DNA of 64,000 nucleotides, taken from Candidatus Fermentibacterota bacterium. Lineage in GTDB: Bacteria; Fermentibacterota; Fermentibacteria; Fermentibacterales; JCC-6. The position numbers and the translations under genes are program-made. Below are positions 1-64,000 of the stretch, one piece after another; the first letter of the stretch is position 1, and the number at the start of each line of letters is the position of its first letter. The notes under the pieces were generated by a model. It saw nothing but the letters and a program-made list of their open reading frames with translations, had not been told where the DNA came from and made no database searches. Location: assembly GCA_963845085.1 (NCBI GenBank), contig CAWJQI010000004.1:768001-832000 (forward strand). The letters run 5' to 3'.

Positions 1-1017
1 TTCATCGTGTCATGGGTATGGATAATCGCAAGCATATGGAAAGGAACCAAGACGGTGGGGCGTGTTGTCTACTACACCGTCATCATCCCGTGGGTGCTGC
101 TGCTGGTGTTCATAATAAGGGGCGTTACACTGCCGGGGGCGGGTGTCGGGCTTGCCTATTACCTCACACCCGATTGGGCGCGGCTTCTCAGCGGTGATAT
201 CTGGCTTGCGGCGCTGACCCAGGTTTTCTTCAGCCTGAGCGTCGGGTTCGGTGTGATGATAGCCTACGGCAGCTTCCTTCCGAAGAAGACAGACATAGCG
301 GGGAGCGCGTTCATAATCGGAATTGCCGACTCGCTCACCGCCTTCTGCTGCGGAATAGCGGTGTTCAGCGCTCTCGGATTCCAGGCGGCACGGCTCGGTG
401 TTCCTGTAAGCGAGGTTGTCAAATCCGGTCCGGGGCTTGCTTTCGTGGCCTATCCGCACATCATCACAAGCCTGCCCGCTGCTCCCGTATTCGGGGTGCT
501 GTTTTTCCTCATGCTCCTCACCCTGGCAATTGATTCTGCATTCAGCCTTGTCGAGGGGGTGACATCATCCCTGAAGGACAAGTGGGGGCTGTCGCACAGG
601 AAGGTCAACCTCATGGTGGGAACGGCGGCGTTCATCTTCGGGTTGCCGATGCTCTCAGGTGCGGGGTTGTACATCCTGGACATAGTTGACCACTTCATGA
701 ACAGCGTTGCGCTGGTTCTTGTTGTTCTGGGGCAGCTCATAATCGTCGGCTGGGCCCTGTCCGCCGAGAAGATGCGCACCTACATCAACGCAAACTCGTC
801 GATAAGGACAGGCTGGTGGTGGAACACAAGCATCAGGTGGATCATCCCGATGGGAATGATCTGGATGCTTGCAAGCGAGCTTCAGGCCAGGGGGGCATCC
901 GCATACGGGAATTTCGGCCTTCGTAGCCAGGAATTCATCCTGGGGTGGCTTGTGGTGATGCTGCTTCCCGTGCTGGGCGACGTTTTTGCGTCACGAAAGG
1001 GAACCTGGAAGGACTAG
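1..1017 (+). CDS. Sodium-dependent transporter, NSS/SNF (neurotransmitter:sodium symporter) family; 5'-truncated by the window edge
   Basis: Open from base 1. Multi-TM protein with family motifs RGVTLPGA, W..ALTQVFFSLSVGFG.MIAYGS, GPGLAFVAYP and FFLML.TLAIDS. Confidence 0.92.
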   Translation, partial: FIVSWVWIIASIWKGTKTVGRVVYYTVIIPWVLLLVFIIRGVTLPGAGVGLAYYLTPDWARLLSGDIWLAALTQVFFSLSVGFGVMIAYGSFLPKKTDIAGSAFIIGIADSLTAFCCGIAVFSALGFQAARLGVPVSEVVKSGPGLAFVAYPHIITSLPAAPVFGVLFFLMLLTLAIDSAFSLVEGVTSSLKDKWGLSHRKVNLMVGTAAFIFGLPMLSGAGLYILDIVDHFMNSVALVLVVLGQLIIVGWALSAEKMRTYINANSSIRTGWWWNTSIRWIIPMGMIWMLASELQARGASAYGNFGLRSQEFILGWLVVMLLPVLGDVFASRKGTWKD

Positions 1018-2123
1018 TACCCCCCCAGCGCAGGACAGGTCGAGCAGTCCGACGAGACGCATTCGAGATCGGCCCGGATGAGATAGCTGAAACCGGAATC
1101 GGGTTCGCACCGGTATCCGAAACCGGTCACGTACTGGAAAACGATGCCTGACCTTTCGGTATCGTACGGTTCGTACTCCACCGCGAACAATCGGAATCTG
1201 CGCGCCTCGGCCTCCAGCACCGCCTGCTGCTGCCAGTCTGAAAGAACAGCTTCCGACCTGTGATCGAACCACCAGGGGCCGATGACACCGGACAGCTCCG
1301 GGATCCTGCCGAGCGCTTCCAGCCAATCCGTGGTGTCGGCTGAAACCACGACCATCGGGGGCATTTCAGCTCCGGAAAGGTCTTCCGCGAGTTCGAGCCC
1401 CCTGTCGCCCGCCATGCCGGTGAAGGTCAGAAGGTAAAGGGTATCCTGGTCCGTGGCGCTCCAGACGCCGGACCGGTCGTTCTGCGGTTCGACAAGCAGG
1501 GGGTCGGCAGGCTGCGAATAGTACGCCGCAAGCCCCCTGATGCCGATGACCATGAAGTACACGGCCACGAATACGGCGAGTACCCTGGCGGCCGCCGTGA
1601 ACCATTTTCTGGCCGTGAAAAGACCGGCGATGGAAAGCGGCAGCATGTAGACCGTTGTTCCAAAGAAGAATCCCGCAAACAGAAGCGCGCCGCTCAGCGC
1701 GCCTCCCGCATCGAACGCGCTTGTGAGGGCAATAAGGAATGCCGGGCATAACGAGAAGCCTGTGAGAATGCCAAGAAGGAAGGGGCTGCCCGTAAACTTC
1801 GTCCAGCGGGATACACCGCAGCCCCCGCACTTTTTATTAACCCTCAGGGTGCTGATCAGAAGAAAGATGCTGAACAGGATGTAGCCCGCGAAGGAGAGGG
1901 GTATCCTGATACCGGATGGGATGCTCCCCCCGAGCATGCCGATGACTGCTCCGAAACAGACGTAGGCTGCGAACCTTCCCAGGTTCAGGGTGAGCAGGAC
2001 CAAGAGCGATTGTCTGCCGCTCCTCTTCTCGCTGAAGAGGTAAGCCGCGTAGACCGGACCGCACGAGGCCAGACAGGACACTCCCGTTGCGAGTCCGAGG
2101 CTCAGCCCCTCAGCAAGCGCCAC
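1014..2123 (-). CDS. DsbD_2/CcdA-like (TauE/SafE-type) membrane protein with a Cys-rich C-terminal soluble extension
   Basis: About 6 TM helices in the first ~200 aa. SCLASCGP in TM1, NLGR..Y, LG..TGFSLCP, F..GT; loop KKCGGCG; C-terminus ECVSSDCSTCP. Confidence 0.7.
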   Translation of the reverse strand: MALAEGLSLGLATGVSCLASCGPVYAAYLFSEKRSGRQSLLVLLTLNLGRFAAYVCFGAVIGMLGGSIPSGIRIPLSFAGYILFSIFLLISTLRVNKKCGGCGVSRWTKFTGSPFLLGILTGFSLCPAFLIALTSAFDAGGALSGALLFAGFFFGTTVYMLPLSIAGLFTARKWFTAAARVLAVFVAVYFMVIGIRGLAAYYSQPADPLLVEPQNDRSGVWSATDQDTLYLLTFTGMAGDRGLELAEDLSGAEMPPMVVVSADTTDWLEALGRIPELSGVIGPWWFDHRSEAVLSDWQQQAVLEAEARRFRLFAVEYEPYDTERSGIVFQYVTGFGYRCEPDSGFSYLIRADLECVSSDCSTCPALGGY

Positions 2124-2147
2124 CGACTCCCCTTTCCGGGTTGAGGC

Positions 2148-3353
2148 CTAAATGTGCGCCGCAGGGTAGAAGGCCAACCCGCCCTGAAAGGAGTTCCAGA
2201 CTTCAGTGTACTCCAGTTCGGAGGCCTGGCGGCGAAGAAGGAACCATGCGGACAGACCGTTCTTCATCCTGTATTCCAGCCCCCCGCCGAAGGTTTCACG
2301 CCTGCGGGTGCCGCCTGTGCCGGGAATGCTGCTGGGACCCTCCCAAATTCTTCCGTTCACGAGAACCGAAAGACCCCTGTAGACACCAACCCTGGCTTCC
2401 ATCTCCCCGAAGCGGGTGCGGATGAAGCTGTCGGTGTTCTGGCCGTAAAAACTGATGCTGGAAGGTTGTTCTCCCCATCCGGCGAATGCGTACCTGAGCC
2501 TCGCGCCAACCTGGTAAGCCGCGAGCCTTGTAACATCGTCATCGAAATCGATGGTCTGGCACACCGTGAAGTTGAAGGTGAGGTTCCTGGCAAGCGTTTG
2601 AACCGCCCGCATCCTTGCGGTAGCCCTGTCGGGGAGCGGGGTTCCGTTGTGGTCGTCGCCGCTCTGAACCGACCATGCCAGGTCGGCCATGACCTGGGTC
2701 TGTGTGGGAAGGGTGCGGGGAGCGAGTGATGCGGCGAAGTTCAGCCTGCCGTAGGACTCGTCAAAGGCAGTTTCATCGATTACAGTGCTGTGCGACAAAC
2801 CGCTCACGCCCAGATCGACGCCCAGCGGAGTGAACCAGGTGACCCCGCCACCAGCCCTTGTTTCGGCCCAGGAAAGGTCCTGCCCGTCCTGGTCCAACAC
2901 GCTTCTGTCCCAGTAGCGTCCGAAGGCATTGAGCTTCACAGTTCCAGGAATCTCCCAGCCCAGGTTCAGTCCGGGCCTTACAGAGCTCGAACGCTCCCCG
3001 ATCCCCTCGGAGCGGGGAAGGACGACACCGGAACTGTCGAAATCGGTTGTGAAACGGAAATCCGGCCGAACCGTGAAACCACCTGCACTGTAACGTACCG
3101 AAAGTGTTGTCTCGGAGCGGTTCCGGGAAAAGCGGGGAAGCGCCGCATTGTCTTCGGATGCTTTCCGGTATGTCTGGTCAAGCTGGAAATGCCACGGCCC
3201 CTGGAACACCCGGACACCGGCGGAAGCGTCAAGGTAGGATCCGCCCCCGTAATTCACGCTGTCGCCCGCAACGGCAATGCGGGCGTACTCTTCCACACCG
3301 AGAGCCATGCAGCTCGCGAGGAATCCCGACAGGAGTATGATGAGGGTTTTCAT
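2148..3353 (-). CDS. Putative outer-membrane beta-barrel protein (~400 aa)
   Basis: ATG at 3353 overlaps the upstream TGA (TGATG). Signal peptide MKTLIILLSGFLASCMALG, many amphipathic Gly/aromatic strands (GLNLGWE, GGGVTWF, GARLRYAF, GGGLEYR), last strand FQGGLAFY. Confidence 0.7.
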   Translation of the reverse strand: MKTLIILLSGFLASCMALGVEEYARIAVAGDSVNYGGGSYLDASAGVRVFQGPWHFQLDQTYRKASEDNAALPRFSRNRSETTLSVRYSAGGFTVRPDFRFTTDFDSSGVVLPRSEGIGERSSSVRPGLNLGWEIPGTVKLNAFGRYWDRSVLDQDGQDLSWAETRAGGGVTWFTPLGVDLGVSGLSHSTVIDETAFDESYGRLNFAASLAPRTLPTQTQVMADLAWSVQSGDDHNGTPLPDRATARMRAVQTLARNLTFNFTVCQTIDFDDDVTRLAAYQVGARLRYAFAGWGEQPSSISFYGQNTDSFIRTRFGEMEARVGVYRGLSVLVNGRIWEGPSSIPGTGGTRRRETFGGGLEYRMKNGLSAWFLLRRQASELEYTEVWNSFQGGLAFYPAAHI

Positions 3354-3595
3354 CAGTACACCGCTCCCTTCGGGCATATCTCAACGCAACGGTAGCAGAG
3401 ACGGCAGAGGTTGGGATTGATCACGGCATCGCCATCCACAACCTCGATGGCGTTGTAGGGGCATACCTTTTCGCACTCGCCGCAACCTATGCAGAGATCG
3501 TTGTCCACCACCAGACCGGTGTTTTCCGTTGGAGGTCTGCAGGCGGCCATGACGAGCAGGACACCGATGATGAGCAGCTCAGTGAATCGCATCAT
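3353..3595 (-). CDS. Small 2x[4Fe-4S] ferredoxin-domain lipoprotein
   Basis: Start at ATG 3595 or 3592 (MRFTELLIIGVLLVMAAC, lipobox-like). Motifs CIGCGECEKVCP and CRLCYRCVEICP. Confidence 0.85.
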   Translation of the reverse strand: MMRFTELLIIGVLLVMAACRPPTENTGLVVDNDLCIGCGECEKVCPYNAIEVVDGDAVINPNLCRLCYRCVEICPKGAVY

Positions 3596-3809
3596 ATGTG
3601 CACACCCCCTGACACAGCCCGCAGCCGATGCATGTTTCGGGATCAATGCTGGACTTGCCGCCTTCAACCTCTATGGCGTTCACGGGACAGACCCGCGAGC
3701 AATCCCCACAGCCCGAGCAGTTGTCGGGCTCGACCCAGTACCGAACCGCTCCCACGGCGATTGCAGCCGTGAGGCAGAGAACAAGAAGCATCCCCCCCCG
3801 AAAACGCAT
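3579..3809 (-). CDS. Small 2x[4Fe-4S] ferredoxin with N-terminal signal peptide
   Basis: Leader MRFRGGMLLVLCLTAAIAVG; motifs CSGCGDCSRVCP and CIGCGLCQGVCT; TGATG overlap with the upstream gene. Confidence 0.87.
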   Translation of the reverse strand: MRFRGGMLLVLCLTAAIAVGAVRYWVEPDNCSGCGDCSRVCPVNAIEVEGGKSSIDPETCIGCGLCQGVCTYDAIH

Positions 3810-4225
3810 CAGTTCACCTCGAATTCGACATCTATCGGGGTTTCCTCTTCGTTCACCCCGTAAAGCTCAAGGTTTTCCTCACCAACGGTCACAATGGCGC
3901 CCACCGGGCACGATGCAACACAGGCGCCACAAAGAATGCACTTCTCGGGATCGATCCAGGCCTTGTTGTCTTCGGTTATGCTGATGGCGCCGACGGGGCA
4001 GGTGTTCACGCAGATTCGGCAGCCAATGCAGGTGTCGGGGTTGATTATGTAATCCTCGTTGAGCTCGACCGAGCTAACCCCGGGGGCAACCTCGGCCATG
4101 ACGCGGCCGAATGACTTGACCCGGATTGTATCGAATTCGCCCTCAACCGGTCCCCAGCTCAGGGTGAAAAGCCCGGCAGCCGCCACAGCCGCCACGACAG
4201 GAATGATCATAAGGTGTTTTTTCAT
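3809..4225 (-). CDS. 2x[4Fe-4S] ferredoxin-domain protein with N-terminal signal peptide or anchor
   Basis: Leader MKKHLMIIPVVAAVAAAG; motifs CIGCRICVNTCP and CILCGACVASCP; AAAGGA upstream. Confidence 0.87.
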   Translation of the reverse strand: MKKHLMIIPVVAAVAAAGLFTLSWGPVEGEFDTIRVKSFGRVMAEVAPGVSSVELNEDYIINPDTCIGCRICVNTCPVGAISITEDNKAWIDPEKCILCGACVASCPVGAIVTVGEENLELYGVNEEETPIDVEFEVN

Positions 4226-4249
4226 TGTAAATCCTTTCGCTACGAAGGG

Positions 4250-5221
4250 TTACCTGTCGGGAGGGGGCGGAGGAACATCGGGCAGGGTTCCGGCAGGTAT
4301 CGCAAGCCTTCTCACGGCCTGATTGTGGGGATAACTCTCGTCGGGATTAATGACTTCATTGTAGTTCCAGCACTCAAGGAAGCACTGACCGCAGTTCACG
4401 CAGAGGTCGTAGTTGATATAGACCATGTACTTGTCGCCGTAGACGCCTTCAAGATCCTGCCAGATCGCGTCGTACGGGCAGGAGGGACCGGTGTAGACCC
4501 CGCTCTTGGTGTATTCATTCAGAAGGGAGCAACCGGATACACAGGTGCCGGTCGAGTCCGGGGCTGAAGGCGAACAGTGGAGACAGCCACCGGTGGGAAT
4601 ATGGTCGTAAATGTAGGTTACGATCTGCATGGGGACTGAGGAAACCTGCAGGTCTTCGGAGGCCTCGGCCTCGCCGAAGTAAGCCCTGATGCCCACATAA
4701 TAACCCTCTCCAAGGCGGCCGTCGGTTATGGCATCGACCGGGCAGGCATCGACACACAGCCCGCAGCTTCCGCAGAGCGCTTCGTCGATCACGGCAACAC
4801 CGTTCTGAATGGTGATGGCTCCGACTGGGCAGGCTGCCTCACAAAGCCCGCAGCCTATGCAGGTCTCGGGTATCACCTTGGGTTGCAGAAACACGAGAGC
4901 CGAGTCGGCAGGTGCGGATATCTCTGCGGCGATGATGGCGCTTTCCCAGTTGTCGAGCGTGATGGGTGCGGTGGAAATGCGCGCCTGATACCAGGAGGCT
5001 CCCTCGACAGGGGTGAAGTGGACAGTGAAGGCCCTGTACTCCCCCCCGCTGATCCATGTGTAGAACGAGCCGAGTTCCGGTGACATGGCGGTGAAGCCCG
5101 AATCCACCAGGACCGCTCCAGACTGGAGCACGGTGGGCGCCATGGGCCGGGGCGTCTCGGTGAGACAGGCCACCATCACGGCAAGAACCACGGCAAGGGC
5201 AACGAAAGATCCCTTGAGCAT
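4250..5221 (-). CDS. Poly-ferredoxin lipoprotein (two canonical plus up to two atypical [4Fe-4S] motifs)
   Basis: Leader [19 protein letters not shown] (lipobox-like). [24 protein letters not shown], then CLHC-x10-C-x3-C-x16-CP and [16 protein letters not shown] upstream. Confidence 0.85.
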
Positions 5222-5381
5222 TGCAGGCCCTCCATTTCAAAAACATGTTCCATCACATGTCGTAGTGTTCATCTACAGGTTCCGGTTCCCGGAGGGGACC
5301 TCGGAACCGCTATACTATCTTCACTGATTCGAACGGACGCAATGTTTCTGGAAACAATACGGATCAGCGCAAGGGAGCCGC

Positions 5382-5729
5382 ATGATGAGAATTGCTCTGG
5401 AACCGGAGTTGTCCCGCAAGAAGCTTTTCAACGGCGAGGGTGAGGCGCTGATCGAGAGCCTTTTTGCACCGGCCGACTTCAGCACGAAGGTCAGGCTGTG
5501 CGCACGCATAACCCTGCCCGCCGGTGCCTCGATCGGCCATCACGTTCACCAGGGGGAGGATGAGGTTTACTACATCCTTTCCGGAAAAGGTCGCGTGTTC
5601 GACGGGCAGGAAAGTTATGACGTCGAGCCCGGGTCGGCTGTTCTAACCCGCAGCGGCGAGGGACACGGGCTTTCGAACACCGGGCGCGACGACCTGGTGC
5701 TGCTGGCTGTGATCCCCTTGCAGCAGTAG
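5382..5729 (+). CDS. Cupin domain protein
   Basis: HHVH...DEVYYILSGKG and H.LSN.G motifs; 115 aa. Confidence 0.88.
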   Translation: MMRIALEPELSRKKLFNGEGEALIESLFAPADFSTKVRLCARITLPAGASIGHHVHQGEDEVYYILSGKGRVFDGQESYDVEPGSAVLTRSGEGHGLSNTGRDDLVLLAVIPLQQ

Positions 5730-5748
5730 TTATAGTACCCATCCCGGC

Positions 5749-5839
5749 GGAGGGGTGCCAGAGTGGTTGAACGGGACGGTCTCGAAAACCGTTGACTCCC
5801 TTTGGGGGTCCGTGGGTTCGAATCCCACCCCCTCCGCCA
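5749..5839 (+). tRNA. tRNA-Ser(CGA)
   Basis: Acceptor stem GGAGGGG/CCCCTCC, discriminator G plus encoded CCA, anticodon arm ACGGT-CT-CGA-AA-ACCGT, long variable arm, GGTTCGAATCCC T-arm. Confidence 0.97.
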
Positions 5840-5847
5840 GGACACGA

Positions 5848-5873
5848 AAGCGGGGAGCTTCCGCCCCCCGCTT
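5848..5873. terminator. GC-rich hairpin between the tRNA and the convergent propeller gene; first copy of the repeat-junction element
   Basis: AAGCGGGGAGC-TTCC-GCCCCCCGCTT, 11-bp stem with one mismatch; no long U-tract. Confidence 0.55.
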
Positions 5874-5894
5874 CATGCATTCAATCCCCTGAGT

Positions 5895-7647
5895 TTACCT
5901 CAGCAGACACACTGTTTCTGTAACGTCTCCAAGGGGGGACGACAGTACCAGCGTGTAGATGCCGGAAGGCAGCCTGCCGCCGGAATCGTCTGTTCCTCCC
6001 CAACTGAGACTATGGATCCTGCCTGGTACTCGCCGCTGTGGATAGTTCCCACAAGCCTGCCGGAGATGTCGAAGACCCGGAGTGACGACCAGCAGGGCGA
6101 ATCCAGTTCGAAGGAAACCATTGTGTTCGAGGCGAACGGATTGGGACGGACCGACAGCACCGGACGGTAAGAGCTTCCGGGATCGGTGACTATACCTGTC
6201 TGGGTCACCGTGAACTGGATGGTATCGCTCGCGGCAACGACACCTCCGGACCAGGAGTCGATGATCAGCTCGTTGGATCCCACCTGGGCGTAGAGGTCGT
6301 CACGATAGGTCCACTTCAGGCCCGTGCCGAAGGCGTAGAGATTGTAGTCCGTGGAGCGGCGAAGTACATCACACCGTCGGTGATGGCAGGGCTGCCTGCA
6401 AGACCCATCTGACTGGTTCCGTTTCGTAGCTCCAGATCATCCCGCCCGTTCGGCGTCGGCGGCGTTGATCAGGCCGTCGAATCAGCGCAGAAGCCTCCCC
6501 AGAAGACAAGCCCGTCCGCGACACCGGCAGACCGTGGAGCCGCTTCTGCGATGGAGGTTCGGGTTAAGGAACCAGACTCAATGGATCCGTCGGATGAATC
6601 GAGAGCGGCCAAACACCGGATTGGATGGTGGAAGTACTTCTGAGCCGCAAAAACACGGTGCCGTCATGAATACGGCGGGGTCGGCTCGACTGGGTATATC
6701 CCCCACGTTGAGACGGTGTCTCCCAGACCAGCGCATCCGTAAAGGGCGTCGAACCTGTGGATACAGGCGCTTTTCGGAAATGCTGCCGATGTAAATGATA
6801 CCGTCCACGAGGCATGGAGAAGAGTCCCAGAAGCCATCCTCGCACTCGAAGTTCAACCAGAGCATGTCTACCGGTTTCGGCATGAAGGGCGGTGAGACCG
6901 TACTGCCCGCGGTCCGAAAAGAACGGTCGTTCCATGCTGTCAGGGTGCAGACGCTGACCGAGGGGTTCCTGCGTCCTCCAGATCTCCTGGCCGGTAAGAA
7001 TGTCGAGTGCGTATACATAAGCGCATGATGCGAAGACGCGATGTCATCGTAGACAGCATGGAGGCCCGGCAAAGAATATATCAGGCCCGGAACCCCACCC
7101 GAAATCCCAGACTCTTTCGACCCGTCTGATGGCATCGAGACAGTAGAGCTGAATCAGATGCGAGGTAAATGCGTACCCGTTCTGGACATGCAGTCCCGAT
7201 CGTCAGAATCCAGGGTCTGATAGGCCCTCAAAATGCCAGATCTCTTCTCCTGTCGCGGCATCGAGGGCATGTAGATCCTATCCCTATATTCCGACGAATA
7301 GAAGTACCACGCCGTCGACTACGATACGGATGTGGCAAATTCGTGATGCGCTCCGGTGACGGGCGCTGTCCAGAGCATCACCGTTTGTCAGTGCGGCGCG
7401 GAGATTCGGAGAACCCGGTACGAGCATTGTTCTGCCATGTAGGTGTGACCAGTCGGTGACGAGCCGTGGAACCGGCAGCGAACGGTTCTCCGTTCAGGGA
7501 GAAGACCACCGAATCCGGCAGAGCATTCTCGTTCTCGACGATTGCCCTGAGGGTCAGCCAGTCGCCGTCGTAAACGCCTCCGTCGGCCGGCTCGATGATG
7601 GAAACGCTTACCGCCGATAGAATGCCGAGCAGAAGACAAACCGCCAT
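5895..7647 (-). pseudogene. Multiply frameshifted paralog of the secreted PQQ-like beta-propeller / FlgD-Ig protein
   Basis: AAGGAGG plus ATG at 7647 (MAVCLLLGILSAVSVSIIEPADGG) and TAA at 5895-5897 match copy 2. Recognisable pieces (GFWDSSPCLVDGIIYIG; NLYAFGTGLKWTYRDDLYAQVGSNE) lie in different frames. May be consensus error rather than true decay. Confidence 0.75.
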
Positions 7648-7679
7648 GAATGCCTCCTTAGTGCTACAATGTGTCCGTG

Positions 7680-7708
7680 AGAATAAAGTGGAGGCAGCCG
7701 CGAGTCAA
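7680..7708 (-). promoter_or_regulatory. Sigma70-type promoter of repeat unit 1
   Basis: Minus strand TTGACT-17 nt-TATTCT, ending ~33 nt upstream of the ATG; identical in unit 2. Confidence 0.6.
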
Positions 7709-7728
7709 CGCCTCGGAAAACTCAATGA

Positions 7729-7754
7729 AAGCGGGAGGCTTCCGCCCCCCGCTT
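7729..7754. terminator. Hairpin downstream of propeller gene copy 2
   Basis: AAGCGGGAGGC-TTCC-GCCCCCCGCTT, ~20 nt past the TAA at 7776. Confidence 0.55.
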
Positions 7755-7775
7755 CATGCATTCAATCCCCTGCGT

Positions 7776-9462
7776 TTACCTCAGCAGACACACTGTTTCT
7801 GTAACGTCTCCCAGGGGGGACGACAGTACCAGCGTGTAGATGCCGGAAGGCAGCCTGCCGCCGGAATCGTCTGTTCCTCCCCAACTGAGACTATGGGATC
7901 CCGCCTGGTACTCGCCGCTTTGGATAGTTCCCACAAGCCTGCCGGAGATGTCGAAGACCCGGAGTGACGACCAGCAGGGCGAATCCAGTTCGAAGGAAAC
8001 CATTGTGTTCGAGGCGAACGGATTGGGACGGACCGACAGCACCGGACGGTAAGAGCTTCCGGGATCGGTGACTATTCCGGTCTGGGTCACCGTGAACTGG
8101 ATGGTGTCGCTTGCGGCCACGACACCGCCGGACCAGGAGTCGATGATCAGCTCGTTGCTCGCCGACCTGGGCATAGAGATCGTCACGATAGGTCCACTTC
8201 AGGCCCGTGCCGAAGGCGTAGAGGTTGCCGTCGGTGGAGCCGAAGTACATGACGCCGTCGGTGACAGAAGGTGTGCCCTGAAGACCCCACTCTCCAGGAT
8301 TCGGGTGATACTCCCAGATTATGTTGCCTGTTGCTGCATCCGCTGCGCAGATGTTGTCGTAGGGAGCGTGGCACCCTCCCCAGAATGCCACACCGTCGGC
8401 TATCGCCACCGAACCATGAAGACTGCCGGGAATGGACCATTGGATCGACCCGTCCGAGCAGGCAAGCGCAGCGACACAGCCGTCCGACGATCCGAAGCCG
8501 ATGTTCCCGCACAGCACCATATCACCAAAGACGGCGGGGGTGGGTTCAGTGGAAACGGTACCCAGCTGGGTCTCCCACTCCAGATCTCCCGTCAGTGCAT
8601 CGAACCTGTGAACCGCGCCGTCATACCCTCCGATGTAGATCTTCCCGTCAAGCAGCGTTGGAGAGGTGTCCCAGTAGCCACCCTCGGTTGCGGAGTTTGC
8701 CCAGAGGACCTCACCGGTGAGTGCGTCAAGAGCGCACAGGGGACCCATGTATGTTCCGACGAAGAACATCCCGTTCCAGCCCGCAATGCAGTTCCCGATG
8801 GCACCCTCGATCTCGCTGCTCCATGCAACAGCGCCGCTTTCCCTTATCAGGCCGAACACAGTCGTCTTGTTGGTCTGGTAGCTTCCGGTGGCGCAGGCCA
8901 CGATCCCATTCATGACACATGGTGTTCCACCTTCAAGGTCAGCGCCGTAAAAAGCCCACTGCCTCTCTCCGGTCAGCGCATCGATGCAGTAGATGGAGTC
9001 AGACGCAACGTACAGCATGCCTTCATGGCAGGCGGGAGCATCATCATGCTCTCCAATTTCGAAGCTCCAGTTCTCGGCGCCGGTCGCCGCATCGAGTGAG
9101 AAGACCTTTTCGATGCCCACGTGGTAAACGTTGCCGTCAACCACGACCGGGTTCTCGAACACATGAAGACTGTCGCATACGGGGGCGGTCCAGAGTATCT
9201 CACTGGTCATCGGGGCGGGAGATAGTGAGAAGCCCTGATGCAGATTGTTCTGCATGTAGGTTGGCCAGTCCGTACTGAGCCTTGGCACCGGCAGGAACGG
9301 TTCTCCGTTCAGGGAGAAGACCACTGAATCCGGCAGAGAGTTCTCGTTCTCGACAATTGTTTTCAACGTGAGCCAGTCGCCGTCGTAAACGCCTCCGTCG
9401 GCGGGCTCGACGATGGAAACGCTTACCGCCGATAGTATGCCGAGCAGAAGACAAACCTCCAT
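7776..9462 (-). CDS. Secreted PQQ-like (BamB-type) beta-propeller protein with Ig-like flanks and a C-terminal FlgD-Ig/T9SS-sorting-like domain; one +1 frameshift near 8160
   Basis: GGAGG plus ATG at 9462, signal peptide, DWPTYMQN, repeated (A/S)LDAxTGxxxW blades. The C-terminus PNPF...LRVFDISGRLV...WGGTDDSGGRLPSGIY is in ORF 7776..8186. Copy 1 reads QVGSNE in frame, showing one extra base here. Confidence 0.85.
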
Positions 9463-9494
9463 GAATGCCTCCATAGCGCTACAATGTGTCCGTG

Positions 9495-9523
9495 AGAATA
9501 AAGTGGAGGCAGCCGCGAGTCAA
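9495..9523 (-). promoter_or_regulatory. Sigma70-type promoter of repeat unit 2
   Basis: Minus strand TTGACT-17 nt-TATTCT, same as 7680-7708. Confidence 0.6.
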
Positions 9524-9748
9524 CGCCTCGGAAAACTCAGTGAAAGCGGGGGGCTTCAGCAGGCCTGCCGGCCTCCACTCCGGTGGTCAGGCTTTAACCG
9601 AATGGCTTTTGCCTCCGGAACCTGCCGTACGAGACGGACATCTTCCTCCCGAAATCCGGAGTAGTTAGATTCAAATGCAGGTTATCACGCACGGCCATCA
9701 TCATTCGCCTGCCCGTGTCTCGCTGCAGGATTCGGGGGTTTCGACGTT

Positions 9749-11329
9749 TTGAAGGAAACCGGCTCCGCAACATTTCGGGCTGACCACCGGCTTTCCGGCG
9801 CTTCCTGGTTCGCGCTGTTTGCCTGCGCTGTTCTTCTTGTAACGGCCGTTCTATTCTCCGGCATCAAGTTGAACAACGACGCAGCCCTGCTCCTTCAGTG
9901 CGGAAGGCTCATTGTCGGGGGAAGCGTTCCATACATCGACCATGTTGAAACGAACCTTCACATGGCCCAGTACATCCATGTTCCTCCGGTGGTTCTCGCG
10001 AACCTCCTGGGAGTGAACGCATACTGGACATTCATCCCCGGCGTTCTTGCGATCGTTCTTGCTGTCACCTGGATGGCAGCCCTCCTGCTGCGCGGCTGGA
10101 GCCGGCATTTCGATCCTCCGGGAGCTGTTTTCGTGGCAACCGCGGTCCTTCTGATATCGCTCAAGACCTTCATGAACGGTGACTTTGGCCAGCGGGAGCA
10201 CCTTTTCCTTCTTGCGCTCACGCCCTACCTGCTTGTACGTCTCGGAAGGCTTCAGGGTGTGCGGATCCGTCTCTTTTCCGCCCTCGCGGCCGGTGTGTTC
10301 ATGGGTGTGCTTTCGATGTGCAAACCTGTTTTTCTATACCAGGCAGCCCTGATCGAGGGCTGGCTCTGGCTCCGGTTCAGAAGGGCCGGGTATGGGAAGG
10401 CCCCCGAACTGCTTGCGCTCGTTTTGGTCGTGTTTCTCTCTGCAGCCCACCTTCTGCTGCTTCCCGGATCCCTTGGTTCGCCTTTCTTCACGCGCTGGAT
10501 ACCCTTTATCACCGGGGGTTACAGCGCATACAATGCCCCCCTCCCCGCCATGATCCGGGGAAACCTGCGGCAATGGCCGTTCATTCTTGGCGGGCTGGGC
10601 CTTGGAGTGCTGGCTGTACGCCGGGCTGACGGCACCTTCCGCAAAGTCATTGAAACGATGATCTTCGGGGTTCTTTCCGCGCTCGCACTGTTCTTCCTGC
10701 AGCACAAGGGATGGCTGTACCAGCTGCTGCCCGCTTACGGGCTTTCCATCCTTCTCGGGTGCATGTCGCTTTCGCACCTTCAGAGAATCAGGGGCAATCG
10801 GTTTACGGCCTGGGCCTTGCCGGCATCATGCGTTCTTGTTTCTGTTGTTTTTGCAGTCAATTCCTTTTTGCGCGCTCCGGAACGCTACGGAAGCATGGAT
10901 GGTTTTCTTTCGATAATTGAAAACCGGTCGCAACCGGGCGACCGGATAGCCTTCATTTCCACCTGCGTTTACCCCGCGTATCCCACCCTCGTCTATGCGG
11001 ACAGGCTGCCCGGCACGCGCTATCTGTCAGCCTTTCCCGTGGCTCTTCTTTACGGGCGCGCCGTTCCCGATGATTTGTCACCGTATCATTACAGCCTGCC
11101 TGAGGCGCTGAAACCCCTGGACACGCTCTTCCTCAGCGAGATAGGCCACGACATAAGGCTGTACAGGCCGGCTCTTGTATTCATCGAGGCATCGGACAGC
11201 TGCCAGGGGTGTCCCCCGGGGTTCAGGATGGATGAATACCTTGACGGGTCGGGTTGGACTCGGGAGTACCTGGCGGATTACCGCTTTCTCCGCATCACAC
11301 ACGATTTCAGGGTGTATCAGCTGGATTGA
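9749..11329 (+). CDS. Multi-pass membrane protein, possibly GT-C-fold glycosyltransferase-like
   Basis: About 11-12 hydrophobic segments. First loop has D..LL..G..I..G..PY.D..E; FGQREH, KP and QHKGW.YQ..P motifs; soluble C-terminal domain. Start uncertain. Confidence 0.55.
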   Translation: MKETGSATFRADHRLSGASWFALFACAVLLVTAVLFSGIKLNNDAALLLQCGRLIVGGSVPYIDHVETNLHMAQYIHVPPVVLANLLGVNAYWTFIPGVLAIVLAVTWMAALLLRGWSRHFDPPGAVFVATAVLLISLKTFMNGDFGQREHLFLLALTPYLLVRLGRLQGVRIRLFSALAAGVFMGVLSMCKPVFLYQAALIEGWLWLRFRRAGYGKAPELLALVLVVFLSAAHLLLLPGSLGSPFFTRWIPFITGGYSAYNAPLPAMIRGNLRQWPFILGGLGLGVLAVRRADGTFRKVIETMIFGVLSALALFFLQHKGWLYQLLPAYGLSILLGCMSLSHLQRIRGNRFTAWALPASCVLVSVVFAVNSFLRAPERYGSMDGFLSIIENRSQPGDRIAFISTCVYPAYPTLVYADRLPGTRYLSAFPVALLYGRAVPDDLSPYHYSLPEALKPLDTLFLSEIGHDIRLYRPALVFIEASDSCQGCPPGFRMDEYLDGSGWTREYLADYRFLRITHDFRVYQLD

Positions 11330-11353
11330 TCCGCTGAAAGCGTTGGAAGGGTT

Positions 11354-11377
11354 TCGGGGGGACTTTCATCCCCCCGA
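11354..11377. terminator. Hairpin between convergent genes (possible bidirectional terminator)
   Basis: TCGGGGGGA-CTTTCA-TCCCCCCGA, perfect 9-bp stem. Confidence 0.6.
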
Positions 11378-11385
11378 TCATGAAG

Positions 11386-12921
11386 CTACCGGGCTACCAC
11401 CATCCGTGTGCTGCGGGATGCTCCGCCTGAAGCCACCCTGACGGTATAGAGACCTGATGGAAGGGTGGAAACATCCACCACAGCGGTATTCTCACCGGAT
11501 GCAAGCTCAATCGTCTCACTGCGCACTGTTCTTCCCGAGATGTCGAACACCTGGAGTCGCGCCTGCGCAGGCGACTGGGTTTGAATCCTGACGGAGGCGG
11601 CAGTTGACACTGGGTTGGGGAAGACGAGGAGCCCGGTCTGCGAGAACACGGGAGAGCTTTCATCCCCGTTGATGCCGGTTTCAATCGGGCCGGCAAGGTA
11701 GGCCACTGCAGCTATGCATGCCTGGGCCATCCGGGTTCCGAAGGGGAAGTACTGCATGTAGTTGGCCATCAGGTCAGTTGTCTGGTGGTAGTAGGGGTTC
11801 TCGTAGACGCCCCGTTCGATGTTCAACATGGCGGCATAACCGTTGTACCAGAAACTGGCGTGATCACTGGCGCTGACCGGGGTTGGATCAACCTCGAGTA
11901 CCAGTGCCGGCACGTAGGTGTCGCTTATGGCCTGGAAGGCAACACCAAGAGCGGTTGATGCCGTGTTGTAGTGAAGCCATCCGATGTCGTTCCCCACGGG
12001 GCCGTAGAAGATCATGTCCATGTTGACAACACCGACGATGTCGTCGCCGGCTGCGGCCGCATTGGAAGCGTAGTACTCGCTTCCGTAGAGCCCCTGCTCC
12101 TCGCCGCCGAACAGGATGTACTTGACCGTGTACTCGAACTGGTACTGGCTCATGAGCCTTGCGGCCTCGATCACTGCTGCTGAACCGCTTGCGTTGTCGT
12201 CAGCCCCGGGAGCGTTGTAGGAGGGGTTGGGAGACGTGCTGTCGAGATGGCCGCAGATCACCCAGTAGCTTTCGGGGTAGAGCGTGCCGGTCTGGGTGGC
12301 AACGACGTTCTGGCAGTTGTAGCCGCTCATGGGGAAGGACTGGATCTCGACATCGAGCCCCATGCCCTCGAACCTGTCCTGGCTCCAGGAGCAGGCCGTG
12401 TCGAAGCCGTCGGAGTTCGAATGTCTGGTGAGGTAGTTCTGGTAATTCGTTGTGTAGGAAATGAGAGAATCCTGGTTGACCGCGGCGACGATGTCTGCCA
12501 CGATGGCGTCATATCCTTCCCTCATCGGGATGGGGATCGGGTGGGCGGGAGACCTGTTCTCCCGGAGGGGCTGGACATGATGGATTCCGGGGCGGACGAA
12601 CGGATCGGGCACAGGCCTGCCAAGGCGCACGATCAGGCTCCGGCCGTCGCGGTACACCGTCTCGCCGATTTCGGCGACATCTTCAAGGCCGCCATCGTTC
12701 CGTATCGTTACAAGTGCGTAGTCATCAAGACCCGGTGCGCCGGTATCGAGCATTCTTGCGTTCGATGTAGCTGAACCGAAAGCCACAACGTGGTCTGAGG
12801 CCCGGTAGACGATCATGAACCCGTCGGCGGCTTCCGCCTCAGGGTCGGGAATGATGAAGAGCCCTGCGCCGGCCGCCTGGGCAGCGAACAGGAGAACTGT
12901 GAGAACCGCAATCTTTTTCAT
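11386..12921 (-). CDS. Secreted M28-family metallo-aminopeptidase with a T9SS-type-A-like C-terminal domain
   Basis: Signal peptide; GHLDS, GADDNASGSAAV, GEEQGLYGS, NMDMI, SDH, YH motifs; C-terminal VFPNP...VFDISGR.V...LPSGLY. Confidence 0.92.
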   Translation of the reverse strand: MKKIAVLTVLLFAAQAAGAGLFIIPDPEAEAADGFMIVYRASDHVVAFGSATSNARMLDTGAPGLDDYALVTIRNDGGLEDVAEIGETVYRDGRSLIVRLGRPVPDPFVRPGIHHVQPLRENRSPAHPIPIPMREGYDAIVADIVAAVNQDSLISYTTNYQNYLTRHSNSDGFDTACSWSQDRFEGMGLDVEIQSFPMSGYNCQNVVATQTGTLYPESYWVICGHLDSTSPNPSYNAPGADDNASGSAAVIEAARLMSQYQFEYTVKYILFGGEEQGLYGSEYYASNAAAAGDDIVGVVNMDMIFYGPVGNDIGWLHYNTASTALGVAFQAISDTYVPALVLEVDPTPVSASDHASFWYNGYAAMLNIERGVYENPYYHQTTDLMANYMQYFPFGTRMAQACIAAVAYLAGPIETGINGDESSPVFSQTGLLVFPNPVSTAASVRIQTQSPAQARLQVFDISGRTVRSETIELASGENTAVVDVSTLPSGLYTVRVASGGASRSTRMVVAR

Positions 12922-12967
12922 GGATCACCTTTCGGAAGTGCTCAAAAAATCTCTGACTGAATATGCT

Positions 12968-13753
12968 CTACTCCACCGCGGGGATACAGTTCCCCGAGAG
13001 GTGATGAAGGATGATCGATGCACAGACGCCGGCGTTGAGGGAATCAACCCCGCCGGCCATTGGTATCGCCACGAGCCCGGAAAGGCAGGACCGCACACGG
13101 GGTGACAGGCCGTGGGCTTCAGATCCCACAACCATGCATACAGGCCTCCCGGGTGCGAAGCGCTCAAGCGGTGTACCGCCGGAATCGGCTCCCGCGAACA
13201 GGTAGCCGGGGAACCTCTGCACCAGATCCTCAAGTGAGTCTTCGGTTATCACGGGCAGAGTCATGTTGGTTCCGGCTGCGGCCCTCGTGGTCTTGGGGCT
13301 GTAGGGAAAGGCGCTGCCCGGAAGGAAGACCGCTCCGGAGCAGCCAAAAGCCAGAGCGGAGCGGATGATCGTGCCCGCGTTGCCGGGATCGGAAACTCCG
13401 TCCAGGGCGACCACCGTGCTTCCCTTGAAAACATCGTCCCCACTCCAGGAGGGCAGGGGAAAAACGGCCGCGATACCCTGGGGCGTACTTGTGGATGATA
13501 CCCGCGCGAAGACACGGGGCGCGAGCTCGATCACCTCAAAACCGGCAGCGCGGGCCTTTCCGGCTGCTGAAACGGCTTCATCGGTCGCATCCGTGCTGAT
13601 CAGCACGAACATGGGTCTAATCCTGCCGGCGCAGTCCAGAAAACGGGGTCCTTCGACAAGAAAGGCCCCGTGTTCAAGACAACCGGACGGTCGGTGAAGG
13701 GAGGCCGCCAGTTTGACTCTTCTGTTGGCGGTGCTTGTCACTGCAGGGGTCAA
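12968..13753 (-). CDS. TrmH/SpoU-family RNA 2'-O-methyltransferase
   Basis: FLVEG, TPQGI, LDGVSDPGNAGTIIRS, GSEAHG and IPM.G.VDSLN motifs. Confidence 0.92.
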   Translation of the reverse strand: MTPAVTSTANRRVKLAASLHRPSGCLEHGAFLVEGPRFLDCAGRIRPMFVLISTDATDEAVSAAGKARAAGFEVIELAPRVFARVSSTSTPQGIAAVFPLPSWSGDDVFKGSTVVALDGVSDPGNAGTIIRSALAFGCSGAVFLPGSAFPYSPKTTRAAAGTNMTLPVITEDSLEDLVQRFPGYLFAGADSGGTPLERFAPGRPVCMVVGSEAHGLSPRVRSCLSGLVAIPMAGGVDSLNAGVCASIILHHLSGNCIPAVE

Positions 13754-14733
13754 TCGGCCCCTTCCGGTACCCCGTGCTCGAGAATCGAACGGATGATGTC
13801 CTCGATCGAGGCACAGGGAGAGAAACCCACAAGGCTTTGAAGAAGTGTCACGTCGGGAACACGGCGCTGCATGTCCTCGAAATCGCCGGGGTATGCCTCG
13901 TCGTAGGGGGTCAGTTCGATCGGGGAATCGGATCCCGTGATCTCGAGCACCCTTCGTGCGAGTTCAAGGATGGTGATCTCCTGCACCGAGCCGATGTTGA
14001 TCACCCTTCCCACGGCTTCGGGCTTGTCCATGAGGGCAAGAATGCAGTTGATGACCTCCTGGACCGAGCTGAAACACCGTGTCTGCGTGCCGTTGCCGAA
14101 TACGGTCAGGGGTCTGCCCGTGAGGGCCTGGTTGATGAAGCGCGGAAGAACCATGCCGTACCTGCCGGACTGTCTTGGGCCCACGGTGTTGAACAGCCTT
14201 CCGACAACCACCGGCAACCCCCTTGCCTTGTGGTGCGCCAGTGCGAGGAACTCGTCGAGAGCCTTGCTGCATGCGTAGCTCCAGCGGCTGCGGCTTGTGG
14301 CTCCGAGCACTATGTCGCCGTCCTCCTTGAAGGGGGTCTCCCAGCTCTTGCCGTAGACTTCGCTGGTCGAGGCAACGAAGACCTTGAGCCCGTGCAGGGC
14401 GGATGCCGTGAGCACGTTCTCGGTTCCTCCGATGTTGATCTCTATGGTTTCAACCGGGCGGCGGATGATGTTCTCAACCCCCACGGCGGCAGCGAGATGG
14501 ATTACGGCGTTGCAGCAGCCGGCAAGCCTTCTGACCGCTTCGATGTCGAGCACTGAACCGCGCTCGAAGCCGAAGAGCCCGCTGCCGTCGAACTGGGCGA
14601 TGTTCGACATCCGACCCGTTGAAAGGTCGTCGAGGACCATGACGCTCTGTCCACGGGAGATCAGCGCGGAGCACATGTGCGATCCGATGAAGCCTGCGCC
14701 CCCGGTCACCAGGAAGTCGTAATGCGGCGGCAC
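13750..14733 (-). CDS. NAD-dependent nucleotide-sugar epimerase/dehydratase (extended SDR)
   Basis: TGGAGFIGSH, HLAA, ASTSEVYG, YACSK, RLFNTVGPRQ. Confidence 0.93.
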   Translation of the reverse strand: MPPHYDFLVTGGAGFIGSHMCSALISRGQSVMVLDDLSTGRMSNIAQFDGSGLFGFERGSVLDIEAVRRLAGCCNAVIHLAAAVGVENIIRRPVETIEINIGGTENVLTASALHGLKVFVASTSEVYGKSWETPFKEDGDIVLGATSRSRWSYACSKALDEFLALAHHKARGLPVVVGRLFNTVGPRQSGRYGMVLPRFINQALTGRPLTVFGNGTQTRCFSSVQEVINCILALMDKPEAVGRVINIGSVQEITILELARRVLEITGSDSPIELTPYDEAYPGDFEDMQRRVPDVTLLQSLVGFSPCASIEDIIRSILEHGVPEGAD

Positions 14734-15938
14734 TACTTGGCCACCACGCTGAGAAGAACACCCGCTGCAATGGCGCTTCCGATAACTCCGGCAACGTTTG
14801 GCGCCATCGCATGCATGAGAAGATGGTTCTTGGGATCGCTCTTCCTGCCCTCAATCTCCGCAACCCTCGCGGAGTCGGGCACGGCTGAAACGCCCGCAGC
14901 GCCGATGAGCGGGTTGATCTTGTTGTCGCCCTTAAGAAAGAGGTTCATGAACTTCGCAAAGAGCACGCCCCCGGCTGTGGCAATGGCAAAACTGAAAGCT
15001 CCAAGAGCAAATATCTTGATGCTGTCGAACGTGAGGAAATACCGTGCCTGCGTGCTCGTGCCCACGCTGAAGCCGAGGATGATCACCACGATGTTGTTGA
15101 GGGCGCCCTGCGCGCTGTCGGCGAGGCGTCTTGTGACCCCGCTCTCCTTGAGAAGGTTGCCGAAGAACAGCATGCCCAGGAGGGTGATGGCGCCCGGCGC
15201 GATGAACGCAGTGACGATGAAGGCAACTATGGGGAAGAGGATCTTCTCGGTCTGGCTGACCACCCTGGCGGGCTTCATCCTGATAAGGCGCTCTTCGCGA
15301 GTCGTAAGGAGGCGCATGATGGGCGGCTGGATTACCGGAACAAGGCCCATGTACGAGTAGGCAGCGATGGCAATCGCCCCGAGAAGGCCCGGTGCAAGCT
15401 GGCTGGCCAGGAAGATCGCCGTCGGGCCGTCGGCTCCGCCGATGATGCCTATCGAGGCGGCCTGCCGGAGGTCGAATCCCAGGAACAACGATCCGATGAG
15501 CGTGACAAAAATTCCGAGCTGGGCGGCTGCGCCGAGAAGGAGCAGCTTCGGGTTTGACAAAAGGGCGCTGAAATCGGTCATGGCGCCTATGCCGAGAAAG
15601 ATCAGAGGGGGGAAGAGACCGCTGCTCACGCCGAAGTAGAACATCCTGAAAACGGACTGCTGACTGCCGAGAACATCGAGGTAGCCGATGGGCATGAGGT
15701 CGGGATTGTAGGGCATGTTCCCCGCCAGTATCCCGAAGCCGATCGGGACGAGAAGAAGGGGTTCATAATCCTTTTTTATGGCAACGTAGATCATTGCAAG
15801 CCCGATGATGATCATTACGATGTTTCCCGGCTCAAGGAGAAGAAAGCCCGTATTCTCGAGGTAACTGAGCAGATCGAGGTCGCCGACGCCAGCCTGCGCA
15901 CCCGTCAGATAAAGGAGCAGCCTGGAGAGAGAGGACAT
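14733..15938 (-). CDS. mmdB: Na+-translocating decarboxylase beta subunit (OadB/MmdB)
   Basis: EPLLLVPIGFG, FPPLIFLGIGAMTDF, GAAAQ.GIF, IGIIGGADGPT, AYSYM, GVSAVP, NVAGVIGSA. Confidence 0.95.
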   Translation of the reverse strand: MSSLSRLLLYLTGAQAGVGDLDLLSYLENTGFLLLEPGNIVMIIIGLAMIYVAIKKDYEPLLLVPIGFGILAGNMPYNPDLMPIGYLDVLGSQQSVFRMFYFGVSSGLFPPLIFLGIGAMTDFSALLSNPKLLLLGAAAQLGIFVTLIGSLFLGFDLRQAASIGIIGGADGPTAIFLASQLAPGLLGAIAIAAYSYMGLVPVIQPPIMRLLTTREERLIRMKPARVVSQTEKILFPIVAFIVTAFIAPGAITLLGMLFFGNLLKESGVTRRLADSAQGALNNIVVIILGFSVGTSTQARYFLTFDSIKIFALGAFSFAIATAGGVLFAKFMNLFLKGDNKINPLIGAAGVSAVPDSARVAEIEGRKSDPKNHLLMHAMAPNVAGVIGSAIAAGVLLSVVAK

Positions 15939-15941
15939 TGC

Positions 15942-16385
15942 TCAGCCCCCAATGCTCATGATGATGGCGTTCTCAAGAACCGTGTCACCCTCGTGAACCG
16001 TGATCCTTGTTACCACGCCCGCATGAGGTGATTCGATCTCGTTCTCCATCTTCATGGCTTCCATGATGGCCACGATCTGGCCTTTTTCAACCTTGTCCCC
16101 CTGTTTGACCATTATCTTGAGCATGTTGCCCGGCAGCGGGGAGAGGATGTCACCCTTGCTCTGGTGTTCACCCGGAGCAAAGGTTCTGTCGGGTGAGGCG
16201 GAAGCGTCGTGAACCCTCTTCTCCCTGACGATGGTGGGGGTTTTGGCGGGTTTTCTGGCGGACGATTCGACTGTGGCGGTGAACGTTCTGTCCCCGAGCC
16301 TGACCTCGATCTGGTCGTCCTCAAGCCGCCCGATACCCACGGTATAGGTATTCCCTCCAATGGTAACGGTGTATTCTGGCATCAC
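15942..16385 (-). CDS. mmdC: Biotin carboxyl carrier subunit of the decarboxylase
   Basis: C-terminal biotinyl domain with EAMKMENEI; located between the OadG-like and beta subunits. Confidence 0.92.
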   Translation of the reverse strand: MMPEYTVTIGGNTYTVGIGRLEDDQIEVRLGDRTFTATVESSARKPAKTPTIVREKRVHDASASPDRTFAPGEHQSKGDILSPLPGNMLKIMVKQGDKVEKGQIVAIMEAMKMENEIESPHAGVVTRITVHEGDTVLENAIIMSIGG

Positions 16386-16783
16386 GATCTCCTGTCCCTG
16401 AGCCTGATGCCGGTTCTGGCGAGCAACATCTTCGCCCTACCGGCAAGCCTCCAGGGTGAGTAAGGTTTTTCATGGTCCTGCCACGTCATCTTTCTTTCAT
16501 GCTCCCTGTCCAGGTGCACGAAATGGGCATGAACGGCGGAAGTGATCGCCGCGACCTCTTCAGGGGTAAGGCAGGAAGCGGCGGGGGCCTCACCCTTCCT
16601 GACAACGGGCGCCGTTTTCTTTGGCTCCACAAGGCGTCGAAGCACGGGGAGCAGGAGGGCCAGAACCAGCAGCCCCGCGAAAACCGCTGCGAGCCCGAGC
16701 CAGGTGATCTGCACTCCGATGCTGATCAGGTTTGAATCCACCGGTGCGGAAACCAGGGTGTCTGCCATCGTCGAAGAGATCAT
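16382..16783 (-). CDS. OadG/MmdD-family membrane subunit of the decarboxylase
   Basis: Single TM ([12 protein letters not shown]), Pro/Ala linker, [18 protein letters not shown]. Confidence 0.85.
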
Positions 16784-18330
16784 AACGGGATGTTCCCATG
16801 CTTCTTGGCGGGAATCTCCTGCCTCTTGCCCTGAAGCATCTCAAGGCTCTTGATGACCCGGAAGCGGGTTTCCCCAGGCATGATCACGGCATCGATATAG
16901 CCACGGGAGGCGGCATCGTACGGGTTTGCGAACTTGTCGCGGTACTCCTTGACCAGTTCGGCCCTCCGGGCCTCGACGTCAGTGGATGAGGCAAGCTCGT
17001 TGCGGAAGATGATGTTGACTGCGCCTTCGGGACCCATCACGGCGATCTCCGCGGAAGGCCAGGCGAAGTTGACATCGCTTCTCAGGTGCTTGGAACTCAT
17101 GACGTCGTATGCGCCGCCGTAAGCCTTTCTCGTGATCACGGTGATCTTCGGTACAGTGGCTTCGGCATATGCGTAAAGAAGCTTTGCGCCGTTGCGGATT
17201 ATGCCGCCGTACTCCTGCTTCGTCCCGGGCATGAACCCCGGAACATCCACGAAGGTGAGAAGCGGCACGTTGAATGCATCACAAAACCTCACAAAGCGGG
17301 CTGCCTTTACGCTGGCATCGATGTCAAGCACACCGGCAAGGAAGCTGGGCTGGTTGGCAACGATCCCGACCGGCTTTCCGTTCATCCTGCCGAACCCGAT
17401 TATGATGTTCTGAGCGTACGCCCTTTGTATCTCGAGGAATTCGCCGTGGTCGATCACTGCGGAGATGACCTTCCGCATGTCGTAGGGTTTGTTCGGGTTC
17501 TCCGGAACGAAATCGTCCAGCCATTCCTCGGATCTGTCCGGGGAGTCGCTGCATGGAATCGTCACGGGATCCTCCATGTTGTTCTGCGGTATGTAGCTGA
17601 AAAGCTTTCTGACAAGGAGCAGGGCTTCCCTTTCATCCTTGCAGACGATGTGGGAGACGCCGCTTCTCTGGCTGTGGACGAACGGGCCGCCCAGTTCGTC
17701 CTTCGTTACATCCTCGCCCGTAACGGCCCGAACCACGTCGGGTCCGGTGACGAACATGTAGCTGGTGTTCTCGACCATTATGGTGAAGTCGGTTATGGCC
17801 GGGCTGTAGACCGCCCCGCCGGCACAGGGGCCGAGGATGACACTGATCTGGGGCACGACGCCGGAGTACAAAACGTTCTTCAGGAAGATGTCACCGTAAC
17901 CTGCAAGGCTCTCTATCCCTTCCTGGATGCGGGCGCCGCCGGAGTCGTTGAGGCCTATCAGAGGAGCGCCGTTCTGGGCCGCCATGTCCATGACCTTCTT
18001 GATCTTTTCCGCGAAGGTCTCGGAAAGCGACCCGCCGAAAACGGTAAAATCCTGGCTGAACACGTAGACAAGCCTGCCGTCTATCGTTCCGTAGCCGGTG
18101 ACCACTCCGTCGCCCAGGTACTTCTGTTTGTCCAGCCCGAAATTGGTTGAACGATGGGTCTTGAGCATGTCGAATTCTTCAAAGCTGCCGTCATCCAGGA
18201 GGATTTCAAGCCTTTCCCGGGCGGTAAGGCTTCCCTGAGAGTGCTGCTTCTCGATCCGCTTCTCCCCGCCGCCCTGCAGGGCCAGTTCCCTGAGCTGCTG
18301 CAGTTTTACATTCCTGTCAATTGAGTCCAT
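16780..18330 (-). CDS. mmdA: Methylmalonyl-CoA decarboxylase alpha subunit (acyl-CoA carboxyltransferase)
   Basis: [46 protein letters not shown]; next to mce and the Na+-pump subunits. Confidence 0.93.
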
Positions 18331-18348
18331 CTATGAAGAACCCTTCCT

Positions 18349-18750
18349 TCAGTGCTGGCAGAGTTCAGTGAGAACCTTGCCGCTGGCCCTGGGGTGAATG
18401 AATGCAATTCTGGTACCGCCGGCTCCCGGTCTCGGTGTGGTGTCAATCATATTCACACCGGCTTCAACAAGCTCGTTTACCGAACCTGCGGCATCGGATA
18501 CCGAGTAGGCGATATGATGCACGCCCTGCCCTTTTGCCTCAAGGAATGCCGCTATCGGGCTGTCAGGCGCGGTCGGCTCGAGCAGCTCGATCCGGGATCC
18601 GCCCACGGCGAACATGGCGACCTTCACTTTCTGGGAAGGCACCTCCTCGATGCCAAGGAACTCGAGCCCCAGCACGTCACGGTAGAAGACGGCCGCCTCC
18701 TCGAGGTTCGGAACGGCTATGCCGATGTGGTCAATTCTGTTGATCTTCAT
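18349..18750 (-). CDS. mce: Methylmalonyl-CoA epimerase
   Basis: IDHIGIAV, IELLEP, GVHHIAY, IAFIHP, LTELC (VOC fold); ATG at 18750. Confidence 0.95.
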   Translation of the reverse strand: MKINRIDHIGIAVPNLEEAAVFYRDVLGLEFLGIEEVPSQKVKVAMFAVGGSRIELLEPTAPDSPIAAFLEAKGQGVHHIAYSVSDAAGSVNELVEAGVNMIDTTPRPGAGGTRIAFIHPRASGKVLTELCQH

Positions 18751-19699
18751 TGCAGCCAATCATCCTTTCAGCGATGAGGGCAAGCTTTCGACCGATCTCG
18801 TACGGAGTGGCCGCCCCGCCGGATATTTCGTCGAGAATGCTCTCCACCGGGCCAAACTCTTTTTCAAGCAGCATCTCCGCAAATCGGGCGCCGTTCTCCG
18901 CAACCACCCCGTGAAGTATCCTTCTTGTGTTCTCAAGCCGCCGCGTACCCGGGTCGATCGCGGAGAGAAGGCTGTCCATGATTTCCCACAGCCCTTCCAG
19001 CCCCTCTCCTGAAACCGAGGATACCCTCACCACCTTCGGGCGGGGTCTGCCCCGTGGCACAAGCTCAAGAGAAGCGGAAACAGCGCTTTCAAGCTGATCC
19101 ATCCCAGGCCGGTCCGCCTTGTTGAGAACAATGAGGTCGCCAATCTCCATGATGCCCGCCTTCATGGCCTGAACCTCGTCACCGGCCCCCGGTACCAGAA
19201 CAAGAACGGTAAGGTCGGCAACTTCGGCGATCTCGACCTCGGCCTGACCGACCCCGACAGTCTCAATAAAAACGGGGTCGAAACCCGCCGCCGCCATTAC
19301 AAGCGCAGCATCGCGTGTGGCACCGGAAAGCCCGCCGAGGTGCCCCCTGCTGCCCATGCTTCTGATGAATACGCCAGGGTCGGTGGCATGGGACTGCATC
19401 CGCAGCCTGTCACCAAGGAGCGCCCCCCCTGTGAAGGGGGAGGAAGGGTCAACAGCGATCACACCAACCCTTGCGCCCCCGGCGCGAAAACGGGTGATCA
19501 TCCTGTCGAGAAGCGTGCTCTTGCCGGCACCGGGAGGGCCTGTCACTCCTATCACGCGATGGAAGGGAACGCGCTGAAAGAGGGAATGAAGGAGTTCGAC
19601 AGCCTGGGGCAAGCCGTTCTCGACCATGCTGAGCCCCCGCGCAACCGCACGCACCTCACACCTGATGATTGCCTCTGCAAGGGCGTAAACGGAAGGCAT
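18731..19699 (-). CDS. meaB: Methylmalonyl-CoA mutase-associated GTPase MeaB/ArgK
   Basis: GVTGPPGAGKST, AVDPSSPFTGGALLGDRLRM, ETVGVGQ, KAGIMEI, NKAD; ATG at 19699. Confidence 0.95.
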   Translation of the reverse strand: MPSVYALAEAIIRCEVRAVARGLSMVENGLPQAVELLHSLFQRVPFHRVIGVTGPPGAGKSTLLDRMITRFRAGGARVGVIAVDPSSPFTGGALLGDRLRMQSHATDPGVFIRSMGSRGHLGGLSGATRDAALVMAAAGFDPVFIETVGVGQAEVEIAEVADLTVLVLVPGAGDEVQAMKAGIMEIGDLIVLNKADRPGMDQLESAVSASLELVPRGRPRPKVVRVSSVSGEGLEGLWEIMDSLLSAIDPGTRRLENTRRILHGVVAENGARFAEMLLEKEFGPVESILDEISGGAATPYEIGRKLALIAERMIGCNEDQQN

Positions 19700-19703
19700 C
19701 GAA

Positions 19704-20105
19704 TCAGCTTCTGTTCTTCTGTTCGGCCTCGATGAAGGAAACGACGTCGGATGCGGGAGTGCCGGGCGTGAAAATGGCCTTGAAGCCTGCTTCTTTAAGA
19801 CCGGGAATGTCCTCTTCCGGGATAACGCCGCCACCGAACAGAACGATGTCGCCCGCACCCTTTTCCTTCAGAATGCGCGCAACCTCGGGGAACAGGTGAT
19901 TGTGGGCCCCCGAGAGAAGGGAAAGCCCAACGAAATCAACATCCTCCTGAACGGCCGCATCCGCAATAGCTTCCGGCGTCTGGCGGATGCCAGTGTAAAT
20001 CACTTCCATGCCGGCATCCCGAAGCGCCCGCGCGATGTACTTGGCTCCCCTGTCATGCCCGTCAAGGCCGGGTTTGCCGATAAGAACCCTTATCCTGCGA
20101 TCCAT
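19704..20105 (-). CDS. Stand-alone cobalamin-binding subunit of methylmalonyl-CoA (acyl-CoA) mutase
   Basis: [12 protein letters not shown] (DxHxxG), SLLSGAH, GGVIP, FTPGT; ATG at 20105 with GAGG RBS. Confidence 0.93.
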
Positions 20106-20285
20106 GGATGCCTCTTTTCGATTGTGGGGAGTTTCCGCTCCGGAAGGTTTCCGTATAATGCATAATATCTTCAAAGCCGGCTTTTCTGTAAAGTTGCCGC
20201 CCTTTTTCAAAACTGGCCGGGGAACAATATTACCGGCGTATCGGTACTCTCTGATCGTGCCACAAATGAAAAGGATTGGTTTAGA

Positions 20286-20750
20286 ATGAAGTATGCAGCG
20301 ATGCTTGCAGTGTTTGCCTCGTCCATGGCTTTTGCGGTTGTCGCGCCGGAATCGGTCGCAGGCTATCTCGACCAGATCAACGCCACTTACGAGCAGGAGG
20401 GTGATGTATTCTTCATCACTCAGACCGATGAGACGACAGGCGATGCATATGCCATTTTCTACATCGAGGTGAATGCGGAGATGGAAGCCTGCTTCATGGC
20501 CGGCCCAACCCCGGGAGTCGTGCCGTCAGAGGGAGCGGGAAGGCTTGCCGCCCTTGAGCTCATGAGCGACCTGAACAGCTCGTATCCCTTTGTGAAGTTC
20601 GAAGCCGATCCCTCGACGGGCGAGATCATGTGCACCTACACCTTCAGCACCGAGAACGGCATGGGTTTTGAAGCTTTCGCAGCGATGGTGAGCGTTATTT
20701 TCAGCACGATCGAGGAAACGGCAGACCAGTTCATTGCCCTGAGGCAGTAG
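20286..20750 (+). CDS. Secreted YbjN-like (T3SS-chaperone-fold) protein
   Basis: Signal peptide ending [27 protein letters not shown] resembles the YbjN signature. Confidence 0.55.
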
Positions 20751-20775
20751 GGCCCGGGGGGGCACAGGGGGGAAA

Positions 20776-21810
20776 ATGTACGGCAGTATAGCGATATGCT
20801 CCGGCAGGGCCAGCACCGGGTTGTGCCGAAGTGTCTGCAGGATTCTTGGCATCGAACCTGAACCCGTCGAGTTTCACCAGTTCTCCAACGGCAACATGAT
20901 GGTGAACTTTCCGGGCGGCACGGTGAGGGAAAAGGATGTTTTCATAATCCAGTCCGGAGAGCGCTCGATCCTGCAGGACAAGACGGATTCCTACAGGACC
21001 GTGTCGGGTGACATCCTCGAGATGCTTCAGATGATCAGTGCCCTGAAGGACAGCGCAGGAAGGCTCACGGCGGTGACCCCGTACTTCCCGTACGCCCGAA
21101 GCGACAAGAAGGACAAACCCCGCATCGCGATCACCTCGAAGATGATGTTCGACCTCATCGCTGCGGTTGGCGCCCACCGTGTGCTCGCCATGACCCTTCA
21201 CTGCCCCCAGAGCCAGGGTTTCAGCAATATCCCCGTCGACCAGCTGCATGCCTACACGGTTTTCATCAATCGGATACTCGGCATGGGAAATGAAAAGCTC
21301 GCTTTCATTGCGCCCGACTCGGGCAGCATTCTCGACAACGATTTTCTCGCCCTGCACGCCGCCAAGGGCATAAGGGATGCGGGAGGATCCCCCGACATCA
21401 CCACCGGTTACGTAAAAAAGGTGAGGGTCGACGACAGCGAGAAGCCCCTTGTCAGAACGGTCGAGGGTGTTGACGATCTGAGTGACAGAACGGTGATCAT
21501 GAGCGATGACGAGATCCTCAGCGGTCGAAGCCTCATCCTCTGCGCCGAGACGGCCAAGTCAAAAGGCGCCCGTGAGATATATGCGTTCAGCACACATGCC
21601 ATCCTGAGCGGGGATGCAGTGAAGAGCATCGAGGCAAGCCCGATCACAAGGCTTTACATCACCGACACAGTCGAGTTCAACAAGGAGGAGGCCGAGAAGG
21701 TCAACGGAGGCCCTCTCTCCAAGATTGAAACCCTCTCGGTGGCACACATTTTTGCCGAGGCCATCAAAAGGATCCACCAGGGCAGAAGCCTCAGCTCGCT
21801 TTACCTCTGA
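20776..21810 (+). CDS. prs: Ribose-phosphate pyrophosphokinase (divergent)
   Basis: PYFPYARSDK, LH.PQ.QGF, APD.G, PRTase loop SDDEILSGRSL, THAILSG, ITDT, LSVA..FAEAI..IH.G.S.SSL. Confidence 0.85.
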   Translation: MYGSIAICSGRASTGLCRSVCRILGIEPEPVEFHQFSNGNMMVNFPGGTVREKDVFIIQSGERSILQDKTDSYRTVSGDILEMLQMISALKDSAGRLTAVTPYFPYARSDKKDKPRIAITSKMMFDLIAAVGAHRVLAMTLHCPQSQGFSNIPVDQLHAYTVFINRILGMGNEKLAFIAPDSGSILDNDFLALHAAKGIRDAGGSPDITTGYVKKVRVDDSEKPLVRTVEGVDDLSDRTVIMSDDEILSGRSLILCAETAKSKGAREIYAFSTHAILSGDAVKSIEASPITRLYITDTVEFNKEEAEKVNGGPLSKIETLSVAHIFAEAIKRIHQGRSLSSLYL

Positions 21811-22157
21811 TGAAAAGGCTCGACTTCGATGATCACAGCGATCAAAGGGGCTTTGTTGTAAACCCTTTCGAAGGGTTGTGCGACACGGGGTGTGTGACGA
21901 ACTGCCACGCCTTTTCAATCCACCCCGGCTGCCTTCGCGGAGGACACGCCCACGGTGACAGGAACGAGAAGGTCCTTGTCCTCTCGGGGGGTATTGCAGT
22001 CGTCACGGAAGGGCTCGAGGAGTGTTTCCATGCGCCGGCGTTCTTCGAGATCGGCCCGGGTGAACACCACAGCTTCCGGTGCCTCGGCGACCTGCCGGCA
22101 GCGGTTCTCTGCTGGAGCGACAGCTTCCCTGATCTGCCGGATCAGCTCTCGGGATAA
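21810..22157 (+). CDS. WxcM/FdtA-like cupin protein
   Basis: HSDQRG, PG.LRGGHAH, E and H..F; TGATG-coupled to prs. Confidence 0.7.
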   Translation: MKRLDFDDHSDQRGFVVNPFEGLCDTGCVTNCHAFSIHPGCLRGGHAHGDRNEKVLVLSGGIAVVTEGLEECFHAPAFFEIGPGEHHSFRCLGDLPAAVLCWSDSFPDLPDQLSG

Positions 22158-23311
22158 GCGTTCCTGATGTCCCACAGCTCCTGAACCATCGACAGGAACG
22201 GCTCCTTCAACCCCGGGTCGAACTTCCTTCCGAACAGGGGTCTCATCGTTTCGACGGTTCTGTACAGGTCCCAGGGATCCTTGTAGCACCGCCGGCTTCC
22301 CAGGGCATCGAAAACGTCGGCCACGGCAGTTATTCGTGCCCAGAAGGAGATGCCCTCCTTCGAGTCACCCCCCGGGTAACCCGTGCCGTCCCAGTTCTCG
22401 TGGTGTCCGATGGCAATATCCCTTGCCATCTCGTCAAAGGATGTTTCGCACTTGTCCAGTATGCCCGCACCTATCGTACAATGACTCTCCATTATCAGGC
22501 GTTCGTCCCTGGTGAGCGGCCCCGGTTTCTTGAGAATGCTGTCGGCTATGCCCACTTTTCCCACGTCATGAAGCATGGCGGCCATCCGTAGAACATCCCT
22601 GTTTTCCGCCCTTTCCGCTTCGGGAACCGCATTTCGAGAAGCCCATGAGTCGTAGAGTGAGAGGGCGTACGCCCCCACCCTGTTGACATGGGGGCCGGTT
22701 TCCCTTGGATCCCGCAGCTCGGCCATGTTTATCATCCTCAGCAGAAGCGTCCGTGTCATCATAGCTCGCTCGAGGGCAATCGCGGCCATGGTGGCGAAGT
22801 GACGGGCGAACAGGATCACATCCCCTTCGAATGTCACGGGGTTGCCGCCGCCGTCCAGTGAATTGATCAGCTGAAGAACCCCCACTATTTTGTGCCTGGT
22901 GTTGCACAGCGGAAGGGTGAGGCTGGAAACGGTACGGTAGCCCGCGGCTTTGTCGTACTGGTTGTCAAATTGGTACGGGGAATCTACGGGTATTCTGCCC
23001 ACGTCAGGGATGGACAGCATTTCGCCGGTTGCCGCCACAAAGCCCGCCATGCTGCGGGTGTTTATCGGAACCGTGAAGCGCGTGTAGGGGATTCTTTCGC
23101 CCCTGGCGACAAGGGTGTCGTTCTGGGCGTGCCTGAAGTACAGCGTGTTCCCCTCGCGGGTGTAAACCGAACCGGCGTCGGCCCTCGTGGCCAGCCTGGC
23201 CTCGAGGAGGACCTTCTCAAGCAGCACGTCTATGTCCCCGATGTCGTTCAGAACGCTGTCAACCTGAAGAACGCCGTGCAGCCTGTCCTGCCCCTCCCCG
23301 GGTTCCATCAT
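22142..23311 (-). CDS. GAF + HD-GYP cyclic-dinucleotide phosphodiesterase
   Basis: GAF (ADAGSVY...YRT.S.LTLPL...VGVLQLIN); ETGPHVNRV, HDVGK, HHENWDGTGYP, ADVFDAL, R.YK. Confidence 0.93.
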   Translation of the reverse strand: MMEPGEGQDRLHGVLQVDSVLNDIGDIDVLLEKVLLEARLATRADAGSVYTREGNTLYFRHAQNDTLVARGERIPYTRFTVPINTRSMAGFVAATGEMLSIPDVGRIPVDSPYQFDNQYDKAAGYRTVSSLTLPLCNTRHKIVGVLQLINSLDGGGNPVTFEGDVILFARHFATMAAIALERAMMTRTLLLRMINMAELRDPRETGPHVNRVGAYALSLYDSWASRNAVPEAERAENRDVLRMAAMLHDVGKVGIADSILKKPGPLTRDERLIMESHCTIGAGILDKCETSFDEMARDIAIGHHENWDGTGYPGGDSKEGISFWARITAVADVFDALGSRRCYKDPWDLYRTVETMRPLFGRKFDPGLKEPFLSMVQELWDIRNAYPES

Positions 23312-25224
23312 CCCTCCTCCAGCACTTCCCTGATCCGCGCCGCAAGCTCCGATGTGCTGTACGGTTTCGGGATGAAATTGATGCCCTTCTCCAGCACTCC
23401 CTGCCTCGCGATAATGTCTTCGGAATAGCCGGAGGTGAAAAGAACCTTCATCGCCGGCCTCTCCTTCTTCAGGTTCCCGGCAAGAGCCCTTCCGCCGAGA
23501 ACGGGCATCACCACATCAACGAGAAGAAGCTGAATGTCACCGTGGAACTCCCTTGAGAGCTCCTGCGCCTGCAAACCTCCCGCAGCGGACAACACCTTGT
23601 AGCCAAGGCTTGCCAGAGCCTTCTCAGCGATGGATCTGACCATGTCGTCATCCTCGACGAGCAGCACTGTCTCGCTGCCGCCCCTGTTGACAGGAAGAGC
23701 GAAGGCGGAGTCGCCCTCGTCCAACCCCCGGGGCACCCTGGGAAGAAGTACCCTGAAGATGGAGCCCTCGCCGGGAGCACTGCTCACCATCACGTGTCCG
23801 TGATGCTGGCGGACGATTCCGAAAACCGTCGACAGCCCCAATCCGGTTCCCTCACCGGTTTTTTTCGTCGTGAAAAATGGTTCGAAGATCCTGTCCCGTG
23901 TGGCTTCGTCCATTCCGCAGCCGTCGTCCCGTACGAAAAGCTCGTAGAACCCGTCCCTGGATAGCTCTTCCATTTCCTCACCGGTCTGATCCGGAAGCGT
24001 CTCGGGAACACCCGTGCCGATGGTGATGCATCCCCCCGGCGACACGGCGTCCCTGGCATTCACAACGAGGTTGATGACCACCTGTTCAAGTTGACCGGGG
24101 TCGACCAGCACGAATCCCGCGTTCTCATCGAGCTTCCAGATCAGGTTGACATCGTCTCCGAGAATACGGCCTATCATCCGGTCCAACTCGCCCAGGGCCC
24201 TGTTCAGGTCGACCGGTTTCGGCTCGATGATCTGCTTTCTGCTGAAGGCGAGAAGCTGCCTTGTGAGCCTTGCCGCCTTTTCCCCCGCCTTGACTATGTC
24301 TTCAAGTGCATGGTTTATCTCGGGTGAGCCGGGCGGTTCGCCGGCCGCCATCGATGCATTGCCGATGATTGCCGTGAGCAGGTTGTTGAAATCGTGGGCA
24401 ATACCGCCTGCAAGCCTCCCCACGGTTTCCATCCTCTCGGCATGCCTCAGCCTGGCTTCAAGCGCGTCCTTCTCCCTGCTCAGGTTCTCGATCCGCTGCA
24501 TTTCGTCCCTGAGAACCTGGTTGGCGTGAAGAAGCTCCCGGGTCCTCTCCCCGATGCGCGTTTCAAGGTTCCTGTTCGAGGCTGCCACCATTGCCTTCTC
24601 AAGGGAAAGGCTCCACTGGAGGGCAAAGTTCTGCCTTTTGACCGACTCGAGCCTGCGGCAGGCAACCATTCCGATGATGCTCATGCTTGTGAAGAAGAAA
24701 CTGTTCAGAACCGATATCTCCGCGGGCGACGGTACCAGCACATGGTTGATGGCTATGAAGCCTGCGAATATCAGCACCCATCCCAGAAATGCCCAGAACA
24801 GCCGCAACCCGGGAAAGATGAAAAGGCTTATCACGACAAGCAGAAGCCCGGAATGGTACGAGGTGCGGATGACGCTGTTTCCGGAGACGATCATGGCCAT
24901 GATGCCGGAGGCACCCAGAACCATCATGAACGCGATGACAGGCTGGTGCACCCTCTCGAACCAGCGCGCAGGGCTGATCAGGAAGAACAGAAGAACGAAC
25001 GGCATTACGATTGCGAACCTGATCAACAGAAATTCGCCTGCGCTTCCCGGGTCGACATGTTGGTCGAGAAACGCGAACATGCCGTACAACCCGGCAAGAA
25101 CAGCCATGAAGGCCCTGATTCTGGGAAGCGACCTTCGGAAGTCATCCGCCCGGAACTGCTTCTCCACCGGCCTCCACTCCCCGGTGAAGTCCAGTGTGAG
25201 GGGATGTAACCGAAGCGGCTGCAT
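23308..25224 (-). CDS. Hybrid sensor histidine kinase/receiver with a 6-TM N-terminal module
   Basis: AGGIAHDFNNLL H-box, NLVVNARDA, DDGCGM, FEPFFTTK, GTGLGL; C-terminal REC (LLVEDD, DVVMP, KPY). Confidence 0.94.
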   Translation of the reverse strand: MQPLRLHPLTLDFTGEWRPVEKQFRADDFRRSLPRIRAFMAVLAGLYGMFAFLDQHVDPGSAGEFLLIRFAIVMPFVLLFFLISPARWFERVHQPVIAFMMVLGASGIMAMIVSGNSVIRTSYHSGLLLVVISLFIFPGLRLFWAFLGWVLIFAGFIAINHVLVPSPAEISVLNSFFFTSMSIIGMVACRRLESVKRQNFALQWSLSLEKAMVAASNRNLETRIGERTRELLHANQVLRDEMQRIENLSREKDALEARLRHAERMETVGRLAGGIAHDFNNLLTAIIGNASMAAGEPPGSPEINHALEDIVKAGEKAARLTRQLLAFSRKQIIEPKPVDLNRALGELDRMIGRILGDDVNLIWKLDENAGFVLVDPGQLEQVVINLVVNARDAVSPGGCITIGTGVPETLPDQTGEEMEELSRDGFYELFVRDDGCGMDEATRDRIFEPFFTTKKTGEGTGLGLSTVFGIVRQHHGHVMVSSAPGEGSIFRVLLPRVPRGLDEGDSAFALPVNRGGSETVLLVEDDDMVRSIAEKALASLGYKVLSAAGGLQAQELSREFHGDIQLLLVDVVMPVLGGRALAGNLKKERPAMKVLFTSGYSEDIIARQGVLEKGINFIPKPYSTSELAARIREVLEEG

Positions 25225-25237
25225 CAGCCTGTCGCTC

Positions 25238-25561
25238 TCACCCTTCCATCTCCCTGGGGTGAGGGGTCTTCACGACAAGGAACGTTGCACCGGACCCCGA
25301 GTCGTTGACAATCCGCATCGCCGTTCTGAAGGCAACCGGCAGCAGATCGCCCGCCGACATCTCCGTCTTGACCCCGTCAAGCTCCACCTGCACGGTTCCC
25401 GCGAGCACAAGCAGGTGAACGTTGGAGTTCGCCTTGTGAAGGGGAACCTCCTGCCCCGGAAGCAGCGCGATCTGCATCAGAAGCAGATGACTCTGGTCGA
25501 CCAGCGCGCTTCTGCCGAAGCCTTCGCTTTCGTACGGGGCTTCGGAAACAAGGTTCTTCAC
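25238..25561 (-). CDS. Small cupin domain protein
   Basis: LLPGQEVPLH..N..V.L.VLAG.V cupin strand pattern; 4-nt overlap with iorB. Confidence 0.75.
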   Translation of the reverse strand: MKNLVSEAPYESEGFGRSALVDQSHLLLMQIALLPGQEVPLHKANSNVHLLVLAGTVQVELDGVKTEMSAGDLLPVAFRTAMRIVNDSGSGATFLVVKTPHPREMEG

Positions 25562-26157
25562 TTTTCCTCCTTCGACAGGTGGGGGACCGCCCTGCCCCGG
25601 CGAAACGCCTCGATGTTGACGGCAAGGGCCTTCTGAGGAACGCGCTCTTCGATCGCCCGTTCCCAGTCCGGCACGGCAATGCTCGCGATGAGAGCCGATG
25701 CGGCGCCAAGCAGGGCCACGTTGACCACCTTGAAGTTGTCGAGCTCCCTTGCTATTGAAAGCACGGGGACTTCAGTGCAGGGAATGCCGCGATCGTGAAT
25801 GATCGCGTCCACATCGGGGTACTCCGCGGATCCGGTGTTGACAGTCATCGGGTTGATCCGGATGTCGGCCGATACAAGCCTTCCCGTCGGGGAAAGAAAG
25901 TGCGCCCAGCGAAGCCCCTCCATTTTTTCGAGAGCGATCACCATGTCGGCGGTTCCCTGTTCCACGAGAACGCTGTAAACCTTCCGGCCGAAGCGGACAT
26001 GGCTGGACACGCTTCCGCCGCGCTGCGCCATACCGTGAACTTCGCTCTTCTTCACATCGAAACCGCTGTAGCAGGCGGCTGCGCAAATGACCTCGCTGGC
26101 GAGCAGTATCCCCTGACCACCGGTTCCGCAAAGGATGATGTTCGTAGTTCCATCCAT
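25558..26157 (-). CDS. iorB: Indolepyruvate ferredoxin oxidoreductase beta subunit
   Basis: GTGGQGILLAS, SEVHGMAQRGGSVSSHVR, NVALLG, NIEAFRRG; ATG at 26157 overlaps the iorA TGA. Confidence 0.94.
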   Translation of the reverse strand: MDGTTNIILCGTGGQGILLASEVICAAACYSGFDVKKSEVHGMAQRGGSVSSHVRFGRKVYSVLVEQGTADMVIALEKMEGLRWAHFLSPTGRLVSADIRINPMTVNTGSAEYPDVDAIIHDRGIPCTEVPVLSIARELDNFKVVNVALLGAASALIASIAVPDWERAIEERVPQKALAVNIEAFRRGRAVPHLSKEEK

Positions 26158-27947
26158 CAGACAACCCCCTCGAGATCCTTGCTCAGGGCGCCTACGGGGC
26201 AGACCTGAACGCACAGGTTGCAGTTGGGCCAGCAGTGCATCTCGCTTACCACCGGAACTTTTTCATCCGCATTCCAGCTTATGGCGGGACATCCCAGCCG
26301 GATGCACGCCCTGCAGTGCACGCACTTCGCGGGATCGTGGACAGCCACCGTCTTGCGCAGGGGTTTGTAGGCCATGATGCATGGCCGCCTGGTTATGATG
26401 ACGCTGAGTTCCTTCGCCGCCGTTTCCTCAACGAGGGCCTTCTTCATCTCTTTAAGGTCATGGGGGTCAACAACTCTCACCCTCCTGACCCCGCACGCCC
26501 TCACCATCTCCACAAGGTCCAGCGCGGGTGCAGGCTCACCCCGAAGGTTCCGGCCTGTAGCAGGGTTCTGCTGCCCGCCGGTCATTGCCGTGAGGCTGTT
26601 GTCCATGATCATCACGGTGCCGGTGTTGCCGTTGTACACCATGTCGATGAGACCAGTGATACCGGAATGGATGAAGGTGGACTCACCGATCGCGGCGACA
26701 AGCCTGGGCATGCCTCCCTCGTCGAGCACTTTCTCGATCCCGGCCAGCACTCCGATGGCCGCGCCCATGCAGACAGTAGTCTCAAGGGCATTGTAGGGAG
26801 GCATGAGACCGAGTGTGTAACAACCAATGTCACCCGTTGAGCTGAATTTCATGCCGGCAAGGGTGTGGAAGGCGCCCCTGTGCGGACAGCCGGGGCAGAG
26901 CGACGGGGGTCTGCCCGGAAGCTCCTCGGGCTTGAAGGGAGGCTTTACGCTGCTTTCGGGCTTCAAAGCCTGCCTGACTATCTCCGGGCTGAACTCGCCC
27001 TCGATTGGCACGAGGTCCTTTCCCCGGGCGTCGACAAGGAATCGGCTTCGTATGCTTTCCTCGAGGAAGGGCTCACCCTCCTCGATCACGATCACACGTG
27101 AAACGGTCTTTATGAACCGGTCTATCAGTTTCCAGGGCAGCGGGTTCGTCATCCCGATCTTCAGAACGCTGGCCTCGGGAAAAACCTCGCGAACGTACTG
27201 GTACGAGATCCCGCTCGTGATGATGCCGACGGAGGGATCACCCGGCTCGATCCGGTTCAGGCTGCTTTCGGCCCCCCACTCCGAGAGTTTTGCAAGCCTT
27301 GCCTCGACCCGGCTGTGCATCTTCTTCGCATGGGCCGGTATGGGCACGCGCTTGGCAATGTCCTTGACATAGCCTTTGACGGGAACCTCCTGCCGACCGG
27401 AAATGCGCACCATGCTTTTCGAATGGCACACCCTCGTTGTCACACGAAGGAGGACCGGAGTGTCGAACTCCTCGCTGATGCGAAAGGCCTCGCGGGTGAA
27501 GTCAAGAGCCTCCTGGCTGTCGGAGGGTTCCAGGATGACGATCTTTGCCGCCCTGCCGATAAGCCTGTTGTCCTGCTCGTTCTGAGAGGAATGCATGCCG
27601 GGGTCGTCGGCGCTGACCACCACGATCCCGCCCGTGGCGCCGATGTAGCTGAGGGTGAAGAGAGGATCGGCGGCAACGTTAAGCCCGACATGCTTCATTG
27701 CGGAAAGCACCCTTGCGCCGGCGAAGCTCGCCCCGGCGACCACCTCGAGCGAAACCTTCTCGTTTGGCGCCCACTGCGCCCTTATTTCCGGGTAATGCTC
27801 GGCGATGGTCTCAAGTATCTCTGTGGACGGAGTTCCGGGGTATGCCGCAGCGAAGTGCACCCCGCATTCCCAGGCGCCCCTCGCGATCGCCTCGTTTCCG
27901 GAGAGGAAAAGGGTTCCCGATCCCTCCTGGTTCAGTTTCTTCCCCAT
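26157..27947 (-). CDS. iorA: Indolepyruvate ferredoxin oxidoreductase alpha subunit
   Basis: GNEAIARG, YPGTPSTEI, MKHVGLNVAAD, SSQNEQD, CPGCPHR, GDIGCY, DN..TAMTG.Q, C-terminal ferredoxin. Confidence 0.95.
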   Translation of the reverse strand: MGKKLNQEGSGTLFLSGNEAIARGAWECGVHFAAAYPGTPSTEILETIAEHYPEIRAQWAPNEKVSLEVVAGASFAGARVLSAMKHVGLNVAADPLFTLSYIGATGGIVVVSADDPGMHSSQNEQDNRLIGRAAKIVILEPSDSQEALDFTREAFRISEEFDTPVLLRVTTRVCHSKSMVRISGRQEVPVKGYVKDIAKRVPIPAHAKKMHSRVEARLAKLSEWGAESSLNRIEPGDPSVGIITSGISYQYVREVFPEASVLKIGMTNPLPWKLIDRFIKTVSRVIVIEEGEPFLEESIRSRFLVDARGKDLVPIEGEFSPEIVRQALKPESSVKPPFKPEELPGRPPSLCPGCPHRGAFHTLAGMKFSSTGDIGCYTLGLMPPYNALETTVCMGAAIGVLAGIEKVLDEGGMPRLVAAIGESTFIHSGITGLIDMVYNGNTGTVMIMDNSLTAMTGGQQNPATGRNLRGEPAPALDLVEMVRACGVRRVRVVDPHDLKEMKKALVEETAAKELSVIITRRPCIMAYKPLRKTVAVHDPAKCVHCRACIRLGCPAISWNADEKVPVVSEMHCWPNCNLCVQVCPVGALSKDLEGVV

Positions 27948-27962
27948 TGTCTGCCCTTCCAG

Positions 27963-29039
27963 TCAGAGGTATTCCCTTTCGCTCTCCACGCCGTCAAGCA
28001 CACGGAGAACGCCGCGCACAAGGGCTTCAAGTTCCGCCTCCCCGGGAAAGACCATCACCGGGGCGATGAAGGAAAGGTAGCCCTTGAGCGTTCCGCAAAG
28101 CCACTCGTTGTTGGCCATGCCGCCCGTGACAACCACTGCATCGACCTGACCAGACAGGGCGGCGGCCATCGAGCCGGCCTCCTTCGCCATCTGGTACGCC
28201 ATGGCCTTCAGGGTGGAGTCGGCCGCTTCATCGCCGGCAAGAACCCTTTCCCTGATGTTGGGAAGATGCTCCTCACCGAGGTAGGCGTACAGCCCTCCCT
28301 GCTTGAGGAACATGGTCTTCAGCTCCGATGCAGTGTATTTGCCGCTGTAGCAAAGCTTCAGGAGCCCGGTAAGGGGAAGGCCCCCTGTCCGGGTGCTGCT
28401 GAAGGGTCCGCCGTCGTTTGCGTTGTTCGTGTCGATCATGCGCCCCTTTTTCAAAGCGTTGACGCTCACGCCGCTTCCCAGGTGCATGACAACGAGGTTC
28501 AGTTCGGCAAGCGGCCTTTTCATCGCCTCGGCGGCCTTGTAGGCGACCATGCGGATGTTGAGGGCATGGCTGAGGCTTGCCCTTGGAAGCAGGGGATGCC
28601 CGCTTGGCCTTGCCTCGTCGATCATCTCGTCCACGCACACGGGGTCAACAAAGTAGGCGGGAATCCCGGCGGGATGGGCAAGCGCCCATGCTATCGGGGC
28701 GCCGAGGTTGGAGGGGTGGTCGGCCTGGAGGGTGGCTCCGTCACGGATGTCGGATAGAAGCTTGTCGGTGACGCGGTAGGTACCGCTGGAGAGCGGTTTG
28801 AACGCTCCGCCCCGACCGACGACAGCTGTCAGCCCTGAGACGGTGTATCCCTTGTTCTCCAGGGCGATCCTGACAAGTCCCTGTCTGTGTTCAAGTTGCC
28901 CGAAGGTCGACCCCATTGAGGAAAGCTCTTCCGGGTCGTGGTGGATGTTCTCCTCGAAGACGGGATCAGCCTCGCGGAACAGCCCCATTTTCGTTGAGGT
29001 CCCGCCGGGATTCACCGCAAGGATCAGCCTCTCACCCAC
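27963..29039 (-). CDS. buk: Butyrate kinase
   Basis: NPGGTSTK, GRGG, HPSNLGA, VDPVCVDE, HALN, HLGSGVS, TGGMA, PGEAE; GTG at 29039 with GGAGG. Confidence 0.95.
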   Translation of the reverse strand: MGERLILAVNPGGTSTKMGLFREADPVFEENIHHDPEELSSMGSTFGQLEHRQGLVRIALENKGYTVSGLTAVVGRGGAFKPLSSGTYRVTDKLLSDIRDGATLQADHPSNLGAPIAWALAHPAGIPAYFVDPVCVDEMIDEARPSGHPLLPRASLSHALNIRMVAYKAAEAMKRPLAELNLVVMHLGSGVSVNALKKGRMIDTNNANDGGPFSSTRTGGLPLTGLLKLCYSGKYTASELKTMFLKQGGLYAYLGEEHLPNIRERVLAGDEAADSTLKAMAYQMAKEAGSMAAALSGQVDAVVVTGGMANNEWLCGTLKGYLSFIAPVMVFPGEAELEALVRGVLRVLDGVESEREYL

Positions 29040-29934
29040 GATTTCCTCCCGAAACAACCACGCCGAGTGCAAGCGAGTTGAGTTTGGTCGAAGCTGAATC
29101 GGAACGGCTCAGCATGACAACCGGAGCGGCGGCCCCTGCGATCAGCCCGCCGACCTGTGCGTCAGTCATGTACATGAAGGCCTTCGCGAAAATGTTGCCG
29201 CTGGCGATGTCAGGCGTGACGAGGACGTTTGCCCTTCCCGCCACCTCGCCCTTCATCCCCTTTATGGCGGCCGCCTCCGGGTCCATCGCGCCGTCGACTG
29301 CCATGGGGCCGTCGACGAAAATTCCCGGAATGCCCTTCTCCGATATCTCCTTCCAAAGAATGGTCTCAGGCATCTTGTCGTTGGGGGCCTCGATTGCAGC
29401 CAGCAGGGCCGCCCTGGTCACGCCTGCCCCCAGCCTTCCCATGACGAATGCGGCGTTGCGGATTATCTCAACGGTCTGCCCGGCATCGGGACGGATGTTC
29501 ATCCCGCCGTCCGTGATCGCGACAAGCCTGTCCTGCCTTGGAACATGCACAACGGCAATATGGCTGAGGATGCCTCCGGTTCGCAGGCCGACACTGTCAT
29601 CCAGAACCGCCTTCAGAAAAAGGGACGTTTTCAGCATGCCCTTCATCAGAATGGTCGCGCTGCCTTCACTCACGAGCTGAACGGCCCTGAGTGCCGCAGC
29701 CCCTTCGTCCGCCTGGTCTTCCACCACGATACCGGGAGGAAGCGTCTGTCCTAGTTCCGCAAGGGTTCTGTCGACCTCCCTGGCGGGGGCAATGACTACC
29801 GCTTCGGCAAGACCCTCCTGTGCGGCTGTGATAAGCGCCTCCAGGGATGCCTGGTCGTATCCCATCGGCACCGCGACCCTTGCGCCGCTTTTTTCTCTGG
29901 CGGCCCTGCGGATTTCCTCAAAACTCCTGAACAA
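29032..29934 (-). CDS. ptb: Phosphate butyryltransferase (phosphate acyltransferase)
   Basis: MKGML.T, LSH, TDGGMNI.P, DGPMAVD, PDI.SGN, SRSDS; TTG at 29934 with GGAGG; overlaps buk. Confidence 0.92.
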   Translation of the reverse strand: MFRSFEEIRRAAREKSGARVAVPMGYDQASLEALITAAQEGLAEAVVIAPAREVDRTLAELGQTLPPGIVVEDQADEGAAALRAVQLVSEGSATILMKGMLKTSLFLKAVLDDSVGLRTGGILSHIAVVHVPRQDRLVAITDGGMNIRPDAGQTVEIIRNAAFVMGRLGAGVTRAALLAAIEAPNDKMPETILWKEISEKGIPGIFVDGPMAVDGAMDPEAAAIKGMKGEVAGRANVLVTPDIASGNIFAKAFMYMTDAQVGGLIAGAAAPVVMLSRSDSASTKLNSLALGVVVSGGNRG

Positions 29935-30030
29935 GAAACACCTCCCGGCGATGAAGTTCACAGGGACAACGGATGTGGAAAGCTATTATGATTCCCGTCT
30001 TCAGTTTGTGCAAAGCCGAAGGGGGTTGTT

Positions 30031-30690
30031 TTGTCGCTTCTCCGCCTGTGGGAGGATTCGGACGCCGTGCTGTTTGACTTCGACGGCGTGCTGGCCGACA
30101 GTGAGCCTTTCTACAGGATGACATGGAACAGTGCGATCTTCCCGGCCGGACCCATTTCGGAACGGGAATACTTTTTTCGCTGGTCGTTCATGGGAGAAGG
30201 AGATGAACACCTTGCCGAGATGGGATTCGACCCCGGCGCCCGGCAGGTTTTACGGGAGCGCCAGAGGGGGCTTTACTCCGCGCTGTGCCACAGCGGCGCC
30301 ATACCCCTTTGTCAGGATGCACCGGCACTTCTGGAATGGGTCTCGGTCAGAAAGCCCTGCATCATAGCATCGAACACCGACTCGGACCTTGTATCGACGG
30401 TGCTGCGAACGGGAGGCAGCCTGGTGCCGAAGGTGGTGGGAGGCGAGGGGCTGAAACACAAGCCGCATCCCGATATATTCCAGAGGGCTGCCTCTGTTCT
30501 CGGTTTCAAACCCGAGCGGTGCCTCGTGGTCGAGGATGCATGGAAAGGGATCGAGGCTGCCCGGCGGGGCGGGTTCCCCGCAGTGCTGATCAGAACGCCC
30601 CGCAATATGGGTTTCCCGTCAGGCCCGGTTCCCGAATCGCAGGGCCTTGAGCATCTTTTCAAGAGCTGGAGGGGGGAGGAGGAGAGTTGA
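30031..30690 (+). CDS. HAD-superfamily phosphatase (beta-phosphoglucomutase-like)
   Basis: FDFDGVLADSE, ASN, KPHPDIF, VVEDA..GIEAA. Confidence 0.9.
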   Translation: MSLLRLWEDSDAVLFDFDGVLADSEPFYRMTWNSAIFPAGPISEREYFFRWSFMGEGDEHLAEMGFDPGARQVLRERQRGLYSALCHSGAIPLCQDAPALLEWVSVRKPCIIASNTDSDLVSTVLRTGGSLVPKVVGGEGLKHKPHPDIFQRAASVLGFKPERCLVVEDAWKGIEAARRGGFPAVLIRTPRNMGFPSGPVPESQGLEHLFKSWRGEEES

Positions 30691-31262
30691 CCGGAGAACT
30701 TGTGATGATCGACCCCTTCTGGGTTCCGCTTGCAATGCTCCTGCTCGGTCTCGCGGCGGCTTTCTTCGGGCGCAGGCTCATCGGTCCGGTCCTGTCCATC
30801 GCAGGCCTCGCACTCGGCCTTCTCTACGGCGCCGGGATAGCAGGTGCCATTTCGGACAATCCGGGTTTCATCCGGCTGGGTCCCTGGCTCTTCGGCGTGC
30901 TGTTCGCAGTGCTGTCCGGGCTTTTTCTTCGACTCGCGGTCTTTCTGGCGGGAGCCCTTCTTGCCCTTTCAGCCGCATTCTGTTTCATCTCGCCACCCTC
31001 GCTCACTATCGCTCTTGTGGCAATGGTGCTGGGCGGTGGTCTTGCCTGTGCGTACAGGACCTTTGTGTTTGCTCTCTTCACCGCCGCCTTCGGTGCTCTC
31101 TGCGCTTCCGCCGGAGCGGTGAACCTCGCTGCCAACTTCTCCATCCCCATTGGCATAGCCGGCTACTACCTGATCCTCGCCGTTGTGTTCGCAGCAGGGC
31201 TTCTTGTCCAGTTGAGAACTGGCCGACGGGACAAGGCCGGGCCGAAACGTAAACGGAGGTAG
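30687..31262 (+). CDS. DUF4203-like membrane protein
   Basis: About 7 short Gly-rich TM segments; G....FFG.RL, TA..GA, GLLVQ pattern. Confidence 0.6.
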   Translation: MTGELVMIDPFWVPLAMLLLGLAAAFFGRRLIGPVLSIAGLALGLLYGAGIAGAISDNPGFIRLGPWLFGVLFAVLSGLFLRLAVFLAGALLALSAAFCFISPPSLTIALVAMVLGGGLACAYRTFVFALFTAAFGALCASAGAVNLAANFSIPIGIAGYYLILAVVFAAGLLVQLRTGRRDKAGPKRKRR

Positions 31263-31268
31263 CCTTAA

Positions 31269-31772
31269 ATGAATCAGCGGCTTCAGGATGCCCTGCTTGT
31301 GGCCTTGGTGCTTGTAGTTCTGAAAGGACTGTTCGAATTCACCCGTTTTCTCATGAAGCGCTTCACAGCGATGCTCGCTGCCAGGGGACACCCGCTGAAC
31401 CGTGATTCCGCCATACAGTGGGGGATCGGTGCACTTCTCTCGGGCCTCCTTCTGCTGCCCTTTTTCACTTCGATCCTGACCCTTTTCAACAACAGAATAC
31501 TCGTTGGCGGCATCGTCCTTCATCTGGTGCTCGTGGCCTTCTCCATCATTCTTTTCAGCTTTGCCGAAGACCTCATACGCCTTTACAATTCCTTCCCGCC
31601 CGGCGCATCGGGTCTGCAGAGCGTAGGAAGCCACATCAAACGAATGCTGCCCTTGATTGCAGCTTTCTGGGCTGTGGGATTCATCTGCCTGAGCCCCATT
31701 TTCTACACGGCGCTGACAGTGCTGATCTGCATCTTCTACATGGCGGTTCTGCACGGTCGCCAAAAGCCCTGA
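31269..31772 (+). CDS. Hypothetical membrane protein
   Basis: GGAGG RBS, 4-5 hydrophobic segments, tight operon spacing. Confidence 0.65.
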   Translation: MNQRLQDALLVALVLVVLKGLFEFTRFLMKRFTAMLAARGHPLNRDSAIQWGIGALLSGLLLLPFFTSILTLFNNRILVGGIVLHLVLVAFSIILFSFAEDLIRLYNSFPPGASGLQSVGSHIKRMLPLIAAFWAVGFICLSPIFYTALTVLICIFYMAVLHGRQKP

Positions 31773-31776
31773 CAAC

Positions 31777-32946
31777 ATGAGTGACTGCGTATCCATACTT
31801 CATGTGATAACCAAGCTTGCCGTCGGCGGCGCCGGAATGAACACGCTCATCAGCAGCCGCGACATCAATGGGGATGGGTTCCTTTCAGAGATCGCCACAG
31901 GCCCTGAAAAGGCAAGGGAGGGCGATTACTTCGACCTCGCCGCGCGGTCTGGCATAAGGGTGACAATCGTCCCCCATCTTGTGAGACGGATCTCTCCCGT
32001 CCACGATCTTCTTGCGACGATCGAACTGGCATCCATCATAAAAAAGGGCCGCTACACCATTGTTCACACCCACGGCTCAAAGGCCAGGCTTCTGGGCAGG
32101 CTCTCCGCAAAGCTGTCCGGCAGCCGCGCGCTGGTGGTCCAGACCTTTCACGGCTGGCCGTTTGATTCCACGATGAGCCTGGCGGCGCAGGCGGGCTGCG
32201 CCTTCATGGAGAGGCTCTTCTTCCGTCTTGCGGCGCAATCGGTCACGGTAACCCCTGAAGACATTTTCAAGGGCGTTGTCTGGGGCATCGGCAGACCGGA
32301 TGACTACACGGTCATTCGAAGCGGTGTGGAGTTCTCACGGTTTCGCTCCTGCCGCGGGAAAAAGGCCGAGGCAAGGGCGGAGCTCGGTCTGCCGCAGGAT
32401 TGCCCAGTGGTGGGAACCGTCGCACGCCTTGCTACCGTCAAGGATCCGCTTGCCTTCCTTTCGGTTGCAAAGCGCGTTGTCGAACGGCTTCCTGAGTGCC
32501 GGTTCGTGCTGGTCGGCGACGGCCCGCTGAGAACCGAGGTCGAGCGCGGCATAATGGAGGCGGGTCTGTCCAGTTCAGTGCTCCTCGCTGGAAACAGGGA
32601 GGATGTGGAAAACCTTCTTCCGGCGCTCGACGTTTTCCTTCTGACATCAAGAAGCGAAGGGCTGCCGAGGGTAATGCTGGAAGCTCTTGCTGCAGGGGTT
32701 CCCGTGGTCTCGACCGATGTGGGTGGGGTGTGCGAACTCCTCACCGGCGACCGGAACGGTGTGATCTGCCCCGTGGGAAACACCGAATGTCTCTCAAATG
32801 CCGTGGTCGGCATCCTGACGACCCCGGGGAAGACTGAGCGGCTTCTCTCCGGAGTTGATGACAGCCTCGAGCCTTTCTCGGCGGAAAAGATGGTATCCGA
32901 CCTCAGGGACCTCTACGTCTGGCTGGCAAAAAAAGCGGGCCGGTAG
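31777..32946 (+). CDS. Glycosyltransferase family 4
   Basis: HVIT.L..GGA, VHTH.SKA, VARL...K, VGDGPLR, SRSEGLP.V.LEA.AAG.PVV.TDVGG. Confidence 0.93.
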   Translation: MSDCVSILHVITKLAVGGAGMNTLISSRDINGDGFLSEIATGPEKAREGDYFDLAARSGIRVTIVPHLVRRISPVHDLLATIELASIIKKGRYTIVHTHGSKARLLGRLSAKLSGSRALVVQTFHGWPFDSTMSLAAQAGCAFMERLFFRLAAQSVTVTPEDIFKGVVWGIGRPDDYTVIRSGVEFSRFRSCRGKKAEARAELGLPQDCPVVGTVARLATVKDPLAFLSVAKRVVERLPECRFVLVGDGPLRTEVERGIMEAGLSSSVLLAGNREDVENLLPALDVFLLTSRSEGLPRVMLEALAAGVPVVSTDVGGVCELLTGDRNGVICPVGNTECLSNAVVGILTTPGKTERLLSGVDDSLEPFSAEKMVSDLRDLYVWLAKKAGR

Positions 32947-32980
32947 GCCGGCCCGCACAAAACACTCCTGCAAAAGCCTG

Positions 32981-33148
32981 TCAGGGCGCTTCGATGGCCT
33001 CAACCGGACAGACAGCTGCACAGGCTCCGCAATCGATGCAGGTAGCTGGGTCAATGGAGTATTTGTTGCCCTCGCTGATCGCGTCGACAGGGCATTCGTT
33101 CATGCATGCCCCGCAGGCGATGCAAGCATCGGTGATCTTGTATGCCAC
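32981..33148 (-). CDS. Clostridial-type 2x[4Fe-4S] ferredoxin, 55 aa (not in the ORF track)
   Basis: Hand translation from GTG 33148: MAYKITDACIACGACMNECPVDAISEGNKYSIDPATCIDCGACAAVCPVEAIEAP; AGGAGG RBS at 33155-33160. Confidence 0.96.
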   Translation of the reverse strand: MAYKITDACIACGACMNECPVDAISEGNKYSIDPATCIDCGACAAVCPVEAIEAP

Positions 33149-33200
33149 TTGAAACCTCCTGGTTGGAACACCCGATACGATAAGATAACCTTGGAATCCG

Positions 33201-34070
33201 TCAACGGGAAGCTTTTCTCAGGATGGAGAGCAGCCTGTCCAGATCGTCCAGGGACGAGTATTCGATCTCGATGCTGCCCTTTCCGCCGGTATCCCTGACC
33301 CTCACCCTCGTTCCGAGGATCCGTTGAAGGCCCTCCTCCAGCCTTGCAGTCTCAGGCGAGGTCTCGGGAAGCCTTTTCTTTCGGGGCGTCACCTTCGGGC
33401 TCCTGTTGTTCCTGACGAACTCCTCAAGGGCCCGAACGCTCATTCCCCGGTGCACGGCCAGACCGGCGGCACGAAGGATGCGGCCTTCATCGGAAAGGCC
33501 GAGGAGCGCCCTTCCATGCCCCATGGACAGCACCCCGGACCTCAGCATCGTTCTCACCTTTTCGGGCAGCTCGAGAAGCCTCTGAAAGTTGGCGACAGCC
33601 GATCTGCTGAGACCGACCTGGTGGCCAAGGTCTTCCTGGGTCAGGTCGAACTCGCGGCAGAACCTGCTGAACGCCTCGGCCTTCTCCATCGGGTTGAGGT
33701 CGGCTCTCTGAATGTTTTCTACAAGGGCCAGGGCAAGCATCTGGCGGTCGTCGGCCTCCCTCAGAACGGCCGGAACTTCCTGAAGCCCCGCCATTATCGC
33801 CGCGCGAAGCCTTCTCTCACCCGCGATCAGCTGATACCTCTGCCCCGATCTGCGAAGCACGAGGGGCTGAAGTATCCCCTGGGCGCGAATGGAATCACTG
33901 AGTGACTGCAGGTCTTCGGTGCTCCAGTCCACCCTGGGCTGGAACGGGTTGGTATCGATGAGCGTTACGGATATGGTTGCCGGCGTTCCCGCCCCGGCTC
34001 CCCCTTCGGCCATCTCCGGAAGGAGGGCTTCAAGCCCTCTCCCCAATACCTTTCGGCCCTTGTCTTTCAC
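33201..34070 (-). CDS. parB: Chromosome partitioning protein ParB/Spo0J
   Basis: LGRGLEALL, NPFQPR, GILQP, IAGERRLRAA, ENIQRADLNP.E, HTH. Confidence 0.96.
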   Translation of the reverse strand: MKDKGRKVLGRGLEALLPEMAEGGAGAGTPATISVTLIDTNPFQPRVDWSTEDLQSLSDSIRAQGILQPLVLRRSGQRYQLIAGERRLRAAIMAGLQEVPAVLREADDRQMLALALVENIQRADLNPMEKAEAFSRFCREFDLTQEDLGHQVGLSRSAVANFQRLLELPEKVRTMLRSGVLSMGHGRALLGLSDEGRILRAAGLAVHRGMSVRALEEFVRNNRSPKVTPRKKRLPETSPETARLEEGLQRILGTRVRVRDTGGKGSIEIEYSSLDDLDRLLSILRKASR

Positions 34071-34822
34071 CTTTCCATCACCTCCCTGGCAAGGCTGAGA
34101 TAGCTGCCGGCTCCCTTTGAAAACGGGTCGTAAAGTATCGCCGGCTTGCCGAAGCTGGGGGCTTCGCTCAGCTTGACATTACGTGGTATTGTAGTGTGGA
34201 ACAATGCCTTACCAAGATGAGACCGGGCTTCCTCAAACACTTCCCTGCTCAGCTTGAGCCTCGAGTCGTACATCGTGATCACCACGCCGAAGAGGAGCAG
34301 CTTTCGGTTCCAGGCTGCGCGGACCCGGGAGATGGTCTGCAGCAGGTGCGACAATCCCTCGAGTGCGTAATACTCACTCTGCACGGTAAGCAGTACGCTG
34401 TCGGCCGCGACCAGCGCGTTTACCGTGAGAAGCCCGAGGGAGGGGGGGCAGTCAATGAGAACGTACGAGTATTTCTCGACCTTCCCTGTGAGGGCCCTGT
34501 CAAGAAAGTACTCACGTTTTTCCTGTGTGGCGAGTTCCGTTTCAAGGCCGGCCATGTCGGTTGAGCCGGGAATGATGTAAAGTCCCTCAACCTCTGTCCT
34601 TGCAACAAGCTCCGAAAGCGGCTTTTTCCCCGCGATAAGGGCAAGCATCCCGTCCAGTCCGCCCTGTGGCAGTCCCAGCCCGCTCGTGGCATTCGCCTGC
34701 GGGTCGAGGTCCACGATGAGAACATCCTTGTTGTTCACAGCAAGGCTTGCGCCGAGGTTGATCACTGTCGTGGTCTTCCCCACGCCGCCCTTCTGGTTCG
34801 CAACGGCAATGATTCGGGTCAT
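34067..34822 (-). CDS. parA: Chromosome partitioning ATPase ParA/Soj
   Basis: NQKGGVGKTTT, DLDPQANAT, IDCPPSLG, EYYALEG, IPRNVKLSEAPSFG. Confidence 0.96.
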   Translation of the reverse strand: MTRIIAVANQKGGVGKTTTVINLGASLAVNNKDVLIVDLDPQANATSGLGLPQGGLDGMLALIAGKKPLSELVARTEVEGLYIIPGSTDMAGLETELATQEKREYFLDRALTGKVEKYSYVLIDCPPSLGLLTVNALVAADSVLLTVQSEYYALEGLSHLLQTISRVRAAWNRKLLLFGVVITMYDSRLKLSREVFEEARSHLGKALFHTTIPRNVKLSEAPSFGKPAILYDPFSKGAGSYLSLAREVMER

Positions 34823-34846
34823 TTCCCCCTGTTTCTTTCGAGCGGG

Positions 34847-35467
34847 TTACGGTCCGGGATGGCGAAACTGCACCATGAATCCGGGACGGTCAAGAGGCGG
34901 AGACGGCAGCACCGTGATAACTTTCTCGCCGGGAGCGGAATAGGGGTCCTGTGAACGGACCGTCAAAGTGAAACCGCCCGGAACGGCCGCCCTGATCCTC
35001 TCAAGCAGCTGCAGAGGCTTCTCCACAGCTCTGGCGGTGAAAGCCGCCCCGCTCGGAAATGGGCCGCAGTTCTCCACCCGACCCTGTACGACCCTGGCGT
35101 TGGAGAGACCCATTTCATCCCTGGCCCAGAGCAGGAACAGGTATCTCTTCCTTCTGCTTTCCACCATGGTGACCGGCAGCCCGAACAGGGCAAGCACCAT
35201 CCCCGGGAATCCCCCTCCTGTGCCGACATCCACCACCGACGGAGAATCCTTTACAAATGGGAGATACGCTGCCGATTCGAGGAAGTGCCTGCTCCAGAGC
35301 CGTCCTGTCTCGGAGGGTCCCATGAGGTTCCCGAACCTTCCACCGGGCGCACCCTCGAGAAGTGATGCAAATGCCTGAAGACGTTCCAGCACCCCTTCCG
35401 TCGGGGTGACACCTACTTCGGCGAGATCGGAAATAGCTTCCGCAGATGAAAGTTTCACGTGGAACAC
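34847..35467 (-). CDS. rsmG: 16S rRNA m7G527 methyltransferase RsmG (GidB)
   Basis: NL, RHFLES, DVGTGGGFPG, ES..KR..FL, TARA; located between mnmG and parA. Confidence 0.88.
   Translation of the reverse strand: MFHVKLSSAEAISDLAEVGVTPTEGVLERLQAFASLLEGAPGGRFGNLMGPSETGRLWSRHFLESAAYLPFVKDSPSVVDVGTGGGFPGMVLALFGLPVTMVESRRKRYLFLLWARDEMGLSNARVVQGRVENCGPFPSGAAFTARAVEKPLQLLERIRAAVPGGFTLTVRSQDPYSAPGEKVITVLPSPPLDRPGFMVQFRHPGP
35451..35466. promoter_or_regulatory. parS centromere-like site
   Basis: AGTTTCACGTGGAACA vs the consensus TGTTNCACGTGAAACA; lies in the mnmG/rsmG overlap, ~0.6 kb from parA. Confidence 0.85.
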
Positions 35468-37236
35468 CGTTTTCTAAGCGCAAGAAGTGTAAGGAGCTCA
35501 AGATCGGATGCACGCACCCCCGGAAGAAGCGAAGCCTCTCTCAGGGTTTGCGGTGAATGCGTGTCAATGGATTGCCGTGCTTCAATGGAAATACCGGAGT
35601 CCCCCGCAAATGACGGGAGAGGAAGGTCCCAATGGTCCCTGACGGCCTGAGCCCTGCGTTGCTGTCTTGTGATATAGCCCCGGTATTTCATGTCGTTGAA
35701 AACGATCTCCACGCTGTCGGGATCGAGCGCCAGCAACCCGGGGCACCTTGCCGCGATGTCTTCAGGAACAGCTTCCGGATTTCTGCACACGCTGTCAAGC
35801 CGGGCCTCCCTGATCGCTGCCTCGGCCTTAACGCAGTCTTCCTGCAGCCTGGCAACCAGCGAAAGCCTTTCTCCTCCCAGAACGCCAAGTCTCGCGCCAA
35901 GGCCTGCAAGTCTGATGTGCGAGTTGTCCTGCCTCAGATGAAGGCGGTTCTCGGCGCGGCTTGAAAACAGCCGGTAGGGCTCGTCTATTCCCTTTCTCAC
36001 AAGGTCGTTGACCATCACTCCGAGGTAGCTTTCCGATCTGTCGGGGATGACCGGCTCAAGGCCGAGTGCCGTTCTTGCGGCGTTTCCCCCCGCCAGCAGA
36101 CCGAGCGCGGCTGCCTCTTCATATCCCGAGGTGCCGAGTATCTGTCCGGCGGCGTACAGGTTTTCCGTGTTCCTAAGCTTCAGGCTTTCATCGAACTCGC
36201 CCCAGGAGAGCCGGGTGTATTCAACGGCGTAACCGAACTGCGCGATCCTTGCGTTCTCGAATCCCCTTATGCTTCGGAGCATTCTGTACTGAACGTCCTG
36301 CGGCATGCTCGTTGACAGCCCGTTCAGGTAGGAAAGCCTCGATGAGTACGCCATCGGCTCAAGATGAACGGGGTGCTCGCTTCTGTCCGGGAACTTGACG
36401 ACCTTGTCCTCAAAGCTCGGGCAGTAGCGCGGTCCCCTCCCGCCTATCCTTCTCTCGTAAAGCGGAGATCTTCCAAGGTTTTCCCTGACGGCTTCAGCGG
36501 TTTTCTCATTGGTTCTTGCGAGATAGCACTGTTTTCTGTTCCGTGCGTCGCGGGAACTCTCAATGCTGAATCGGAAAGGAGTGTCGTGGGCATCCTGGGC
36601 ATCAAGAACGGTCGTGTCCACGGACCCGGTCACCACCCTGGGCGAGGTCCCCGTCTTGAAACGTTCCACGTGGAACATCCCCGAAATGAAATCCTCCAGC
36701 CCGAGCGATGTGAGCCCGCCCGCCCTTCCGCCCGGCCACTTTTCATCGCCCCTGAAAAGAACTCCCCGGAGGTAGGTTCCCGTTGCGAGAACAAAAGCGT
36801 CGCCACTGACTTCCGACCCGTCCTGGAGCCTTACTGCGGTGAATGTTTCGGGCCCTCCGGAAAGCGAGACAGCCATGCCTTCGATCACCCGGATTCCCGC
36901 AGCTCGCAGGGCGGTACTCACAAATGCGGGGTAGGCCTCGGAATCGGCCTGAACCCTCGGACCCCATACTGCGGGACCCTTGCTTCGATTGAGCATTCGA
37001 AACTGCAGGGCAGCTGAATCAGCGGCAAGCCCCATGACTCCGCCAAGAGCATCTATCTCACGAACCAGGCAGCCCTTTGCAACTCCTCCGATGGCGGGGT
37101 TGCACGGCATGACTGCCATGGCATGCGGTTCTGCGGTGACGAGTTTCACCCCGGCACCAGCCCGTGCCGCGGCCAGTGCCGCTTCGGCGCCGGCATGCCC
37201 GCCTCCGATCACTACAACTATCCTATTTGCCGACAC
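35455..37236 (-). CDS. mnmG: tRNA U34 modification enzyme MnmG (GidA)
   Basis: IGGGHAGAEAA, MPCNPAIGG.AKG, LNRSKGPAV, KTGT.PR, GPRYCPS.EDK, AGQI.GTSGYEEAA, EPYRLFSSRAE. Start GTG 37236 or TTG 37260. Confidence 0.94.
   Translation of the reverse strand: MSANRIVVVIGGGHAGAEAALAAARAGAGVKLVTAEPHAMAVMPCNPAIGGVAKGCLVREIDALGGVMGLAADSAALQFRMLNRSKGPAVWGPRVQADSEAYPAFVSTALRAAGIRVIEGMAVSLSGGPETFTAVRLQDGSEVSGDAFVLATGTYLRGVLFRGDEKWPGGRAGGLTSLGLEDFISGMFHVERFKTGTSPRVVTGSVDTTVLDAQDAHDTPFRFSIESSRDARNRKQCYLARTNEKTAEAVRENLGRSPLYERRIGGRGPRYCPSFEDKVVKFPDRSEHPVHLEPMAYSSRLSYLNGLSTSMPQDVQYRMLRSIRGFENARIAQFGYAVEYTRLSWGEFDESLKLRNTENLYAAGQILGTSGYEEAAALGLLAGGNAARTALGLEPVIPDRSESYLGVMVNDLVRKGIDEPYRLFSSRAENRLHLRQDNSHIRLAGLGARLGVLGGERLSLVARLQEDCVKAEAAIREARLDSVCRNPEAVPEDIAARCPGLLALDPDSVEIVFNDMKYRGYITRQQRRAQAVRDHWDLPLPSFAGDSGISIEARQSIDTHSPQTLREASLLPGVRASDLELLTLLALRKRCST
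36662..36677. promoter_or_regulatory. parS centromere-like site inside mnmG
   Basis: CGTTCCACGTGGAACA, perfect 14-bp palindromic core. Confidence 0.85.
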
Positions 37237-38428
37237 AGAGCACGCCCAGCGCCCGTTCAACGGCGTTCAGGTCCTGCCTGATCCCGGTCATCTCCGACGC
37301 TATGGATTCTGCTTCCCTGAGAAGGTCGGCTGCGATCCCGGGATCATGGCACACTGCTTCTACGGCTTCCTTCAGCAGTGAATGGATCTCAATCGCCCTG
37401 TGCTCACCAGAAGTCGTTGTGATTTCCGCAAGCGTCCGTCGGAGGGTGTCCGTCCCCTCCCCTGTCACCGATGAAACCCTCAGCCCCGGAAGTTCATGCA
37501 TATCACTCTTTGAAAGAACGGTTAGTATCCTGCCCGATGCGCTTTTGAGAATCGCCGGGATATCCTCTCCGTCCGGGCTGAGCCAGACCAGGGTGTCCTC
37601 GCGCGAGATCCCCAGCAGAACGGTATCGAGTGCATCCCTGTCTATCCCGTCACCCCCGAAACCGGGAGTGTCAATCAGCAGAAGCCTTCTTCCCCCGACA
37701 CTGATCTCGCTTCTGGCGCCATCCCTCGTGGTGCCTGGCGACGGATCGACAAGTGCCACCCTTTCACCGCAGAGAGCATTGAAAAGAGTTGATTTGCCGG
37801 CGTTCACGTTGCCCATCAAGAACACCCTGGCCGCCCGTTGCAGGGAGTGTGTGCACTCCATGAGCCTTCCTGCCGACAGAATGGCCTTTTCGATCGCTGC
37901 CTCAAGGTCTTTGGAGTTTGCGAATGCCTCCTCCTGAAACTCAATGCAGCCCTCGACCGCTTCAAGTGCGGATGAAACATTTATCTGAAGGTCGTGCAGC
38001 ACGTCTTCAAGCGGTGTGACGATCCTTCCCGTCTCGACGGCGGCAGCCAGGGCCATAACCTGGCTGTCAGACATGACGCCGTTTCGCCAGGCTCTGCCCG
38101 TAAACTCGCCGGGAAGTGCGCTTCTTGCACCCGCGTTGAGCAGTGCAAGCATCAGTGCCGTCACCTGCTCAGGTATGCCGTGGCACATCAGCTCCACCAT
38201 TTCCTCGCCGGTGTAGCTTTTTCCCGCCGGCCATCCCAGTGCAACGACCTCGCCTGCTCCGGGAATGCTGACGAGTGCTCTTCTCATGCCCTGAAGCCTT
38301 CCGTCGGGAATGCCCGCAAGTACTTCAACGAGCGCAGCCGAGCCTTGCCCGGACAGCCTCACCACGGCAAGCGCGGACAGACCAGCCGGCGTTGCCACGG
38401 CAGCAATGACGTCCCTGTCGATGGTCAC
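37223..38428 (-). CDS. mnmE: tRNA modification GTPase MnmE (TrmE), short and divergent
   Basis: DVIAAVATP, VRLSG, SYTGEE.VE..CHG, PGEFT.RA..NG, GNVNAGKS, PGTTRD, DTPG, C-terminal CVGK. Confidence 0.92.
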   Translation of the reverse strand: MTIDRDVIAAVATPAGLSALAVVRLSGQGSAALVEVLAGIPDGRLQGMRRALVSIPGAGEVVALGWPAGKSYTGEEMVELMCHGIPEQVTALMLALLNAGARSALPGEFTGRAWRNGVMSDSQVMALAAAVETGRIVTPLEDVLHDLQINVSSALEAVEGCIEFQEEAFANSKDLEAAIEKAILSAGRLMECTHSLQRAARVFLMGNVNAGKSTLFNALCGERVALVDPSPGTTRDGARSEISVGGRRLLLIDTPGFGGDGIDRDALDTVLLGISREDTLVWLSPDGEDIPAILKSASGRILTVLSKSDMHELPGLRVSSVTGEGTDTLRRTLAEITTTSGEHRAIEIHSLLKEAVEAVCHDPGIAADLLREAESIASEMTGIRQDLNAVERALGVLCVGK

Positions 38429-39987
38429 CTGGGTTCTTCCGCCTGCAGTCTTCTTTTTATCAGTTCCTGGTTGCCCATCGTGAGAATGTTGTAGACCATC
38501 CAGTAAAGGTTCAGGCCTGCGGCAAACTTCATGAAGATGTATCCCATCATCACGGGCATTATGTACATCATCATCTTCTGCTGCTGCATGGCGGATGCCG
38601 AACTCATTTTCTGCTGGATGATCATGAACGCCGCCGTGATGAGCGCCATCAGCCCTATTCCCTGAAGCCCGAGAATTGGGGATTGGAAATGAACGAGCAA
38701 CTCGGGCCTGGAGAGGTCGGTCACCCAGAGGACGAAGGGCGCACCCCTGAGTTCAACCGCATTGCCGAGAACCCTGTACATCGCAAAGAAAACCGGCATC
38801 TGCAGAAGCATCGGAAGGCATCCGCCCAGGGGGTTGGCCCCCGATTCCTTGTAAAGTTTCTGCATCGCCTGCTGCTGCTTCTGAGGGTCGGTGGCGTACT
38901 TCTTCTGGATCTCCTTTATTGCCGGCGAGAGCTTCTGCATCTTCTGCATCGCCACGAAGCTCTTCCTTGTCAAAGGCATCATGAGGACCTGAAGTGTAAC
39001 TGCGAGCACCATGATCCGGAGACCCCAGTTGCCGATGAATGAAAGAACATTGTTCAGATACAGGAAGATAAGCTGTGCAAGCTGCCTTATGACAGGAAAG
39101 CCGAAGTCCACCATCTTCTCGGTGTCGCTTCCAAGATCCCTGAGCAGCGTGTAACTGACCGGACCCGCATAGACTGTAGCGCTGTCGGTTTCGAGTGAGA
39201 CTTCGGGGGAGCCTTCGCCACCCGGCGCCACGAAACCGCTCACTCTCTCCCTCGACATGGGGAGCAGGGCGATGCAGAAGTACCTTGAAGCCGAGGCCAC
39301 CCAGCGGGAGTTGCCGGTTCCGTCAAGCTCTTCGATCGAAGGAGCCTTTTTCCTTGTCATCTTGTTCGTATACCAGCAGGCGGAGTAGTACTGCCGCAGG
39401 TCCGCCTCGTCTTCGGTGACGGGAATTGCCCCGGCCTGTACTGTTATCAAACCGGAAAGCCCTTCATCCCTTACATCAAATGAGTATGATCCCCCGTCAA
39501 AAGTATATGTGCGACCCGCTCCGCCCGAGCTCAAAGCTATCTCCGTCAGGTCGGTCACAATCACGGTATCGGGGCAATCCGACGTGAATACAATCCTGCC
39601 GCCTGCTGCACCGGTCGCAGTCAGCCAGGGTTCCTCTGCGAGGTTGACCATGTCCTGCTGTCCTGCTTCACCCGACAGGTCCGGATACTTCGCGAGCGAC
39701 CAGCGGGTGACCGAGCCTCCGTCCGTGGATACAACTGCATCGACGAGAATGCTTTCCCCGTCCATGATCCTCACCACGATATCCCGCGGCGGCACTGTAC
39801 TGTCCGGTTCAACAGGTGTCACGGCATCCTGATGCTGAATCTCAGGTTGCACGGACTGCACGGGGGTTTCTTCCACCTGTGCGGAGGACGTGTTTGCCCT
39901 CGGCCCCGCAAGGAACCAGCTCAGTGCAAGAACTGTCATCATCAGAGCTGCGGCAAGAAGCATTCTTGACTGGTCACTCATCGCCAT
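38425..39987 (-). CDS. yidC: Membrane protein insertase YidC
   Basis: N-terminal TM plus periplasmic domain; [43 protein letters not shown]. Confidence 0.95.
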
Positions 39988-40207
39988 TGTTCTCTTCCTC
40001 CGGTACGGGGTCGAATCCCCCCGCGTTCCACGGGTTGCATCTAAGTATTCTTCTCAGGGCAAGCATCGACCCTTTCCATGCACCGAACCTTTCCACGGCG
40101 GTCCGGGCATAGCTGCTGCACGAGGGGGTGAAGCGGCAGGACGGGGGAAAGAGCGGTGAGACAAACTTTCTGTACCCGTCAATAAGAAGAATCAACAGGG
40201 TCTTCAA
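39974..40207 (-). CDS. yidD: Membrane protein insertion efficiency factor YidD
   Basis: Y...[36 protein letters not shown] at 40207 overlaps the rnpA stop. Confidence 0.95.
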
Positions 40208-40584
40208 CGCCCGGCTTCCTGCAGCAGCACTGCGAAATCTTCGCACATTGCGGGCCAGCCAATCCCGCTGAGTTTGCCGATCGGTGTCACGACGGCATCA
40301 AATCCCGGGCCCTTCCCGGCGGCCTCCCTGGCCAGATGCCTCAACCTTCTTCTGAAAAGGTTTCTTTCCACAGCGTTTCCGGTCTTCCTTGATACGGAAA
40401 ACCCCAGGCGTATGACGCCCAGGGTGTTTCTGCCGTGTCTCGCCCTGATGACTCTTCCGCTGAAACGCTTTCCCGCCTTGAACAGGCGCATGAACTCGGG
40501 GGTTTTCTTCAGGGTGTATCTGGAGGCGCCGGAACTGCCTGCCTTAGGGCACCAGTCTTTTGCGGCCCTTCCTTCTTCTGGCAT
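40204..40584 (-). CDS. rnpA: Ribonuclease P protein component
   Basis: [29 protein letters not shown]; start uncertain because it overlaps the end of rpmH. Confidence 0.92.
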
Positions 40585-40678
40585 TCAGAACCTTCCTGCC
40601 GCCCCGGGTAGCCATCCTGGCCCTGAACCCATGCGTTCTTACCCTGGAGATTCTGCTGGGTTGATAGGTTCTCTTCAT
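40544..40678 (-). CDS. rpmH: 50S ribosomal protein L34 (not in the ORF track)
   Basis: Hand translation: [49 protein letters not shown] upstream. Confidence 0.97.
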
Positions 40679-40893
40679 AACCCGTTCCTTCTTGACTAAG
40701 CCGGCGGCTGGTTGCCCCGGGAAACAGAAACTGCGTATTCAAAAGGGAAGCGGAATCTTACTATCGTTGCCTTCCTTTGTCAAGCTTTTTTTGGCCCTTG
40801 CCAACGGAAAAGAAATCAACATGTTTTGGCCTGACCTGTGCCCATGGTCTTTTCATGTTTTTGTTGTGCAACTGTTTGCCTGTATTCAAGGGG

Positions 40894-40902
40894 TGTGGAT
40901 AA
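40894..40902 (-). promoter_or_regulatory. DnaA box upstream of dnaA
   Basis: TGTGGATAA, the exact reverse complement of TTATCCACA, 55 nt before the dnaA ATG. Confidence 0.8.
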
Positions 40903-40957
40903 CCATGTTGATTTCTTCTGACACCGTTGCGTACAATCGCTTTACGCCTCCATCGCC

Positions 40958-42277
40958 ATGCCATTCCTGAACGGCTCGCCTGAGGCCGCCTGGTCCGACT
41001 GCCTTGCCCGTGCGCGGGAAGGGCTGGGGCTCGATACATTCAATTCCTGGCTTGCGGGATCACGCTTCGTCAGCTACGAGTACGACACCTTTACAGTGGC
41101 ATTCAAAGACGATTTCAGCGCAGGTTTCGTTTCCACGCACTTTTCCGAGAAACTGCGCGCCATCCTTGCCGGTCTTCTCGATTGCCCCGACCTCCACTTC
41201 CGTGCCATCTCAGTACCGAGGAACGCGCCCACAAGGCGCGAAGCCCTTCTCCCAACGATGCTCCGTCCATCCTATACGTTCGAGCGGTTCATCGTCGACG
41301 ACAACAACAGGCTTGCATACGCAACGGCATTCTCAGCGGCTAAAAACATGGGTTCCGACCTTGCAAACCCGCTGTTCATCTATGGCGGCGTCGGCCTTGG
41401 AAAAACGCACCTCATTCAGGCCGTTGCGCATTACGTCAGCACGCACAGGCCGGATCTCGTTTTCCGCTACATCTCCAGCGAGGAGTTCGTCAATCAACTC
41501 ATCACCGCCCTGGGAAACAAGAGCACGATGGAGGAGTTCGAGCGTCGCTTCCGTGACGTTCACTACCTTCTTATGGACGACGTGCAGTTCCTCGGGGGCA
41601 AGGAAGTTTCAGAACAGAAACTGTTTCACATCTTCAACAACCTCTACCTTCAGGGACGCCAGATCGTTCTCACCTCGGACAGGCCTCCCCACGAGATCGA
41701 ACCCCTTGAAGAGCGCCTTGTATCACGGTTTCAATCTGGAATAGTGGCCGACATCAAACCCCCCGGCCTCGAGACGAGGGTCGCAATACTCACGCAGATA
41801 ACAAGGGAGCGCTGCATCTCGATAGACGAGGAAACCATGTACTACATTGCCGACACGGTGAAATCGAACATCAGACAGCTCGAGGGCATGATCAATCTGC
41901 TGGCCGTTCGCTCCCAGATACAGAACATCTCCATCACACGGGATCTCGTGCGCAACATCATCGCCGAGTTCCTGGGTGCGGGCACCCGGCACCTGAACCC
42001 CGGCAGCATCACGAGCGCGGTTGCCGAATCGTTTTCCATCAACCCCGCACTCATCAGGGGAAAGCAGCGCAAGCGGGAGGTCCTGATACCCAGGCAGGTT
42101 TCGATGATGCTCATCAGGGAATTGACCGACACCCCGCTGACGGAGATAGGGCGCTTCTTCTCCGGCAGGGATCACTCCACGGTTCTCAACGCCATTGCCC
42201 GCATAAAGGAGATCATCGCGGAGAACCCCTCACTGAAGCGACGCATTCAGGACATCCGGGAAAACCTCACAAGTTGA
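40958..42277 (+). CDS. dnaA: Chromosomal replication initiator DnaA
   Basis: YTFERFI, NPLFIYGGVGLGKTHL, DDVQFL, TSDRPP, RLVSRF..G, NIRQLEG, RDHSTV. Confidence 0.98.
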   Translation: MPFLNGSPEAAWSDCLARAREGLGLDTFNSWLAGSRFVSYEYDTFTVAFKDDFSAGFVSTHFSEKLRAILAGLLDCPDLHFRAISVPRNAPTRREALLPTMLRPSYTFERFIVDDNNRLAYATAFSAAKNMGSDLANPLFIYGGVGLGKTHLIQAVAHYVSTHRPDLVFRYISSEEFVNQLITALGNKSTMEEFERRFRDVHYLLMDDVQFLGGKEVSEQKLFHIFNNLYLQGRQIVLTSDRPPHEIEPLEERLVSRFQSGIVADIKPPGLETRVAILTQITRERCISIDEETMYYIADTVKSNIRQLEGMINLLAVRSQIQNISITRDLVRNIIAEFLGAGTRHLNPGSITSAVAESFSINPALIRGKQRKREVLIPRQVSMMLIRELTDTPLTEIGRFFSGRDHSTVLNAIARIKEIIAENPSLKRRIQDIRENLTS

Positions 42278-42480
42278 CGATGTGCACAACCCCCCTGTTT
42301 TCTGTTGATACCGCTGTGGATTTCCTGTTCACAACCGATTCCGATTTCCTCCTGTGGAAAAAGCCCTCCGCCCAACTGCCCTGCCCACAGATTTTCAACA
42401 ATGTGATCCCGTTGTCCTCCATGGTCGGAGCCTTACTTTTCCACAAATCCACATGTATAATTGTGATGACTATTCCTTAG
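42278..42480. other. Predicted replication origin (oriC) between dnaA and dnaN
   Basis: DnaA-box-like 9-mers at 42281, 42303, 42315, 42353 (TGTGGAAAA) and 42392, plus tandem TTTTCCACAAATCCACA at 42437-42453 followed by an AT-rich tract. Predominant gene orientation switches at rpmH/dnaA. Confidence 0.82.
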
Positions 42481-42526
42481 ATGTTTGAACCTACCTCTCT
42501 GTAATCCTGTGGAAGGAGAGAAGCAC

Positions 42527-43639
42527 ATGGTTAAGCTCCTCGTATCTTATGGAGACCTTCTGAAGGGCCTTAGCATTGTAGCCAACGCTCTTCCCCCCAA
42601 AACAAGCCTCCCTTCTCTTACGAACATCCTTCTTGAGACGCAGGCTGACAGGTTGAGTCTTGCTGCAACCGACCTCGATACCTCGGTCATCACCTCCGTG
42701 CCGGCAACGATCAGCACACAGGGATCTGTCGCCCTTCCGGGAAAAAAGCTGCTTGAGATAGTCAAGGAACTTCCCGGCGGAGACATTCACATCGGCGGAT
42801 CGGGCAGCAGGATCACAATCTCATGCGGGAACAGCAGTTTCATACTTGCCGGAAGCAGCAGGGAGAGTTTTCCCTCCCTTCCATCCGCAAGCGAGGTCAC
42901 ATTCACCGAGTTGCCGCTCAAGGCCATATCCGACGCAGTCAGAAAAACGGCGTTCGCCGTTGCTTCCGACGACTACAGGCCCGCACTGAACGGGGCGCTG
43001 TGGAAAATGAATGCAGACGGCCTTGAAATGGTTGCCACCGATGGCCACCGCCTCGCGCGCATGAGGCTTTGCGAAATGCACTCCGAGAAGAGTCTTGAGG
43101 CAATTGTCGCCCCGAAGGCGCTGAACCTTCTCGGAAGGCTCGGCGAGGACGAAAACATCCTTCTCGGGGCCCAGGGCACACAAATCTGTTTCAAATCGGG
43201 TGAAACCGTTGTTTTCAGCAGGATAATCGAGGGGCCGTATCCCCCCTATGAGAAGGTGATCCCCGGCGAAAACCCCTTCATACTCACCGTGAACAGGGTG
43301 GATCTCATATCGAGCCTGAGGCGAATGCGAATAATTGCGAACCCCGCCACCCACCAGGTCCGCTTTACTCTCGAACCCGGCAAGATGATCCTTCAGGCCG
43401 AAAACACCGACGCCGGTGAGGCGAGAGAAGAACTCCAGGCCCGCTTCGATTCCGACCCCCTCCAGATTGCATTCAATGGGGATTTCCTGATGGAGATCCT
43501 TAAAAACATGGACAGCGAGTCCGTCATCCTGAAAATACGCGACGGCGCGACCGCCGTTGTCATTGAGGAGCTTGAACAGGACCCGGGCATGGAGTACCTT
43601 GCGTTGCTGATGCCCGTACGTCTTGCGAACGCGGTGTGA
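42527..43639 (+). CDS. dnaN: DNA polymerase III beta sliding clamp
   Basis: LP.LTNILL, ATDLD, RPALNG, VATDGHRLA, SRIIEGPYP.YEKVIP, IAFN, LLMPVR; AAGGAG plus ATG 42527. Confidence 0.97.
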   Translation: MVKLLVSYGDLLKGLSIVANALPPKTSLPSLTNILLETQADRLSLAATDLDTSVITSVPATISTQGSVALPGKKLLEIVKELPGGDIHIGGSGSRITISCGNSSFILAGSSRESFPSLPSASEVTFTELPLKAISDAVRKTAFAVASDDYRPALNGALWKMNADGLEMVATDGHRLARMRLCEMHSEKSLEAIVAPKALNLLGRLGEDENILLGAQGTQICFKSGETVVFSRIIEGPYPPYEKVIPGENPFILTVNRVDLISSLRRMRIIANPATHQVRFTLEPGKMILQAENTDAGEAREELQARFDSDPLQIAFNGDFLMEILKNMDSESVILKIRDGATAVVIEELEQDPGMEYLALLMPVRLANAV

Positions 43640-43657
43640 TGAAAGGTTCTTCCACTG

Positions 43658-48348
<4,691 letters not shown>

Positions 48349-48352
<4 letters not shown>

Positions 48353-51300
48353 CCCGCAAGGAAGCCCTGAAGCAGATGCTCGCCACCTGGCTCTCGGTGC
48401 ACGGCGAAGATTCTGCCTCACCTCCTTCCGTATCGGTTCCGGCACTGCCCTTCGTTCACCCTGAAAACCTTTCCGCGCCGCCGGCCACCATCAGCGCCCT
48501 TGAAAGCCTGCCCCTCTTCAGGAAGTGGGGCGAGCTTATCCCCATCACGGCGTCGCTTCTCACCGGCATGGAGGCCGGGGCAGGCGGTTCGGTATTTAAA
48601 AAACTGCAGGCGATCTCATCGCCTCCCGTGTCAGCCGGGCTTGCGGGGGACTGGTTCAGGGCGCTGCACCTGCTTCCCAGAGACCTCTGGAGCCTTGGGG
48701 TCGAGGGATTCCTTCAGCTTGCGGGCATTCACGCAAAAACAGGGGATGCCTCCAGGGAGACCGCGCTTTCAGCAGTTCTCTGCAGCTGGTTCCGTGTTCT
48801 CAGAAGCTGCGGCGACGGAAACCTCGGAGAGGAAGCCGCAGCGTTCTGCCTTGACCTTGCGGGCTTCTGGCCCTCCCACTTCGCATACCTTTGCGACAGG
48901 CTTTCCTCGGGCGGGGAGGAAGTTCACGAGGCACTGAAAAAGGCGGTGGAATTCAAGGAAGTTGCCGAGGCCAACCGGGCGGTCCTCATGGACTTCGCGG
49001 CCGACATCGGTTGGCTGTACCCGGGAGTCGAGTACGCACCCCTCTGGGAGATAGTCGCCAGGAGGGGAATGCCGATCTACAGAAGGATAGCCGAGGGCAT
49101 GGCACCTATCGGCTCCCTCAGGTTCTTCTGCGGAGCAATGAACGGATTGAAGAAGAGAAGGGGGATCGGAGAGTTTCTCTCGGAAGAGAGAGTTCACAGG
49201 GCCATGGTTCTTTTCAGGACCGACGACCCTGACGTGGTGACCTCCGTACTCAAATCCAGCCCTGTCGCCTGCTCCCATCTTGACTCCCAGATGGAGATCG
49301 ACCTTGCGGTCGAGTTGCTTTCGATACGGCCGTCGGGAGGTGAGAACCCCTTCCGGATGGGTGAGCTCTTCATCGAGATGGTTGACTCGGCGCAGAAGGG
49401 TGTTACCTACCAGGGCCTTGTCAAGTTCCTCGCCGGGATGCAGGGAAGGATCGAGGGCGAAACCCTCGAATTCGTCTGCGGCTACCTTTCCGACGCCGGC
49501 GAGAAGTGCACCTATACGGCAGTCGACGTCATGAGGCTTTACAGGATAACCGACAGCGTGATCTCGGTGGGAAGGACGCCCGACAGGAAAAGCCTGAGAA
49601 CCGTTTTCAGGGCGCTGGACGGATCGTCCTCGGGAAGAAAGGGGCTCGCGGTTCTTGAGCGCGCGATGCTGCGCCGCGGAAGCCATCAGCCGCACCTTGC
49701 AGCCGTCGCCTCCCTTCTTGTAAGGGCTGCTCCCGACGACGATGCCGCTGCGTACCTTCACCGCACACAGAGCATTGCGGGCGTGTTCGCCCTTCTCACG
49801 CCGGTGGACAGAAGCAGGCTTTCCTCGGGGCTTGCCCCCGCCTGGATGGAGAAGCTGCTCGACGTTGAGCCTGAGGCTGAAAAGACTGTGATCCAGTTCC
49901 TCGGGCGCGTCGAGGATCCATCAAGGCGACTCAGGTTCCTCGACATGGTTGTGGCACCCCTGATGCAGGAGGTCAGCGCATCCGACCCGCTGTTCAGGGA
50001 CTGCCTCGCATTCGCGGTGACAGGGTACAACTCCGCCCCCGAGCAGGACAGGTTGAGGGAAGCCGAGAACCTCACCCTTCAGCGCGTGTTCAGGGCAGGG
50101 GGCAGGGTGGCCGCCCTTGATCTATTAATGCAGGACCTGCTGACCCCCCCGGGGCTTTCCAGGGGCAGGTCGGAAGAGCTGCTCTCCGGAATCCGGGCCA
50201 TCTGTGACAGGTTCAGCAGGCAGGCTGTCTGGCAGGAGGGGTTCGACAGCATTTTCTCGAGCTTCCTCGACATTGGCATCAGGCGGATACTCAACGCCTT
50301 CATGGAGGTTCCTGATGCCCTTGATTCGATAAACAGCAGGTTCATAGCACGGCTGGCCGACACCCTCATGCCTGTCCGGACCGCGGGCACCAACGTCTCC
50401 ACAGGTGCCGGACGCACCGCCACAGCCTTCTTTACCGAAGTGCTTCCGGAAAGTGTTTTTTTCTACCATAAAAAACTTGAGATCCTTGCGGGGTTCCTCG
50501 AAAATGTTATCGAACTCGCCCAGCGCGGCATCGGTGGAATTCCGGCGGGAGAGGACTTTCTCATCCATCTGGCCAGGGAGATCCAGGAGAGCAGGGCATT
50601 CGAGCTTTCCACGGCGCTCGAGGCATGGCTCCGGGGCAGCCCCGCCCCAACTGCGGAAACTGATCATTTCAGCCCGGAGGAGATCCTTTCTTCATGGTCG
50701 GTGATCCATGAGGCCCAGGAAGTACCCAGGAAGCGGATAGGCGGCGTGGCGGCCCTGATGACTTCGGCACAGCCCCGCAGGGAGGAGTTGCTGCGAATCT
50801 GCTCGACATTGAGCGCAGGGCTTTCCTCGGCAGGGGTTCCGGGAGGGGATTCCCTCGGGTACCATTGCGACAGACCGGCGCTTATAAGGCTGAAGACCAT
50901 GCTTGGGGAGCGAAGGGACCCGCTCGATTTTTTCGTCGCCCTGAGGAGGGGACAGCCTCAGCACGGAGACGAGAAAGCCATCGCCGAGCTGAACGAGGCT
51001 GTTGCGAACACGGGTGACGACCCTGTCCACGCATGGGCTTCCGCAACCCTTCCCCCCATTTTGAACTGCGCCCTGATGATCCTTCTCGCAGAATCCACCG
51101 ACTCTGACAAGTCTCAGCAGATTGCAGCCTCCATCGCCGAGGTGGTTGACTTCCTCGGGGCGGACAATGCCTCAGAGCTTCTCATCATGGTGGCCGACTG
51201 CCTTTCCACAGCCGTTTTTCCGGGCCAGTCCGCCGACCTTCTTGAGAGGCATCTCTTCGGACCGATGTGGAAAACACGCGCCCTGGACAGGATAGAGCTT

Positions 51301-51903
51301 CTTCTTGCGGGCCGGAGCGAGAGGCGCAGGCTTCTTGAGATGTGCCTTGAAAGGCTTTCCCTTGAAAACGGAACCCCGGAAAGGGTTTCATTCGTGCGGC
51401 GTTACGGGACGATGTTCATCTGCGTGTGGGGCTACATACTGGAGAAGCTTGCGCAGGATCCCGAAAACGCCCTTTCGGCGGCCATCTCTTCTTCATGGGT
51501 ATTCGCCGGCGGCGCCGCCTCTCCGCAATATCCCGCCGCGCTCCAGGAAATCCACGATCTCGTCCGCGACGAGGTCAGAAAGCAAAGACATGCCCATGGT
51601 GTCGTGTCCGCAGAAGAAGCACGGGAGATCAGCGCGGACATGCGGCGGAAGTACAGGGACAACGCCGATTCGGTTGCCATTCTGCTCCGCTGGACTGTCG
51701 ACCCCGCAAGGGAGGAACTCCTCAAGCTGCTCGAAGAGAACGAAAAGCTCCTTCAGGCGGTCAGCACGGACCAGGAGCTGCTTCACCTGCTGGACCGTTT
51801 CGGCGACAGAAAGGACATAATGGAAGAGGCCGCGCTGCTTGCCGGAGATCCGGAAAAGCTGAAGAAAAGCCTTGCCGCCGTGTCCCGGAGGAAGAATGGC
51901 TGA
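48349..51903 (+). CDS. Large hypothetical protein (1184 aa, apparently alpha-helical)
   Basis: 3.5-kb open frame; ATGA overlap with the gyrA stop and overlap with the next start; no motif recognised. Confidence 0.8.
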
Positions 51904-52870
51904 AAGGATACTTGTCCTGTCAACCGGCGGGACGATAGAGATGGCTCCCGGCGAACGCGGGCTCGTCATCGGCCCGGGCATGGAGTTCGACCGGCATACC
52001 GCAGGAATTCCCGAATCCATCGAGCTCCGGAACGAGAGGATGTTCAGCCTTCCAAGCCCGCACCTGACGCCTGATCACATGCTGAAACTTACGCTCAGGC
52101 TTCAGGATCTCGAGACCTCTGGCGAGTACAAGGGCGTTGTGGTCACACACGGAACCGACACCCTTGAAGAAAGCGCATTCCTGGCCGACCTTCACCTGCG
52201 GGGCACAACACCCGTTGTTTTCACGGCAGCCATGCGAAGTCCGGGCGAGCTTGGCGTGGATGGACCCAGAAACCTCAGGGCGGCCATTCTAACCGCAAAT
52301 TCGGAAATTCATGACTTCGGAGTAACAGTGGTTCTCGGTGACGAGATCCATGCGGCTGGCCGGGTCACCAAGACATGCACGTCGAACACCAGCAGTTTCA
52401 ATTCGCCGGGATACGGCCCCCTCGGCTTTGTTGATGAAGACGGTGTGATCCTTCACAGAAGACCGCTCTGGCGTCTGTCGGTGCCCCCCGGCCCGGCTGT
52501 TCTCGATACAAGGGTCGGCCTTGTCAGGTGTGCAGCGGGCTTCGGAGGCGAGCTTGTCGACTTTCTTGTCGGGCAGGGCAGCAGGGCGATCGTGATCGAG
52601 GCACTCGGTCGGGGCAATGTGCCCCCCGACACGGCCCACGCGATCAAAAATGCCATCGCAGCCGGGCTCGTGGTGGTGATCACAAGCCGCTGCTACGAAG
52701 GCAGGGTGCTGGGCGTGTATGCGTACGAGGGCGGCTGTGTCGATCTGATGGCTGCCGGTGCGCTGACTGCTGGGGATATGCAGGGTCACAAGATCAGGCT
52801 GATGCTGATGGCCTGCATCGGGCGTGGCATGGGACGGGATGAGATCAGGGGTCTGCTGGGGCGTCTCTGA
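51896..52870 (+). CDS. L-asparaginase (type I/II family)
   Basis: LSTGGTI, VVTHGTDTLEE, PVVFTAAMR, DGPRNL, V.K, GRGNVP, SRC..G; GGAGG plus ATG 51896. Confidence 0.92.
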   Translation: MAERILVLSTGGTIEMAPGERGLVIGPGMEFDRHTAGIPESIELRNERMFSLPSPHLTPDHMLKLTLRLQDLETSGEYKGVVVTHGTDTLEESAFLADLHLRGTTPVVFTAAMRSPGELGVDGPRNLRAAILTANSEIHDFGVTVVLGDEIHAAGRVTKTCTSNTSSFNSPGYGPLGFVDEDGVILHRRPLWRLSVPPGPAVLDTRVGLVRCAAGFGGELVDFLVGQGSRAIVIEALGRGNVPPDTAHAIKNAIAAGLVVVITSRCYEGRVLGVYAYEGGCVDLMAAGALTAGDMQGHKIRLMLMACIGRGMGRDEIRGLLGRL

Positions 52871-52936
52871 GGGATTGGCCCCCTGGCCTGCCCAGAATTA
52901 GGTTATCATGTTCTGGCGACTGCCCACGGAGGAAAG

Positions 52937-53299
52937 ATGGCACGGAGGCATGAGGGGTTCACCATTGCCGTGATACCCCATTCAGCCCATGGAAAAAGGC
53001 GGGAACTGCGCGTTACCGGGGCGGGTGTTCCCCTGTTCCGTGCGGCCTTCGTTCTTGTGCTGCTCATGATTGCCGTCTCAGTCTACATGTCGGTGACAGG
53101 GGTCGTCGGCCAGTCAAGGCTTGTATTGATGGATCAGCGCATTGCCGGGCTTCAGGATTCGCTGGCGATGACCGCTGCCGTCGGCGAACGCCTGGATGCC
53201 ATTGAAGAGCAGCTGGAGGAGATCAGGACCATTCGCAGGGTGATAGAGAACCTTGCCACCCAGGGTGCCCCTCCGGCAGAATTGTCGAACGGAGAATGA
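52937..53299 (+). CDS. Small bitopic membrane protein (N-terminal beta segment, TM, coiled coil) resembling the N-terminus of bactofilin-associated M23 peptidases
   Basis: GGAGG RBS; FTIAVIPH...RELRV, one TM, heptad-rich tail; ATGA overlap with bactofilin. Confidence 0.65.
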   Translation: MARRHEGFTIAVIPHSAHGKRRELRVTGAGVPLFRAAFVLVLLMIAVSVYMSVTGVVGQSRLVLMDQRIAGLQDSLAMTAAVGERLDAIEEQLEEIRTIRRVIENLATQGAPPAELSNGE

Positions 53300-53661
53300 A
53301 AGTGGGTAAAGAAGACGCCGGCAACGCCATTAACTCGATTATCGGGGCGGGAAGCACGTTCACCGGAACGCTGAACGTTCAGGGCGGCCTCAGGGTTGAT
53401 GGGCTTGTGGATGGGGAGGTCAATGTATCCGCCACGCTTACCGTGGGACACGAGGGCCGCATCAAGGGCGAGATCACGGTCGCCCAGGCGGTGATCGGCG
53501 GTGCCATCAACGGAACCATCAAGGCCGAAAACCAGCTTGAGCTTCAGAACGGTTCGAGGGTCGAGGGCGACATTTTCACGAGAAGCCTGGTGATCGAGGA
53601 GGGCGTTTTCTTTCAGGGCCACTGCAGTATGAGTGGCAGGGAAACCCCCCAGCGGAGCTGA
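53296..53661 (+). CDS. Bactofilin (polymer-forming cytoskeletal protein)
   Basis: SIIGAGSTFTG.L...G.LRVDG..DG.V, VG..G.IKG.I, V.GDI....L.IEEG..FQG.C.M. Confidence 0.95.
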   Translation: MKVGKEDAGNAINSIIGAGSTFTGTLNVQGGLRVDGLVDGEVNVSATLTVGHEGRIKGEITVAQAVIGGAINGTIKAENQLELQNGSRVEGDIFTRSLVIEEGVFFQGHCSMSGRETPQRS

Positions 53662-53671
53662 CGGGGGGCGA

Positions 53672-53769
53672 TGTGGAAAACATGCCCTTTGTGTTGATAA
53701 CCGTGTAAATGCTTTATTCACAAACGGTAACCTTTGTTTTCTAAAGCCGTTTGGCATTTGATATCCACA
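53672..53769. promoter_or_regulatory. DnaA-box cluster upstream of the V/A-type ATP synthase operon
   Basis: TGTGGAAAA 53672, TGTTGATAA 53692, TTATTCACA 53714 and ATATCCACA 53761, each within one mismatch of TTATCCACA, in an AT-rich intergenic gap. Confidence 0.68.
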
Positions 53770-53809
53770 ACTGCACTGTTGCCAGTGTCCAGCGGAAGGG
53801 TGGATTCAG

Positions 53810-54124
53810 TTGAGTGAGAGCCTTGCATCTCTTCTTGCGGCGGAAGCCCGGGCGGCTGAGCTTTTGGAGAAGGCGGGCCGCGAGGCCCAGGCGGAGCGTA
53901 ACTCTATCCCGGCTGCCCTGAAGGAGCTTGAAGACAGGTATGAAAGCGCTCTGGCCGCAGCCGGGGAGAGAGAGATGGCAGGTATTGTCGCGGAGATCGA
54001 GTCATACAGGATCGAGCTGCACCGGAAGAAGATCGAGCTTGAAGAGGCCTTGAAACAAAGGTCACTCGAGCTGCACCCGCAGGCGCTTGAGCTCCTCCGC
54101 GGCAGAATCCTGCGGGGCGACTGA
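53810..54124 (+). CDS. V/A-type ATP synthase peripheral stalk subunit G(H)-like
   Basis: 104-aa Ala/Glu-rich coiled coil (AE..A.ELLEKA..EA); first gene before subunit I. Confidence 0.7.
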   Translation: MSESLASLLAAEARAAELLEKAGREAQAERNSIPAALKELEDRYESALAAAGEREMAGIVAEIESYRIELHRKKIELEEALKQRSLELHPQALELLRGRILRGD

Positions 54125-54125
54125 A

Positions 54126-56111
54126 ATGGCCCGGGAAGAAGTCGTCAAGACCGAAATTCTTTGCCACAACTCCCACCGGTTCGACGTGCTGAAGCTTCTT
54201 GAGCGCTCCGGCATGGTTCACCTGTCCGACGCCGATGCCGGCGGATTGTCGGGGTTTGCACCGGTTTTTCCGGAGAGCCTCGAAGAGCTGCGCGAGCTCA
54301 GGCTGAGGCTTGAAAGGGCGAACCAGTTCCTTTCCGCCTTCAGGGAGGTCGGGAAGCAACCCGAGCAGGTGGTAACCCGGGAAGCCCTTGAGCGAATCTA
54401 CGGCGACCCTTCGGTCCGTGTTGCCGCGGAGGAAGCGGTGGCGCTCCAGGGTGAGATCCTTGAACACGGCCAGCGCATTCGTGACCTTGAGTTGAAGAGG
54501 GAATACGTCGAAAGGTTTCGCTCACTGTCATGCCGTTTCGATCTTGTGGGCAGAAACGGCGACTTCACGGTAATCGCGGGAACCCTTCCCGGCGCTGCCG
54601 ATGCAGCGCCCCTTCTCGCAGGCGAATTCGACATGGCGGACTTCTCGGTGCTTGAAGGCGATATCCTTCTTTCGGTGGTGCACTCCTCCCGGTTCGATGC
54701 CCTTTCCGAAAGGCTTGCATCGAAGGGGTTCATCCCGGGAGAGTTCGCGGGGCTCTCGGCCGAACCGGCGGAAGAGCTGTCCAGGCTGGACCGCATGATC
54801 GGAACAACCCGGGAGACGCTCGCGAAGGCCACTGATAAAGCCCGGGATCTTGTCACCAGGCTCGATGAGATCAGGATGCTCTACGATTCCACAGGACTTC
54901 TGATTGCAAGGGGCGAGGCTGCCTCGGGCGGGCTCTCATCATCGAGCGTGCTCGTCCTGCACGCCTGGATGCGGAAGGGTGATGTGCCGCATCTTCGTTC
55001 CGAGCTTGAGAAGCTTGCGGCGGCAGGAATTGAGGAGATCGAGCCCGGTGACGGGGAGACACCTCCGGTGTTCCTGTCCGAGCGAACCACAGTCGATCCC
55101 TACCTCATGCTGACCGACATGTTCGGCAGGCCCGCCGGAGCGGATCCCGACCCCACGCCTCTTTTCGCTCCGTTTTACGCGCTGTTTTTCGGAATCTGCA
55201 TCGGGGATGTGGGATACGGCGCCGCTCTTATCCTCGGCAGCGCACTGGGGTGGTGGATGACGGACAGGCGCGGCGGAAATTCCAGACTGTTCAGGCTCAT
55301 CTTTCAGGGCGGGATAGTGAGCATCTTCACCGGGATCCTTCTCGGAGGCTGGTTCGGGATAGACTTCAATCTGCTTCCGCCATTGCTTCAGGCGCCGGCA
55401 ATGCTTCTGAACAACCTTGTCCCGGGCTACGCGCCGGGCAAACCTGGCTTTTCGGTCTCCAACCAGTTCCTTTACCTCACCCTCGGACTGGGGCTGCTTC
55501 AACTCTCATGGGGCGTGATCGTTAACCTTCCCAAACGACTCAGACAGGGGGAGGGCATGGTCGCTGTGCTCGAGCAGGGCGGCTGGATGCTTTCCATTGC
55601 CGGCCTCTTCCCCTGGCTCTTCAACCGGTTTCTCCTCAACGGAGCTTTGTATGACATCAGCGGTCCTGCGGACAAGGTGTTCCTGATCATGCTCGGCGCC
55701 GGGGCGCTTCTTATCTTCATCATGGGCGGCAGGACTGCGGGAAGCATCGGGGGCAGGGTCGGGCTCGGGGCATACGCCGCTTACGGGATCATCAACCTGC
55801 TTGGAGATGTGCTCAGCTACTCCAGGCTTTTCGCCCTGGCGCTGTCCGGCTCCATCATAGCCCAGGTGATCAACGAGATAGCGGGAATGCTCGCCGGAAG
55901 CATCGCGGGCGTGGGGATCGTTCTCGCAGTCGTTGTACTGGTGGCAGGCCACGCGTTCAACCTGGCAATGGCCGTGCTCTCCGGTTTCATTCATACGGCC
56001 AGGCTCCAATTCGTTGAGTTTTTCGGAAAGTTTTACGACGGAACGGGCGTCCCGTTCTCTCCGCTTCGGTACCGGCCGCGTTTCGTGCGCATAGGGGATT
56101 CGACATCATGA
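54126..56111 (+). CDS. atpI: V/A-type ATP synthase subunit I (a)
   Basis: PPV.L, DPTP.FAPFY..FFG...GD.GYG, GDVLSYSRLFALAL, H..N, HTARLQFVEFF.KFY.G.G..F.P. Confidence 0.95.
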   Translation: MAREEVVKTEILCHNSHRFDVLKLLERSGMVHLSDADAGGLSGFAPVFPESLEELRELRLRLERANQFLSAFREVGKQPEQVVTREALERIYGDPSVRVAAEEAVALQGEILEHGQRIRDLELKREYVERFRSLSCRFDLVGRNGDFTVIAGTLPGAADAAPLLAGEFDMADFSVLEGDILLSVVHSSRFDALSERLASKGFIPGEFAGLSAEPAEELSRLDRMIGTTRETLAKATDKARDLVTRLDEIRMLYDSTGLLIARGEAASGGLSSSSVLVLHAWMRKGDVPHLRSELEKLAAAGIEEIEPGDGETPPVFLSERTTVDPYLMLTDMFGRPAGADPDPTPLFAPFYALFFGICIGDVGYGAALILGSALGWWMTDRRGGNSRLFRLIFQGGIVSIFTGILLGGWFGIDFNLLPPLLQAPAMLLNNLVPGYAPGKPGFSVSNQFLYLTLGLGLLQLSWGVIVNLPKRLRQGEGMVAVLEQGGWMLSIAGLFPWLFNRFLLNGALYDISGPADKVFLIMLGAGALLIFIMGGRTAGSIGGRVGLGAYAAYGIINLLGDVLSYSRLFALALSGSIIAQVINEIAGMLAGSIAGVGIVLAVVVLVAGHAFNLAMAVLSGFIHTARLQFVEFFGKFYDGTGVPFSPLRYRPRFVRIGDSTS

Positions 56112-56143
56112 TAACAACCACCATTCCACAGGGAGGACAGTAA

Positions 56144-56599
56144 GTGTCAGTCATTCTCATTGCCTACATGGGCGCCGCCTTTGCATGCATCCTGGCGGGA
56201 ATCGGCAGTTCGGTCGGCGTGGGCATAGCCGCCCAGGCCAGCACCGGTGTCATGAGTGTCGATCCCAAGAAGTTCGGCAAGCTGCTCCTGCTCTCCGCCC
56301 TGCCGGGCACGCAGGGCATCTACGGATTCGTCATCGCCTTCCTGCTCCTGCAGAAGATCGCCGGATTCAGCGTCATCGAAACCGCCGACGCATGGAAAAT
56401 CTGCATTGCAGGCCTTCCTGTCGGGATGGCCGGGCTCCTCTCCGGAATTCACCAGGGCAAGGTCTGCGCATCGGGCGCAATGATGACCGCAAAGCAGCCC
56501 GATGATTCCGGGAAGGCCCTCATTCTGGCAGTATTCGTTGAGTTCTACGCGATCCTCGGCTTTCTTGTCAGCTTCCTCATGCTCGGACAGATCGGTTAG
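56144..56599 (+). CDS. atpK: V/A-type ATP synthase subunit K (4-TM, NtpK-like, Na+-type signature)
   Basis: GIGSSVGVG, LPGTQGIYG, SGIHQGKV, VEFYAILG. Confidence 0.95.
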   Translation: MSVILIAYMGAAFACILAGIGSSVGVGIAAQASTGVMSVDPKKFGKLLLLSALPGTQGIYGFVIAFLLLQKIAGFSVIETADAWKICIAGLPVGMAGLLSGIHQGKVCASGAMMTAKQPDDSGKALILAVFVEFYAILGFLVSFLMLGQIG

Positions 56600-56604
56600 C
56601 CGGA

Positions 56605-57195
56605 ATGTCCCTCGAGGCAATAAGGCAGAAGATCATCCGGGATGCCGAGGCCGAGGCCGCGCGAGTTTTGTCCGAAGCCCGCCACGAAAAGAAGACGGCC
56701 GTTGAGGAAGCCCGTGCCAGGCTCGCAACCAGGGCGGAGAAGGACAGGGCAAAGCTTATTGAGAGCCTCAGGGATCGAAAGACCAGGATGCGCGAACACG
56801 CGCTGCGTGAGGAGGAGCGAAACCTCCTCAATACCCGGCGGACCCTCATCGACCGGGCCGTAGACAGCGCGGTGGACAAACTGCTCGAATCTGACGACTA
56901 TCCCGTGCTTATCGCCGCGCTGCTTTCCAGATGCGCCTTCTCCGGTGACGTGGAGGTCGTTGTCGCTGCAAGGGATGCTGACCTCGTCACCCAGGCGTTT
57001 CTCGACCGCCATTCCTCCACCGGGGTGAGGTTCAGGCTCGCGGCCGGACAACACAATTCAAGGGGAGGCGTGATACTCAGATCTGGACGCGTGAGCCAGA
57101 ACGCCACGATTGAAATGGTGGCCTCCCTGGTTCACGAGGAGATTGTGATGGAGCTGTCCCGGAAGCTTCCGGTCGAGAAGCTGGAGGCCATGTGA
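56605..57195 (+). CDS. atpE: V/A-type ATP synthase subunit E
   Basis: MSLEAI..KI..DA..EA..., long N-terminal helix, GGVIL..G....N.T; operon position. Confidence 0.9.
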   Translation: MSLEAIRQKIIRDAEAEAARVLSEARHEKKTAVEEARARLATRAEKDRAKLIESLRDRKTRMREHALREEERNLLNTRRTLIDRAVDSAVDKLLESDDYPVLIAALLSRCAFSGDVEVVVAARDADLVTQAFLDRHSSTGVRFRLAAGQHNSRGGVILRSGRVSQNATIEMVASLVHEEIVMELSRKLPVEKLEAM

Positions 57196-58154
57196 GCTCC
57201 TGGGAGTACACGGCGGGCAGGATAAGCGCGCTCGAGACATCCCTTCTGTCCGACAGGACATGGGGCCAGATAACGGGTTCGCCCGGGATAGAGGATCTGT
57301 TGAAGCTGCTGGGTGACACCTGGTATGGCCACCTGATCCACGGCGATGCGATAGAGGACGCCCTGAATCGGGCCGTGTCCACAGCAGAAGACGAACTGCT
57401 CGAACTTGACACGGGAAGCGGCCTTGCCAATGCAATGCTCCTCAGGAGGGACGTTCGGAACGCCAGGTATGTCTGGAAGGACATGGCAGGCGGCGGAGAC
57501 GGTGCGGTTCCACAGGAGGCCGACGGTGCCATTCCCGCAACGGTTTTTGCCCGGGCGTGGAATGATCCGGCCCAGGCCGACGGGCTTCCCGCAGAGTTCC
57601 GCAGCGCCCTGGAGAGCGTACGCGGTCTTCCCCAGGGGGATTCCCTCGGCGTCGACATGATCCTCGACCAGCTTGCCGCATCGGTCGAGAAGAACCACAT
57701 GGGCAGCCTCGATCCCGAACTGCTCTCGTTCGCCCGTTCACGCATCGAGCTCGGGAATTTTCTTACTGCGGGCAGGCTTGGAACGGGAAACATGGCCGCA
57801 GGCCGGATTGAGGAATGGCTGCTCCAGGGGGGATTTCACACCCCGGAGGAAATACTGGAAGCGCTCCGAAAAAACCGGCTGCCTGAAGCCCTTGCGGAAA
57901 ATCCCGGTTTTGAGGCCGCAGCCGTCTCGTTGAAGGAAGCTCTTGACGGGGGATCCTTCCTCCCGTTCCAGAAGGAAAGCGACAGGGTCATCCTCGGTCT
58001 TCTCTCGGGGCTTTCCGCCAAACCTTTTGGTCCGGGGCTGCTCGCATCTTATGTGCTGCGCAGGGAGCTCGAGGCTGTTCACCTGAACCTTGTCGTGGCC
58101 GCAAAGAAGGCCGAAATGAACACTGTGAAGCTGCTTGCGCGGCTTCCCAGGTGA
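57192..58154 (+). CDS. atpC: V/A-type ATP synthase subunit C
   Basis: Y..GRI.ALE..LL, L.DT.Y, D..N, PFG...L.SY...RE.E...L; operon position. Confidence 0.87.
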   Translation: MSSWEYTAGRISALETSLLSDRTWGQITGSPGIEDLLKLLGDTWYGHLIHGDAIEDALNRAVSTAEDELLELDTGSGLANAMLLRRDVRNARYVWKDMAGGGDGAVPQEADGAIPATVFARAWNDPAQADGLPAEFRSALESVRGLPQGDSLGVDMILDQLAASVEKNHMGSLDPELLSFARSRIELGNFLTAGRLGTGNMAAGRIEEWLLQGGFHTPEEILEALRKNRLPEALAENPGFEAAAVSLKEALDGGSFLPFQKESDRVILGLLSGLSAKPFGPGLLASYVLRRELEAVHLNLVVAAKKAEMNTVKLLARLPR

Positions 58155-58492
58155 ACGGAGCTGTGATGGCCGACGGGCGTACGGCATTTCTGGGCGACGC
58201 CGATTCGGTGCTGGGCTTCAGGGCACTCGGGGTTGAAACCTACACTCCCCTGGACAGGGAGAACGCGAGAAAGACCTTCCAGCGCCTGGTGAAGGAAAAG
58301 TTTTCGGTGATAATGGTCACCGAGGACATCATGGAGAAGATAGATGACCTTGTGGCCGATACACTCGGCCTGCCGCTGCCCGCAGTGGTGGTTTTGCCGG
58401 GTGTTTCCGGAAGCCGCCGCCGCGGCGAGGATGCCATTAGAACACTGATCATCAAAGCCGTTGGAGTTGATCTGATGAGCGAGGATGAATAG
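58151..58492 (+). CDS. atpF: V/A-type ATP synthase subunit F
   Basis: [33 protein letters not shown]. Start could be ATG 58166. Confidence 0.92.
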
Positions 58493-58506
58493 CCGGAGGA
58501 AGCCGA

Positions 58507-60276
58507 ATGCAGCAGGGAAGGATTGACAAGATAGCCGGCCCCCTGGTGGTGGCCAGGGGAATGACCGAGGCCAGGATGTACGATGTGGTTTATGTCTCCG
58601 ACTACCGGCTCATCGGTGAGATCATCGAGCTCAAGGGGGACAGGGCCAGCATTCAGGTTTACGAAGAGACCGCGGGCCTGAAACCCGGAGACCCGGTATA
58701 CGAAACGGGCCTTCCCCTGTCGGTCGAGCTCGGCCCGGGGCTGCTCACATCGATTTACGACGGGATCCAGCGTCCTCTCGACAAGGTCAGGGAACAGGCG
58801 GGGGACTGGATCGGCAGGGGGATCAACATCCCCGGCCTTGACCATGGGAAGAAATGGGGCTTCACCCCGGTAATCACGCCCGGCAGGGCGGTCAGCGGAG
58901 GCGAGTTCATCGGTGTGGTGCAGGAGACGGAACTCATCCAGCACAGGGTGATGGTTCCTCCCGGTGTCGCGGGGGAAGTTGAATGGGTTGCCCAGGCCGG
59001 AGACTATACGATAGATGAGGGCATTGCCAGGGTCAGGCTGTCGAACGGCGAAACCAGGAAGCTTTCGATGCTTCAGAAATGGCCCGTGAGAAAGCCGCGG
59101 CCCTTTGCGACAAAGCTCGCCCCGAACGAGCCGCTCATCACGGGACAGAGGGTCATCGACGCATTCTTTCCTGTCGGCAAGGGCGGAACCGCTTGCGTTC
59201 CGGGCCCCTTCGGCAGCGGCAAGACGGTCATTCAGCACCAGCTCGCGAAGTGGGCCGATTCGGAGATAGTGGTGTACGTCGGCTGCGGTGAGCGCGGCAA
59301 TGAGATGACCGATGTGCTCCAGGAGTTTCCCGAGCTCGAGGATCCCAAGAGCGGCAAACCCCTGATCCTCAAGACGGTGCTGGTGGCCAACACCTCGAAC
59401 ATGCCGGTGGCTGCACGCGAGGCAAGCGTTTACACGGGCGTCACCATAGCCGAGTATTTCCGCGACATGGGCTACTCCGTTGCCCTCATGGCTGACTCCA
59501 CAAGTCGATGGGCCGAGGCCATGAGGGAGATGAGCGGCAGGCTCGAGGAGATGCCCGGCGAGGAGGGTTACCCGGCCTACCTCGGAACACGCATCGCCGA
59601 GTTCTACGAGAGGGCCGGCAAAGTCGAATGCCTCGGCGATCACGACCGGACGGGCGCGCTTACGGTGGTGGGGGCGGTTAGCCCCGCGGGTGGCGACCTT
59701 TCCGACCCGGTCGTCCAGGCCACGCTCAGGGTTGTGAAGGTGTTCTGGAGCCTTCAGGCGAACCTTGCGTACATGCGCCACTTTCCCGCGATCGGCTGGC
59801 TGGACAGCTACTCCCTCTACATCAGGAACCTGAGGGAGTACTACGACGGCACTCTTGGGCCTGAATGGGTCAAAATGGTTTCAAGGGCAATGGCCCTTCT
59901 GCAGGAAGAGGCGAACCTTCAGGAGATAGCGAGGCTTGTCGGAGCCGAGTCCCTGTCGCCGGAAGACCAGCTCGTCCTTTTCACAAGCCGTTCGCTCCGG
60001 GAGGACTTTCTTCACCAGAACGCCTTCCACCCTGTCGACACGTATGCGTCCATAGAAAAACAGAAAGCCATGCTCGAGGTTATCATGCACACCCATGACG
60101 GGATGAGCGCTGCGCTCAGATCCGGTGTCGCGCCCCGCGACCTCTTCCTCTTCCCGATGCGCGAGAAGATCGCGGGCATGCGCTACCTTCCGGAAGAGCA
60201 TGTTTCCTCAATCAATGATCTCAAGGACCTGATCACCGGCGAGCTTGACTCCATGGTCGAGAAGGCCGGCATTTAA
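58507..60276 (+). CDS. atpA: V/A-type ATP synthase catalytic subunit A
   Basis: [62 protein letters not shown]. Confidence 0.97.
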
Positions 60277-60290
60277 CCGGAGGTGACGAC

Positions 60291-61678
60291 GTGATCAAGG
60301 AATACACCACAACTGTTGAGATCTCCGGGCCGCTGATGCTGGTGGACGGAGTCACTGAGGTCAGTTTCGAGGAGCTTGTCGAGATTGAGCTTCCGTCAGG
60401 CGAGATCCGCCACGGGAAGGTTCTTGAAGTCGATTCGCGCAAGGCGCTTGTCCAGCTGTTCGAGGGCTCCACCGGAACGGACCTTTCGCTGTGCCGGGTG
60501 CGCTTCCTCGGCAAGGGCGTGGAGCTCGGGGTCAGCACGGAAATGCTTGGAAGGGTTTTCGACGGCCAGGGAAGACCCCGCCCCCCTTCGACACCGCTCC
60601 GCCCATCGTCCCGGAGAAGATGGTGAACATCAACGGCGCCCCGATCAACCCCTACGCCCGTGATTACCCCGCCGAATTCATCCAGACCGGCTTCAGCAGC
60701 ATCGACGGCATCAACACACTCGTGAGGGGGCAGAAGCTCCCGGTCTTCAGTGCCAACGGGTTGCCGCACGGAGAGGTCGCAGCCCAGATAGCACGGCAGG
60801 CAAAGGTTCTCGGCAAGGGCGAGAGTTTTGCGGTCGTCTTCGCCGCCATGGGTATAACGTTCGAAGAGGCTGACTACTTCATCCGTGACTTCAAGGCAAC
60901 CGGTGCGATGGACAGGGCCGTGGTCTTCCTGAACCTCGCGGACGACCCCGCCATCGAGCGCATTGCAACACCCAGAATGGCCCTCACGGCAGCCGAGTAC
61001 CTCGCCTACGAGAAGGACATGCACATCCTCGTGATCCTCACCGACATGACAAACTACTGCGACGCCCTGAGAGAGATCAGTGCCGCACGGAAGGAAGTTC
61101 CGGGAAGAAGGGGCTACCCCGGATACCTTTACACCGACCTTGCATCGATCTACGAGAGGGCGGGACGGATCAAGGGCCGAAAGGGCTCCATCACACAGAT
61201 CCCCATTCTGACCATGCCCGAGGATGACAAAACCCATCCCATCCCCGACCTCACGGGGTACATCACCGAGGGCCAGCTCATTCTGAACCGCGAGCTTCAC
61301 AAGAAGGGCATTTACCCCCCCATGGACGTCATGGAGTCCCTGTCCAGGCTGAAGGACAAGGGGATCGGCAGGAACAAGACGCGCGAGGACCACTCCGACC
61401 TTTTCAACCAGCTCATGGCCGCCTATTCGGCCGGCAAGCAGGCCAGGGAACTTTCGGTGATCCTCGGTGTTGCCGCGCTCAGCGCTCTGGACAGGCAGTT
61501 TCTGCAGTTCGCCGAGGAGTTCGAGAAGCGCTACATCAGCCAGGACGACCATGAGAACAGGGGCATCGAGGAAACGCTCAACCTTGGATGGGAGCTTCTC
61601 AAGCACCTGCCCAGGGAGGAGATGAAGAGGATCCGCCCCGAGTACCTCGACAGGTACTGGCCCGTGGACAAGGGCTGA
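60291..61678 (+). CDS. atpB: V/A-type ATP synthase subunit B, split by an 8-nt insertion at ~60579-60586
   Basis: The N-part ([23 protein letters not shown]) and the C-part ([50 protein letters not shown]) join in frame if CGCCCCCC is removed. Confidence 0.92.
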
Positions 61679-61679
61679 C

Positions 61680-62309
61680 ATGGCGCTTCAGGTTCGTGCC
61701 ACGAGAATGGAGCTGCTTCAGCTGAAGCGCAGGGTGAAGCTTGCCAGACGGGGCCACAAGCTGCTGAAGGACAAGCTGGACGAGCTGATGCGGCAATTCA
61801 AGATCCTCATCGCCGACTATGCCGGCGCCAGGGTGCACCTTGAGGGCGAGCTGCACAAAGCCTACGGCCAGTTCCTCTTCGCAAGGGCGGCCATGCACCG
61901 GGAGGCTCTGCTTGACGCCCTGGCCTACCCGGGGGCAAGGGCTGTTGTCTCCACCGACACCCGCAGGGTGATGAACCTCACCCTGCCGACCTTCAGTGTG
62001 TCGGTTGAGGGAACGGTCAGAAACTACGGTCTGTTCGACACCCCCCCCGAGCTGGATGAAGCCCTGGAGGTGTACAGACAGGTTCTTCCGTCGATAATCA
62101 GGCTGGCCGAGCAGGAAAAGGCCATCACGCTCATAGCCCACGAGATAGACTCGACAAGGCGCCGGGTGAACGCCCTTGAGTACGTCCTCATTCCCGATTA
62201 CGAGGCCGCCATCGGAAGGGTACGGCTGAAGCTGGCGGAGATGGACCGCTCCAACACCACAAGGCTCATGAAGGTGAAGGAGATGGCCGACGCCAAGCGC
62301 AGTATCTAG
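61680..62309 (+). CDS. atpD: V/A-type ATP synthase subunit D
   Basis: TRMELL.LK.R...A.RGHKLLKDK, TRRRVNALEYVLIP, RLMKVK. Confidence 0.96.
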   Translation: MALQVRATRMELLQLKRRVKLARRGHKLLKDKLDELMRQFKILIADYAGARVHLEGELHKAYGQFLFARAAMHREALLDALAYPGARAVVSTDTRRVMNLTLPTFSVSVEGTVRNYGLFDTPPELDEALEVYRQVLPSIIRLAEQEKAITLIAHEIDSTRRRVNALEYVLIPDYEAAIGRVRLKLAEMDRSNTTRLMKVKEMADAKRSI

Positions 62310-62312
62310 CTG

Positions 62313-63997
62313 TTACCTGATGATGCTGAGGTAGCCCGGCTCGTTATAATCTGCCCGGAAATGAAGCCATAATTGATCCTGCCCGGGCAGGGACTATCAT
62401 ATCGTGCGGCTCGATCTCCCGCGAGAGGTAAACTTTTCCGGTTATCGCAAGATCCTCGGTATTCATGACGATCATTGAATCGGATGAGGACGGGTCATTG
62501 GGATAGTAGGCGTACTGAATCTCCTGAAGCCTCGATGATTACGGTCTGCGAGGGTATACCGGGCAGATTGCGTGAATCAAGCACTTCAAGGCTGAACGGA
62601 TTCAGTGTATACAGGTCGCCAGTACCGGACAGAACGCACATATCGCCATCGGAAGTTATGAAAGGGTTGGATGAAACCGGTATGGGGCTGGAAGCGGCAA
62701 TTGCCAGGGTTGCCGGGTTGAGCCTGCATAGGCCTTCCTCTCCTCCCCAGATGTATGTGCCGCACCCTTCCAGAAGCCATCCCCTGGAAAACGCGAAGTC
62801 CAGCGTGTCAATGAAGGTCATGCTGTTCATGTCGAGAACCAGCGATGTCTGGCTGCCTTCAGGGCACAGAACCACCCTGGCGTCCATTTCGCCCGCTATC
62901 ATGGCACTGCAGGTGAAACCCATCGGGAAAGAACTGATGGTTTGCAGGTCATTCTCATCAAGAAGATCGATGTACATGCCGTACGGGTCATCGTAGGAGA
63001 TAAGAACCCCGTTCCGGCTGGATACATGGCAGTATGAATGAATGTCACCGGGAGTCAGCCTTCTTATGTACACGCCTTGATCGGTATTTATTCTACTTAT
63101 ACCCGGAATATCATATATATACCAATCTGTTCTGTCAGAAAAATAAAGGTATTTGCCGCTGAGTGAAGCTGCCCACAGACCAATGCTGGAGCACTCCTCG
63201 CCAGAATCAAACAAGTACCTGAAGGCTCCCAGCCTCCATGGGAGTTCTCCGTTATGGCTGTACTGCACCATGTTGCTCTTCGATGCATGCCCCTCGGCAT
63301 CGGTGGTGGTCACCTGGAAGTAGACGGGATAATCTGGATTCGAGGCACTCACTGCAAGGGTATCGTTCACATCGTGGAAGACGCCGATTGTGTCTCCGGG
63401 TGCGTAAAGACCCAGCCGCATCACAACGGTGTAGCTCGAAAAGTCCGGGTCGGGGCAGGGTGACCAATGCAGACGGCACTGCCCCATGAGAAGATCATCC
63501 ACGTCAAGCACCGATGGAGTGGGAAAACCTGTTGTTGGTGTAGTGATCGGTTCCTCGTTGCTCCAGAGAACCGTTGAATCAGCAAGCAGCGCACTGACGG
63601 CGTAGTAGTATGTAGTGCTCCAGGCAAGTGAATCGGAATCAGGAAAACTGAGCATGGTGGTGGTTCCCAGAGTTCGGTAATCAACGCTTCCCGTGGGTAT
63701 ACCGGGGCCAAGGGCTCTGTGAACGGAGTAACTGACAACCCGGTGGTGATCCGGTGAAAGCCATGATGCGGTGACCTCGCAGTATGGTTCCCCCGCAGGC
63801 CCGATGCGCGTTGCTACAGCAAGAGCAGTTGCCCCCGGGGTTTCGCCGGTTGAATCGCCGGTGAAAATAACGGAGTCAAGAAGGAAATCGGGAAGGTCCG
63901 GTTCTGAGGGACTGCTGTTACAGCCTGAACAAACGAGTGCGGCAAGGGAAACCAGGAGTGCGGCTTTGCAGACGGACGAAACGAGTGTTGACGACAT
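62313..63997 (-). CDS. Lipoprotein with fibronectin-III-like domains and a YVTN/YncE-like beta-propeller; two probable frameshifts near the 3' end
   Basis: Leader ending LVCSGC; SW....YSVHR...F.D..L....YYYAVSA (FN3-like); blade-like segments LDxNxLxxI. The ORF stops at 62495, but protein-like sequence continues in other frames to TAA at 62313-62315. Confidence 0.7.
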
Positions 63998-64000
63998 GAC

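Follow-up and report, generated by a model that had tools for sequence, protein, structure and literature searches.

The window, a 64,000-nucleotide stretch of Candidatus Fermentibacterota DNA, carries six genes that encode four ferredoxin proteins, a predicted outer-membrane barrel and an inner-membrane protein:

4250-5221, minus strand: P1, ferredoxin lipoprotein, 323 aa; Pfam Fer4
3809-4225, minus strand: P2, signal-peptide ferredoxin, 138 aa; Pfam Fer4
3579-3809, minus strand: P3, signal-peptide minimal ferredoxin, 76 aa; Pfam Fer4
3353-3595, minus strand: P4, minimal ferredoxin lipoprotein, 80 aa; Pfam Fer4
2148-3353, minus strand: outer-membrane beta-barrel, 401 aa; predicted fold, no family match
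1014-2123, minus strand: DsbD_2 (PF13386) inner-membrane protein, 369 aa, GTG start; Pfam

The initial annotation described six co-oriented, tightly joined genes lacking CxxCH motifs, and both points hold. All six lie on the minus strand. Read from the sequence, 24-nt gaps separate P1 from P2 and the barrel from DsbD_2, TGATG joins P2 to P3 and P4 to the barrel, and P3 and P4 overlap by 17 nt. In a motif scan, all six proteins lacked CxxCH. Promoter and terminator scans gave signals at chance level, and no terminal enzyme or acceptor gene is encoded near the cluster.

P1-P4 match Pfam Fer4 with E values of 3e-19 to 4e-16. They have 16, 8, 8 and 8 ferredoxin-type cysteines, respectively, enough for ten possible [4Fe-4S] clusters and in agreement with the earlier estimate of up to about ten. 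The 16 cysteines of P1 are invariant in 19 homologues and make up two dicluster domains with a capacity of four clusters. A beta-rich domain with an inserted 2[4Fe-4S] ferredoxin comes first; behind it lies a second ferredoxin domain, also with 8 Cys, whose first motif is atypical. By eye the beta-rich domain is fibronectin-III-like, with no Pfam match, and an atlas search with P1 returned nothing usable. P2 also has an inserted 2[4Fe-4S] ferredoxin, in which 2 of 18 homologues have Asp in place of the second Cys. P3 is a signal peptide plus a minimal 2[4Fe-4S] ferredoxin of about 54 aa, while P4 is a minimal 2[4Fe-4S] ferredoxin tethered by 9 residues to lipoprotein Cys19. Both are core genes, P3 two places upstream of the barrel and P4 directly upstream of it. 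In the alignments of P1, P3 and P4 homologues the ferredoxin signatures are invariant, including their Pro and Gly positions. In one genome (G010) the P1 gene sits on a separate contig.

We scored the leaders with a hydropathy and regex script, not with SignalP. By this measure the four Fe-S proteins look exported, as had been proposed: a hydrophobic core was found in every homologue scored (P1 19/19, P2 18/18, P3 21/21, P4 21/21), as it was for the barrel (33/33). Basic residues precede the core in nearly all of them (P1 18/19, P2 17/18, P3 21/21, P4 21/21). The two leaders thought to end in a lipobox do so in all 19 P1 and all 21 P4 homologues, with Cys19 invariant, and the window's genome encodes Lgt.

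The predicted structure bears out the proposal that the protein of about 400 residues is a transmembrane barrel. The model is a plug-less, 20-strand barrel (pLDDT 86.5) whose first strand begins at residue 19; one further barrel that we modeled also has 20 strands, and the backbone radius calculated by formula for this size is 17.5-19.6 Å. Searches of Pfam, NCBIfam and PDB sequences found nothing matching the protein. Among 1.84 billion representative sequences it had 21 matches, 19 at 1e-10 or better, and a profile search of clustered proteins gave 15 matches, none new in kind. The atlas returned barrel clusters without names at 0.96-0.97, but their recognition value was under threshold, which makes them a lead only. 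Homology to two other barrel families was not detected by hhalign (E 0.097; E 0.046 and 0.081). In fold searches, generic transporter barrels came out on top (Z about 16) and MtrB lower (Z 13.7). The best scores belonged to the TonB-dependent receptors BtuB, Cir and FusA (for BtuB, Z 16.7, rmsd 4.6, 340 residues aligned); identities were 6-12%, with many unrelated barrels within 2 Z. No 20-strand conduit porin was among the matches listed. We rejected identity as a TonB-dependent receptor, since the model has no plug and has 20 strands, not 22.

The last gene had been called a DsbD/CcdA-like membrane protein, and its product indeed matches PF13386 (E 4e-22, residues 7-191), a DsbD-clan membrane domain, with C17, C21, C99, C102 and C126-P127 invariant. 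Hydropathy gave five segments, the first helix being missed at the threshold used, and a soluble C-terminal domain ends in a conserved Cys. A profile search of PDB sequences found no solved relative. Public names of its homologues are transporter-like ("sulfite exporter TauE/SafE"). Across the DsbD_2 proteins of three phyla, one Cys in the N-terminal region is invariant, as is a Cys-Pro farther along, in a later helix; CcdA, which serves cytochrome c maturation, carries this arrangement too. For this protein we favor a role in maturation over one as the chief point of electron entry.

The six-gene operon is core to Ca. Fermentibacterota. The barrel occurs in 63 of 70 genomes, in 44 of the 46 of high quality and in all 14 genera. 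All six genes stand in order at 46 of 55 loci; eight others are cut by contig ends and one lacks P1. Chance is excluded because this order is kept in each of the phylum's three families. Homologues are thus co-located in other genomes, and none of the three findings that the initial annotation named as refuting it (leaders that keep the Fe-S domains cytoplasmic, a 400-aa protein that is no barrel, homologues that are scattered) was obtained. A new observation is that the module core (soluble ferredoxin, lipoprotein ferredoxin, barrel and DsbD_2 subfamily) extends to 18 of 296 Fibrobacterota and 15 of 39 genomes of a third phylum. Two ferredoxin genes lie directly upstream of a barrel at all 20 fetched Fibrobacterota loci, and ferredoxin genes hold that place at all 12 fetched third-phylum loci. 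In these 32 loci, the P3-position genes score higher on the P3 than on the P4 model in 31 cases, and the P4-position genes higher on the P4 model in 24. The DsbD_2 subfamily is found in 18/18 barrel-bearing Fibrobacterota versus 23/296 overall, and in 14/15 barrel-bearing third-phylum genomes versus 16/39 overall. Three carriers (G368, G369 and G073) have no P4 match at 1e-10, so the subfamily occurs also without the module. Other lineages have long stalked lipoproteins tipped with ferredoxin. The cytochrome c maturation gene (PF01578) is absent from all 70 Fermentibacterota genomes. Elsewhere module and maturation gene do occur together, in 3 of the 5 Fibrobacterota tested and in 2 of the 15 third-phylum genomes, which rules out strict exclusivity of the module and heme c. 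We found no description of this cluster in the literature searched. Surface Fe-S proteins have reportedly been seen in Desulfovibrio.

Just outside the window lies a NapH-like gene (G000:C4:763928-765298; PF12801, E 2e-13), a relative of which is found 0.4-5.5 kb downstream at all 35 loci whose flank reaches 5 kb or more. It is on the strand opposite to the operon, and other families recur in the flanks, including a transporter (25/55 loci) and a small protein family (32/55); plain synteny may therefore contribute to the linkage in part. NapH-type genes also accompany 7 of 20 Fibrobacterota and 3 of 12 third-phylum loci, and locus L270. The Fermentibacterota protein, of the Fer4_5 type, carries three 4-Cys repeats on the exported side and lacks a ferredoxin domain in the cytoplasm; in Fibrobacterota clusters a NapH-NapG-like protein of about 520 aa with an internal twin-Arg follows DsbD_2. 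PMC8238504 puts NapH-like proteins forward as carriers of electrons across the membrane. A search of the window's genome for a PFD-type fusion gave only weak matches, the best being the NapH-like gene itself. An FMN-binding gene adjoins the module in L270 and L111 only; the window's cluster has none, and its genome has a single FMN-binding match, which belongs to the rnf operon of a different contig. The gene families that recur in the flanks of the 55 loci include no TonB, ABC or Feo gene and no regulator or thioredoxin.

How the ferredoxins leave the cytoplasm bears on where their clusters are made. The script found no twin-arginine consensus in the window's P1-P4 and a Tat consensus leader in 1 of 79 homologues (P1 1/19, P2 0/18, P3 0/21, P4 0/21), although RR is present in 9 of 21 P3 leaders. 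TatC is encoded in 46/46 high-quality Fermentibacterota genomes and some Fibrobacterota have Tat-like P3 leaders, so the window's ferredoxins may use Tat in a non-canonical way. In the third phylum, TatC was found in 0 of 15 barrel-bearing genomes, which are without stated completeness, and TatA in 0 of 5 tested; BamA was present in 5 of 5. One genome, G385, has TatC and DsbD_2 but no barrel match. The lack of TatC in the third-phylum barrel carriers suggests that their ferredoxins are probably exported unfolded via Sec and that their clusters are built outside the cytoplasm. Counted against extracytoplasmic assembly is that the usual route of exported metal-sulfur proteins, according to PMC5449189, is Tat.

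We put at slightly better than even the chance that the cluster is a heme-free electron conduit across the anaerobic diderm envelope, analogous to the porin-cytochrome conduits. Such an Fe-S analogue was one of the two readings that the initial annotation offered, and it is supported in part. The analogy is strengthened by the 20-strand size, the absence of cytochrome c maturation from the phylum and the NapH-like partner; the module is nevertheless not a member of the porin-cytochrome family, its carriers being ferredoxins without CxxCH. Against a conduit count the undetected homology of the window's barrel to the two other barrel families, the generic transporter barrels that head the fold searches, the lack of a nearby gene for a terminal enzyme or acceptor, and the coexistence of the module with cytochrome c maturation in some Fibrobacterota and third-phylum genomes. 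In the mechanism that we envisage, the minimal ferredoxins P3 and P4 would occupy the barrel or its mouth and pass electrons through the outer membrane, the part played by the periplasmic and lipoprotein cytochromes of Pcc/Mtr. P1 and P2, or stalked ferredoxin lipoproteins elsewhere, would lengthen the chain, either across the periplasm or outward from the surface, and the NapH-like protein would couple it to cytoplasmic or membrane electron pools. The apo-ferredoxins would exit via Sec, with DsbD_2 keeping their cysteines reduced, supplying iron or both so that clusters form outside the cytoplasm, a role like that of CcdA in cytochrome c maturation. For a fermenter we would guess that electrons flow outward, with polysulfide or S0, a mineral or a partner cell to receive them. 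Contact of the ferredoxins with the barrel, the clusters they hold, the direction of flow and the partner are all inferred.

The metal-receptor folds among the best barrel matches raise a different possibility, reductive uptake of metal or Fe-S, with the barrel as a solute channel, the ferredoxins reducing or binding iron or another metal, and DsbD_2 and the NapH-like protein moving it inward. The transporter-like names of DsbD_2 homologues favor this, as does the fact that in cbb3 oxidase clusters copper delivery goes together with DsbD_2 and CcoG/NapH-type proteins. However, the barrel model differs from those receptors in plug and strand number, the flanks yield no recurrent TonB, ABC or Feo gene, ten clusters would be a costly means of acquiring iron, and long stalks tipped with ferredoxin fit reach better; we consider uptake unlikely. 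The clusters might instead buffer or sense redox state in the envelope, scavenging oxygen or polysulfide, repairing thiols or reporting redox, with no conduction through the barrel. In favor of this, Sabulitectum is a strict anaerobe without many oxidative-stress systems (PMC5763382), and the thiol chemistry of the envelope is supplied by proteins of the DsbD type (PMC8238504). Yet a purely periplasmic sink would need no barrel, and here one is fixed directly behind two minimal ferredoxins in three phyla, with no regulator or thioredoxin recurring nearby, which makes a buffer or sensor rather unlikely.

Barrel genes often follow lipoprotein cargo, and the barrel could be an export pore for surface ferredoxin lipoproteins; alternatively, the cysteines could bind zinc or form disulfides in proteins that are structural. 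That a pre-inserted cluster is incompatible with Sec export speaks for such readings. We find them improbable, given that P3 is soluble rather than a lipoprotein, that full ferredoxin signatures are invariant down to Pro and Gly, and that the Cys-to-Asp change in P2 suits a cluster ligand and not a disulfide; Pyrococcus ferredoxin is a precedent for Asp in that role. The assembly problem would vanish altogether if the leaders were N-out membrane anchors as in RnfB, leaving the ferredoxin domains cytoplasmic, and the genome's own RnfB has such an anchor. But RnfB scores no basic residues before its anchor, nearly all P1-P4 homologues have them before the core, the lipobox Cys is invariant, and the genome has Lgt, so this topology is highly improbable.

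More tentatively than the conduit itself, and at somewhat less than an even chance, we propose a heme-free [4Fe-4S] wire through a 20-strand barrel, in at least three phyla. Its ferredoxins would leave the cytoplasm unfolded, and clusters would be put into them on the outside by a dedicated DsbD_2/NapH-like machinery; the literature searched describes no such way of assembly. If this is true, "obligate fermenters" would gain low-potential electron exchange with sulfur, minerals and partner cells. Surveys of extracellular electron transfer count heme motifs, and a ferredoxin conduit, invisible to a CxxCH search, would therefore be missed; abundant digester and sediment fermenters would wrongly be taken for electrically inert. 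Tat-less genomes that encode ferredoxins with export leaders make periplasmic Fe-S assembly a testable question, and the proteins are small and expressible in laboratory strains.

Several known systems share parts of this module. CcdA/DsbD relays resemble it in PF13386 and in its invariant Cys and Cys-Pro sites; they differ in that the operon has no thioredoxin or cytochrome client and its DsbD_2 protein has an extra C-terminal domain. NapH-like flavinylation systems, as described in PMC8238504, likewise have a PF12801 membrane protein as electron entry, but here ferredoxins and a barrel would do the carrying. The Fibrobacterota NapH-NapG-like protein and the Fermentibacterota NapH-like protein are similar to NapGH and to PFD, a dual Sec/Tat polyferredoxin (PMC5449189), although the Fermentibacterota protein lacks a ferredoxin domain in the cytoplasm. 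In the available text of that source NapG and the PFD outer domain are Tat-exported, unlike the window's ferredoxins with no Tat consensus, and no barrel is mentioned. Pcc (OmaB-OmbB-OmcB) and MtrCAB differ in using multiheme proteins where the module has ferredoxin domains, outer-membrane lipoproteins included, in a phylum without cytochrome c maturation, and the barrel matches no family or solved chain in sequence. They nevertheless share the operon plan, in which an exported redox protein that is soluble is joined by a redox lipoprotein and a plug-less barrel, with an inner-membrane redox protein nearby, and the 20 strands of the window's barrel fall within the 18-22 predicted motifs given for Pcc porins in PMC4245776, compared with 28 for Mtr.

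The six open reading frames, gene junctions and cysteine motifs described in the initial annotation were all borne out by the sequence. P1-P4 are Fer4 proteins by Pfam and the last gene encodes a DsbD_2 protein; a search of Pfam and NCBIfam found no family match for the 401-aa protein. Among 19 aligned sequences, P1 retains 16 invariant cysteines in addition to its lipobox cysteine, and thus the cysteines of the four ferredoxin proteins could bind 10 clusters, the upper limit (~10) first proposed. A motif scan of all six proteins returned no CxxCH, as claimed. We scored the export leaders by a hydropathy/regex test across homologues. Every homologue scored had a hydrophobic leader, and a lipobox was matched by regex in 19/19 P1 and 21/21 P4 sequences, in agreement with the predicted export and lipidation. 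A Tat consensus matched 1 of 79 ferredoxin homologues scored (regex), and an RR pair lies within the leader of 9/21 P3 proteins. The genome of the window (G000) encodes both Lgt and TatC.

The suggestion that the 401-aa protein is a barrel was supported by an AlphaFold2 model from a 33-row alignment, which has 20 strands and no plug (pLDDT 86.5, pTM 0.75). Fold searches with this model returned TonB-dependent and other barrels, including BtuB (Z 16.7, rmsd 4.6, 340 aligned) and MtrB (Z 13.7, rmsd 6.1, 338 aligned). The predicted fold is that of a barrel and does not indicate what the protein does. A backbone radius of 17.5-19.6 Å is calculated by formula for a barrel of 20 strands. A minimal ferredoxin is ~25 Å across with clusters ~12 Å apart, and therefore two stacked ferredoxins could span the outer membrane.

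The barrel is present in 63/70 Fermentibacterota genomes, 44/46 of those of high quality, and in 14/14 genera. We collected 55 loci from this phylum via DsbD_2; these overlap a further set of 20 regions and are kin rather than independent samples. The expected co-location held: the barrel lies directly upstream of DsbD_2 in 55/55 loci, and the full six-gene order is found in 46, with 8 others cut by contig ends. In L101, from genome G010, P1 is absent from the locus and sits on another contig. Additional P1-like genes or fragments lie upstream of P1 in four loci (L064, L097, L099, L103). PF01578 (cytochrome c assembly) was detected in 0/70 Fermentibacterota genomes and in 9/14 controls. The genomes that carry the module are not all haem-free, however.

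The most frequent neighbour of the operon in the 55 loci is a gene for a NapH-like protein. In G000, it lies 3.7 kb beyond the DsbD_2 end and 2.7 kb before window position 1. The flanking features are:

G000:C4:763928-765298 (L185:9929-11299), strand opposite to the operon: NapH-like protein (PF12801, E 2e-13)
Window 7-1017, convergent: sodium:neurotransmitter-symporter-family gene, stop overlapping the DsbD_2 stop; recurs in 25/55 loci
Window 5382-5729, divergent: cupin gene; recurs in 11/55 loci
Window 5749-5839: tRNA-Ser(CGA)

The NapH-like protein begins with a signal peptide and three exported 4-Cys repeats, which 36-39 of 39 sequences conserve; two invariant CxxxC motifs lie in the membrane helices that follow. 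Its gene was found in 38/55 loci, rising to 38/41 and 35/35 where the downstream flank covered 3 kb and 5 kb, respectively, with gaps of 0.4-5.5 kb. Because a transporter (25/55) and a small protein family (32/55) also recur, ordinary synteny may contribute to this linkage. Window 5900-9474 holds repeated, partly broken PQQ-type beta-propeller genes with near-identical C-terminal segments; together with the tRNA gene they look like an insertion site with duplications. Elsewhere in G000, a fifth exported ferredoxin is encoded beside the rnf operon (L292:757-1227; G000:C5:368757-369227). Behind a signal peptide it carries a 2[4Fe-4S] domain, and its C-terminal domain matches a T9SS sorting domain weakly and below the cut-off (TIGR04183, E 8e-4). 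Full-length homologues occur in 50/70 Fermentibacterota genomes, and it is a possible surface carrier.

A DsbD_2 scan of species genomes yielded 72 loci, 17 of them outside Fermentibacterota. Seven of these (L107-L112, L118), labelled Chitinispirillaceae, Chitinivibrionales, Fibrobacter or Fibrobacteres, have the same layout. In L107, L108, L110, L112 and L118, a fibronectin-III lipoprotein of 740-1045 aa with a ferredoxin at its tip comes first. Next are four small ferredoxins, also exported, and a protein of 410 aa, then DsbD_2 and a NapH-NapG-like protein of 520 aa that contains an internal twin-Arg. The L109 locus is truncated at its start; L111 is shorter, with an FMN-binding gene at its end. 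The 410-aa protein was also modelled as a 20-strand barrel (pLDDT 87.4) and occurs in 18/296 Fibrobacterota genomes, 18/18 of which carry the DsbD_2 subfamily, compared with 23/296 overall. Two ferredoxin genes lie directly upstream of the barrel in all 20 loci fetched (of 28 matched places; 14 genomes), with DsbD_2 within the locus in 11/20 and a NapH-type gene in 7/20. P1-like ferredoxin lipoproteins (L174:9259-10371, L168:11150-11998, L173:1-496) sit downstream of DsbD_2 or a polyferredoxin in this phylum; the leader in L173 is Tat-like.

G074, though labelled 'uncultured Spirochaetales', falls in a small third phylum (39 genomes) and carries the module separately from its DsbD_2. Its barrel type occurs in 15/39 genomes, with ferredoxin genes directly upstream in 12/12 loci fetched (of 17 matched places). 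By hhalign this barrel is homologous to that of Fibrobacterota (96.6%, E 5e-10); the window barrel matched neither (E 0.046, 0.081; another comparison, E 0.097). With leader-free models, the P3 model beat P4 in 31/32 loci for the second gene upstream of the barrel, and P4 beat P3 for the adjoining gene in 24/32. Since these preferences follow gene place, the ferredoxin pair, judged by such scores, is conserved by position across phyla. In eight third-phylum loci (L282-L287, L289, L184:7770-7830), the soluble exported ferredoxin gene is interrupted by a run of 9-10 A immediately ahead of the stop, exactly where the second ferredoxin opens in the -1 frame; in L280, L281, L288, L290 and L291 it is a single in-frame tandem gene. 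Only eight such runs occur in 84 kb across the seven loci L282-L287 and L289. The run is a candidate site of programmed frameshifting or transcriptional slippage, yielding mono- and di-ferredoxin forms.

A metagenome scan gave 77 loci, mostly of Fermentibacterota and Fibrobacterota types, along with many DsbD_2 genes that lack the module in the DNA available. One new arrangement, on a low-GC contig (L270:157-4124), encodes an FMN-binding protein, a NapH-like protein and DsbD_2 together with two exported ferredoxins; a further protein, of 356 aa, has a terminal Phe and is probably a barrel. The contig may represent a fourth lineage. An apparent DsbD_2/citrate-lyase-like fusion (L044:4677-7031) spans a run of N and was rejected as an assembly-gap artefact.

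Tat is the normal route for exported metal-sulfur proteins (PMC5449189). TatC, taken as universal in Fermentibacterota, was detected in 66/70 genomes; a simple motif scan of G000 (L051) gave no convincing cofactor-bearing Tat substrate. In the third phylum, TatC was found in 4/39 genomes (G370, G371, G372, G385) and in 0/15 barrel-bearing ones, whose completeness is not given. Among barrel-bearing genomes tested, TatA/B/E matched in 0/5, BamA in 5/5 and Lgt in 4/4; G385 has TatC and DsbD_2 and gave no barrel match. If these genomes truly lack Tat, the ferredoxins would cross unfolded and any cluster would form outside the cytoplasm. Fibrobacterota have TatC (5/5 tested) and some Tat-like P3 leaders, and so the export route may differ between lineages. 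DsbD_2 accompanies the barrel in 14/15 third-phylum and 18/18 Fibrobacterota genomes, even where unlinked, and its Cys17, Cys21, Cys102 and Cys126-Pro are conserved across phyla. By analogy with CcdA, it would be a natural candidate maturation factor.

Collectively, these data argue that the module, which combines exported ferredoxins with a 20-strand barrel, is real, core to its phylum and present in several phyla. Its parts, leaders, fold and linkage are observed; the contacts, clusters, direction and acceptor we infer. Most likely, electrons would pass from the NapH-like protein to periplasmic ferredoxins, through P3/P4 in the barrel, to ferredoxin lipoproteins at the surface. Rival readings are that the module serves metal uptake, that it is an envelope redox buffer, or that the barrel is an export pore or the cysteines do not bind Fe-S. 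These organisms have been characterised as non-respiring fermenters with a possible capacity to reduce sulfur (PMC5030696) and as partners of sulfate reducers (PMC5763382). This lifestyle makes disposal of low-potential electrons plausible and is not evidence for the cluster itself.

No described counterpart was found in the literature searched, which excluded supplements and most subscription papers, nor in the available text of PMC11434368 and PMC11705803; L270-like clusters may be listed in Supplementary file 1 of PMC8238504, and these genes in the supplementary annotation of PMC5030696. NapGH, PFD and flavinylation clusters share a NapH-type entry with the module (PMC5449189; PMC8238504), and porin-cytochrome conduits work as the module would, but it lacks both of their cytochrome features (PMC4245776; PMC4282303).
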